DNA of 64,000 nucleotides from Euprymna scolopes (Eukaryota): assembly GCA_053919585.1 (NCBI GenBank), contig CM132789.1. One strand, given 5' to 3'. Of the stretch, positions 1-64,000 are shown piece after piece. Every line of letters starts with the position of its first letter. The stretch's first letter is position 1. The translations under genes and the position numbers were made by a program. The notes below the pieces were generated by a model. The model ran no database searches. It was given only the letters and a program-made list of their open reading frames with translations, and was not told where the DNA came from.

Positions 1-164
1 GCTCAGCAATTAAAGCAAATCAAATATCATATATATTGACAAAAAGATATATAGCAAAGTGCAACAAGCCAGGTAAAAAACAACAGAATATATCCTTTTT
101 ATTCATTTGTTCATTACTTACCAAGGCCAAAATTTTAATTAGATGAAAAACAGTAATTTTATAG

Positions 165-281
165 GATTGTGACCTATGATTAATTTAAATGGTGACATGA
201 CACATATTTGTTGCCATTGGACTTGAAAATGATCATGTTATAGTCTGTAGGGAAACATTCCTATGGCAACGTGTTACACAG
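165..281 (+). pseudogene. Possible disrupted exon of the WD40-like gene (in-frame TGA and a +1 frameshift)
   Basis: ttttatag acceptor and CAG|gttgg donor. With one base removed it reads GL*PMINLNGDMTHIVAIGLENDHVIVCRETFLWQRVTQ. An upstream exon candidate ends at 72 (CCAG|gtaaaa). Confidence 0.35.
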
Positions 282-769
282 GTTGGAAGCTCTTGGAAAG
301 AAACTTTGTTCATGAAAGTTCCATCTGAGAGCAAGTGTTGGTAGAAAGACAAGCTCTTTCTGAGAAGGTTTTCAGGAAGGAGGATTGGAGCTTGAAGCTC
401 AGTCGAGCACCTACTATGAATATCTGTAGAGTAATGAAATTTAATATATAAACGGCTTTATGTTGGTCTGTCTGTCGTTCTGTCTGTTTCCACATTTTCA
501 AACTTCATCTCCTCCAAAACTAACAGTTGCAGAGCAGGGCCTCGAATGATTGGAATTTTTACAGCCTGTTCTTTTATGGATCTTTAGCTGGTTAAAATAG
601 TTTTTAAGGGGTCAAAAATGGTTAAAATAGTTTTTAAGAGGTCAAAAATGGGTCAAAAATGGGTCAAAATTGAAAAAATTGTTAAACATTTTGAACATTC
701 AGCTTAGTTTATTTTTAATTTTTAATCGGTTTATATGGGTCGCAAAGTAGAGTAGAGATCATATTGCAA

Positions 770-1400
770 AGTTGATTTTGTGCTCTGTCAAGGCAAGAAA
801 GTCTGGGGGGATTTTTTCCTCCAAATAAACAGAGATTAGACTATTAGACTGTAATGATCTATTCCCTGCTGATTGCGGTGTAATAGTGGTTTTGTACAGT
901 TTTAGGGGTCCATTCTCCCAGGCTTTGTTTTCTCTTTGAGAAGGGGTTAGTTTATTACTAATCACCTGAGACACCTTTGCCGAAGAATGCCGACGGGGCT
1001 GCACAGACATCTTTTGGAGGGTCAGAGTGCTCCTCCTTTGGAGCAATGGCTTTTCAATACACTTTCCACCCATAGAATCACATTTCTCACGGTGGCTGAG
1101 GAATAAGTACCAGAATCTATATATTGTCTAAATGCTTGTTCAAGCTAACTTTAAACCCGGATTTGGTAGGCATTATCACAACCTCCTTTGGTAGACTGTT
1201 CCAGGGAGAAGAAACACAGACAGAAAATGCTACCTTTCTTCTGAGATAAAAGTGCCTATGGTACGGTACATCTTTGGCTGCTACACATAAAAACTTCCAA
1301 ATAAGTTGATTTAAATTCCTGTTGATAATGTTATATACCAAAATCAGGTCTCCTTGCATAACGCAATGCTCAAGTGAGGGATACTTATCCAAAAGTCAGC
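770..1400 (-). mobile_element. LINE fragments (endonuclease N-terminus 770-1110; CR1-like 3' end 1117-1400)
   Basis: PDFLALTE motif; GDLILVYNII...WNSLPKEVV...FKVSLNKHL. Confidence 0.65.
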
Positions 1401-2734
1401 AGCAATGATGCAACAATCTTTCCGTTAATAAAACTTAAATTTGATGACGGTTTCTATGAGAAATGCCCTCTTTGATGTTTTTTTTTTTTTTAAATCTTTT
1501 ATAAGGTAAATGCCCCCCTCCCCCGGCCACCCAATTAGCAGAAAAATCACACCCCTTTTTTGTAGAGATCTACAGATGCCAGAAAAATTTCTATTTTAAT
1601 AGTTTCTTTCCTCAGACCACTTGCTGTTGGAATTACCTTCCTACTCCCTGTTTCTCTGACCATACGAACATGCAGAAATTTAATACAATGTAAAATGTAA
1701 TGTAAACAAATATCTTGCTGCCCAACTTCACACCCAAATTGCCTTCTTGTAAACCTGTCTCTGATCACAGTAGTACTTTATGCTTGTCTCTGTACCAATT
1801 AGACGGCCTAATCTGTAAACTTTTGCTTTCAGAGATTTTGACGACGAACTATGGCAAACAAAACCTAAAAGTCTACAGTACAGAAACCGGGCTTACAATA
1901 AAAATAATCCAGGGCATCGATCAACCTATTAACCATATTTCTGTAAGTATTAAAAAAAAACATGGTCTTAATAATGACCAACATAGGGTTAGTTATTACT
2001 AAAATAATTAGCAAGAAGATTGTAATATGGTGTCGTATTCTAATTCCTGCTGTAGCTGTTCATTTGAACCTGAAATCATAAAAATTGGTCAGTCATCTCA
2101 CAAGATTTATAACAATAGCATATTGAATTTTCAAGAGTCTACGACAATTTTAAATGCCTGTACAAAAAAATCTGGAAACTTATTTAAACCATCTCATATA
2201 TACATATATATATATATACATATACATGCATATACATATATATACAGGATGAATCACGGATAACGGATGGTTTGAGTAAGGTATAGGGAGTGAGGAAGGT
2301 AGTCTTTAAACCTGCTGTTGAAATATTTGTAAAGTTTTGTTTTCCTTAAAAACATCCGTTTCCCGTGACTCACTCTGTACATACATAAGTACATAGGTTT
2401 AATAAAGTATGTTGAGAAGCACTTTAGCAAGAATTAAACACATTTATTATTCAGAAAGGAAATACAAATATAGGTAAAAGTCCTTGATTCGCAGAGTTTT
2501 GAAGAAATATTTTCCTTCTCGTCAGAGAGGAGTTAGCAAAATGCATGAAAAAATTTTGCTTGTAAAGTATTTAAAGAAACTAAGTATGAAAATGAACATA
2601 CTAGCGTAAAAATGAAATATAAAACAATGAAAGAGATGGAGTGTGTGAGAGGGTGTTTCCATGGTTGTTGAATCCAAAATCTGGTGAATCCAAGAAAGTG
2701 GTAGAAGTTTATGGTAGTCTGCATGTTGTTGGAG

Positions 2735-2791
<57 letters not shown>

Positions 2792-2820
2792 TTACATTTA
2801 TTTTTTTTTTATTTATCTAG

Positions 2821-3073
2821 ATAAACAAAAGTGAAAGCATGGCTGTGGCATTTACAGAAGATGACTGCATCCTCATTGTTGATATGGTACTGTATAAGAA
2901 ACTTGATGTCCTGAAGCCCGAAAGCATCAACTTCTGCCATGGTATCTTAGTAAATCAAGAGCCTGCCCAAATATCATGTGATGGATCCATATTGATCATA
3001 ATGGTCAAGATGAATCGAGAAGGAAACAAGGACGATGAAATTTTTTGCACGGTTATATGGAATATTTCAAAAA
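2821..3073 (+). CDS. Exon of the WD40-like gene (INKSESMAVAFTEDDCILIVD...VIWNISK)
   Basis: T-rich tract plus ctag acceptor at 2820; weak gtaaaa donor whose phase 1 matches the next exon. Confidence 0.6.
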
Positions 3074-4579
3074 GTAAAAAAAACATACTACTTCTATAAC
3101 ACCAATGTTATTCTATGGACTTCTCCCCCCTCCCTCATCTACAGACAAGATACCCGACAATGCATTAATAGAGCAAAAGTATAAGAAATGAGATTAGTAA
3201 AACGACAACGGTTGGAAGTGGGAGGGCTCGCCGAGATCTTTTGAACTCTTAAGACAGGAAGATGCCTCACAGTTGGTGGTCAGTTTCTGAATAGTCAGCT
3301 GGGAGGGAGTGACAGGACAAACACGGAAGGAGGCAGTTTTTATTTATCAGGTGTTGCAGTGACTAAAACAAAAGACCGGACATAGGATTTCCAATTCTGA
3401 GTCAATAAATGTAGGTGTCAGAGTTAGTTTACAGACAGTTTTAAGTTTGGAACAGTTGACAACAGTTGGTCCCTCAAGAGAGATCAGAGAGATTGGAATG
3501 AAATTCGGGTGAGAGCAGATAGAGCTTTAGCAGATGTGGAGATGAACTTATCAACTGATCAACAAACATACCTCGACAGATAGCTATCAACAGACAATGT
3601 TTGGGGATCCTTTTTCATACACACTCAGAGACCAATTGATTTATACACAAGTTTATGAATTTGCATGGTTTTATTTTTTATACTTGTAACCCAATGCTTG
3701 CACTCTCGGCAACCGTCAATGTGAGAAATGACAACATAGCCAAAATAGAAAATGAAGGAGAAGAAAACCAAATGTTTCTGATTTACAATGGCTTCAATAT
3801 AATAACAGTACCATGATCAAGTGTATGTGCAGAAACAAACTAGGATAAAGAATCACTTCAACTTGATATTGGTGGGATTTGCAATGTCTTACACGTTCAG
3901 TAACTCAGGTAGTTTGGTCATGTACTGCATGCCATCTCCTGCATCAATTCCATAACACGCTTGGATACTAGGGTGCATAGCAGATCAAGTAAAGCCTTGC
4001 TTGAGTGCATAGGAAGTGATTTGACTGCATGCAACAGGACTGATATCAACTGTTTTGATTGAGTCACGTGGAGCATATGCATGAGACTTTGCCTGGTGGT
4101 ACTCACCCAGATTTCAGAACTGCATCTTAAATACTAAAATTGGAGGAGGAGGAGGAGGAGGAGGAGGAAGATTATGATCATGATGATGGTTGACTTTCTA
4201 GCATCCAATTTTTTTTTTAAATTCCTTTCTGAAGCAGGTGAAGTGCTCTTTTGGTGGACAATCTCCTAGCGATGACGTCCCAATAAAAAACACTGAACCC
4301 CATCCCCTCACTGGGTTGACCTCAGGAATATAAGAATGTTGCCTAACTGAAAGAAATGACTAGCAAAGAAACTTCATCAAACTTTAGGTTATAGCAGTTT
4401 AAATGTTGGGGGCCTTTGTGGAAAGTCTGGTGAGATAGTTGAGTTCCTTGAAAGAAGACGCATTGGCTTATATTGTATACAAGAAACTTGACAGAAAGGT
4501 AAATCTGTCAGAAATAGCCCACAAACACACACTAGCATGTAAAATGGATGTTAAACAGAAGAAGAAGAAGAAGAAGAAG

Positions 4580-4612
<33 letters not shown>

Positions 4613-7600
4613 ACATTTTAATGTCATAATATGCCATGTTTTGTACTGGTGTCAAAAATGTGAAAGGTTTTCTTCTTCCTTGCATAGTCCCAAATCATCA
4701 CGGGGTTCACAGATGCTATTTTATTTCCTTCAGTCAAATTTCTGACCAGGGTGTATACTGGATATTTTGCTCTTTATGACCCCAGGCAACATCGGGTAAA
4801 CTTCCTAGCTTCAAACATAGAATGTATGAAAACAATCCTCAGACCATTTTTGTACTAACGAGAGTCATTACAGCCATTATCAAATTAGCACCAAGACAGG
4901 CGTGAGCCAGAGTTATTAACAAAATACATGTCATCATATTGAGGTGTGCTTATAAAACAAAGACTGTTGGGTATTCATGACTGAAAATTGGTGGACAAGA
5001 CAGAAGTGTGTCAGGTGGTATTTTGAAGTGAGTGAGTACCTTATACCATTTATGGCAAAAAATATTGCATGTTTTCATTTTAAATGTTTTCAGAGGAAAG
5101 CCAGTGTTATCTGTTTGATGAGGACTACCATGAAAGGTACAAGGGCAGGAGTGTTGACGTTGTGTCTGCCACTTTAATGCAAAGTGATGAGGCTGTGTTA
5201 TCCACACATGATGACTACATCATCCGAGTGTTTGCAACATCAGGTAATTTTATAGCAGTAACTGCAACTTTCTTTATTCATAAATAAGCTTGGAGGAGGT
5301 GACTCTACTTTTTCCCTCTCTGTAATCTATGTCCATTGCTTCTCCTCCTCTGACTGTCTCTATTGTTTCTCTTTTTCCACCAGGGTTTTTTTTTTTTTTT
5401 ATCACTGTCGTGTCCAGAGAAATGGGTTGTCGGAATCATGGGATATTTGAATAATAAGTAAACAAGCTCATTTTAGGTTAAATATTATTTATCACGGTTG
5501 AAACACAAATTATAGTTACAGTACTATATTCCCTTGTTAGTGCAGACTGCAGAGCCACCATAGTGTCCATTTTCCCTGGAACTCTCGAGTCTTTATCTTT
5601 TTATTTATCTAAGGGCATTAACTCTTTCTTCCTTTATTCAAGTTATTTCCCCTTTAACTTTTGATCGCTGTAACAGTTACCCTCATTGTTTTTTAAGTTA
5701 AATTAAAATTTGATCCTTGGTAATTATTTCTAATTAAACCACCTAATTTATATGTTTTCTTTAAAGAAAAATAGAAAGTGGACGTTCGGTTTACTTCCGG
5801 TATCCTTGTAACTTTCACTTTCCTTATTTTGTCCTTTAGTTCTCACATTCCATGAGCATTGTTTCTAAGAAAGGGTGAAGAATTGCTGTTTTCTGGAATA
5901 TATGTATCTAACACTTATTATTAGCTAGTTTTTATCTTTAAGTAATATCTTTTTTAGCTCTTTACATCAAGTGGCTTCACGCCTTGTCTGGAACAATTTT
6001 CACAAAATCCTAGAATAACGAACATCTGTAAAAGTCTGAGGAAGCTACAGACGGCCAAAAAAACGGCCGGGTAGCTGAAACAATAATGTAACTTAACAGA
6101 AAGATACGGTAATAAAAAATAAAACGCATATTTGCTCTACAACAGTATTGAGCACTTTCTTCAGTTTCTATTAATTATCATTTCCACTAAATATATATAT
6201 ATTATATTAGCTGAAACAAACGTTTGAGCCCTCTACGAGTAGCGGACGAATGTTTATTTAAATAATCGTTCGGACAGGTTAATTTCGGCCACCGATTCCG
6301 TAGTCAAGGGGGTAGGACTGCCGACGGTCATCACGACGGTTCTAGGTTCGATCCTCGGCTTGGGAGAGGTGTTAGTCTAGCGGCACTGATGAGTTGTGAT
6401 ACAACGAAACAGGTCTGTATGTCGATGACTAAAATATATTTTATAAAGCTCCCCTCTTTGGTAGAGCACTCTCGTAAATTATCTTACTCGCTACTTAATT
6501 TAGCTGAAATAATGCGAAGCTCGCGATTTGTTTACAAACAAACGTTTGAGCCCTCTACGAGTAGCGGACGAATGTTTATTTAAATAATCGTTCGGACAGG
6601 TTAATTTCGGCCACCGATTCCGTAGTCAAGGGGGTAGGACTGCCGACGGTCATCACGACGGTTCTAGGTTCGATCCTCGGCTTGGGAGAGGTGTTAGTCT
6701 AGCGGCACTGATGAGTTGTGATACAACGAAACAGGTCTGTATGTCGATGACTAAAATATATTTTATAAAGCTCCCCTCTTTGGTAGAGCACTCTCGTAAA
6801 TTATCTTACTCGCTACTTAATGTAGCTGAAATAATGCGAAGCTCGCGATTTGTTTACAAACAAACGTTTGAGCCCTCTACGAGTAGCGGACGAATGTTTA
6901 TTTAAATAATCGTTCGGACAGGTTAATTTCGGCCACCGATTCCGTAGTCAAGGGGGTAGGACTGCCGACGGTCATCACGACGGTTCTAGGTTCGATCCTC
7001 GGCTTGGGAGAGGTGTTAGTCTAGCGGCACTGATGAGTTGTGATACAACGAAACAGGTCTGTATGTCGATGACTAAAATATATTTTATAAAGCTCCCCTC
7101 TTTGGTAGAGCACTCTCGTAAATTATCTTACTCGCTACTTAATTTAGCTGAAATAATGCGAAGCTCGCGATTTGTTTACAAACAAACGTTTGAGCCCTCT
7201 ACGAGTAGCGGACGAATGTTTATTTAAATAATCGTTCGGACAGGTTAATTTCGACCACCGATTCCGTAGTCAAGGGGGTAGGACTGCCGACGGTCATCAC
7301 GACGGTTCTAGGTTCGATCCTCGGCTTGGGAGAGGTGTTAGTCTAGCGGCACTGATGAGTTGTGATACAACGAAACAGGTCTGTATGTCGATGACTAAAA
7401 TATATTTTATAAAGCTCCCCTCTTTGGTAGAGCACTCTCGTAAATTATCTTACTCGCTACTTAATTTAGCTGAAATAATGCGAAGCTCGCGATTTGTTTA
7501 CAAACAAACGTTTGAGCCCTCTACGAGTAGCGGACGAATGTTTATTTAAATAATCGTTCGGACAGGTTAATTTCGGCCACCGATTCCGTAGTCAAGGGGG

Positions 7601-8044
7601 TAGGACTGCCGACGGTCATCACGACGGTTCTAGGTTCGATCCTCGGCTTGGGAGAGGTGTTAGTCTAGCGGCACTGATGAGTTGTGATACAACGAAACAG
7701 GTCTGTATGTCGATGACTAAAATATATTTTATAAAGCTCCCCTCTTTGGTAGAGCACTCTCGTAAATTATCTTACTCGCTACTTAATTTAGCTGAAATAA
7801 TGCGAAGCTCGCGATTTGTTTACAAACAAACGTTTGAGCCCTCTACGAGTAGCGGACGAATGTTTATTTAAATAATCGTTCGGACAGGTTAATTTCGGCC
7901 ACCGATTCCGTAGTCAAGGGGGTAGGACTGCCGACGGTCATCACGACGGTTCTAGGTTCGATCCTCGGCTTGGGAGAGGTGTTAGTCTAGCGGCACTGAT
8001 GAGTTGTGATACAACGAAACAGGTCTGTATGTCGATGACTAAAA

Positions 8045-8113
<69 letters not shown>

Positions 8114-11100
8114 TGAATATTCTTTACCACAAGTAAGGTTATCCAGTGTCGTCTGTGGTTCCAATTTCTACAAAATTCTTACAGAAAAAATTAAAACTAC
8201 AACTAAACAATCCATTTAATATTGTAATTTGTTTAAATTCATTTTGGGATGAAAAAAAAATCAGATTAAAAATAATTATACCTCGGTTGAGGTTGGAACT
8301 TACAGACTCTGTCTCCACAAATTGCACACTAATAGAGTGAACCATGAGGAAAATATAATATGGTGAGATTTTTTTTTTTTGTATAAGTTTTACAATTGTT
8401 AAGCAAGAAAAAGTTACATACTAAAACGTGTCACCGTATCCTGGACAATGCCGGGTAGACACGATTAATATTACACATTCCCTTCAACCTCTGTCTGTTC
8501 ATCCTTTTTTTTTTTTTTAACTTTATTTCACCCTAAACAAGGCATATTGTCACTTAGCCATAAGTACAAATGTGATTAGAGGTCAGATTCACAGTGGCCA
8601 TCCTAAATGGGGAATTGTGCAGCAAGACGTTTGTTTGTTGGTGCAGTCAGGAAACAAGCAAGTAATTCAAAAGACAAATGATCCTCTACAGTTAAGTTGG
8701 GATTTTTTTTTTTTTTTACATAGGCATCGCCACTTATCAAGGCCAAGAGTCCACTCGAGGTTAAATTTTGCAGCTAGTTGGATTGTTCAGGAGTATTTAT
8801 GTTATGGAGACACAATATTCACACACAATACTTATAAAACAAGTACAAGGAAGCAACATTGTGGTGATGGGCCAAGACATGCTGAAGCTTGGCAAAGATT
8901 CCAGAATTCATTAGATTAGAGACACAAACCAAATAGAATGGATTATTTTCTACATATCGCTCCAGACTGTCTATGACGTCATCTATTTAAACACATTGTG
9001 CCTATTTCCTATTCAAACGTCATCTAACTTATCCCATATTTATATTCGCTTTTCTAATGTGTAAACCAAATATTACTCTTAAAATATATCAGAAGTTTTA
9101 TACGTGCACAGAAACATTTGTTGTACGATCATACAAAAAAAAAAACAGTAAAAAAAGATTTATATGTTGTAAAGTTTCTGAATTTTTTAGCTGAGAGTTG
9201 ATAATTCGTATTATTTGGATTATTTGGACTACTGTAATCATCTTGGTTAAGTAATTCGCAATTGTATTTTCAGTATTGCCCGAATTGAGGATTGAACCAG
9301 CAATCTCTAGAGGAGTGTAACTTACAACTGAATTTTACAGAGTACTTTATCCATTATGCCACAGGTCCTTGAACATTCAATCCTCAGTGTAGGTAACACT
9401 AAAAATACACTTGTGAATTTGTTAGGATTTCTAAACAGTCATAGCTGACAGAACAAGAGCATGCTATCTCTATGGATTAAATAAAGGCTTCTGTTTGAAA
9501 TACCGTGCAGACTCCATAGTTCAACAGAAATATTCCCAAGTTCAACAAGAGACACCAGAAGAAGATCAGAGGTTACATCGTCCGAAACGTTGTGTGAATA
9601 ACACTCAAGAGCAGAACAATAGTTCGAAAACTCCAAATAATATGAACAAAAACTAAGGTTGATTAAAAAAGAAAAAAAAAATGTCATATTTTATTCTATT
9701 TTTGAAGGTGAATTATTACAGCGAATAGTCCAGCACTACAACGTTCCCATATTAATATTCTCACCCAATGAAAGTTTACCATATTTTGCCTCTTGGGTCG
9801 AATCTGATGAGGAGATTGCTTTTTGCTTATGGCGGAAACAAACATATGAAAAGGTGGCCACTTTAAAACTAGATGAGAAGGTAAGTTATATTTCTATATA
9901 TATATATAAAGTTAAGTATGTCTAAATGTTTATATATTTGTATGTATAGCATATACTCCTAAACTAATTAACCGATCATTATGAATTTTGGAATACAGCT
10001 GTAAAGTGTAAGGGGTCTACATGTGGGCTACATTTAATTTCGTTTTATGAAAAGAGATAAAAAGGGATGGAGATAATTTATGAAAATTCAGATAACTTTG
10101 ATTTTTGTCAAATTTTATTTCTTTTAGTTTGTCTGTCCATTCGACGTTTTTCTTGTAGATGACTGTGCCAATCTGGATGAAATTTTTCATGGACCTTTGT
10201 CATGATAAGGTGCAGCGAACTAAGTATCATGGTATTAGTTTCATGCACAGATAGAGATTAGTAAGGATTAGTCTCCACAATATGACATTTATTCTAGAAG
10301 TCTGGCATAAAGCACATATTCTAGGTTAATGGACTATAGTTTTCGCTAGTTTTTAACAGAGTAAAACGTTTTCTAGGTACTCATGCATAAAGTGATCTGG
10401 ACATAACTCAGAGTCCGCCCGGCTTTCTTCCGGAACATGACGTCAACAGTCAGAGTAAGCCGAGCGTCGCCGAGGAAATTAAACCGAGCGTCGCTGATGA
10501 AAGGATAACAAGAAAAGAAAACCTACCTTAAATTTTAAGTTTTATTAACTGTAAAGAAAAATGTTATAACAATATTTTTTTTTTTTTACTAATTTGTTTT
10601 CTTTTCTTCTTCTTCCAAATCGTCGTCTGCTGCTTTGAATTTTCAACTCACGCGAATGCGCGTTGTGTTGAAAACCATCGTGCTACATTGTCATTGGCTC
10701 AGCTTTATGTTATGCCAGACGGCTTAATTTCCTTGGCGATGCTCAGTTTATTCCGGCTGTTGACATCATGTTCCGGGGAAAGCTGGGCGGGCGCTAAGTT
10801 GCATCTAGATCACTCTCTACATGAGTACTATTTTCTATATTATATTTCTCTTTCTGTCTGTCCATACCACATTTTTATTTACTGTCCGACCTGGCTGAAA
10901 TTTTGTATGAATCTTTGCCATGATAAGGTGCAGCGAACTAAGTGTTATGGTATCTGTTCAATATACAGGGATTAGGAAGGATTAGTCACCACAATACCAC
11001 ATTTACTCAAGAAGGTTGGCATAAATCATTCACTCAAAATCAACGGCCTATAACTTTTGGAAGTTTCTAACAGGCTAAAACGTCTAGTATGATATTGTAT

Positions 11101-14100
11101 TGATATGTATAGTATTCACTCATAAACTAATTAACTGATCATTATGAATTTTGGAACAGAGCTGCAAGATGTACGGGATTTATATGTGGCCTAAACTTAG
11201 TTGCCTGATATATTTCTAGTTAGAATTCTTCTAGTAAGATATTAGCTACTTATAGGAGGGACCACATGAAGGTTGCCAACATCCTAAGCGAAAGACTTAG
11301 GTAGCATATATCTTAATTTTGATCTTTGTTAAAGGAAATAAAAGTTATGCAAAACTGTTTTGTCAGTGGAATTAATTTTACCCATTGTGAATTATACAAT
11401 GAATGAGTAACATTAGTCTTAAAGATAGGCTTAGATCTGATGACCTCAGAGGAAAATTAAATCTGGACATTATGAGCAGATGTGTGCAGAACAGGAGACT
11501 GTTAATATAGTTGCATTGAAAGAACAGATAAGAGTTCTTGGGTTAACAGACATAGAACAGTTGAGGTACCAAGATGAGTTGGCAGGCGAAGACCAAGGAA
11601 AACATGGGAGGAAGGGATAAGGTTGGAATTGAAAAACATAAGAATAAATAAAGACCTGGCCAGAAATCGGTTACTTCAGAAATCAATTTTCAAAAGCCGT
11701 CCAACATATGCCAGTATGTACAAAAGACGTTAAACCAATTATGATGATGATGGATCTTCGAATGGACTTTCAAAAATGTAATAAATGTAACAACAAGGAA
11801 GAAATCTAGCGTCAATCTGGACAGGTGCTGTGCCACTGTATCCTTTTCTGTGTAAATTTCTACCTGCCTTTCCCTACATGCCAACTGAAGCAGGCTTCTT
11901 TTTTTTTTCTTTTTTTTTTAACTTGCATTCCCACGAGGGCAGAGTTAGACACAAGGTCAGTTTTTAATATAGGGGGAAACCAGCTCCCCAAAAAGGGACA
12001 CTCAAGTTAGTAACAAAAATTAAAAAAATGTATCAGTTATGAAGGATTTCTCCTCCATTAACCGAGACCAAAAAAGTGTAAGGCAGCCTCAGAACAGATA
12101 CTACACTTTGATCTTTGCCTTAAGGCCAAGAAAGAAAAAAGGCAACCCTTTTATCAGATTTATTTCACCAAATTTAATGATGATAATGATGATGATGATA
12201 TATATATATATATATATATCATTTTGATTATTCCTACTACTATTCTCATCTTGAGTGTTATTTTCACAATGTTCCGATCAATGTAACCTCCAACCTTCTT
12301 CAGATGCATGTTGTTGAACTTCGGAATCTATATGGAATTTCAAACAGGACTCTTTATTTACTCCACGGGGATAGCATGTTGTCATGACTGGATAGAAGTC
12401 CGAAGTAATTTGCAATTGTATTTTTAAATGTCACTCACACTGAGCATTGAAAAGAGTGAAAGTGAATTTTACAAAGTACTTTATCCATTATGCCATGGAT
12501 CCTTGTGAGTTCAACAGAAAAATTCCTGAATTTGACAAGATACACCTAAAGAAAGTTACATCGCTAAAAACGTTGCAAAAATAATACTCAACATGAGAAC
12601 AGTAGTCCGAATAACCCAAATGATATGTGGGAACATGATGAGAATTAGCAGCGAACCGGATGTTAACACATCCACCATGAGAGACAAAATGAAAAATCGT
12701 CTTTTGCACATGGCTCCACGCATCGCTTCCGCTTGGGAAGAAAAAAATAAGATAACCACAAAATAGTTATCGACCAATGGCAGAGCTCTGCGCCTAAAAT
12801 AAACACCTCAAATATCACAGTCACTGGGAGCCGGTTTGCCACTATAAAACGAGGGTTTTTAGGGAACCAGAAGAGAGGGGAGGAAAAAGAAGACTAAGAC
12901 ACCGGGCTGCTAGCTGCTGATGAAAGAAGTCACCCACTTTCCAGTTACAAGCCAGGACACGCATCACCGACAGCAGGATGACCGACCTACCCCTACTACA
13001 TCCATCGTCCAAAAGATAAGTTACGTTTACGAACATTCATTTCTTGTCAATTCATACATACTTACAAACGTTTTACGAACATTCATTCCCTGTTAAATCG
13101 TACATACCTGCAAACATTCTACGAACATTTCACCGTAATACAAACTGTGAAATATCTCCATCGGACAATCCATTCTTCGTTAAATCACATTCCATCCTAT
13201 GAATACTTCGCCTCTTCTAATACAAACTGTTAGTAGTAAATAAAATCGGCTCTAAACCTTCAATATTCGTCTGTCTTTAATTATATGGAGTCAGAATCTA
13301 CACACTTCCAACGTTGTTCATTTCATGTATTCTTTGTTGTGACCTCTATGGCATCCTTCCTACCCCTAATCCTTTTATAAAAGCTGAGGCCATAGATATA
13401 TATTATCAATCCTCATCTCAAAAATTCAGAGACCTGATAACTTATTCATCCCAAATCACAGAATAGTAGTTTCCTTACGTGCTCCTATTTTTTTTAAGCT
13501 TTTTATTTTCTTCTCCATTTTTATGCTGTTATCTTTTTTTCTAGCCCAAAAAAGTGGCATTGAGTATGAGTGGTGACGTCATTATTGGACGAGGAAAGAC
13601 AACGGATGATCATTTAATCACACTTTGGAAATTAAAAAATGAAATAATTGATTCAGAGTTGTTTTCAAACATGAAAAACATCGACATCTTCAAAAAGCAT
13701 GGTAAGTTACAAGTTTTGTAAGATGAACATGTCGCATAAAACCAAAATCATTAAAAATAATGGAAAAATGTTTGCAATTATTAGAATAGGTTTTTCTGTA
13801 CCAAAATTTAGTTTGATAAATGTCTATAAATGTTTGTTTTCTCAGTTGTTTTGACTCGTTATCTACAAAGTGATATACCTCTCATTTTCTTTTTGAATAT
13901 ACAAATCTATGTCTAACCATGATCTTTCAATATTTTGTCTATACGATGTTGGGATGAACTAAAATGATTCACAGAAAAAAATGACGAAAATTGAGTTAGT
14001 TTGAATTAACTTAAGCTTTCTATTTTCTGGAATAGATTACTGAGCCTTCAGTAACTTCTTGTTGAATAATTGGTTGTTGAAGTATATTATTTGGACTACC

Positions 14101-16305
14101 GTTCTCCTTTGGATTGTTATTCACACAAAATTTTGACCAATGTAACTTCCAATCTTCTTTGGGTATATCTTGCCAAACTCTGGAATCTTTCTGTCACTCA
14201 CAAATCTGTATAGAATTTCGAATTGAATCTTTTATTTAATCCACAAGATTAGCATACTCTAACTCCATAAGCCTTGATCGAGTAGAATTTCTTTATGTGC
14301 CTAAACCTAAACATAGATTCCATGAACAAAGCTTCTTTCTTAGAACTGCACGCCTGTGGAACTTTGTTCCGTTTTCCTGCTTTCCAACTGACTACAATAT
14401 GGTCGTTTTCAAGTTCAAGTTGAGCCGTTCCCCTTAAGTAATTCAATTTACTAAATTTCCACTACTAACAATTACCACTGTATTTTCCATTGACTACTGT
14501 ACACTCATCCTCAAGTGGCCTCTGAGTCTTGATAAGTGATGACTCCTTTGTCAAAAAAAAAAAGTTTTAAGTAATTGTCCAGAAAGATCCATGAAATAAA
14601 GTATTAAGTAAAATTCAGTCGTTAATGATACAATTCTGGAGGTTGAAGATTAAATCCTCAATGCAAACGATACTCAGAATACAATCACAAGTTACTTAAA
14701 CATTCTATCGAATAATGGCAAACAAAATGTATTAAATAAAAGGTTTCATTCAGAATTCCATGCAGATTCACAAATTCCGCAGAAAGACTCCCGTGCTCGA
14801 CAAGACACATCTGAAGACGGTCAGAGGTCACATTACCAAAACGTTGTGCACGATAAGAACAGTAGTTCGAATAATCCAAATTCGTCTTACAAATTAATAA
14901 ACATAATTAGCTGAAGTGTTGCATGGCCTTTTATTTGAACGTTAGGGTTAGATTTATGGTTATGGCTCCACATTCTCTAACCACAGTATTGTATCAAACA
15001 CAGAATTGTTTTTCTTACATGTACTGTTTTGTTTGCAATATGAGATATAGATTTCATACGAAATGAGATTTATCCAACATAGATTATAACGTAAGTGTAG
15101 ATATATTAAAGTAGAGCTGTCTCCTTAAGCTATCTAACACGGACCATCCCCAATACTAATAGAGTGCATCTTTAAATAACAAATAAAAAGCCATTGCAAT
15201 GGAAAATTGATTAAAAAAAAATGAATAAAAACACTGATAGGCTGGCACCTAAGATAAAAAAGGACCACTCAACCCATTGATAGCCCAAAAGGAAAGAAGT
15301 AAACTGTTCCTGTTTCTCCATGTGAAAGAGGCCAACTAGAGGCAGTTATCAAACCTTGGTTAAAAAAAAAAGTTCTGACCCTTATACCCACCATATGCAG
15401 CAACTATGATGAATGCTGCTTCATTTTTCTTTTCTTTTTTTGTTTTGTGAGAGGACACAGTTGCGGACCAGGATATAAATATCCTAACTCGCTACAAGAA
15501 AAAATAATGAAAGGAATTGAATGACGGAAACAAAGAACTCAAATGCTGGAATAAAATAAACATGTTTATTTTCTGTTGAGAAATGAAAGTCTTGGGTGTA
15601 CACGTGTTCATTTGGCCATCGACGACTAGCGCGTGGAAGGAAAGGGGAATGCAATAGAGAAACGCGAAGTGGCAAGCCGGCCTGTAGAAAGAGAGGGTTA
15701 AGCTCAGTAGAGAGTCGCGCACATGTCTGTGTTGATGGACCAAAACGAAGGGGAGATAGAGTGAGAAAGTCAATCCCGGTTATGGAGATAGAAAGCGTAT
15801 AAAGTGTACGTGCGCTTATCCCACATTACAGTAGCAGGGAAAGTGACGTTAGGGCGCGGTTGGTTTGTCGACTAAACAGGTCGAACGCTGGTCCGGACAA
15901 GAAAAGGGAAGTTGACAGGTTTTGTTGACTTTTATACTGGAGTTAGTGTTCTTGGTGCGCATGTCTGGTTTTCACTTAAAAGGAAGTGACGTCACAGCTC
16001 GGGTGTGTGTATGCGCATGAATGTGAGTGTGTGTATGAGGCTGTGTATATGTGTGCGTGTGTGTGTGTGTGTACGTGCGTGCGTACGTGTGGGTGTGTAT
16101 ATGTGAGGGAAAACATGTTCGAACGACACAAATACTTTAATTTAATTATATGATAGATTTTTTTTTTGTTTGTACTGAAGCATTTCTTTTTACAAATCAT
16201 CTTGATTTCTTTTTGGCAGGTTATGGTAATAAACTAAAAATAACCACAGATGATGATGGTGATGATGATGATGATGATGATGATGACAATACTCACGATG
16301 ATTAA
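2821..16305 (+). CDS. 3' exons of an unidentified, probably WD40/beta-propeller protein with an acidic tail (exons 2821-3073, 9708-9880, 13545-13701, 16220-16305)
   Basis: Polypyrimidine-AG acceptors and GT donors with matching phases 0-1-0-1. The joined frame reads ...VIWNISKS/ELLQRIV...LIFSPNE...FCLWRK...EK/PKKVALSMSGDVII...LITLWKL...KHG/YGNKLKITTDDDGDDDDDDDDDNTHDD*, with WD-like hydrophobic strands ending in W. Confidence 0.7.
4250..4520 (+). mobile_element. RTE-like LINE endonuclease N-terminal fragment
   Basis: SLNVGGLCGKSGEIVEFLERRRIGLYCIQET. Confidence 0.7.
4558..4608. repeat. (GAA)n microsatellite
   Basis: Perfect trinucleotide run. Confidence 0.95.
6025..6100 (+). ncRNA. Solitary type I hammerhead ribozyme with extended stem II
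   Basis: Stem I TCTGT/ACAGA plus AAGT/ACTT; core CTGAGGA 6036-6042; stem II AGCTAC/GTAGCT with inner CGGCC/GGCCG; GAAA 6077-6080; stem III ACA-ataa-TGT; GUA triplet, cut after 6090. Confidence 0.8.
6294..6366 (+). promoter_or_regulatory. tRNA(Glu/Asp)-derived internal Pol III promoter, repeated every 322 bp
   Basis: A-box-like TAGTCAAGGGG 6301-6311, D-stem AGTC/GACT, B box GGTTCGATCC 6345-6354, ends GGGAG; acceptor and anticodon stems decayed. Confidence 0.8.
6372..6432 (+). ncRNA. Type I hammerhead ribozyme, copy 1
   Basis: Stem I TTAGTC/GACTAA plus CGGCA/TGTCG; core CTGATGA 6386-6392; stem II GTTGT/ACAAC; GAAA 6406-6409; stem III ACAG/CTGT; GUA cleavage triplet, cut after 6419. Confidence 0.92.
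6439..6442 (+). terminator. Candidate Pol III terminator TTTT, one per 322-bp unit
   Basis: The only T4 run in the unit, 6 nt after hammerhead stem I. Confidence 0.5.
6694..6754 (+). ncRNA. Type I hammerhead ribozyme, copy 2
   Basis: Identical to copy 1 (+322). Confidence 0.92.
7016..7076 (+). ncRNA. Type I hammerhead ribozyme, copy 3
   Basis: Identical to copy 1 (+644). Confidence 0.92.
7338..7398 (+). ncRNA. Type I hammerhead ribozyme, copy 4
   Basis: Identical to copy 1 (+966). Confidence 0.92.
7660..7720 (+). ncRNA. Type I hammerhead ribozyme, copy 5
   Basis: Identical to copy 1 (+1288). Confidence 0.92.
7982..8042 (+). ncRNA. Type I hammerhead ribozyme, copy 6
   Basis: Identical to copy 1 (+1610). 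Confidence 0.92.
8052..8110. repeat. (TA)n microsatellite abutting the ribozyme array
   Basis: Perfect dinucleotide run; similar runs at ~2736, 30904, 31135, 40923, 54871 and 56801. Confidence 0.95.
9205..9646. mobile_element. tRNA-headed SINE-like element with Penelope-type minimal hammerhead tail, inverted pair
   Basis: Minus arm has A box TGGCATAATGG (9351-9361) and B box GGTTCAATCC (9289-9298); plus arm has acac-CAGAAGA...GAAACGTT-gtgt (9552-9595); termini are inverted. Confidence 0.7.
9708..9880 (+). CDS. Exon of the WD40-like gene (ELLQRIVQHYNVPILIFSPNESLPYFASWVE...LKLDEK)
   Basis: ttttgaag acceptor, AAG|gtaagt consensus donor, open frame. Confidence 0.75.
10390..10818. mobile_element. 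Foldback MITE with ~100-bp TIRs
   Basis: AGTGATCTGGAC...CCGCCCGGCTTTC...GAACATGACGTCAACAG mirrored by CTGTTGACATCATGTTC...GAAAGCTGGGCGG...CTAGATCACT. Confidence 0.75.
11400..11745 (+). mobile_element. RTE-like LINE 3' fragment
   Basis: GRRPRKTWEEGI-type C-terminal motif followed by (ATG)n. Confidence 0.6.
12221..12621. mobile_element. Same SINE-like/hammerhead family, inverted pair
   Basis: Homologous to 9205-9646; minus arm CTGAAGAAGGTTGGAGGTTACATTGATCGGAACATTGTG. Confidence 0.7.
12661..13313 (+). mobile_element. Possible solo LTR
   Basis: TGTT...AACG ends, TATA-like CTATAAAA, AATAAA near the 3' end, internal subrepeats. Confidence 0.35.
13545..13701 (+). CDS. Exon of the WD40-like gene (PKKVALSMSGDVIIGRGKTTDDHLITLWKLK...FKKH)
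   Basis: tttttctag acceptor, G|gtaagt donor, open frame, phase 0/1. Confidence 0.75.
14085..14882. mobile_element. Same SINE-like/hammerhead family, inverted pair with an intervening LINE 3' fragment (~14250-14560)
   Basis: Plus arm CTGAAGACGGTCAGAGGTCACATTACCAAAACGTTGTG; shared GAACAGTAGTTCGAATAATCCAAA terminus. Confidence 0.65.
16220..16305 (+). CDS. Terminal exon of the WD40-like gene with a (GAT)n poly-Asp tail
   Basis: ttttggcag acceptor, phase 1, TAA at 16303-16305, AATAAA at 16334-16339. Confidence 0.65.
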
Positions 16306-16979
16306 ATTCCAGTTCTGTTCAAATCATGGATTCAATAAAAATCTGTAAAATATAATTCCTATGACAATTAGGATCTTTTCTTTTTTTTTTTCTTAGTCCA
16401 TTCACAAATTTAATTCCAACAGCGAAAACATCTTACACGATGCTATTAATGCTAATGTCTTAACATTACAGCCATGGCATAATTCCCACTAAAACTATTA
16501 CTAATCAGTTAACTGTACACATTCTTAATTTGATAGCAACATGTGAAGATAGATCTGAAAGTCCTCAGAAAGGAAGTATGGCAAATATATTCGCTTGTTC
16601 TAACTTGAAACAAACAACAACAAAAAAAATAAAAAAATAAAAATAAAATAAGGAACTTATATTTATAAGTTCCTTAAAGAAAGATAAGTGGCCTGTAATA
16701 TTTAATCAAATGTCTTTAAAAAAATGCTGCTCATATATATTATATCGTATAAATTTTTATTTATGCAAATATTTTTGGCTACACATATATATACATGTTT
16801 CAGCTACAACTTTAGTCAAAGTTTTAGTTCTTCAGTCATTCAGTGACAGAGAAAAAAAAATTGTATAAACACTGTAGCTTGATGGGATTAATACTTCTAA
16901 CTACCCCCTCCCACACACATGTATTTAAAAAAAAAAGTTTAGTTCAATAACTATAACTTTAGTTATGTTTTTGAATTTT

Positions 16980-17800
16980 TGAGATAAGGATTTTTTGTGG
17001 GGCTAATAAGTATGTTAACCCCGCAAACTGAAGAAAAATAAAAAGTGAGTTAAACACAACCAAAGCAAAGAAGGCCAAAGAGGATATTAAATTTATATCG
17101 AATTTATTTTCTCGAAATAAAAAATAAATAGAAAAATTATCTTCTGCAGAAATGGGACGTGTTTGTTGAAATCGGGTCTTTCAACAGGGCTAGTAGTGGT
17201 AGGTCTTCGTAGACCCGGGGTCCTCAAACAAGTTACGTCTGGCTGGTCAGTAATTGAGGTACTGGCTGGGAGTCGGTCGGAAGCCGGGAAGTTTTCCTTT
17301 AGAAAGGACGTGGCCTGCATGTGTGTGGCTGTCTAAAAAACGAATTGTCCTTAAAATGGGTGGTTGATGAGAGGTATCTTTAAATGGACAGTTATAGTAT
17401 TGTTGGTGCAGACGACGAGTCACGAGCATAGCAGATACACTGAGAATATCAGTGGGTGTATCATTGCTGTCAGCTTGACTACTGCCTGTAGAGTCGTCTG
17501 TTGATGCGGTCGTACAAGCAAGTGGGGAGCTGCTATGCCTACTGATTCTGAGATGCTCACTGACGAGATATAGGAATCGTTTTTATAGCGATTTCAACCT
17601 GGAAATCGGCTCCAAATTCAACTCAGAAAATATGCTTTTTTTGCGCATTTTGACTGGCTAGAAAGTCGACAGCCTCTGTTACGTCCGCCAAAGAATGGGT
17701 CTGGTTGGGTCGAGGGGGTCAGTGGCTGACGAAATATTTTTGTTTTTTATATAAAGGTGCATAAAGGCGCATGTGTAAGAGGCAAATTTTACGCATTTCG
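16980..17800 (-). mobile_element. Probable retroelement 5' region (GC-richer, Ser/Thr/Pro-rich broken ORFs)
   Basis: Composition shift and low-complexity reading frames; no diagnostic motif. Confidence 0.3.
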
Positions 17801-17920
17801 TCTAGGGGAGTTGAGGTGTCTACATCCGGTTGGCAAGTAGATATGTGTTGCACATTGTTATTGTTTTTAGTTCAGTAGCCCACACCGTTGTTTGCTAGAG
17901 TGACGGTGAGGCTACGATAG

Positions 17921-18303
17921 ATTGATTTTTTGGACTCTTCAGACTACTGTTCTCATCTTGAGTGTAATTTTTCATAACGTTTCAGTCAATGTAACCTCCA
18001 ATCTTCTTCAAGTGTATCATGTTGCACTTGGGAATCTGCACAGAATTTCAAACAGAATCTGATAAACGTGAATCAAACTGGGTGGAAGTCCTACGTAATT
18101 TGTAATTGTATTTTTTAAGCAATGCCTGCGCTTGAACCTTCAGAAGTGTAAGTTTTACAACTAAATTCTATCAAGTACTCTATCTACTATACCACAGCGA
18201 CACTACAAAATACAATTGTGAATTACTTAGGACTTCTAATCAGTCATGGCCGATGGATTAAAAAAAGGGTTCTGTTCGAAATTCTGTACAGATTCCCGAG
18301 TTC
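17921..18303. mobile_element. Same SINE-like/hammerhead family, inverted pair
   Basis: Minus arm TTGAAGAAGATTGGAGGTTACATTGACTGAAACGTTATG; partial plus arm. Confidence 0.65.
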
Positions 18304-18539
18304 TCTAACTGTGCATTGAACTAATACCATATTACTTGGTTTACTCCACCTTATCATAACAAAGGTCCATAGAAAATTTCAACTAAATCAGTCAAGTAGT
18401 TTCCAAGAAAAAATGGAATGAACAAACAGACATACTAATAGATATTAGCATGGAGACCCAATGTTGCCTGGGATTGAATGATGATCAACAAATGTTCCAC
18501 ACTCTTATTTTTACTGTCATCAAAATCGGTGCAATCGCT

Positions 18540-20835
18540 CAATTTTTCAATCAAATTGATTTATAGCCTGCTTCTGTTGGCGACGCATTGTGGTGCACTG
18601 GAAGGAAGCTTTACATGCCACCCTGCAAGACAGATGATGAGGGGAGGTCCTGTCACAATTTCTCCATTGCTTATGACCTAATGCAGATTGATCACAAACC
18701 CGCCTCTGTGCCCAACATCGATGGTCAGTATGCGAGTCTCCAAGATCTTTTTCTCACAACTTTCCCTGAGCTATATTCATTCGGTCTCTGCTGGGATCTT
18801 CAGACCACTCACTTGTCTCAGATAAGGTAAAAATAAAATGTAGACCCCTACGTACCACTCCATCGTACAGCATATCGATACTCTATGGCTGACTGGGATA
18901 GCTTCCATACATTTATATCAGATCTACCTCTGCATTCCATGTTTAAAAAAATGTGTCCTCTATAGTATCAGACCTGACTGAATGGTTAATTGTAGGTATA
19001 GACCACCTCATACCCTCCAAAAAAATTCCAGCAAAAACCTAACAGCCAGTCGTGGTTCTCTCCAGAATGTGCTGCTGCCAATGCGCACAGAAATCACTAT
19101 TTCCATTACTTCCAACGTAATAGATGTACTGAGACTAAAGCCGCCTTTAAGACTGCCAGCAACCTCTGTAAAAGAGTAATAAAGAACATGAGAGAGTTGT
19201 ATGCTCAGTCCGTCAAGTCCAAAGTAGCTGAGCAGCTGATTGGTTCCCACCAGTTTTGGCAAATAACAAACAAGATCCTGAATAGAAGCATGTGCTCTGT
19301 CTCAACCATCATCAATGGACCTGAGGTAATCTTGTCAGCATCGGACAAAGCCAAACTCTTTGCCAAGAACTTTGCAGCTAATTCTACTCTATGTGATCAG
19401 GGCTACTAAACCCCCATATTTTCTCCCGTGTCTGAAAACACGCTATGCAACATAAAAATATCTGTGCTAATCAAAAAAAAACCTTGATTCCAGTAAATCA
19501 ACTGGCCCTGATGGTATTCCAATTATAGTGCTCAAAAAGCTTCAACCAGAATTAGCTCCCATACTTGCAAAGCTGTTTAAGCGTTGTCTTAAGAAATGCT
19601 TCCCATCACCCTGGAAAACCTCATCAGTATGCCCTGTATTTAAGAATTCAGATGATCGGTCATCTTCCTCTCAGTACAGACGAATAAGTCTCCTGTGCGT
19701 CATGAGTAAGTCACTTGAATCAGTGTTAAATCGAGTAGTAGTCAACCACCTCAGCAAAGATAACCTTCTTAGTGACATGCAATATGGTTGTCGTTCTGCC
19801 AGATCTACAGCAGACGTGCTAACAGTTATATTTCACAGGGTTAGTGAATCTCTCGATGGAGGCTTCATTTCTAGGACAATTGCTCTTGACATATCAAAGG
19901 CCTTTGATAGAGTATGGCATAAAGGTCTACTCCACAAAATCTCCAGCTATGGTATAGCTAGAAATGTCTTTTCAATTATTAAATCATTTCTGATAGGTTC
20001 ATAAGAGTAATAGTTGATGGGTAGAAATCAGAAGCTCACAGTATTAATGCTGGAGTACCTCAGAGGTTCATCCTGGGCCCAACTCTCTTCCTGATCTACA
20101 TCAATGATTTCCCAAATCACATTCTTAAATCATTCATAGACATTTATGCAGACGACACTACCATCTATGGTAACACTTCAAAGGCCATAAATGAACAAGT
20201 TCTCTCTGATCTTGTGCATGTGGTGCAATGGGGAAAGAGGTGGCTGGTTAATTTTAATGCATCTAAAACCAAGCTTCTATCTTTACATCACCAATGCTCT
20301 GATCCCATCTGACATCAATCGAAATGAATGATTCTCATCTTGGGGAGGCTCCAGCTTCCGAGTCTGACCATTACTCCAGCTCTGGGATGGAACACGTGCA
20401 TCAAATCTGTTGCCAAGGTCGCTGGAAAAATGGTGGGATCATTCTACTGCTTTGGTAGATATCTCACTACTGATGCAATTCTCTACCTATATATAAGCTA
20501 AGTACGTCCAAGGATGGAGAACTGTTCCCATATCTGGGCAGGAGCTGCTAGAAGTAGCTGATCCTGCCTTGACAGAGTTCAAAATAGACTTCGTAGCTTG
20601 ATGAACAAAGTTTCTTTCTTAGAACTGCATGCCTGTGGAACTCTGTTCCATTTTCTTGCTTTCCAACTGATGACAAGTTCAACATGAACAAGTTCTTGAT
20701 GAGATGTCTCCTGTAGTAACCCAATTTACAAAATTTCCACTACTAACGATGACTATGATATTGTCCTATTGACTACCATACACTCATTAACCTCGAATGG
20801 CCTCCAGGCCTTTATAAGTGATGACCTCTTTGTAA
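18540..20835 (+). mobile_element. Decayed LINE (CR1/L2/Jockey-group) ORF2, from the end of the endonuclease through RT to the 3' tail
   Basis: STGPDGI, YRRISLL, QYGCRSARST, ALDISKAFDRVWH, GVPQ, IYADDT motifs with frameshifts and stops. Confidence 0.92.
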
Positions 20836-21137
20836 AATTTTTTTAAAAAGTGTATATGTGTATATTAAGTGATTTTTTTTTTAATTTCAAATTGAATTCT
20901 GTTGTTGTTTTATGTCTCTGCTCCAAACACAAACTGATGAAATAGTTTCAATGAATTCGGTAAACAATCCTATCCATTAGATCATAAGACATCAGATAAA
21001 AAATATAGCAAATTACAATTTCTTATCTGGCACAAAACGAACTGTACCAAAACCTCTAACAAGGAAATCAAACCATTAAACTAAACAGTACCCCAACAAT
21101 AAAACAAAAAAGAAAAAACAAAAATCATTGAGAATGT

Positions 21138-21143
21138 TTTATT
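21138..21143 (-). promoter_or_regulatory. Candidate polyadenylation signal AATAAA for ERCC4
   Basis: AATAAA on the minus strand about 25 nt after the stop codon. Confidence 0.4.
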
Positions 21144-21167
21144 AACAATATAAATATATTCAAATAT

Positions 21168-21407
21168 TCATCTTTTTTTGTACATTTTTTTTAGTTCCGT
21201 CTTTGATTTCCCAGCTGTTTCTTTTGCAGAAACAACTTTATCTTTTGTATGAATGAAATTCCACAAGGTTTCAGCATTTCGCGCATTGCCCAGGATCTCC
21301 GTGAGTTGGTCGACAGACAAAGAACTCAATTCATGTAAATCGGTCACTTTATTCATGATCAAGCGGTAATTCTTTGTATTAATACTTGGCATTTTCAGTA
21401 GAAAATC
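21168..21407 (-). CDS. ERCC4: ERCC4 terminal exon, HhH2 domain ([15 protein letters not shown]...[16 protein letters not shown]...), TGA stop
   Basis: tttcag acceptor; stop at 21168-21170. Confidence 0.95.
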
Positions 21408-24400
21408 CTGAAAGAAAAATGAGATTTTTTTTGTAAATAATTCCAATGTTTTAAAATACAATTTGATTTCATTTGATTTTATTTACCTCCTTTCCGAAAG
21501 GTTAGACACAAGGTCTTGTGTGGGTTTGATGAAGGTGTTTGTGTAGAAGAACTGAATTCGAACTTGGCACTTATCCAACGTCACTTCCTCTAGGAATTTA
21601 TATGGTGAACTACTATACTATTATTCAAAGCTTTTGTAGTATTAGTAGTATGTTCTGTTACCCCTGTTTTATGTCAATAATAATGCATACCAAATTTGGT
21701 GGAATTCTTTCTTACTTTTGTTATGTGACTGTAGTTACAAAGGAGAACGAAGATACAGAAACTTTAGTTGAAACAACACCATGATGATTATTAGTAGAGA
21801 AAATGCAATAGAATTTGATTATTTAAGAGAAAGGCTTGAAAGTGACCATGTTGTAATCAGCTGGGAAGCAGTCATACAGTATTATATTCAACAGACAGGC
21901 AGTTCTAGGAAAGAAATTTTGTTCATGGAATTTTCGTTCAGTTTGAAGCACCGATAGAGATGTGAAAATTCTGAGTGTTTGTTGTGAATGTTTGTGACAA
22001 GGTCATGAAAACAAGCATCCAAGGATGACGAGTGCATATTGTAAAAAGTCGCCACCGACACTCAAACTCAAAACCCGACTGATAGGAAATGAAAAGGTGA
22101 CATATGCAAATTAAGACGCTGTCGAATTTGAGCATATAAAAAAGCCGGTATTTCTTTCATTGGCAAGAACATTTTTTTGTTGACTCAGTCGTTTGAACGT
22201 ACGATTAATTCGCATGTCAGTGGGAAGAAAGAAACACTGATTTTCTACGAACATTGAAACAGGTAAAAAAAAAAAGAAGGATTGTCGTTTTTGCATGTGT
22301 CGAGAACGTTGCAAGCTGAAGAAATATTTCTTTTTTATTTTTTGCATGAACATTTAACAGTATTTGGCAGTTAAAAGAAAAACTTAAAATTCTTTTTTTT
22401 TACAAAGGAGTCACCACTTATTAAGGCCCGAAGGCCACTCGAGGATAAGGATTAATGTATGTACAGTAGTTAATGGGAAAATGTTGTAGCAGTCGTTTGT
22501 AGTGAAAATTTGCCAAATTGGATTACTTAAGGAGGTGGTTCATTAAGAACTTGTTCATGTTGGACTTGAAAAGAATCATATTGTAGTCAGTTGGAAAGCA
22601 AGAAAACGAAACAGTTTTAAGAAAGAAACTTTGTTCATGGAATCTCCGTTTAGGTTTAGGCACAGATAAAGCATGGGGGAAATTACTGATAGTAGTTTCA
22701 GCTAGACAAGTGTTTCTGTGAAAGTCAGACCCGGGGGACCACAGATTCGAGCTCAGACAAGCACTTGCCATGAAAATAATGATAAAGCAGAGACAGGCTC
22801 GCAACATCTTTTCTGTGGGAAAGAGGTTGCAGGGAAGAGAAAAGGCTATGGAGTTTATTTTGAACTGTCAAGGCAGAATAAGCTGCTTCTAGCAGCTCCT
22901 GCCCTCATGTGGCAACAGTACTCCATTTTTGGACATACTCGGCTCATATACAAGTAGAGAATTGCATCAGTAGTGAGATATCTACTGGAGTCGTAGAATG
23001 ATCATACAATTTTTCCAGCGATCTTGGCAATGGATTTGATGTACATGTTCCATCTCAAATCAGGAGTAAAGGTCAAACCTAGAAGCTTGTCAAAACATGG
23101 AGCCTCCCCAGGACGAGAGCCATTCATTTCAATTGATGCCAAAGCAGCGATCAGAGCGTTGATGATGGAAAGATAGAAGCTTGATTTTAGATGCATTAAA
23201 ATTAACCAGCCACCTCTTTCCCCATTGTACCACATGCACAAGATCGGAGGATAAAGAATCAGAGAAAACATGGTTGTTTACGGCGTTTGGAGTGTTTCCA
23301 TAGATGGTAGTGTCGTTGAATTATTTAAGAATTTGACTTGGTAGATGGTTGGGGGGGGGGAACCCATTTGCCCAAGCATCTCAGAGATATAAGGATGATA
23401 TACTCAAACAGTAAGTGTAGTTGTGACGATTTACTTATTTCCTTGGACCCAGCAAGATATAATAATGGGTTTGTTGTCGGTAGCATCTGGTTTCACTATC
23501 TGATTGGCTCTTGCTATCTCTATTTTTTTGATGTGTTATTTTTTTTAATATGTATTTGTATTTCTCTTTTTGTGAGGGTTTACTATTATTAGGGCTTGTC
23601 ATGACTAGCTGATTGATCAGATTGGGTCTCTCTGATCGCCCGTCTAGCCGAAGTATGGGCCAAAGTGTAGTGTTGCAAAATCATGGCCACTTGGATCCAG
23701 GTCATGAGGTGCTCAGCCACCAGGATTCTGTTCTAGAGCATTACGAGTCACCACCTACATCCAACAGGTGGCCCCATTGAGGGACTTTTACCCTCTGCAT
23801 GGGGGCAGTTTGTGTATTCTGGAGCCTCACCAACAGGGCCTTTAAATGAATAAAGTTTTTATGTTTCACGTTCTTCAAGCGTTTCTTTGTGGTGTTTGGT
23901 TTAGTCATTTTATTTCATAGTACATCAACCCCTTTGGGCTATTCATGTTGCATTTTGTTATTTTGTAATCTTGTTGCGTCCAGTCATTCTTTAAGCTTCT
24001 TGCATCTTCATTTGCTAGTTTCTAGTGTTTGGTTTGATTGTTTTATAGTGGATTTTGTCGTTTTTGTTGGCTGCCCAGCAGAACATGAATGAGTTCTGCA
24101 ATGGGAGAGGGAAAAGTGTAAGAGTATGTTTTTGGTACATTTTAAATTAGGAAATCAGTCAGGAAGTGGGGGAGGTAGAAAGAAAAAGGAGAAATGGGAA
24201 GAAGGAAAGGGGAGGGTTGTTTTTTTTGTTTTTGGTTTTGTTGTTTGTTTTTTAACATAATTAAGTTTTGCAAAAGGAAGTAGAAAAACAAAAACCATCA
24301 AATGTTAGGGGCATTTTGTCTCAGGAGGCCAATATCTTCAGACAGTCTGATCCAGTAGCACCAGCAAAATTGGTGGGAACCAAGCCACTGCTTAGGTACG

Positions 24401-27400
24401 TTCTTTATTACTCTATTAAAGTGGCTGCTGGCAGTTCTGAAGGCGACTTTAATCTCAGTACATCTATTATGTTGGAAGCAATGAAATAGTGATTTCTGTG
24501 TGCAATGCCAGCAGCACATTCTGGAGAGAACCATGACTGGCTGTTAGGTTTTTGCTGGAATTCTTTGGAAGGTATGAAGCGGTCTATACCTACAATTAAT
24601 CATTCTTGAACATGTCACCAGTATTCGTCAGTTCAAAGAATTTTAACTTCAACACTTCAAAGTTTTATAGGAGAGGAGCAATAGATTAAAGCTCAGTGAA
24701 GCACTTGCCATGAAAATAATGACAAAGAAGAGATAGACTGACTAGAAAAATAATGTGAACTGATGGGCCATCCATTGAGCTGGCATTTAACTGTTTAAAA
24801 CAGGAAAAAATGAGTTTGTGAAGCTAAAAATAAAAAAGACAAAATTCTGTTTGTTATACCTGCCTCCCACCAGTCTGTCTCTACAGCTACAGGTCAATAC
24901 TGGTGATATTTTCTTTTTATTTATAATGGATTATAACAATCCTTTATACTTTCTTTTCTTTATTACCAATAAGTGTTAATAAAGAGAGAGAGAGAGAGAG
25001 AGAGAGAGATCGAAGCAAGAGTGATAGATACCGTACAAAATAAAAGGGGGGGTATCAAATAGCATACAGTGAGAGGGTGAGAATGATAGATATTTAATAA
25101 CAGATGGGTTAATTGCAAATTATGGCTGATTAGAACAATTACAATAGAAATTATGAACAAAACAAAAACTGGTCAAAAAACAAATATATAAAAAATAAAT
25201 GTTACCAAAGGCAAGATAAGTTACTTTTCTAATCTATATGGATAAGTTTTTAATTTATTTTAGTGTGTTTATCTATTTTAAAACAAAAATAGTGTGAGTT
25301 TGAATTTAGGATCATATGGAGATTCTTGATAATTGCACAAAAATCGAAAATTTAAAAAAATACTGGTAGAAATCTATGCAATAAATGTCACAAATCATGC
25401 AAAAATTTAATGTTCTACTAGCATTTTGTTTAATTTTCGATTTTTTAACGATCATCGAAACTCCGAAGATAATCATCTAATGACAGTCATTTTTTTTCTT
25501 CTTGTTCTAACTTACGACTCAACATTACTTTTGTTTTAAAGTAAATAAACACTTTAAAATAAATTAAAACACAAAAAACTTATTCAGGTAGGTAGAAAAG
25601 TAACTTACCTCGCCTTTGGTAACATTAATTTGTTTGTGTGTTCGCCACTTTTTCATTTTGTTGTCTTAACTACAAAATATCTGAAAATGTTTTCAAACAT
25701 AACTGAATCCCAATACTGAGGAATATTTTAGCATGTAATTTTGTGTGATTAAAATATATAAGGGATAAAAAATTTGGGGAAAACAAAATTTGATTAACTA
25801 TGCTTTAGTATAATAAAAGGTACTTGTGAAAAAAAGAAAAATTACATTAGAAAAAATTTAAATAATTATTTGAAATTGGAAACTGTACCTGAGGGCCTGG
25901 GTTATAACGTTCATTCCAGTCAACGTTTTCCTCAATGGCCGTAACAGACAAGGCTGATTCAGCATTGGGTTGAGTTCTACCAGCCTAAGAAAGAAGAAAT
26001 ACATTAATTTAGTTACATTTTACTGTCAGTCAAAATTTATGACAAGGCCTTTTTCTACAATGAGTAGTGATATGGCTATGCATGACATTTTGTGTTGGAG
26101 CCGATACAGTTTTAGGGAAAATATTTTTTTTTAAGGGGTGAGGGACAGAAAATTATACTAGAAAGGGTTAGGATGAAACCTGGTAAATTTAGCCAATTAA
26201 AATCATACAATGTGGCACTTGAATAAGATCACTGGCCAAATCCCATATATAAAGAGGAGCAAGAGAGGACACCTGGTCCGTCCAAATAATATAGCTAGAT
26301 AAGCTGAAAAGTAATATTTTTTGCTACAAAAAATGAAAAAAAAAAAAACATGTCCAGAAAAAATTTCAAGTACTGTTGATAGGCGCTTGCTGGAGTTTCA
26401 ATCTATGTCAAAACACAATATATAAAAATATAACAATATATCATTATTCTTGTTGACAGTTATGGGTGGCTGGGTTTTAGGAGGGAGATGGACAGATGGA
26501 AATTCGATGGGTTGATTCTTCTCAGGGGCCCAAATCATCAACCAACAACAATATACTTTTCAGTTGTTATTATATAAGCATTTGTGACCATCTGAAACAT
26601 ACCTTTGAGATGGTATTGTCACTGTAACCACACCCCAAGAGCATTCTATTTATCCATCGTCATTTCTCTGGATGGACTTGACTTTGATTACACTTGTGTA
26701 ACCTTTTGCTAAAAATGATCTTTCAAGCATACTTTTCTTTTCTTTCTGACAATCGATCAAGTTTGTTGATTCTTCTTGTGGGTGCCTCTCAGGTTTATAA
26801 TTTTTATTCAAATGATGTTTTGATACATTTGATAATTATTTTATTGTTCTTGTTAGTGTATGCTTTTGTCAAAAACGATTTCTTGGTACACACGACCTAG
26901 ATATGAAAAAGATGTCAAGTTCATGATTTTTATTCAAATAAAGTTTTGGTACATTTGATAATTATTTTATTGTTCTTACTAGTGTATGCTTTTGTCAAAA
27001 ACGATTTCTTGGTACACACGACCTAGATATGAAAAAGATGTCAAGTTCATGATTTTTATTCAAATAAACTTTTGATACATTTGATAATTATTTTATTGTT
27101 CTTACTAGTGTATGCTTTAATCAAAAACGATTTCTCAGTACCAGTACACACAGCCTAGATATCCAACACTAGCATTCCACCAGACATCAGAGGGCTGTCA
27201 TAGTTAAAGTAAGGGATGGAGCCTGTCAGTTCAAGGAAAGATTTAAAAAATTGTTTTTTTGATGGGGGAGGGGGCATTTTTATTTCTCACTTTTTTAGGG
27301 GTAGGGATGGAGGGATTCAAATCTGCCCTTTTTTTGCTCTCATTATTATTATTATTACATTTATTAAAGTTTTGTAAATAGATATAAATCTTGATTGCAA

Positions 27401-30400
27401 ATAAATAAATCCACCCCAAAATTAAAATGTTTAGTAAATATATAAACGCGTTCTGTCATGAAAATCTACTTGAAAATTCAAGTTTTTTAAATATATAAAT
27501 GCAAAAAAGGCAGATTTGAATAACTCCTAAAAAAGTGAGTAATAAAAATGACTCCCCTCTAAAAAAAAATAAAATAAAATAAACTTTCCTTGTGTGGACA
27601 GTACTCTTAGTAGGATTGACTTGTTTTTTTTTTTTTTTTTTTACTTGTAAACAACAGCAACAATTTTAAATGTGATATTCATTCAGAACAGACGCAAATA
27701 CCTCATAACATTAACTTTTTAATTGTAAGTCTTCATTTGGTAAAAATATCAACCCAAAGTTTGAGTTAAGTAGTTTTATTAAAAAAATATCAACCCAAAG
27801 TTTGAGTTAAGTTTTATTAAAAAAATTTATAAATAAATGCATTTTCAATAAAAAATCAATCTTGATTATGAATAAATAATATAACTCATTATTATTTATC
27901 TATTATTTTTTATGCCATGTTGTAAAGTTGGCAAGAAAAAAGGAAAGAAAACATACTGAGGATGGAATTTAGCTCTGAAATATATCTGTTGGTTGGTTGT
28001 TTTTGTTTTACGGCATATCAACCATTTTCGGGTTATTTAATGCCGAATCCAAAGATTTTGAAGAAAAAATTTTTTAATAGAATATATTTGTTGTTTTCAC
28101 GTTGGTTTCTATTTAACCTATAGTTGGGACCCTAACAGGTACTACCACTCCGGGTCAGAGTGGACCTGGGAGCAATGGTAATTAAAGAGTGGCTCCACAC
28201 TCCCCAAAGCCTGCAAGCTGGGGCCTCACCACTGGATATAGTTTAAGGTCATATCCAGGACCCCCATTGAGGGACTTTTACCCTCTGCAGGGGGGCAGTC
28301 GGTGTATTCTAATGCCCCACCGACAGGGCCGAAATATATCTGTTATAAATTTCAAACAAGTGAAATATTTGTTTATTTTCCTAATATTATGTTGTGATTT
28401 GGCTTTCAACTGCACTTGATGCATATTTTTATTCAAATTAAATCAACATTTCAATAGGAACTCACACCCTGGACGCTATTATATATTTTAATAAAAATAT
28501 CAATCCAAAGATTAATTAAAATTGCGTAAATATATAAAAAAACACACTCTTGGTCTCAAAAATTTGCTTGAACGTGCCAGGATGATGGTTAAACTGGTGC
28601 CAACCAATGTTTGTCCTTTTTCTAAGTGAAGCTGGTCAGGGTCCTTATTCCCTAACTCGTTCATATATTTTAGCTGCTAAAAGTTTTAGCTTAAATAAGC
28701 ATAATCATCAAACTACAAACATTTCAGCATTACCCAGTCAATATCCAGCAATATTAGCTGTGAGTTAAAATAAATAAAATCAGGGCTAAGAAATGTTACT
28801 TAACAGGATTTTAAATAGAACATAGAAAAAAAAAAATGACATGGGTCCCACTCTCTCTCAACCAAACGAATAAAGAAGTGGGGAAGGAAAGAGTCTACCT
28901 TAAGTTCTTCAAATAATTCAGCAGTTGCATAGGGACTTTGGCACCAGAGAATCCTTAAAGATGGGAAATGTATTGTCAGAAGTGTGAGACGAGAGGTGAT
29001 ATCATTCATAGATACTTCGCTGGATAATTTGGATTTGCCCTGGTGAGAATGGGGATAAAAAAAAGAACAATTAAAAAAAAACAAAAAAAAACATGGTAAA
29101 TAACTCAATATCAAAGGATCTTTTAACAGTGTTTTTTTTACAATTTTTTCTTTTCATACGTACACATAAAAAAACATAAAATTATGTCTGCATAAATAGA
29201 ATGGATGGCGGAAATCAATGAACTCCCATCCATTTCAGACTGAAATGACAAGGTTTATTTTTGTAATATTTTAGCACGAAAATTGGTTCTTGTCCAAAAT
29301 TCCCATATAAAAAAAAATTTTTTTTTAATCTGTGACGAAACGAAAATACCATATTTCAAAAATCAAATATATTAATCAAGTAGTTTTATTTTTATAAAGA
29401 AAATCATTTTTAAGTGATTAGGAGTTTGTAGGCATTACAGCATAAATCTAATAAGTATGAAGTATTATTAGATTATCTCCCTTTGTTTCTTGATTTTTTT
29501 TTTTTTAAATGGCAGTCAAGAGTCATTCCTCAGATCTCATAAAATTTGATTTTCTTATTTAAAAATAAAACTACTTGATAACTTTACATAATTTTTCTTA
29601 TATATTTTCGTTTTTTCACGAATATGGACATCATACAGGTTTTCTTTTATTTTTGTTTTTTAATATTAGAGGGAATTCTGGACAAGAACCGAAAAATTAT
29701 ATATGAGTAGGCGAAAATCATGTTAAAACGGTACTTTCTATTTAAGGTGAGAGTGGAAAATTCCATCAGGAGTTAAGTTAGAGGTTCGGGGAAAACATCA
29801 TGGACAGGAAGTTTGAAATGTGATATATGATGAAGTGAGAAAGATCTGCCTCATTTGGCCTCTGAGCTGACTGTTTTTTTCCGAAACTCTTCATTCACAC
29901 TTTTGGTAACAGACAAGGCGAAACTCGTGTAATCCCATTAAAGAATAAAGCAACAGATCAGGAATCATTGAGCAATCTTTTTTTTTTTTTTTTTTTTTTT
30001 TTGCAGTTACAAAGATAGAAAACACAGAAACTTTGCCTGTTACCATCACTACTACGTCACTATCCAATGAGCCATCTACTACATGACAAACAGCTGTTAT
30101 TGTTGATAAGAAGATAAAAGAAATCCCTCGTGTTATTTTACAATAGTTGCACCTCTCTTTCTCACGTTTGTATCAGAAGCAGAACAATAACAAACATTAT
30201 AGTTTTGGATTTTCATAATTTCTTTTATAGTGTCTTTTATTTATTACACAGTATTAGTTTTCCCCACGACTCCCCAATAAAGGATAGAGAAAGAATACTT
30301 CAGGTACTTGCCCAGAATTCTCTCTATGTTGAAAAACAACAATAAAGAAAAATCTGTATGATGTACATACCTGTATTAGAAAGAAAACATTGTATTCCAA

Positions 30401-30900
30401 AAATCACATAAATTGATCACATAGTTTTTTTTTAAATAAGAAAATAAAATTTTATGGTTAACCAAGGAGAGATTGTCTCAAGACACCATTTTGAAAACAG
30501 GCTGAAGGAACAAAGAAGAGAACTCCATATAATTAAAACTTGTGAGATTTTAGAAAGTGAGTTTTAACATTGATAAATAGAGAACTTACCATCAAAGCAA
30601 AACATTTGTTAGGATCAAATTCTATGAGTAGAATTGGTTTCTTATAATAACGACACATCGAAACGCACTGGTTGTAGAGGCGGCCATTGTTTAGGGACCC
30701 AATCAAATCACTCACACTTTTCCTCTCTACACAAATATCAGGCGTCAAAATGTAATCTCCAACCTAGAGAAAAATTGGAAGTAAAAAATTTATGAATGAA
30801 ATTCAAAACATGACAATATTTTTATCATCAAACAAAGAATTATTCCATTTTAGTTAAATTTTAACATTTAAATCAAACTCTAAACTTGATATAACTTTAG

Positions 30901-30945
<45 letters not shown>

Positions 30946-31127
30946 GTAAAAAGTGGAATAAAAAGTGATCAATATGTTAGTAGAGCTGAATATGTTTTTA
31001 TTTTTTTTCTCCATCTGACAAAACAGACAGGGTATTCCCCTGTCTATGGAAACAACTGCAATGGACTAAGTTAATATCTTGGGGTTGTAAAATAACAAAA
31101 ATACATATATATACATATGTGTGTGTG

Positions 31128-31186
<59 letters not shown>

Positions 31187-32658
31187 AATATGCTTATGCA
31201 ATTATATTTCATCCTTTTTTATAAAATTCAATGAAAATCAAAGATGGCATAAATATCATAAAACACAACAGCACCTTCCAATTTTTTCTGATTTATGTAA
31301 TCATGTCCATATTCTTTTTATTTTCTTTAAAAGTTAATGAGATCTTGTTCTGACGAGTCAAGACAAAAAATATTAAAAAATTGACATCTTAACTATATGA
31401 TTGTTTCTGCACTACAAAACAGGTGCTATCAAAATTGAACATTTTAATATGCTGAAAGAAATAAACGGTAACATGAACAACATGTTGGAATTTGGACTAT
31501 AGACTTTTTGTCTCTTATTTATTTATATATTTTATTTCCATTTCTTTAGTTTCATTTTGTCTATAGAGAATTTCAAACTGAACATTTCATAGGGGTAGAT
31601 TATTCTCATTCTCTCAGTTCAAAATAGAATAGCAGGAAAACTTATCAGTGAAAAATATTAGTATGCACCAAAAATTATGGTAAATAAGTGAGTAGAATTT
31701 TAATAAGAAATAAATTTATTCTTTGGAGTCTTTAAACTCTGAATGACATTGGCATCAAGCCAGTGTGTCATAGAAGACTATCTGCTTTCTTCTAAAATAA
31801 AGATGGCACACTGGCATGTACGAATTCGTGGGCTTTGAATAATAAATTAATTTTATTTTGTATTAAAATTTTACTCAATTTTTCACTGATTAACATTAGA
31901 TCTTTTCTTTCTAATCAAAGCTTCTGAGTAACTCTGGATGGCGTTTTCATTCTCTTTTTGTATCAATACTGGCGTTTTACAGGCCAACACGGATTCTTCA
32001 CTATATCAATGATCTCCCAGAGAATATTATGCAAAAATTTAACACCTATGCTGATGATAGCAGTCTCTATTATCATATTGCTTCTCGCCTATCTCTCTCA
32101 GATCATTTGAAAGATAGAGCTAATCTAGAAGTTGACTTGGATACAGTTGTGAACTGGGGTATAAAATGGCTTGTTTCATTCAGTTCAGACTTTTCTGTAA
32201 CTTTTGGTGCACACTAATATTTTTCATCTAATATATAAACGGCTATATATCTGTCTGTCTCCCTCCATATTTTCAAACTCTATCTCCTCCGAAACTAAAA
32301 GTCGCAGAGCGGCGCTAGGGGCCTCAAATGATTGAATTTTTATGGAACATTCCTTTATGGGTCTTTAGCTGGTTAAAATTGTTTTTAAGGGGTCAAAAAT
32401 GTGTTAAAATTGTTTTTAAGGGGTGAAAAATAGGTCAAAATTGAAAAAAAAATCGTTAAACATTTTGTACATTCATCTTAGTTTATTTTTAATTTTTAAT
32501 CAATTCATTGATACAGTGGTAATGTCACCAGCTTTGAATGCTACAGTTTCGGTTTCGATTCTAGCTTATGGCAACTAAATTCTTTTTCTTTTACTTTTGA
32601 AATCACGACTATAGTAATATATACAAAGCAAAGCTGGGCACCCCCCCTTCTCCCCCTA

Positions 32659-32707
<49 letters not shown>

Positions 32708-35700
32708 CTCTCTTGGAATAAATAATATCGTTAGAATTCAAAGATTGGACAGTTAAAGGCACGTTTCTTCATTTTTATTTACGGTTTAATTTTTAATTTT
32801 TCGTTTATATGTGTATATGTACTGTGTGCATGTGTGTATGTGCATACTTATATGTGTATATATTTAAAACTGACGTGGCACCTTCTCATTGGCTATACCT
32901 CCTTCTCCTCCTCCTCCTTTCTTCCTTCCTTTTCCATTCCCCTTTTCCCCGTGTATGATCATACTTTCACTACACCAATGAAGACTGAAGGATCGGTCGA
33001 AAATTATGTACCTGTAAAAATAGTTTTTTAATTTTTTTTTCATATTATTTTGTATTCCTGCACGTCACCAATTGAAAACGAATAAAGAAAAGTTATAAGC
33101 TTTTATACTTTTCATATTCTGTTTTATACATTTCCATTCATATATATATATATTCAGAAATTTTGCTGTTATTTTATTCTGAATAGCCACACTTCATTTG
33201 AGTCTCAATATTAATAATCGCCATTATTTTTAATTACGATGGTCGTTCCAAAAGTAAGGCCTCCTATTTTTTTAACTCAAAAACTAAAATGTTGAAGAGC
33301 TATGAAGACAGGAGCAATATCATTAAAATGAGCATCTTTTAGTGCTCCAGAATTTATTTTTCTACATAGTCACCACCATTCTCAATGCACTTTTGTCAGC
33401 AATGAACGAGAGCCTTGATGCTTCAGTCATAAAAGTCAGACACATGCTTTGTCACTCGCATTTTTGTCACTATTTTGAAATCGCCAAAGCCATCTCTCCC
33501 AAGTGTGCTGACATCAACTGCATTAGCTTCATAAACATTCAACAGGTGCCGGTAAATGTTAATTGGTTCAAATTTTTTCTGCATGGAGGAATTTAATCAC
33601 GCATCTATTTCTAACACACATCCCTGACAGAGGTTGTTTTTTTAGAGTCTCACACCAATATTTGCAACAGAGAAATGAAAGTTTCAGTCATGAATGCATA
33701 AGGTCAGTCATCATAACAATTTTTTTTAGTGAGTATTCAGATAAATGACAGAGCATATGATTAGGTGAATATGCAACGTAAAGCCAGATTAGATCCAGAA
33801 TATTAGATCAGACACTTAAGAAATTGGGTATCTCAAAACTTGATGTCCTAATGAGGACAAACCATCTTTGCTGGTTCATATATTGAAAGAAACAAAGGGT
33901 GAGTATAAATAAGTATATGTGTGTATCTTTTAGTCTACAACCCTCTCTTCCCCGAGAATCCAATGATGTCATTAGAACTTATCATTTCAAATGTGTTTAA
34001 TACTTACATCAATGGTAATAGGCTCGATTTTAATACCTCGTTTATGAATCAAAGAAGGCAACTCGCTTCGAAATTCTCGCATATCAACAATAATCTAAAT
34101 AAAATGAGAAAACAATTTTATCATTTAAAAACAATTATTAATAACATGTATGAACTGAAATATTAGATTGCAAAAAAATAATTCATCGAAACCTTATGTT
34201 TTTAATTTTTTAACATATGACTCGATATAAGAAACAATTTTTAGGTAAAATGTCTTTATTCATCGACAAAGTCACCTTCTAGAGTATTCCATAGATTCCA
34301 ACATTTCTCTAACAATTATTTGTAGAACGTTTTGTCATTGGCTTTAAAATATGCTTCAGTTTCCAATATCACTTCTTCATTGCAGTCAAATAAATATTCT
34401 TTTAAAGTCTGCAAACAGTCAGTAGCTCCTAGAGCAGTTATAGAGAATAGAGTGGGTGTGAAAACAATTTGAAATAAGATTCATGTAGTTTTGTTATTGT
34501 TGCAGTCAACTTGTAATGTGGTGCATTGTCTTGGTGAAAGAGTTTTTTTTTCTTTGTGGCTGATTGTTGACATATTCTTCTTTTGCATAGACCAATAGAT
34601 TATTTTCCGTACTTGTACAGTTTAATCAAGACATTAAAAACTGAAAATATCAAAAAAAAAGAAGAAGGTTATATTGTACGTATCCATTTTAGACTGAAGA
34701 TCTCCGAAAAAAAATTTCACTTGATTTGATCAAATAGTTTTCTTTTTACAGCAAAAAACCCCATTTGTTATGATATCGAGTAAAAGGTTCGATTTTTAGG
34801 AAGAAAAGCTAGTATTAAAGATGGGGAGGGAGTGTCAGCGCTTTAAATTGAGTTATCTCCCCATGGTGTGTTCTAAAAATATAAACAAAAATTTAATTCA
34901 AAGATGTCTACCTTCAATGTGCTGTCATAAAACATGTTTTTCCGCCGTAAAAAAAAAAAAAACTACTCCATCAAATTAAGTGAGATTTTTTTCGGAGATC
35001 TTCAGTCCAAAACGGATACATACAATATAACCTTTTTTCTTTCGATATTTTCATTTTTTAATGTCTTGATTAAACTGTACAAGTACCTTATTTTCTATTA
35101 ATATTCAAAAATGACAGTTTGTAGGCAAGCAGTGTAAGACAATGAAAACGGTTGAGAACTTGAATGTGGAGAAAGTATATTTTATTTGTGAGGTTATTTA
35201 TTCAGATTTAAAGTTTTCTATTTATTTAATTGTTAAATTTTTAAAATAATTTCTAGATTTTTATCATATATATGTATAAAAAAAAAATGGTAGTGATTTA
35301 CATTCCAATGATCAAAAATCAGAATCAGTCCACAGTCATGACTTTTGTTATTTTTTTTAATTATTGTTTAAATTTTTTATTTTCAAACCATTTTACTTAT
35401 AGGCGAATGCCTATATTTTTTCATAAGTGCCTGAATAAATTAAACATTGCTGCCTAACACCAATCTCCATTCTAACAGATAAATCTTGGCAGAGGGGTGC
35501 TGTAGGTATCACCTTTCAATAAGTTTTTTTTTTCAAGTTTTCTGGATTTCTGTCATTCTTTCTTTAGATTTGATTCATATTTTTTTTATTCATTCGTTTG
35601 GTACAATTTGTAATAATATCTATTTGTGTCTGATGAGTTGCTTTATAGCACCATGAACCATATCACCCGTCACAAAAAACATGTCAGACACTTATGAAAA

Positions 35701-38700
35701 GAACATAGGGATTTGCTTATAAGTAAAATAATTTGAAAAAAAAAAAGAAGAAAAACCATGCTTGTGCATTGATTCTGTTTTTTTTTGCCACTAGAATTTA
35801 ACTCACAGCTTATATATCATGTATCTACATAAAATTTTGTGTATCTATTTTAAGTATTTACTTCAACAATTCTCAATACGCGAGTAGAGCTAGGGAGTAA
35901 GTTTTGAAAATATATATGGCAATTAAGCTACACAGAATTTTCTGGGTTTCATCAAAATTAGTCAGGCTATTGCATGAAATTGATGTTACTGCACGTTTTT
36001 ATATATTCTCATGGTGCTGAGTTTGCTAGTCAGCCAAACAGAGTTTTTGTTATTTACACATCCATTTATCGCAGCCAATGATCGCGCACTTATCAAGCAG
36101 AGGTTTACTTGCCATCTAATTTACCCTTTCTTTGTTTATTTTTTGGAGAGGATAGAACCCTCTTTTGTGTTAGGAAGTGACCTAGTTTTAATCTCGGCAT
36201 GTAGCTTAATTTCCATGTTTTCAAAACTTACTAAGATATATAAGTTGATTAAATTAATCAAACATAATTACAAATGATGATAGATGTACAATTTTCAATA
36301 TACACAATCACTTAAAGGTTAACAGTAATAAAGAGAGTTCAAACATTTGCCATCTTTTTTCATAGTTTCTAATCATCACTCTAGTAGAATAAATTTAATG
36401 AATCAGAGATGCATGCATTAAAAAATAAAAACACAAACCACTTGTTCTTCCTTGGGTTTGTCAAGACCCCCTTTTCTCGAAGATGAGGAAGTTTCTGGAC
36501 AAGGCATGTGATTAAGATTTGGATCATCTTCAAGTTTACCTTCTCTTTCTTCAGGGATTACCATTGTCTGTTAGTAAAAATAGAAAAAAAAAACAGACAA
36601 ACCTCTATGGATCTGGAAAACCATGTATAGAGTTAATGAAAAAAATGATGGGCATTTCTTTATAATGACACCAACTCTTTTTCCAGGAATTATCACTGTC
36701 TTTTTGTACAATGTCAAGGCCAACCTTCAGGTATATCCCGCTCAACTTTGGAATCCTTCTGTCAGACTCTGGAATCTGCACAGAAATTTGAACAGAACCA
36801 TTCAATCCATAGAAGTAGCATGCTGTCGTTCCATCAACCATGACCGATTAAACAGGTTAAATAAAGATGAGAACAGTAGTCTGAATAATCCAAATAATCC
36901 AAAATTATCAATCCCCATCTCAAAAATTGTTCGTTAAAAAGATGATAGGTAACAGATAAGCATCTAAGAATTTTGAAACTCATGTTAGTGAAAAAAAAAA
37001 AAGATGGTGTTTCTTTATAACAACACCAAGTACTTCATTTCAAATAATCCAGTTTTGAGAATGTGTATCTCCAATAACCGTGTAGTAATTAGTTGAACAT
37101 GTATTAAAATGATTCAAGAAAGGTAAATTCAATTTTATAACTAATGTTTAATAATGAGCCTAGGAGGCCGGGGTTAAATCCTTCTTTAAGTTATACTAAA
37201 AAAAAAAAAAAGATAAATATTAAGCATTAGAATTAAGCCTAAGTGGAGCAATCCAGGGAAAGGAGTGGTGCCCGCCCTTACATCTTTATTAACTAGAGTA
37301 AGTAAACAGGAATTTTCCATGAGAAACTAGGTACAGGATTTAAGGTGAAATGTACAGAAAGTTAGGTCATGAAAGTTAAATCATGAAAGGTCAATTTGAC
37401 AAAGAGGCCAAAATTATTTTTTTCTGTTGAATGTCAAGTGTCAAATTGAACAGACATAGTTTTTAGGCTATTTCATCACCCTTATGGGAGATGACCAAGA
37501 AGAGATTATTACTACAATATTTTTGAACTGCAAATAAATCTACAAGAAAATAGTATGCAGGAGCAAATAATAGAGCTGTTGCTTTTTTTTTTTTTACCTA
37601 TCAACCTCTATGGGTTATTTAAGGTCAGTTATGTTTTTAGTTCAGAGAAAATAATGGAGCTGTTGCTTTTTATTGCTTGAATTATTAAAACTACAAAGAA
37701 AAAGAAAACCGTTGCAAGAAAAAGCAAAAGATCCAAACGTGTACTTTCTATTTGCTATGTATTTTAAAAACCTCTTCTCTGACTTAATCGGTGATTTTGT
37801 ATGATCAATCACAGCTTTGTATCTTTCAGTAGTCTCTCCTTTTATTATCTAACAGACTGAATTGGCTTACATAGTACCAGATTTTAAAAAGAACTTTAGC
37901 CTAGTAAAAAAAAATGCGCAAAATCTACATTCAGTTTTAAATTTATTTGTATTTGAAAATATTACAGAATTTTAGAAATAAAATTGAATAATTGAATTAA
38001 AAAAAAAAAAAAGGTAAAATAAGTTGACAGCAAATCCAAACATCAAAATATCGTTTTGTTTTTGCATTCCTGTACTTTAGCAAAGAAGCAAACAAACCCT
38101 TGGTATTATACTATATTAATAAAAATTATAATAACTGGAATAGCTGTACCAAAAATTGGATTATTTTAAATAATCATGGTGGAGTGATTTTGTAAAGCAG
38201 CACAAATATTGACAATGTAAGTCTAAAATTAAAACATTTGATATTTTAAGTTATTGTTTTTGTTGAAGCCATGATTTCAAAACAAAGACTGATGAAGAAA
38301 TAGTTGAATTTACATATAAAATATACATTAATGTTGGAATGATTAATTTGAATCAGGAATTAAAAAAAAAATCAGAATTTTTTCAAGCATCGCGATTGGA
38401 AAAATTTGTGCCTATTTTTCAATGCCCCAAATGATTCTTTTTAGTGTTTTTATTTTTGTTTGATACTTCATTTTGTACTTGTATTAATGTTGAAATGATA
38501 ACTATTTATTGATTTTAAACTACCAGTAAAACTAAAATCATGCCCATAAGTGTATTTTTATATATGCGAAAATATATGCACAAATTACATGAGATTTTGT
38601 GGTTATCCGTCCCTGTCCCAACACACATAAATCAACTCTATACTTGGAAATTTAAAAATTATTGGAATCAGTAATTATATTGGAATCAGGAATTTAAAAC

Positions 38701-40917
38701 AATCAATAATTGTATTAGAATCATCCCATCACTAATATATACATTTATTTCTCACAGAGAAGTTTGGTAAAAGGAACGTAAAATGGTTAAAAATCACAGA
38801 CCTTGTTACTAACGGAAAAGTTCATGCTAAGGATCTAAACACAATGAAAACAACACATACTATCAGTTATAAAAAGTTGCATAGTATTGTGAAAGTAATT
38901 TCAACTTACTTTGAAAATATCTAGTCAGATCAAGGCAGAATGTTCCAGAGGAGGAAGTTGGTACATAGTATGAAATTTGTAAGTGGTTCCTGGTTGTTTG
39001 TATATCTGTCATAAATTACAATATTGTTTTTTGCAGATATTTTTTATCCTTTTTTGTAGGGAGGTGTCACCATTCTACCATAAACAACAAATAATATTCC
39101 CAAATTTTTACCCATCTCATATTAGCCAGTGAATGTCACTTAATTGGTGATCTAACAGTGTATCGATGTAATTATGCATTACATCCAGTAGAAAAGCCAT
39201 GATTGAACTTGCAACCAGGATGTCTGATGCGAGATGTGTTATAGTCGTGAAAATTTATGGAAAACCAGGTGAATACATTCGATTGGTTTCAAGCCTCAAG
39301 TCAGAAAGAGGAAACGCCTTGTTCTAAATCTCACACATACATGTATTTCTTTGTAGAAGAGTGCATTTTCAAATTAGTGAGTAATAATTCAAGGAGATAA
39401 CTTAAATATCGTTCAAGGGAAATAACTCTTAAATACTCTTTGTCATCATTTGTTAATGATTTTTATTGATAATTTTCTTTGTATGGCAAGAAGTATCGAT
39501 GAAGCAATACTCACAGCTTTTTCTTTGATCAGATACTCAAATGCTTCTTTTTCTTTGCGCAATGTTGTTAGGAATCGTTGCTCTTCCATAGAATTTTTAT
39601 AGATCAAAAAATAAACTCTGAGTGGAATGTCTGGTTTGGCTGCATGGTAGACCTAAACATAAAGAGATAACATACACAATTAATAGACTAAAGATTAATA
39701 GAAAATTCATTCATGCTTATTTACAACTAGCAGGACTCGTGTACTGGCATTGCCCAGTGGAAGTATGCCCCACTGTAAAAAAAAACAACAATTAAATTAT
39801 GGTTGTTAGCGGGTACTGGTGCCTGTAGCCAAAACGAATGTACTGTGCCAAAGTAAAAACATTAGTATCTATAAACCCATTCTTAACATGAGGATTTGAT
39901 TATGTGCTGTGATTATTCTGTGTTTTCACCTAACATGTCAAATAAAAGTAGGGTAGTGTGGCCTATTAGATAGCAGTTGTTACCATCTGCCTGTAATGTA
40001 TGATGAAAATAAAAGACTGAAGTAAAAATTAATTATAACCCAGTGCATTTATTCCGGAGAAAACATTGTGTCACAAGGAAAAGAAACAACCAAACACCAC
40101 TACGGCGGACCTGAACAATGATTCCCGTAGCCTTTAAATTTTTCCTTTTAGCTTTGTCGTAAATTTTTCCAGTGATTATCATCGTGTGCAGGCTTATTTT
40201 TCAGATTAAAAAACAAATTGAAGGTAGTATTTTTATGACTGGAATAGTCAGGGATCAATTTGTAATGATAACGTTCTAATAAATGGAAAACACTTTTTTT
40301 CGTCATGTCAGTTGTTAATGCTGCTGTTAGCTGTTAAATGTTTCCTTTTTTCTGTTGGTAAGGTGTATACAAATTTTTCCAAGGTATTTTGGTAATGTGA
40401 AAGCTAGGCATGTAATCTATGATAAGCATCGTAGAAATTTCTGAAAATTGAAATGGAAAAATCTAAATGCTAGTGGCAGCATTAACAATGGCTATGGCCA
40501 AAAAGTGGGTGTTCACTGAAGTAGAACGTTATAATTCCAAAATTAAGCGCTGATAATCACCTGAAAAATTATAGAATAAGTGAAAAATAAAAAAAGTAAA
40601 TGGCAGAGGCAGTATTGTTCAGGTCCACCTTTTTTTTTTTAAATTATTTTGCAATCGGCAAGTTATGTGTGTTTTAAAGTTTCTAAATGGGTAGACATGT
40701 CCAATAGCCGACCCTAATTGGGTTGCCAGATTCTACTAAATATTTGAAGCCAAATTTTTCAGAAAAAAGGCCAAATTGAAGCCAGATTTTCACAAACAAA
40801 AAAAGCCAAATTGTAAAAACAAAGAGTGTGTGCGTAAATATATAAACATTTACGTATTTTACACTTCATTATTGCTATTTTTTGTGTGCTTGTGTAGATT
40901 GATGTTTTAAACCGATG

Positions 40918-40971
<54 letters not shown>

Positions 40972-43900
40972 TGGAGAGTTTGGCTTCCATATAATCGCAT
41001 CTTTTTTATTATGATTTGTTCTGAAAAAAAAAAAAAAAATTACTGAATTTTATTAAAAAAGAATTTGTTACGGAAATAAAATTGTTGGAAAAAAATAAGT
41101 TTGTTTATTTCATTCAATAAATTTCTGAATGGACAGACTTTGGCGAGGGAGCCTTTATTATTTATGAATTGGAAATTGGAAAGATTGTGTTAGGTCTATG
41201 TATGTATGAACCAGTTACAGTCGGTGTAAGTGTGCAGAATCTGTGGAATGTGTAGAATTCGTCCTGGTGACAACAGGTAGCAGTGGTAGGACTAAATATT
41301 TAGAGAGAAAAATAGGGACTCTAAAGATGTTGCAATTGTGATGGTGTTGTTCGTCAGATGCAATGTAGCATTTTATTATCATGAATATGTCTAAAATGGT
41401 GTTCGAAAGCTACATAAGATAGTGGCTATTAGCCTAAATGTATTGAATTTGTATGTGGCATCTGTTGTTGTAAACCTATGATCCTTTGGTCCAGAGAAGA
41501 ATTTTATCATATATGGAGATTAAACCTATATTAAAAAACTAAATTGCAGAAAAATCTTTATGATGTACATACCTATAGTGGAATGAAAATGTCATTTTCC
41601 AAAAATCACATAAATTGACCAAGTAGTTTTTATATATAAACTGGGTGAGGGCACTCTTGCTGGGTCGTAAAATCTTACATCATTTCTCACCATGCAATAT
41701 ATGTCCTCAACCATCACTGGACCATTTTTAAAGTTATTTAATGATCAAGCAAATCATATTTGTTATAGTAGGTGCACCTTCAATCTTTTGGAATGTGAAA
41801 GCCAAAAAACTTTCACTTATATTGTCAAGGCGGATAACAATGTTATTAAATCTATATATCTATAAAAGTGAACGTGTCTGTGTACATTTTCCTTCACAAT
41901 AACTCTGTCAATTTTCATTCTACAGACTCGAAATTTGATATACAGGGTACTGAGATTTGAGAAAATCTATGTGATCGGTTTTCGGACAGTAATTTGGCTG
42001 TTATGGGGTCAAAGTTCAACGATTTTACCTTTGAGAACTCTATCAAACTCCTCCAACAATTTTGGGTCTAAACACTTGAAATTTTAGATATAGATTCCTT
42101 GGGCATGGATCTAATTTATTAACTTGATTTGAGCTCAAAACAATAAATGTTAAAAGATCATAATAGGGGACAAATTAAAAAAAATGAACCGTTTTTTCTT
42201 TTCGTTTTTTTTTTTTTTTGCTCAGCATACACCTCCAAACACCCGGCAACGCCGGGCCGAAATGCTAATATGTAAATAAATTTTCTGTGCATTTGAAGAA
42301 AACAAGTATTAAATATGATTATATTTAATCAATATCACTTATTTTGCCACAGGAATATAAAAAAAAATTACATCGCACCCCAAGAAAGGTGGTGAGCCAA
42401 ACAAAAGTCAATAGAGGACTGGAGGTTGCTGACTCTTGTGCTAAACTAATACCATCTAAAACAGCAGATCTGTTTGACAACAGATAGGGCTTATACCAAA
42501 TTTAAATTAGGATTCTGGAGACAGAAGGTATAAGGTCCAATTTCTAAGATATAAAAATATCCCACTTGTTATTTTAAAATATTTCCATATGCAAACTTGA
42601 TTCTTTAGAGATTAAAACATTTGTCTCCTAGCATTCTTATGAGTTTAGACTTTGACGCCTTAAAAAATCTCTGGCTCTTTAACCCTGACTTAAACAAAAA
42701 TAAAAGAAACCAAACTTTTTCAAGCCGAATGGAAGTTAATTAAAACGAAAAAAAAATTTAAAGGAAAGTAACTTTTACAGAAATTGTAAGTCAATTTAAA
42801 ATAGAAAAAATATAACTTCAACAGTAGGTAAAATAATTTTCAAAAAGGGAATGTTATAGTGTAGTATAGAGAACATTCCAGAAGTAATGCCTCCTATATT
42901 TTCATTACACCTGAATGGATCAAAGGGGATTGTAAATTGCATTGTTATGATGACTAGACTTATGTAATCATGACCTGAAAAATTCATCTCTCTGTTGTAG
43001 ATATTGATGGTGTGAAAGCAACCCGGCATCAATGTGCATCAGAAGCAGAGACGTGGTATTACATGCAGAAAAAATTTAACTGGTTAACATTCATTGGTGC
43101 CTGCTGAACATTTATGAAGCCAATGCAGTTGATGTCAGCACACCTACGAGATGGGTTCATTTATTTCAGAGTGCTAACAGAGATGCAAAAGACAAAGTGT
43201 GCTCAAGACTTATACAACCAAGGCATCATTTATTGATGGCAAAATTGCATTGAGAATGGTGGTGACTATGTAGAAAAATAACTTCCGGAACACAAATCAA
43301 TGCCATATAAGTAAAGGTATCTAGTCGGCAAGAGAAGAGAGTCAAATTAAATAAGCATTGTTATCATCATCATCATCATCATATTTGGTAGAATGTCCAT
43401 TTTACATGTCGACATGCATTGGATAGTTTTAAGAAATTGACTTCCAAACTCATCTATTTCTGACTAGATCTTTATCATCCGTTTTCTCAAATCTATTTTT
43501 ATCACTTCCAAGTTTTCCTTGACCTTCCCCTATGAACTGACCTTGCTACCTTAACTCTTCTCATTTACTAACCCAAAAATTCTCATCCATTCTTTTAATA
43601 TGGCCATACCATCAAAGTCTCCTGTTCTTCACATATTTCCCTATATTGCCCAGATTTATTTTTATTCTAAGGTTATCAGAATTAAGTCTGTCTTTAGGAC
43701 TCACATTACACATTTCTCTCTATGCAACACATGTCCTCAACCCACGCTGGTTTCAATTACATATATTCTCATACTGTGTATACATGCCTGACAGACTCTT
43801 CCTTTGTTTGACAGTAATAATGTTCTGATAGTAAAATCCGAAATTCCCTGAATGTATTCCATTCATTTTGAACTCTTGAAACCACATTAGCACCTGCTCC

Positions 43901-46900
43901 ATCCTGTGCTCCAATGAAAAAAAAATATTATTATTGAATTCAAACTTACCTCTAATTGTCTGACAAATTGCATATTGGAATCATAAAGGATGACATAACG
44001 AGGGTTGACTTCCCAAAGAATTCGCTGCAGACCCAATGGATCAGATCCACCATGGATAGGATGTATGATAATGGCAGGTTGAGACAAAATGCCGTAGTAA
44101 GCGTCTTCTGAAGAGCATTTAAAGTCGTCAACTTCTTGCTGCTCAGAGATACAAAGAAACGTACACAAAAAACAATGTTATTATTATAATAGATAAAGAA
44201 AAGTCAGCTTCTATAACTTAAGCTTAAATAGCATTGCATTTGTCAATGTTCACTTGTTCACATTTTTCAACCAACGCATTTCAGGTGAAAACACTATTAC
44301 ATTCTTATGTGTCATGCTAAAATTAGTAAAAATTTGAAAAAAAATGATCCAGTCTAAAAATAATCACAAGGAAAAATGACAATTTTCGAATTTAGCGATT
44401 TGTTGAATTTTAATGTATGTTTAAATAGTGAAAAGTTCGCAAGATCCAGGAGAAGGTAACTGCAATTGATAATTTTGTCTAAATCACCTGTACCATTATC
44501 AGTTATCTGAGACCATATTTCTGGCTGATTTTTTTTTATTTAAAATGCTTCTAGCACATTATCTATTGGATCATTTTTCATAATTTTTTGAATTTATACA
44601 AATTTCAGCATAACACATAAGTATGTAATAATGTCTTCACCTGAAATGTGTTGCTTTAAAAGATTATTAATATAAACAAGCACCTTTAATTCTGCCTATC
44701 CAGTCATGTGTATTTCACATGAAACAAAAAATTCCAATAAATTTCAGTAATTACATATTCTATCTAGGTCAATAATCTTTACTCTGCAAAATATATTTTA
44801 TCATAAAATTAATTTAGGCCATCTTGTTTTGATGTTAATATAATTTAAATGAAAAAAAAAACTTTCATATTTATTCATTTAAAAATGTAACAATTACCAA
44901 CTAGTATTGGGATGAAATTGAGAACCAGGGTATTAGAATCGATATCAGAAAATTTACAGCCTAATTTCTGATTCCAAAAACGATTCTTTAAATTTTTTTT
45001 TTCTTGGCAATAAGAAATGAAACAAACATGATGTGTTTATTTATTAAAAGACTGTATATTCATAAAATAAAACTACGGACCAAAACTGCATGTTACAAAT
45101 CCGATTCCAAAATTTAACATTAACTCTCCAGTCTAATGGCAGTAAACAAAGTAAATATTCTAAAGTTCACTTAGCCCCTTCCATTAGTAAATCGTTTGAA
45201 ATTTATTTGCACACTAATTTGCTAAATGTCTGCATGCTGTCTCTCAGAGAGTTAACAGCTGATTCTTAAAAGATTTAAATTGTTTTGGACATTTCTTTGA
45301 ATTATGCTGGTTAATACTGTCATTGTCTGGTCATTGTTTTTTTTGTTTTTTTTTTAATAATTGATGTTTTATTGTATCTTTTTGTTTTGACTACAAGTGG
45401 AAAAATATAGATGAAAATCTCACAAGTTAATAAGAATTTTGAATAAAATATTTAGAAGTTTGCTGAATTAAAAAAGAAATTATATACATTTTTAAAAGTA
45501 CTCTTCATCCCACACACCCTAAAAAAGAAAAATTAGATTCTGATATTTTTACTGTAACTAAAAGAACAAAAAAGAGATGTAAAACACATATATATAAAAT
45601 AAATGTTACCAAATGCAAGATAAGTTACCGTTCTACCTACCTATCTGAATAAGTTTGTGTTTTAACTCATTTTAAAGTATTTTTAGTTCAAAACAAGCCT
45701 AGTGTCCACCCTGTTAAGTTATAGCTGCCCATAAGCCCTGAACAAATATCCTTATAAAAAGGATCCTCAAAAATCGAAAAATTCAACAAAATACCAATAG
45801 AAACAGATCCAAAAATATCAACAATCATGCAAAAATGTAATGTTCTACAAGAATTTTGTTTAATTTTCAAGTTTTGAGTAATTAGATTATACAAGATCAG
45901 TGGTTAAAAATTTAGTGAATACCTCTAAAAAGTTAGAATGGACCAGAAATTATGATCACTTTATATAAACTTTATATCTGAAGCTTATCTCCTCAAAATT
46001 CCAAAATTTTTTTTTTTCTCTTTCCATCACAATCATTCATATCTATTTTTGGTGTTAATCTACAAATTTGCCATTATTATTAGTAGTAGTAGTAATAATG
46101 TGATTATTATCTGTTTCTTGTTTTCCTTTTTACAGTAAAACAAATCAATATAATAATAGATCAAATTTTACAATTAGGAGAAAAAAATATGAACATTCTT
46201 CTTTTATATGTGTGAAGGCAGAGAATAGTTAAAAGGGCCTCTTCTCCATGTTAAGAATGTTTTCTAAATAGTAATTCATTCTTAACATGGGGACAGACTT
46301 TGTTAACTATTCTTTTTATTTTGCATACCAATTGTTAATTTGTTTGAATTATTAAAATTTAAAATAATATTAAAAAAAAAAAATGCAAATTGCCTTTGTT
46401 TTAAAATAAAAAAAAAAAACAATCTTACTTCACAATTTTCAATTAGTTATAAAGAAAACATTTGAGAAAAATATTTTTTAAAATCTACTCTGCAACATAT
46501 GAACACCCAGGTCCATCTCAAGTGCATTTTTTTTTAGTTTAAGAAAAATATATGTGAACATTACACAGAAATTTTACTGGCATTTAGACATTTTTCAAAA
46601 GCATCAAATCTCTAATTAAAAATTTAGAAATTTTAAAGAATCAAAGAATTTTAAATCATTTTTTTTTTTTTTTTTACACGGTGGTCACCACTTATCAAGG
46701 CCCGGAAGCCACTCAGGGATAAGGGTTATTGCAAGTACAGTACGTTAGTGTGGAGATTTGATGAAGTGTTTACTTAAGGGGGCGGTTCATTAGGAATTTG
46801 TTAACGTTGAAGACATCCAAGTTGTAGTCAGGTGGGAAGCAGGCAGACGGAACAGAGTTCCACAGGCATGCAGTTCTAGAAAGAATATGTCCGGTTTCGT

Positions 46901-49900
46901 CTCCTGTAATTGGGTTTCAACCTCTGGAAGGTTGGAACGTAGACCCCTGATGTTGGAGAAGGAGACCTGGTAGTAGGGGTCTACGTTGGAAGATGGGGTT
47001 CTAGGTTTATTAGAGTTTTTTTTCTGGAGATAATTCATGTTGAGGTTTTGGGATTTGTGGAACAGGTCGGCATACTTGGTTAGAGCAGTACAGAGGGGGA
47101 AAGTAAGAGAGAAAAAGACAGGAAAATTTTTTTTTTTTGTAGCACATGAAAAGGTAAAGCCGTAACAATTACCCACTAGTATGGCATCGAGAGGCCCCAC
47201 CAGAGACTACTGCATGGTCCAGAATCCATTCACCAAATGGCAATACAACAGTCCCAGTACTTTGCACCTGTTGATAGGACAGCCTCCTTAGTGGTTAATC
47301 CAAGGTTTGAGTCCCTGACTATCAGGCGGATAACGTCAGCCCATCATTTTTTAATCAAAGAAATTCAAAAGAATCGAAATCGAGAATTTTAAACAAAATC
47401 AGTAATTCTAGCTGAATCGTCCCATCACTATTATCAATAAAATATTTTAGAAGAAATTAGGTAAATTAATCAAAAACAATTCATTTGATTTTACCTACTC
47501 ATTTATTGAATCTATTTTGAATTAATAAATAAATATTTAATAACTGTTATAAGCCTTTAATATTCTGTAGATATCAGGTATTAAGAAAGTAGCCATGTTT
47601 GTTTAGTCAATAATATAAACTAAAATGGCTGCTCAACCAATATTTACAGAAATTTAATGCTTATAACCTCTATTATATATTAAATTTTAGATCAATTAAG
47701 TTTCAAGGATCTCACAAAATAAGCAAAACAAAAAAGATGCCTTCAGTTCAACGCATGGAACATAAGAAAACCTGAGTTGTTTGTTATTTTATAAATTTAA
47801 AAAAAAAAAGGTGGGGGAGAGAGATATAGTAAATATTTATTTTTTTAATGTAAGCAGCAGGTTTTTTTTTAATAAAATTTTTTTTTTTTCCTTTGGAAAA
47901 GGAACAAGTACTTTACATTTTAATATTTATATTATCTTTTGCTAGGCATTTAAATTTTTAATTAAGACAAAATTAAATAAGGCATTGGTTTTTATGAGAA
48001 ATTGTGCACCTTCTCCAAGTGATGTTTCCTCTAGTAACAGCACAAAGCTGGATATTCCATCAGACCAGATGAATTCTGGTCCTGGAATCCAGTAAAACTA
48101 AAAGACTACAAGAAAGATGCACTAAAACATATTTAAATGGTCGATTGGGGAGAGGGAAAGTATGTTCCTTCAGAGATAAAGGAGATTTTTAATGGAGTAT
48201 TTGAATATCTATGTATCTCATATAGAGATCAAGTGTTAACTCCAGGAAGGAAAACTTCAACTGAAAAAAAATGAAACAAAAAGACAAAAACTGGAATTCA
48301 TGGTTTTTCATCATGGTTTGATTTTTAATTTTTTTTTTCTTTATCATTTTTGACTGAGGATATACACTTGTAAAGAGACAAAAGTCTTTATTAAATTTAT
48401 TTGGGCAGCATGTGATCAACAAGTTTAAAGAAAATAATTAAAATCTATTATACAAATCAAAGATCTATTTTTACCTGTTTGGAATCAGAAAAATCAACAG
48501 ATCCCATTTGTGTTAAAGTTACTTCAGTAGATTTGCTTTCCTTTTCAGTTTTTTTCGCAAGTTTGCGCTTTTTTTTCTTGACAGGCTGTGAATGAAAACA
48601 AAGTAATTAGTGTTGGCAGAGAAAAAAATAAGAATGATTTTGAAAAATAAAATCAAACAACGTTAACAAATATTGTACAAATATATATAAGCTTTGAAGA
48701 AATTTATTCCACAGACAATCACCAAAGAAAAGATGCAATAACCAGTTAAATCCAAGAAAGAAACAGATGAATCAACACAAAAGAATAGCACACAAGTTTA
48801 AAGCAAGATGATTTCATTACAAACCCTTTCTCTATGACTTAAGCAGTTCAAGTGATATATTCCACAAAAGGAATATAATTGTTTGAAGCAGCTGAGTGAG
48901 TTTTGCTACAGTTTCAAGTAATTATCTTACTGAACTTGTGTTAATAGCCGAAACTGGTATTCCTAGCATGAGGCTAGTATACTTTTTAATATTCATCCCA
49001 AGTGGCTTCCCCAGTCAGTACTCATGTCTTAACCAGGCAATCATAATGTTGCAAGGAGGAAGGTTAGTTGTTTTTGTTTTACGGCATATCAACCCTTTTC
49101 AGGTTATTTAATGCCGAATCCAAAGATTTTGAAGAAAAATTTTTTAAGAGAATATATTTGTTGTTTTCAAGTCGGTTTCTATTTAACCCATAGTTGAAAC
49201 CCTAACAGGTACTACCACTCCGGGTCAAATTGGACCTGGGAGCAATGGCAATTAAAGGGTGGCTCCACACTTCCCAAAGCCCGCAAGTTGGAGTCTCACC
49301 ACTGGATATAGTTTAAGGTCATATCTAGGACCTTGCAAGGAGGAAGGATCCGGATGTACTCATATTTATTAATTAGAAAGATAGTACAGTAGTACATTAA
49401 TAGAATAGTATAAATTCAGTTTTAGACTGCAAGACGCCAAATCTCTATCAGTAATAGTACAACAGTATATTAATGAACTCTCCTGTCGAATCTCAACATA
49501 TGAGGTTCAAGCAACTAAAGATGATTTGTTTATAGTAGTGAAAACTTTATGTATGACTATTCACACTTTTTGGAACAACTGCTAACCTCAGTCGGTGCAA
49601 GTGATTGCCACAAGACCTCACGTTTTACATCAGAATTTTCCTTCCCCTAGATGCATGTCTAACTGGAGACTAAAGGTACATCTCTCCCAATGGTTTATGA
49701 ATTGTACCCTTAGATACTAACCTGGAAATTTCCCCGTCGTGGTGCAATACATACAGCACCTATTTCCAAATAGTCACCCATTTGGTAGTGGCCAGTACAT
49801 TAATAAAAGTAATGATATAGTTTGGCTTCAAGCAGACAAATGCCAAATCTCCACCAGTAATAGAAGTACAATAGAACATTAATAGAAGTAATAGTATATT

Positions 49901-52900
49901 TCAGCTTCAATCATAAATATCCAACAATCTTTGTTTAATCATCATTCAATGATATGCTTCATATGTGCCATTTGCATGGATTAATACTGAGCACTACCTA
50001 ATGGTTGTTAAGTTTTGGACATGCGAGGGATAAAAAGTGATTTTAATAAGAACAAGGCAATTCTCCACATTTCAAATGACTCATTAGAATAGCTGCAGGG
50101 GCACTTTGATGATTGTTTCATCAGTAAGAAGTTTAATACTGAAGGAGCTTCACACTCACTGGACCATAACCCCTGCCACAGATTTTTATCTGTATGGTTA
50201 TCTCAAATATAATGTCTAAAAACTTCAAGCTATTTCTGAACTGAAGAGGGTTATAATCAATAAACTCTGGGTATTGCATGATTTTTTAAATGTAACAAAT
50301 AAGCTCTCAGTATTACTTGATCAATGTACATGATTTCTGGAATGTGACAAATAAACACTATTTCCCCTTCTCCTAAAACCCCAGACACTGAATTTTAGCG
50401 AAATAATATCACTTCTGAAAGATAGCTTTGCATTTTTTTCCCACATTTAAACATAAATACATTAAAAAAATTAATTGAACATTTTCCTTGGTTTTTGGAG
50501 CTATAAACAACTACAGGGTGGAACGATAAAATTGTCGCCTTAAAGTAAACGACACTACAGCTTTATTTAAAAACTTTTATTGAAAAAAATCAATTCAGGT
50601 AACTTGATTATGTAGAGTTGACATCCATTCAATGTAGCCACCTATAGTGTCACTTTCAGACACGATAGAAAACTCCTATTGCTCTTGGGATTTGTCCACA
50701 ACTGGCCAACTAGTTTGCAACAAAAAAAGAAAGCCGGTTTTCATCAAACGGAAATAGAATCAGGTCATCTTTTCTAGGGCGACAATTTTATTGTTCCACT
50801 CTGTACCAAAAGCAAAGTGTATCAAGATTAATAATACATGCCCAAACCATTTGAGCTGCCATTACCTCATCCTGCCTTTGATCAATGTGATGCTATAGCA
50901 CTTTCGGATGTTGTTATTGCAAATATGGTAAAGCAGTGTAATTCCCAAGTTCAGAGCACTTTGGTTTCCATAATGGCAAATAGTCACCAATCTATATAAT
51001 ACTCTGCTAGTTCCTTCCTTACTTAGTCCATACATTATGCTTGGAAGAAGGCTAAATATTATTTTTGAAGGCCAAACTGTTTAAAAAAACAAACAAAAAA
51101 AAGGCCAAATTTGCAAAATGCAGCTTTAAAAAGGCTCATCTGGCAACCCCGAACAAGAATATAAGAGTGACCTACTTTTCATATAGCCTCATTTTCAAAT
51201 ATCATTTTAATAATATATGATCGATGTTTTAATGGTGTGAGAAAAAAAAAACTCACAGTAATTTTGACACGCAGCAGTTCCTCAAAGAAAGAAGTCGGCG
51301 AAACGTTATGTAAAAAAAGAAATGTTCAAAAGAATCAGAGCAAAGAGAACAACTTGTCTGTCGAGAGGTGCTGGACTGAAGGAGTAAATTAAAGATTGTA
51401 TCTTATAATATGATTTTATCATTTATATTGAACTATGTAACATAATATTACTTTCCAAGTATTTATTAATACTTATTAATTTATTTCATTTGGGAAAGTT
51501 CTATATTTAAAAAACATCAGCTTTATCAAAACATATTTGTTGATTCAATATATTTCTCATTCTGTGGTCCTACTAGTATACAATATTCACTTATATTAAT
51601 GTGAAACACTTGAGTGAGGCTATCAAAATAGCTCCAGATTTGGAAGTCTATGGTAGACAAGGAAGAAGTCAATTTAAATTACCTGCTGTCGAGAAATTGC
51701 ATAGCATGGCAGCTGCCAATAGTTTTTTTTCCTTGTGATAGAGTTTCTTGGTAATATGGAGTGAGATCTGCCATATACGATGGGGGCACATGAGTATGGA
51801 TGATGCCCTCAATCTACATATTTATAAAAAAAAAATTGTTGATGATGATTAATATGCAAATGTCTTACCTCTGTTTCAAGATGTTTTTCACCTTTACCCA
51901 CCAGATGTTTGTTGAATAAATTTGCTAAGACATTTTGTGCTCCTTCGCATAAAAACTGAAAATAAGAAAAAAAACAAAACATTTGTAGAATTAACATTAT
52001 TATAAAATGATGTCTGGACTTGATATTATCCCTGCTATATTGTCCTCTTCAACAAATGCCTTACAGTCTTGCTTTTCTGATAACTGGAAAATTGCCTCTG
52101 CTGTACCAGTATTCAATAATTCTGGTGAAAGAATGGATCCACTAAATTAGTCTTCCCCCCGATCACCCCCTCCCATTTTTCAGCAAAATCTTTAAGTCAT
52201 TATATCAATCAATCACTCATCAATGCCAAATTTCTTTCTGACCAACAGTATGGATTTAGACAAATCCATTCTACTGTGAATATTTTAACAGTCATTTCTG
52301 AAGATATATACTGTGTGCTGGATAAGAAAGGTGAAGCTAAAAAAAAAGAAGACCTTTAAATCTAATAGGTTCCACACTGTTGGCCAAGCTCTAATCTCTG
52401 TCCCATCACCACAATGTTGAATCCCTGTGCCCATTTTACAAGTGTTCTAATGGAATGTCCTTTGATGAATTCATAGTACTTGACCTCCCTCAACATACAT
52501 ATTCCTAACCAACCTGACAAAATCTCACCCCTTCACTGTTGAGGTCCCTTGACACCAGAAAGCCTTCTACTCTAATAGTTTTTTTCCCCTTAGACTGGTA
52601 GACTTTGGAATTCCCTCTCCGTTTCTTGCATCCCTGACTGTACTGACATGCAGAAGTTTAAATGTAATGTGAACAAACATCTTGTTACTCAATTCTGCAC
52701 AAATCCCAGTTAGACATGATCCCAAATGATAGCCCCTTATGACCAAGTAGCAATACATGTTGTTTGAGGTGAAAAACAATAAAAAGAAAGTTTTAAAAAA
52801 AGTTTAAAAAAAAAAGAAAGAACTTATGAAACATCATTTATTGTGTTTTTTAAATAATAAAAGTAAATTATTTCAAATTTAGAGAGAAAAAAAAATGTGG

Positions 52901-54866
52901 GTGCTTGTTAAGAACTCTCCCACCTGGAAAAAACAAAAATATACTAAAAATCTGTATCACAAAATCCTAAATTTGTACTTTTTTTTTTTTTTATTATTAT
53001 TCAATTTTCACCCCAAACAAGGCACAGTGCCACTTTGATGTGGGGGTCTACTATCAGGGACATAAGTTGCAAGGATATTATGAAGGGAGATGAATAGCAA
53101 GATGTCTGTTTACATTACACTTGAACTTCTGCATGTCAGTACAGTTGGGAAAGCAGAATCTCGGAACAGAGTTTCAAAGTCTAGCAGTTCTGGGGAAGAA
53201 ACTATTGGAGTAGAAGACTTCCTTACACCTAGGGATCTCTACTGTGAAGGGCTGGCATTTAGCTGCTTGTCGGGTTTGTCAGGGGTATTCACGTCGATGG
53301 GTTACAAGTACTTGTAGTTTATCAGAGCATCCACCATTAAAATACTTATAGAACAGGCAGAGGGATACAACATTTCGTTGATGGGACAGAGGCTGAAGCT
53401 TAGATAACAGTTCAGGACCTATCAGGTTGGCGACTCTCTTTTGAACTCTGTCAAGGAGTGAGAGACAAGTAGCAGTTGCACCAACCCAAATGTGACAACA
53501 GTACTCCATACATGGGCGAATGGTGGCCTTATAGAGGTACAGGATACTTTTAGGCGTATAAGTAGCTTTCTAGCACGGTAGAGAGAGCCCACCTTCTTCA
53601 CAGCATCCTTGGCAATGCTCTCAATGTATCTATTCCAATTTATGTTCCCTGTAAACGTTAGATTGAGGAGTTTAAAGGAAGTATTTTTCTGCTTACTATA
53701 TAACCCTGCCTCTCCTTCTCCAGCTATACGTTAAATTATATTACTGCTCTTTTTAACCGTCTCTCTCCATTAATATAGAAAAAGAGGAGGAAGTTTAAAG
53801 GAAGCAGCGACAGAAGGAAAGTGAGTACCTTTGTTAATAAACAGAAAGAGTGACAGAAAAGAGAGTAATAGAAAGTATAAAAATTAAGAACAGGGGATGG
53901 TCAAAAAATAAACTTAGGAGATGAGTCTATGCGAGTTAATTGCAAATTACAAGTATTTAGAACAATCAAAAGTTTTTTATGTTTTTTTTTTCAAACAGAA
54001 CTTAATTGGAGAATTGAAGAATATATTAGCATGTATTTTTTGTATTTAAAATATATAGGAAAATCTCAGGGGAAAAGAAACTTGCATGAGACTATCAAAA
54101 TAGCCCCACATTTAGAAGTCCATGGTAGACGGGGAAAGTCAACTTAAATTGCCTGCTGCAGAGAAATTGCATAGCATGGCAGTTCCCTACAGTTGATCCT
54201 AGATAGAGTTTCTTGGTGATATGGAGTGAGATTTGTCATGTACAATAGAAGCCCATGAGCGTGACTGATGCACTCAATCTGCATGTTTATAAAAAAACAA
54301 TTGTTGATGATGATTAAAATGCAAATGGCTTAGATTTAGTGTAAAAAAAAGTAAAAATTTATGCACGTTCCGTTGACAGCTAACAGAGACATCTAGCACT
54401 GTCTAAATGACAAATTAACTAAACATTTTATGCGACCAAAATAGGAATTAATTCTCTAAATATATCTTCCAGAAACTTTCCTCATGAATTCTCTCAACTT
54501 TAAGACTCACATTACATCCTATCTCTCTCTAGACAATGCATGCCTTGAACCCAAACTAGCCAGGTTTCAATTCCATACATTATCACATTGATTACACATA
54601 CCTTATAGACTCTTCTCTCGGTCGACAACGGTAAAATACATACCTCTTTAAGTTGGTTACATGTTCTATCATCTTCGGCTACAATTAGAATTCGTCCAGT
54701 TCCAAATTCAGGATCAGGATTTTCATTTTCTTCCTTAATCTCAGCCAGGATCTCTGAAAGGGCCGTCCATTTTGGTGGCTCTTCAAGACAAGGCACAAGT
54801 TCTGAAATCACAAATTTATTAATTCAGTTATAACAACATAAATAACTACTTTGCATTTATCATTCT

Positions 54867-54934
<68 letters not shown>

Positions 54935-56791
54935 ATTGTATTACTGTCGTTTCTTCGATTTTCATTCAATGAAAATCCAGTGTTTATAACAGTGTTCAAT
55001 AAGCAGAGCTGTATTTGTAATAAAAATACAATTATATCTAATAATCACCACAACAGATTAACTGGCTACTTTTTCAAAATAAAATAGGATTTCTCCTTTA
55101 AAAAAAAAAATTTAAAAAAAAAAGGAAAAGTTTAGAAAAAAAAAGTTTATATATCTATATTTGAAGCCAGTTGAGATTAATGATGGATTTCGAAAGAAAT
55201 CACAGCTGAAACATGTATGCACAAAAAAATTTACCCCCACCACACACCGTGTAACCCGGATATAAGATACTTCTTCTCTGGTCCCAACAGCTCTCTTATA
55301 TCTGGTGCTCTTGTATTCGGATTACACTGTACATAATTACAAGCTCTAATTTGGGACCAGAGAAAATCTCTCTTATATCTGTTTTCCTTATGTTCGGGTC
55401 TCTTATATCAGGGTTAAACTGTATATGGAAAAATGAAAAACTAAAAAATTCAGATTTACATTTAATTTTATCCAAAGTCATTAGACACCAATTAAGCAAG
55501 ATTCCATGAATTACACTTTTTTTATTCAGACTCTTTAAGCCTAAGCTTTAAATTTAGACCTTGTCTAAAATCAAAATCATGTAATGAATTTGGATCAAAA
55601 TTAGAATTCTAGGTGCAAATTTGAATATTACTATTTATTGATTTTGATCATAAGAGGATGAAATAGTGCAAAGCTGTTCTGTTCTGAGTGTTCCTTTGGG
55701 AAGGGGACAGGAAGTTATTCTTTGATTAAACAAGTCTTAACCTCCTCTATCTGCATCAAGAATCAGTTGAAGTATAGACAAATTTACATGAAAAGAGAAA
55801 GATAAAGTGGGAGAGAGGAAGAAAAAAAAGTTTTAAGTGAAAAATCCTTTTTTTCTAAAGTAAAAAAAAGTGAAATTCAGCCTTTTCTTAATTACAAAAA
55901 GCAATGGAATTCCACTAAAAATTGAAAAGATAATATTAAAAAAAAACATTCCTAAACTATTCCTAATCATAGCTCAAATCATTGTCTTTTGGTAACACTC
56001 TCTTTCTCGACCCCCCCCCCTCTCAATGACATTTTAAAGAGGTCACCTTGCAGTACACAAGGATGCATCTGGGAGAAATTTAAAAACTCCAGTTATTCAC
56101 TTGTCATTCTTGTTGCATCATTAACATTTCACAGGAGTTTAACGCTGATCTACCAATATAAACCGATGAAAAGCACGAGTTGACAGTGGTTTCTCAAAAT
56201 ATCAAAAATTCACAAAAAAATAGAAAAAAAATATTCCTTACCAGTACTTTGTTTCTTTTGTTCACTATTTAGAGATTTTTTTGAAGATTTTTCAATCGTT
56301 TTATATATTCGCGATCTGGAATTCTAAAAAAAAAATCTTTTTAAATAAAAATAATTTAAAAAAAAAAAAAGAAAAAAAAGTTGTCTTTTTTTTCCAAAGA
56401 GTTAAAGAGATTTTATTCAAATGTTTAGGCTAAAGAAAAAAAGAAAAAAAAAAAAATCGTTTTTGTTTTTCAAAGGGTAATGAAACTTTGTCCAAATGTT
56501 TAGGCTAAAAAGCTAATAAATATGGTTAATTTTCATTTACCACAGGATTTCATTACATTTGTAAAGATTTTTCACCTTTTTATAGCCCGCAGTTTATAAT
56601 ACACTGTGGAAATTGACTTCTGAACCAATAGCATACAAGATAGCATTAACAAAGATTGAACGGTCATAATTCGGTGGTTAATTGTGTTAAAAATCATGGT
56701 TTATGTTTTGAAAAAATCTATATACCCCCATTAAAAATTTGGGTATTTTAACAAAAGCCAACAAAAGAAAAAAAAAAGGTGAAAAGAAAAA

Positions 56792-56852
<61 letters not shown>

Positions 56853-59800
56853 ACAAATAAATGTTACCAAAGGAAAGATAAGTTACTCATCTACCTACCT
56901 GATTCAGGATTTTGGCTCATCACATCCATCATGTTGAATTTAAAGCTTAACATTCGTCTGTATTATTTTGATTGTGCAAAATTTGATAATTATTTTATTC
57001 AAAATATAATTTGCTTTTATTTAAAAATTTTTTTATTATCCTTTAATATAATGTAATACTGATATTTTTACGTTAGAAAATATTTTTTTACTGATTTTAA
57101 AGGATTTCAAATTTATTCATTCAGCTACAACAATGTTTCTCTCCTCAAAATTGAATAAAATAATTCAAAATCAAAAGCTCACCACAATCAGACTGTCAGC
57201 AGAATCCAGGAAAAGCCAACCAGAGTTTGAAGTAAACGCTTTTTCACTCGATCTTTTTCACATGTAAAAAAAAAAAAAAAAATAATTAAAAGGAAAGCAT
57301 TTGACCTTTGAGTTTTCATGGCATTCACTCAGGAGGAGTGGAGTTAGCTTTCCCCATAGAACACACAATGCCTTGACCACACATGATGGTCCGCAGTAGC
57401 CAAGATAATTATGAGCAGCCAGTTGTGGGACCATTGGCAAATACATTAGACGTCTGAACCAGAGGTAGGTTCGACATTGGCTTTAATGGTGTGTAACCAC
57501 ATCTTACGCTGGCCTCCCGAGTATCTTTGCTGTTCTTTCATGAGGGAAGAGAGACAAAAAAAAAAAATTTTTATCACACGTGACAGCATGGTCCCAAACA
57601 ATTTCATCCACGTTACTCAACATGATCCTGAACACCTCCGTCAATTCGACACGACACTATCCCAAACAACTCCATCAATTCAAACCTGAACACCTCTGAT
57701 GATTTGATACGATCCCGAACAACTCCATTGATTTGTACCCGAACACCTCTGTCAATTGAACACAGCACGACACGTTACCAGAACAACCTCAGCAGTTAAT
57801 CTCCAAATGACTCTGGTATCTGCTTTTATAGCCCTTGGATGAACACATTTTCGCTGTAGGTAAACCTGACTAAGACATTGGTATACAATTTTTTAGCACT
57901 TTCACGCATGCTCGTCACATTTATTAACCTAACTATTGCTTCATGAATGAACTTTCCTGTGTTGCAGTATGCAGCATGGCCAAACCAACAGTCTCCTCTT
58001 TAAAAGCACTTGGTTAAAGAGTATGATCTTTCATCATGTCCAGATTTGTGTATTGGAGATAAAATAATGTTGGCAGATATGGATATTTTGGCGGAGGCAG
58101 TATAGATCAAACACTACCAACCTTTTGAGATCCACAGCTTTCATTGGTCAGGTCTTGCAGCCATAAAGAAGGCATGTTTGAACAAGTACCTGGTAAATCT
58201 AAATTTTCGTACCTATCGTGGTCTTGGGACAAAATCACAGACAAGGTTGTAGGCTACTGAAAACATGCCAGGCATTATTGATTTGATTTAGATGTTAATG
58301 TTGTACTCATGAGCCATGACGGCAAACATTGAGCCCTCGTATTTGAAGCAATCAACCTCTTTTAGAGTTTCTCCATGAGAAGAATCATACTTTTCTTGGA
58401 GGGTAGAAATCCTGCGTAGAGGATTTTTGTTTTTGTAGCATTTAGTTTCATACCGATTTTAGACGTGAAGTGGTGCGTTTTTTTTTTTCTCCAAGAATGG
58501 CTATGTCGTCAGTGTAATCAAGATCAGTCAGGATGAAGTTGTGGAAAACAGACGCAAGTGCATTGCAAGTGATCTGATCAATGGCATAATTGAACTCCTA
58601 TAAGAAAAGTATTGTACAATAATTATAATACTGAACTAGAAAATATGAGAAAAATACTCATCCCAGGATGATTTATATATAAAAAAAACATTTTATATAT
58701 GTATGGGCCAAATGGCTGAGCCAATTTTTTTACAATTTCATACAAATGTACTTTATGTGTCTGGGAGTCTTCTTAGATAGGTTTTGTATTGAAATGCCTC
58801 TGATGCATATTGAAAATTGATAATCAAAAAAACCTGATTAAAGAAAGAATAGTCTGATTTTGACCAAAGTTAACACCCTTATACAGCCCAACATCACAAG
58901 TGTATTTGAAACATTTAATCACCACCCAAGCAGAAAGGCCCAGCTTATAAAATTACTGATTTTGATGACAATAAAAGTATTGGAAGTGTGGAACATTCAT
59001 TGATTATTATTGGGTCTATAGCTAGTAAGCAATAACTATAGCATTACTTTTAAATTTTAATTTCTTTTATTTTTTAACAGGTATGGTATGATTTTGGTGG
59101 CACCTTCACAAATGGTAAAATAATACATAAATAACTGTAGCTACGTTAATCAATCTGTTATCTAGAATACATATTCTATAAGTTTGATAGTTTAGAATTT
59201 TATCAACCACATATATATTATTGATGCTTATGCATATGCACCAATCTTTTAAGAAAACATATTTAATATAACTCAGAATTTGATGTAGATCAATTCTTTT
59301 CTGTAAATTGCAAGTATGTAAGTTATAAAAAAAAAATGGGGTGGGAGTAATGTTTATCAATAAAAAAAGGCTTTGTACTTTATTACCTTCTCACATAATT
59401 TGTTGTTTGTTTTGTTTAATCCATGGCATAAGATTATTCTCATTCTATCAGCCATAACCAGATAGAAGTGCTATGTTATTCTTAGTATCGCCTGTAGTGA
59501 GGATTGAAGCTTTCCGGCATCTGAGAATCTCAACAGTAAAAGGGTTAAGATTTTATTGCTTGTTTGGAGTGATTATTTTTCATACTTTTATACATTGCAT
59601 CATGGTGCAGTTGCTGCATTCTACAACCCTAACTGCACAAAAGAGATGCTGTGTAAAGAAGACTGAAAAGAAATAGGAGACTGTTTTATACAAAAAGTTT
59701 GAGACAGAAATGATAGACAATACACAGTTGAAGCATTTGACCTGGTAGGCCTATAATATTCGGTACAGATTATAATGAATAAATTACCTGATAGAATTGA

Positions 59801-62738
59801 CCAAACTGTAGAATGTAACAGCATCATATTGAGTAAGTTGGCTGCGGAAAGGAAAGAAAATTGAAATGAACAAAATTAACTTCTGTGTTGATGAAACTAT
59901 CAGGCAATATCTTGTATGTTTCTTGCTTATAAACAACTTTAATACACATTGAATTATTTTTATTTACTATTAATGAAATATTTGTTAAAATCAAAATTAA
60001 ATATAGGAAAACCAAAACAAATTTTTAAAATCACATTTAATAAAAGAAATTGTAAACACCAAACTTGCAGAGTTCGAAAGTACACAGTTTAACTTAGATC
60101 CATACAGTTCTAAAAATTACCACCCAGACTTGTATGGTTCCAAATATTAACACTTGCACCCATATCATTCCAAATATTAACACTTGGACCCATACCGTTC
60201 CAAATATTAACACTTGGACCCATACCGTTCCAAATATTAACACTTGGACCCATATCATTCCAAATATTAACACTTGGACCCATACCATTCCAAATATTAA
60301 CACTTGGACCCATACCGTTCCAAATATTAACACTTGGACCCATACCGTTCCAAATATTAACACTTGGACCCATACCGTTCCAAATATTAACACTTGGACC
60401 CATATCATTCCAAATATTAACACTTGGACCCATATCATTCCAAATATTAACACTTGGACCCATACCATTCCAAATATTAACACTTGGACCCATACCATTC
60501 CAAATATTAACACTTGGACCCATACTGTTCCAAATATTAACACTTGGACCCATACCATTCCAAATATTAACACTTGTCCCATACGATTCTAAAAATTAAC
60601 ACTTAGATCCATACGATTCTAAAAATTAACACTTAGACCCATACGATTCCAAAAATTAACACTTAGATCCATACGATTCTAAAAATTAACACTTAGATCC
60701 ATACGATTCTAAAAATTAACACTTAGACCCATACCATTTCAAAAATCAACACTTGACTTTAAATGCTTCTAATATTCAGATTGCCTGTTGATTCTTCTTA
60801 GATAAAAATATCCGACTAGGATTCTCACAAGTCTGACTTTGATTAATTTCACAACCTCTGACTCCACAACTCCGGTAAACACAACTATATTTTATAAACT
60901 ATTTTTGTCAAAGCCCAGCAGTCAGCAAAATGTCTCCACCCTGAGACAACGCCAAATAAATACAGCTTTTATTCAATAATATGCTCCATTATTTTGAATG
61001 AGTAGATTTAACCTGTTATTTTTAGATCAATTCCTATAAACTCGTTGATCATTCCAGAGCTGATTAAATTATCTTAGATTATGGAAGTTAGATTTCATAC
61101 TAATGATTTAATAAGTACCAACTAAAATTATAGATTTGTGACCTCAAGTGAAATCTGTAGTAACATTTAGTTGTGTTAAAAGCATTATTTTATATGTGCT
61201 GTTACATTACATAAGGAAGAGGAACTTTCTGATAGAAATTTATCCAACGTGTAAAGAAAGTTACGTAATAGCAGGAATTTGTTGTGGCGAAGATACCATA
61301 CAGATTCTTATCCTTGGGAGTCTGATGCTGAAGTAAATGAACATCTTTTCTTTTTTAAATCTAAATAAATCAAGAAGAAATTAAGATGTAGCCCAGAAGC
61401 AAATAATGGTGTTGATTGCTGTTCTTTTTAATTGCTTTCATTATTACAATCACAAGGGGGGGGGAGGCTACAATGACTACTACTTCTACAAAAAGATACA
61501 ATGAACGATTCAGCAGACTACTTACATATCAACAATTCTGTTTCTGTCCATGAGTCAACACAGTTATTTATAATGGTACAAAGAGTTAGCTGATCAAAAC
61601 ATTGCAAACTGGACAAGTGATTGTCTTGCTGTTGTAAACTCATAAATATTACATTTTGGGGTGGCCTTCAAGATATATATCTCTCCCTCCCATGGCGGGA
61701 TGATGGGACACAAGGGTCAGAAAATGGGATTAAACAGCGATTTCCCTAGCAGAAAAGCACTTTGACCTGCAAAAAATGCAGCCCAGTCAACATTCTCTAG
61801 TAGGAGTGCCTCAGGTGATTAGCAATAAATTAACTCTTTCTCACAAAAGCTAAGCCTGGGAGGGTGGACCTCCAAGAACTCCATAGGACCAGAGGCATAC
61901 TTTAGTCAACAGGAGACAAATCATCTCAACAATGACCTAGACTCTGTTGGTTTTGGTGTCGAGGGAAAAAAACCATGGCTGAAGGCTTAAAACATCTCAC
62001 CTTTCCCAGATGAGCGAGATCAGAATAAGCTTACACGCGAAAAAAGTGACATGCATAGGAATGCATACATAGAAAACTCAAACTGGACAGGAACGAACCA
62101 TGTGACTAAAGAGCAAGCTGCAAGTTTGTTTTTTTTTTAACTGGGATTTGGGAAGAATTCATTCAGAAACAAATCAAAATAGATGTATGAAAATATTGTC
62201 TGAAAAATCACCAGCAGGTTAAGGCTCTTTCTCTTTACCTGAATCATGTATTTAAAATATTCACCCACTATCTCATACATTTTAACTGAGAGATCTTTTT
62301 AAGATTCTGACTGTTCCTTGAAGTACAGTTGTTTGAATCTCTCTTGCACTTGGTTCACTAGGTATGGTTAGGCACAAATTTGCTTGTGTTGATTATTTGT
62401 AATTAACAAGAAATCAGTTAGAGAAAATAAAGAATCATAACCAGACACGTTCTACATCCAGCTGAGCGTAACGGACAAGCCCCAAAAATTCTTCAGATAA
62501 ATTAAATCTAATCAACATACATTTTAAATGTGTCATTTCTTTCGATGCCAAGAATATTTGGATTTTAGCAACTCAGTTTATTGACTTACCATGAAATTGT
62601 GCGTAAAGTTTTCAAGTCGGATACAAGTTCCTTAGTTTTGCTGTTTAGCTGATTCCATATTGGGTCAAGCTGCTGTCGTACAATCAGATCAAACGATCTT
62701 CCAATTGTATTCTCAACAGATACTTCATCGAGGTCAAG
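21168..62738 (-). CDS. ERCC4: DNA repair endonuclease XPF (ERCC4), 5'-incomplete multi-exon CDS; 15 exons visible, 1905 nt = 634 aa + stop
   Basis: Exons with GT-AG ends and compatible phases: 62590-62738, 59788-59841, 57183-57252, 56242-56323, 54644-54801, 51869-51955, 48475-48585, 43950-44138, 39515-39652, 36439-36567, 34008-34094, 30590-30763, 28899-29039, 25889-25984, 21168-21407. They join into one open frame with XPF motifs ([100 protein letters not shown]). Confidence 0.97.
22395..23270 (-). mobile_element. 3' fragment of the same LINE family
   Basis: [27 protein letters not shown]-type motif; shared 3' tail CTCGAGTGGCCT...TAAGTGGTGACTCCTTTGT. Confidence 0.85.
24300..24610 (-). mobile_element. 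Internal fragment of the same LINE family
   Basis: Reverse complement of about 18980-19255. Confidence 0.8.
25198..25626. mobile_element. Foldback MITE (partial copies near 45600 and 56860)
   Basis: AATGTTACCAAAGGCAAGATAAGTTACTTTTCTA / TAGAAAAGTAACTTACCTCGCCTTTGGTAACATT. Confidence 0.75.
25889..25984 (-). CDS. ERCC4: ERCC4 exon ([32 protein letters not shown])
   Basis: ttag acceptor, gtacag donor; YNPGPQ motif. Confidence 0.93.
26800..27165. repeat. 126-bp tandem repeat, ~3 copies
   Basis: TTTTTATTCAAAT...GACCTAGATATGAAAAAGATGTCAAGTTCATG repeated at ~26801, 26927 and 27053. Confidence 0.9.
27990..28330 (+). mobile_element. Dispersed SINE-like repeat (second copy ~49060-49335, fragment ~23770-23840)
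   Basis: Shared GGTACTACCACTCCGGGTCA...GGACCTGGGAGCAATGG block. Confidence 0.75.
28899..29039 (-). CDS. ERCC4: ERCC4 exon ([47 protein letters not shown])
   Basis: ccag acceptor, gtagac donor; conserved XPF block. Confidence 0.96.
30590..30763 (-). CDS. ERCC4: ERCC4 exon, catalytic motif ([30 protein letters not shown]...LLIEFD)
   Basis: GDxnERKx3D nuclease signature; ctag acceptor, gtaagt donor. Confidence 0.97.
31920..32200 (+). mobile_element. LINE RT fragment
   Basis: YINDLP...TYADDSSLY...[12 protein letters not shown]. Confidence 0.75.
32227..32660 (+). mobile_element. Non-autonomous Helitron-like element (related copy ~443-760; analogous element ~41850-42268)
   Basis: Starts A|TC, (GTCT)n near the 5' end, 3' GC hairpin then CTAG|T. 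Confidence 0.55.
32971..33010 (+). ncRNA. Degenerate minimal type I hammerhead (Penelope-like terminus relic)
   Basis: taca-CCAATGA-A-GACTGA/TCGGTC-GAAA-ATTA-tgta; core mutated from CTGATGA. Confidence 0.45.
33235..33600. mobile_element. Mariner-like end fragment (related pieces at ~43050-43290 and ~63250-63780)
   Basis: Shared TCTACATAGTCACCACCATTCTCAATGCA block and TTCCAAAAGTAA terminus. Confidence 0.6.
34008..34094 (-). CDS. ERCC4: ERCC4 exon, start of nuclease domain ([29 protein letters not shown])
   Basis: tttag acceptor, gtaagt donor; canonical IVDMREF motif. Confidence 0.96.
34609..35086. mobile_element. Foldback MITE with ~120-bp TIRs
   Basis: GTACTTGTACAGTTTAATCAAGACATTAAAAA... 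mirrored at the right end; lies beside a mariner relic (~34250-34580). Confidence 0.8.
36439..36567 (-). CDS. ERCC4: ERCC4 exon ([18 protein letters not shown]...[14 protein letters not shown])
   Basis: aacag acceptor, gtttgt donor; MVxPEEREG and RKGG motifs. Confidence 0.92.
36660..36905. mobile_element. Same family, shortened inverted pair
   Basis: GGAATCTGCACAGAAATTTGAACAGAACC block and GAGAACAGTAGTCTGAATAATCCAAATAAT terminus. Confidence 0.55.
39515..39652 (-). CDS. ERCC4: ERCC4 exon ([46 protein letters not shown])
   Basis: tttag acceptor, gtgagt donor; highly conserved XPF block. Confidence 0.96.
40085..40630. mobile_element. Degenerate foldback element
   Basis: GGCGGACCTGAACAAT / ATTGTTCAGGTCCACC termini and internal mirror symmetry. 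Confidence 0.6.
43365..43830 (-). mobile_element. RTE-like LINE 3' fragment
   Basis: GKVKENLE / WYGH-like region and (GAT)n tail, similar to 11400-11745. Confidence 0.55.
43950..44138 (-). CDS. ERCC4: ERCC4 exon (QEVDDF...DAYYGIL...IHPI...[25 protein letters not shown])
   Basis: gtaagt donor; GAGCAG tandem acceptor; PRYVxLYD...FVRQLE motif. Confidence 0.95.
44272..44653. mobile_element. Degenerate foldback element
   Basis: CAACGCATTTCAGGTGAAAACAC / TGTCTTCACCTGAAATGTGTTG termini. Confidence 0.6.
46675..47345 (-). mobile_element. Internally deleted LINE: 5' UTR and endonuclease start fused to the 3' tail
   Basis: [33 protein letters not shown] joined directly to the 3'-end sequence seen at ~20615-20830. 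Confidence 0.8.
48475..48585 (-). CDS. ERCC4: ERCC4 exon with a basic NLS-like stretch ([12 protein letters not shown]...VTLTQM...)
   Basis: cacag acceptor, gtaaaa donor; TLTQM motif of the XPF linker. Confidence 0.87.
49060..49335 (+). mobile_element. Dispersed SINE-like repeat, copy of 27990-28265
   Basis: High similarity to the 27990 copy. Confidence 0.75.
50514..50803. mobile_element. Tc1/mariner-type MITE, 290 bp
   Basis: 26-bp TIRs CAGGGTGGAACGATAAAATTGTCGCC (24/26 match) with TA on both sides. Confidence 0.85.
51869..51955 (-). CDS. ERCC4: ERCC4 exon ([29 protein letters not shown])
   Basis: tttcag acceptor, gtaaga donor, phase 0/0. Confidence 0.85.
52000..52745 (+). mobile_element. 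Decayed LINE RT and 3' fragments
   Basis: [16 protein letters not shown]-like motifs; 3' region similar to other copies. Confidence 0.7.
53000..53690 (-). mobile_element. LINE 3' fragment
   Basis: [11 protein letters not shown]...LLDRVQKR...[10 protein letters not shown]. Confidence 0.85.
54644..54801 (-). CDS. ERCC4: ERCC4 exon ([24 protein letters not shown]...[17 protein letters not shown])
   Basis: tttcag acceptor, gtatgt donor; LExxPKW and DDRTCxQL motifs. Confidence 0.95.
56242..56323 (-). CDS. ERCC4: ERCC4 exon ([27 protein letters not shown])
   Basis: tttag acceptor, gtaagg donor; resembles NARARVY of XPF; phase 0/1. Confidence 0.88.
57183..57252 (-). CDS. ERCC4: ERCC4 exon ([24 protein letters not shown])
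   Basis: gtgag donor, AAG acceptor; conserved NSGWLFLDS. Confidence 0.9.
58000..58600 (-). mobile_element. RTE-like RT fragment
   Basis: [13 protein letters not shown] motif. Confidence 0.6.
59788..59841 (-). CDS. ERCC4: ERCC4 exon ([17 protein letters not shown])
   Basis: ccgcag acceptor, gtaatt donor; QYDxVTF motif; phase 2/2 fits its neighbours. Confidence 0.92.
60090..60760. repeat. 30-bp minisatellite, ~22 copies (CCATACCGTTCCAAATATTAACACTTGGAC)
   Basis: Direct 30-bp periodicity with variant sub-blocks. Confidence 0.95.
62590..62738 (-). CDS. ERCC4: ERCC4 exon ([49 protein letters not shown])
   Basis: tttctag acceptor, gtaagt donor; XPF helicase-like region motif LDPxWxQL. Confidence 0.93.
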
Positions 62739-64000
62739 CTAGAAAAAGAAATAAGAAAATAGTAAGAATCATCTTGAAAGCATTTATTAAAATTTTGGAC
62801 GATCAAGCAACAGTTGTTCATGTGGCATTGGCTGATGAATTAAACTATTACAGAAAAAAGGACAGAGAAAATTGCAGGATTAAGGATTTTAATGGATTCT
62901 TCACCATCTTTACAGAATTATTCCATTTTTAACTTGTAACAATGTTTTCACTCTCAAATTCTCAGCATGTTACACTTGTTTTTAACTGTAGTTGCTCTTG
63001 CCTTCTACTGTTGTTGCACTCCACCTTTTCAGCAGGTGAGTCTCTTAGCATGAAAATAATAAGCATATACTCCCGCTCCTACAGCTCTTACAAATAACTG
63101 CCAGACAGAATGAACACTTTTAAATGTGTAAGTACAAGCATTTATCATCGACCATAATCATCAATGCTATCAGCAGTGAAGGTGTAGTCATAACAGCAAG
63201 TATAAAAGATGAAGATAAACATCTTAAATGTACGAGTTATTCAATTATGCAAAGGGTGTTCCAAAAGTTATGCCTCATATTTTTTATTCTACCCAAATTG
63301 ATCAATGCATTCATAACCTGAAAGTTTGATCTCTCTGTTGGATCAAAGAGGATTGCAAAGTGCAAAACTTATGCATTCATGATCTGAAAGTTTGATCTGT
63401 CTGTTGCAGAAATTGATAGTGTGAGACTAAGAAAACAATGTGTGTCAGAAGCAGAGACACGTCATTGAATTCCAGGCAAAAGTGCATTGAGAATGTTGGT
63501 GACTATGTAGAAAAATAAATTCTGAAATGCAAAAAAATCGCTCGTTTTAATGGTACCGGTCCCATTTTTGTAAATCCTCAACTTTTTGAGGTTAAAAAAA
63601 TATATAGGAGGCTTTACTTTTGGAATGACTATTATAGGACAAAGCATGGTCCAGACGCCCATGCACAGCCATTGTTTATTGCTGGCAAATGTGCATTAAG
63701 AATGGTAGTGACTATGTAGAAAAATAAATTCTGGAGCACAAAACGTCACTAGGCTTTACTTGTGGAATAACCCTCGTCAGTTCACCATTTGCAGCATGCA
63801 TCAAAATGTGTATTTTATTCAGTCAACTCATTTGCATGAGAGGGTAGCGTTGGGTTAGAGGAATAAATGTGAAATGTTCATTTTTGTCTCTTGACTTTGA
63901 TATTTTGATTGTAAGAGTACTTTATTCTAACACAATTGTGGTTAGTCAATTTGAATATCCCTCTTCATCCCTCAGATTGAATGCATAGTGAATGATCTGT

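What the first reader, a model, noticed from the sequence alone, without database searches (positions are those of the whole stretch)
6214..8055. Tandem array of six hammerhead ribozymes in a 322-bp unit: a candidate retrozyme / circular-RNA-producing element
Seen in sequence: each unit holds a complete type I hammerhead. It has stem I (TTAGTC/GACTAA, an internal loop, CGGCA/TGTCG), the CUGAUGA core, stem II (GTTGT/ACAAC), GAAA, a short stem III (ACAG-gt-CTGT) and a GUA cleavage triplet. Predicted cuts fall after 6419, 6741, 7063, 7385, 7707 and 8029. Established: tandem repeats of a few hundred bp with one type I hammerhead per unit define non-LTR retrozymes and the schistosome SM-alpha, newt satellite 2 and cave-cricket satellites. 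Their multimeric transcripts self-cleave to monomers, and retrozyme monomers can circularise. Inference: this is a non-coding, self-processing mobile RNA giving 322-nt linear or circular monomers. I do not recognise the family, but novelty needs a search.
Basis: partly seen in the sequence, partly recalled or inferred. Interest (0 to 1): 0.93.

Follow-up and report, generated by a model that had tools for sequence, protein, structure and literature searches.

The report
Hammerhead retrozyme array in (TA)n
This is one young insertion of a high-copy, non-coding mobile element whose 322-bp units each carry a self-cutting hammerhead RNA motif; it is a known kind of element, but its copies show unusually clearly how it pastes itself into TA-repeat DNA.

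Summary

Rfam does not call it at its gathering score. A homologous 286-bp family keeps the core and changes the helices only by compensatory pairs.

The family is dispersed: the hammerhead 34-mer occurs 8,082 times in this 5.9-Gb genome. All 32 insertions with a readable 3' end stop at the same unit position, 26 nt past the cut site, against a (TA)n microsatellite. Their 5' ends vary. This is the footprint of target-primed reverse transcription.

All six window units share a variant that no other array carries in more than one unit, which points to repeated copying of one monomer, most simply a circle.

Penelope-like elements in the genome also end in (TA)n but share no sequence with the unit.

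Self-cleavage and circles are not shown: polyA RNA reads show no ends at the cut site.

Verdict: a new member of the animal non-LTR retrozyme class, closest to schistosome SM-alpha. This scan had already followed up a sibling 286-bp family elsewhere in this genome (s1-244821).

The parts
6214..8055 (+). Tandem array, 5.7 units of 322 bp (five full units plus a last partial unit covering unit positions 1-232). The 5' edge may be at 6207.
6372..6432 (+). Hammerhead 1, type I motif, predicted cut after A6419. The same 61-nt motif recurs at 6694-6754, 7016-7076, 7338-7398, 7660-7720 and 7982-8042, with cuts after 6741, 7063, 7385, 7707 and 8029.
   Evidence: weak Rfam alignments in the same register
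6409..6418 (+). Helix III segment ACAGGUCUGU. As a hairpin it gives only 3-4 pairs. Two copies can pair into a 10-bp helix with two G.U pairs (double hammerhead). It repeats every 322 bp.
   Evidence: the 286-bp family has the perfect palindrome ACAGUACUGU
6301..6355 (+). Box A-like (6301-6311, TAGTCAAGGGG) and box B-like (6345-6355, GGTTCGATCCT) motifs just upstream of the hammerhead. This is a degenerate tRNA-like module and a possible Pol III promoter. It repeats in every unit.
   Evidence: Read from the sequence. No tRNA call by ARAGORN or Rfam. The 410-bp sister family has a near-threshold tRNA match in the same position.
8030..8055 (+). 3' terminal 26 nt beyond the last cut site. It ends in the unit's only T4 run followed by ATA. 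This is the invariant 3' end of every insertion with a readable 3' end.
8056..8111 (.). (TA)n microsatellite abutting the 3' end; target or priming site.
6190..6206 (.). (TA)-rich tract abutting the 5' end. It is also the 3' tail of the older upstream element.
6007..6199 (+). Older, unrelated-looking ~195-nt dispersed element with its own type I hammerhead-like motif (CUGAGGA at 6036). The 322 array sits in its (TA)n tail.

Best explanation
The array is one recent insertion of a non-autonomous, non-coding retroelement of the animal non-LTR retrozyme type.

Proposed cycle:
1. Arrays are transcribed, either by read-through or from the box A/B-like module. This step is inferred.
2. The type I hammerhead in each unit cuts after GUA. 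It probably acts as a pair, because helix III is too short alone. This gives 322-nt monomers. Inferred from the motif and its conservation.
3. A monomer is closed into a circle by a host RNA ligase. Inferred by analogy.
4. A reverse transcriptase supplied in trans, most likely from a Penelope-like element, nicks a (TA)n microsatellite. It primes on the UAUA stretch 26 nt downstream of the cut site and copies the template round and round. It stops at a variable point.

The genomic result of step 4 is what the sequence shows directly: arrays with one fixed 3' end, variable 5' ends, (TA)n on the flanks, and units within an array that are copies of one template.
For: Motif:
- Six descriptor matches at the predicted cut sites, none in 100 simulated windows.
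- Weak but correctly registered Rfam hammerhead alignments.

Constraint:
- Against the homologous 286-bp family the hammerhead is 49/61 identical with no indel. The rest of the unit is 54-65% identical with many indels.
- The 12 hammerhead differences are three compensatory pairs (stem II U-A vs C-G, stem I G-C vs U.G, helix III centre GU vs UA), loops and distal stem I. None is in the core.
- Variants inherited from the template are rarer in the hammerhead (8/549 sites) than elsewhere (56/1546 sites), Fisher p=0.009. Changes after insertion are not rarer.
- A locally amplified satellite relative on contig 26 has lost 9 nt of stem I.

Mobility:
- 8,082 exact copies of the hammerhead 34-mer on both strands.
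- Arrays on many contigs, with about 0.1% divergence from the consensus.
- All 32 insertions with a readable 3' end finish at unit position 232 followed by (TA)n. The 5' ends fall at more than 15 different unit positions, mostly against (TA)n.

Single template: variant G113 is in 6/6 window units. In the young subfamily it occurs nowhere else. The three other genomic hits are single units in older arrays.

Partner:
- GIY-YIG/Penelope-like ORFs of up to 806-870 aa are abundant, with 14,709 first-look candidates.
- Two copies examined also end in (TA)n.
- A (TA)n insertion bias of Penelope-like elements is published (PMC8557442).

The life-cycle model is that of PMC7229834.
Against: - No Rfam hammerhead model reaches its gathering score. 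The best is Hammerhead_3 at 18.9-19.2 bits against a cut-off of 48.5.
- The active fold is not the predicted minimum. Monomer: -10.7 vs -14.8 kcal/mol. Double hammerhead: -33.4 vs -36.0 kcal/mol.
- The 322-nt RNA is not unusually structured, z = -1.3.
- In raw polyA RNA-seq no ends pile up at 6419/6420, 58-71% of laid reads run on into unlike flanks, and most reads come from older copies.
- The Penelope-like copies examined share no sequence with the unit, so the partner is named only from the shared target.
- The single-template argument rests on one array.
- Insertions shorter than one unit also exist (L092, L065).
Confidence: 0.8

Rival explanations
1. SM-alpha-style SINE without circles. 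Pol III starts at the box A/B-like module and reads through several units. The linear multimer, ending at the T4 run, is the retrotransposition template. The hammerhead only trims transcripts.
For: - Box A-like and box B-like motifs lie 44 nt apart just upstream of the hammerhead.
- The unit's only T4 run sits at 226-229, at the invariant 3' end.
- The 410-bp sister family has a tRNA match of 27.1 bits in the same place.
Against: - The 286-bp sibling ends its insertions at GACTATA plus (TA)n with no T run at all. The shared feature is therefore a TA-rich priming site, not a terminator.
- tRNA models do not detect the 322 or 286 module.
- This segment is no better conserved than the body of the unit (65% vs 62%).
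- No source array with several G113 units exists in the assembly.
Confidence: 0.13
2. Ordinary satellite DNA. The arrays grew and spread by unequal crossing-over and segmental duplication, and the hammerhead is a relic without a role.
For: A relative forms a satellite of more than 100 kb on contig 26 with 414/418/832-bp periods.
Against: - Thousands of short arrays lie on all large contigs and on both strands.
- Each has the same 3' end and its own unique flanks.
- The satellite copies are exactly the ones with a broken hammerhead.
Confidence: 0.03
3. A DNA-level mobile element, for example a Helitron-like or TA-targeting transposon that carries a tandem repeat.
For: The insertions lie in TA-rich targets.
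Against: - There are no terminal inverted repeats and no Helitron-type ends.
- One end is fixed and the other is truncated at arbitrary positions of the unit. This is the pattern of reverse transcription from a 3' start.
- No transposase ORF is nearby.
Confidence: 0.02

Closest known systems
Animal non-LTR retrozymes (Cervera and de la Pena 2020, PMC7229834; Li et al. 2026 preprint, 10.64898/2026.07.22.740005)
   Same: - Tandem units of 150-450 bp, each with one type I hammerhead.
- GC below 50%.
- No LTR, PBS, PPT or ORF.
- Many dispersed arrays.
- Co-occurrence with Penelope-like elements.
- Short helix III that implies dimeric cleavage, as in amphibian families.
   Different: - A box A/B-like module sits directly upstream of the ribozyme.
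- The hammerhead sequence falls below the Rfam cut-off.
- The insertion anatomy is defined here: a fixed 3' end 26 nt past the cut site, a (TA)n target and 5' truncation.
- RNA circles and cleavage were not tested for this family.
Schistosome SM-alpha / Sj-alpha SINE-like elements (Ferbeyre et al. 1998, as cited in PMC8490949 and PMC6155905)
   Same: - A unit of about 335 bp.
- A type I hammerhead with an internal loop in stem I.
- Both tandem and dispersed copies; described as SINE-like.
   Different: - No sequence relationship was tested.
- That SM-alpha carries Pol III boxes is from my own knowledge; the 1998 paper was not held.
- The SM-alpha ribozyme is fast as a monomer. This one has a helix III too short to stand alone.
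Newt satellite 2 and cave-cricket pDo500 hammerhead satellites
   Same: Tandem repeats with type I hammerheads. The newt motif works as a double hammerhead with an extended helix III (PMC6155905).
   Different: Those are described mainly as large satellites. Here most copies are short dispersed arrays with retroposition footprints. Only the contig 26 relative is satellite-like, and its ribozyme is decayed.
Penelope-like element pseudo-LTRs and tails
   Same: Hammerhead-bearing repeats, partial tandem structure, and a (TA)n insertion bias (PMC8557442; L074 and L075).
   Different: - No RT/GIY-YIG ORF.
- No sequence similarity to the Penelope-like copies examined.
- No inverted truncated partner next to the arrays.

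Membership tests
Animal non-LTR retrozyme | Short tandem repeat unit of about 150-450 bp in multiple copies | tested here: met
   322 bp, 5.7 copies. Arrays of 1.4 to more than 20 units occur elsewhere.
Animal non-LTR retrozyme | A type I hammerhead in every unit (conserved core, three helices, stem I open) | tested here: met
   Descriptor matches in all six units. Compensatory changes against the 286-bp family. Caveat: Rfam scores lie below the gathering cut-off.
Animal non-LTR retrozyme | Non-coding, no LTR/PBS/PPT, GC below 50% | tested here: met
   GC 43.8%. The longest stop-free run is 105 codons on a multimer. There are no long ORFs in the window. PBS and PPT were not searched for explicitly.
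Animal non-LTR retrozyme | Dispersed copies with signs of retrotransposition | tested here: met
   8,082 hammerhead copies. All 32 insertions with a readable 3' end share one 3' end; 5' ends vary; (TA)n flanks.
Animal non-LTR retrozyme | Self-cleavage of transcripts at the hammerhead | not testable with these tools
   Needs in vitro transcription. PolyA RNA-seq shows no ends at 6419/6420, which is uninformative for non-polyadenylated products.
Animal non-LTR retrozyme | Unit-length linear and circular RNAs in tissues | tested here: inconclusive
   - RNA-type assemblies hold a closed 322-nt cycle, and reads join 6535 to 6214. Tandem DNA gives the same joints.
- An rRNA-depleted assembly has depth 41-1219 against 6.9 for the neighbouring repeat.
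tRNA-derived SINE (SM-alpha-like) | tRNA-derived head with functional box A and box B | tested here: inconclusive
   Box-like motifs are present. There is no tRNA call by ARAGORN or Rfam at E up to 10.
tRNA-derived SINE (SM-alpha-like) | Single-unit insertions that begin at the transcription start | tested here: not met
   5' ends are scattered over the unit, and most insertions hold more than one unit.
Rfam Hammerhead_1 (RF00163) | Score at or above 34 bits | tested here: not met
   No match at gathering score. The model consensus is sequence-specific in stem II and loop II, and in the GUC triplet. Other families in this genome pass at 42-57 bits.

The most novel reading that the evidence does not exclude
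The copies of this family carry three footprints:
- one invariant 3' end at a UAUA stretch 26 nt past the ribozyme cut site;
- a (TA)n target on the flanks;
- six units in the window array that all carry a variant unique to that array.

Together these would be direct sequence-level evidence that animal retrozymes integrate by target-primed, rolling-circle reverse transcription of a single monomeric circular RNA. The enzyme would be a Penelope-type one that prefers TA repeats. Until now this step has been only a proposed model.
Probability: 0.4. Interest if true: 0.6.

Novelty: new member of a known kind. Interest (0 to 1): 0.42.

Why it matters
Retrozymes are a recently recognised route to abundant circular RNAs in animals. 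How they get back into DNA, and which enzyme does it, is still a model rather than a result.

This family is useful for three reasons:
- It is very young (about 0.1% divergence) and has thousands of copies.
- Its insertion junctions are clean.
- It has older and decayed relatives in the same genome for comparison.

That makes it a good natural system for two tests: rolling-circle reverse transcription, and the Penelope-like partner.

For annotation, it shows that thousands of ribozyme-bearing repeats in a large, probably mollusc, genome escape Rfam thresholds. They would likely be filed as unclassified repeats.

Tried and rejected
- Rfam at gathering score: nothing.
- Rfam in E-value mode: only sub-threshold hammerhead hits plus chance hits such as STnc280 and Pestivirus 3'UTR on the TA repeat.
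- ARAGORN and the Rfam tRNA model on the 322 and 286 families: no tRNA.
- Fold of the 322-nt monomer: z = -1.3, so no special compactness.
- MAFFT alignment of hammerheads from five families misaligned the 3' half, so I did not use it for pair counts. I compared the helices by hand and by script instead.
- BLAST of the unit against two Penelope-like copies: only 10-16-nt chance matches.
- Search for a second array-wide private variant (L059, 72A): it proved to be a subfamily marker with 24 copies, so it adds nothing.
- Host gene: the ORF at 2839-3099 gives a sub-threshold KAP/armadillo-type hit (19.1 bits). The genome's real KAP gene is on contig 13. The claim that the array lies in an intron of a plus-strand gene stays untested.
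- Read ends at the cut site in polyA RNA-seq: none.
- The depth drop after 6413 in the rRNA-depleted assembly is explained by unitig breaks at a subfamily variant and does not indicate cleavage.
- Ferbeyre et al. 1998 is not held.
- Dfam and Repbase could not be searched.

Full report
**Observation**

Tandem Repeats Finder reports 6214-8055 with period 322, 5.7 copies and 99% matches. The repeat finder gives six copies spaced 322 bp. The five full units differ by 0-2 bases.

Each unit reads, 5' to 3': TTAGTC, UAG, CGGCA, CUGAUGA, GUUGU-GAU-ACAAC, GAA, ACAG-GU-CUGU, A, UGUCG, AU, GACUAA. This is a type I hammerhead with all core nucleotides, G10.1-C11.1, A15.1-U16.1 and a GUA triplet.

A descriptor script found exactly six matches in the window. 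The cut nucleotides are 6419, 6741, 7063, 7385, 7707 and 8029. It found none in 100 simulated 64-kb sequences.
- Loop II is GAU.
- The 5' edge may be 6207.
- The six copies count as one motif, not six independent ones.

**Rfam**

Nothing reaches a gathering score. In E-value mode the best match is Hammerhead_3 at 18.9-19.2 bits against a cut-off of 48.5.

The Hammerhead_1 model has a sequence-specific stem II, loop II and GUC triplet. This explains the miss. Other tandem families in the same genome pass it at 42-57 bits. One example is a 410-bp family whose hammerhead follows a near-threshold tRNA match of 27.1 bits.

**The family in the genome**

The genome has 5.9 Gb in 925 contigs. Runs labelled mollusc or invertebrate metagenome hold the sequence. 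The host is hidden.

The unit occurs in tandem arrays on many contigs at 99% identity. The 34-nt hammerhead core, with loop GAU or GAA, occurs 8,082 times: 4,277 forward and 3,805 reverse, with zero for the control.

In 87 units from 22 arrays I found only about 26 single-unit changes, mostly C-to-T or G-to-A. The youngest subfamily is therefore about 0.1% diverged.

**Insertion anatomy (the main result)**

I examined 33 separate insertions, young and old (84-99.9% identity).
- All 32 with a readable 3' end finish at unit position 232 (window 8055) and are followed by (TA)n. The exception is L065, an 83%-identical fragment that breaks off at unit 218 against a CA repeat.
- Their 5' ends fall at more than 15 different unit positions. 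About three quarters of these abut (TA)n as well.
- Lengths run from 0.6 to more than 20 units.

A fixed 3' end with arbitrary 5' truncation is the footprint of reverse transcription started at the target.

The 3' end lies 26 nt past the cut site. A cleaved linear monomer primed at its own 3' end therefore cannot be the template. The 3' end coincides with the unit's only T4 run followed by AUA. The 286-bp sibling family ends at GACUAUA plus (TA)n without any T run. The common feature is thus a TA-rich stretch able to pair with a nicked (TA)n target.

**Is the hammerhead under selection?**

The 286-bp family (L055; earlier finding s1-244821) is clearly homologous.
- The hammerhead is 49/61 identical with no indel. 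The other segments are 54-65% identical with many indels.
- The 12 hammerhead differences are: U-A to C-G in stem II; G-C to U.G in stem I; GU to UA at the centre of helix III; one base in loop II; one in the stem I internal loop; and four at the distal end of stem I. None is in the core.
- In older arrays, variants shared by all units of an array were inherited from the template. These are rarer in the hammerhead (8/549 sites, at three non-helical or peripheral positions) than elsewhere (56/1546 sites), Fisher p=0.009. Single-unit changes, which arose after insertion, are not rarer there (4.9% vs 3.4%).
- A relative that grew into a satellite of more than 100 kb on contig 26 has lost 9 nt of stem I and often G16.2.

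The ribozyme is therefore kept in the lineage that transposes and decays in copies that merely sit in DNA or amplify locally.

**Dimer**

As a hairpin, helix III has 3-4 pairs. Two copies can form a 10-bp helix. This double hammerhead is the predicted minimum for the 286 dimer (-40.2 kcal/mol). It is not the minimum for the 322 dimer (-33.4 vs -36.0 kcal/mol). The monomer fold is also not the minimum (-10.7 vs -14.8 kcal/mol). Dimeric action is known for newt and amphibian retrozyme hammerheads (PMC6155905, PMC7229834).

**One template for all six units**

All six window units carry G at unit position 113, where the family has T. Genome-wide this variant occurs nine times: the six here, and three single units inside older GAA-loop arrays.

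No source array with several G113 units exists in the assembly. A multimeric transcript from a source array therefore does not explain it. Repeated copying of one monomer does, and a circle is the simplest form of that. This is a single case. A second candidate turned out to be a subfamily marker.

**Partner**

GIY-YIG matches number 14,709 first-look candidates. They have open frames up to 806-870 aa and often lie head to head, as Penelope-like elements do. Two copies examined end in (TA)n but share no sequence with the unit.

The ~195-nt element just upstream of the array (6007-6199) has its own hammerhead-like motif and at least 2,542 candidate copies, often with an inverted truncated partner. 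The 322 array sits in its (TA)n tail.

A (TA)n bias of Penelope-like elements is published (PMC8557442). A Penelope origin of animal retrozymes has been proposed. The link here rests on the shared target only.

Box A-like and box B-like motifs lie 44 nt apart upstream of the ribozyme. However, no tRNA model detects them. The segment is no better conserved than the body of the unit. Insertions do not start at a fixed 5' end. I rate this as possible but unsupported.

**RNA**

RNA-type assemblies hold the unit as a closed 322-nt cycle, while the unique flanks have zero depth.

In three raw polyA runs:
- 165-325 reads lie on the unit, mostly at 95-99% identity.
- 58-71% run on into unlike flanks.
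- The first-mate strand bias is 5:1, 1.7:1 and 2:1.
- There is no pile-up of ends at 6419/6420.

An rRNA-depleted assembly shows depth 41-1219 on the unit against 6.9 on the neighbouring repeat. Transcription is evident. Cleavage and circles are not shown.

**Verdict**

This is a new member of the known class of animal non-LTR retrozymes, closest in design to schistosome SM-alpha. Its value lies in the clean insertion footprints. A sibling family in this genome was already followed up by this scan with the same conclusion.

Noticed in passing
window 6007-6199: A ~195-nt dispersed element with a type I hammerhead-like motif (CUGAGGA at 6036, long stem II, ACA/UGU helix III, GUA). It has at least 2,542 candidate copies at 94-98% identity, often with an inverted truncated copy head to head, and it ends in (TA)n.
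   Followed up: partly
G000 contig 26, about 197,700-322,800 (sample L066): A satellite of more than 100 kb with alternating 414/418-bp units (832-bp higher-order period). It derives from a relative of this family. Its hammerhead has lost 9 nt of stem I and often G16.2.
   Followed up: partly
L035-L042 (G000 contig 8, 10,432,194 onward) and contig 3 near 89.84 Mb: A 410-bp tandem family with a hammerhead that passes Rfam Hammerhead_1 (53 bits). It has a perfect 8-nt helix III palindrome and a near-threshold tRNA match directly upstream. One array starts right after (TA)n.
   Followed up: partly
L025:2823-2883 and L059:2779-2839 (minus strand): A further hammerhead family with a stable 5-bp helix III and a GUC triplet. 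It lies next to 322-family arrays.
   Followed up: no
L074, L075 and many places listed: A young, very homogeneous Penelope-like family: GIY-YIG hits of identical score and ORFs of about 806 aa. A degenerate hammerhead-like stretch lies about 100 nt from its 3' end, and its ends abut (TA)n.
   Followed up: partly
window 6209-6560 vs 6019-6190, RNA runs X39, X45, X46: The 322 unit and the upstream element have opposite first-mate strand biases in polyA RNA-seq, although both hammerheads are on the plus strand. Library strandedness is unknown, so I could not tell which RNA strand dominates.
   Followed up: no
window 19528-20004 (+): A 158-aa ORF with a reverse transcriptase match (RVT_1, 46.7 bits). 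It is a fragment of another retroelement.
   Followed up: no
window 2839-3099 (+): An 86-aa ORF with a sub-threshold KAP/armadillo-type match (19.1 bits); possibly an exon. The genome's true KAP gene is on contig 13.
   Followed up: partly
window 60138-60755: A 30-bp tandem repeat of 20.6 copies, with overlapping ORFs on both strands.
   Followed up: no
22 arrays of the young subfamily: About half of the single-unit changes are C-to-T or G-to-A. Some are at CpG sites (for example unit 143/144), as expected if the inserted DNA is methylated.
   Followed up: no
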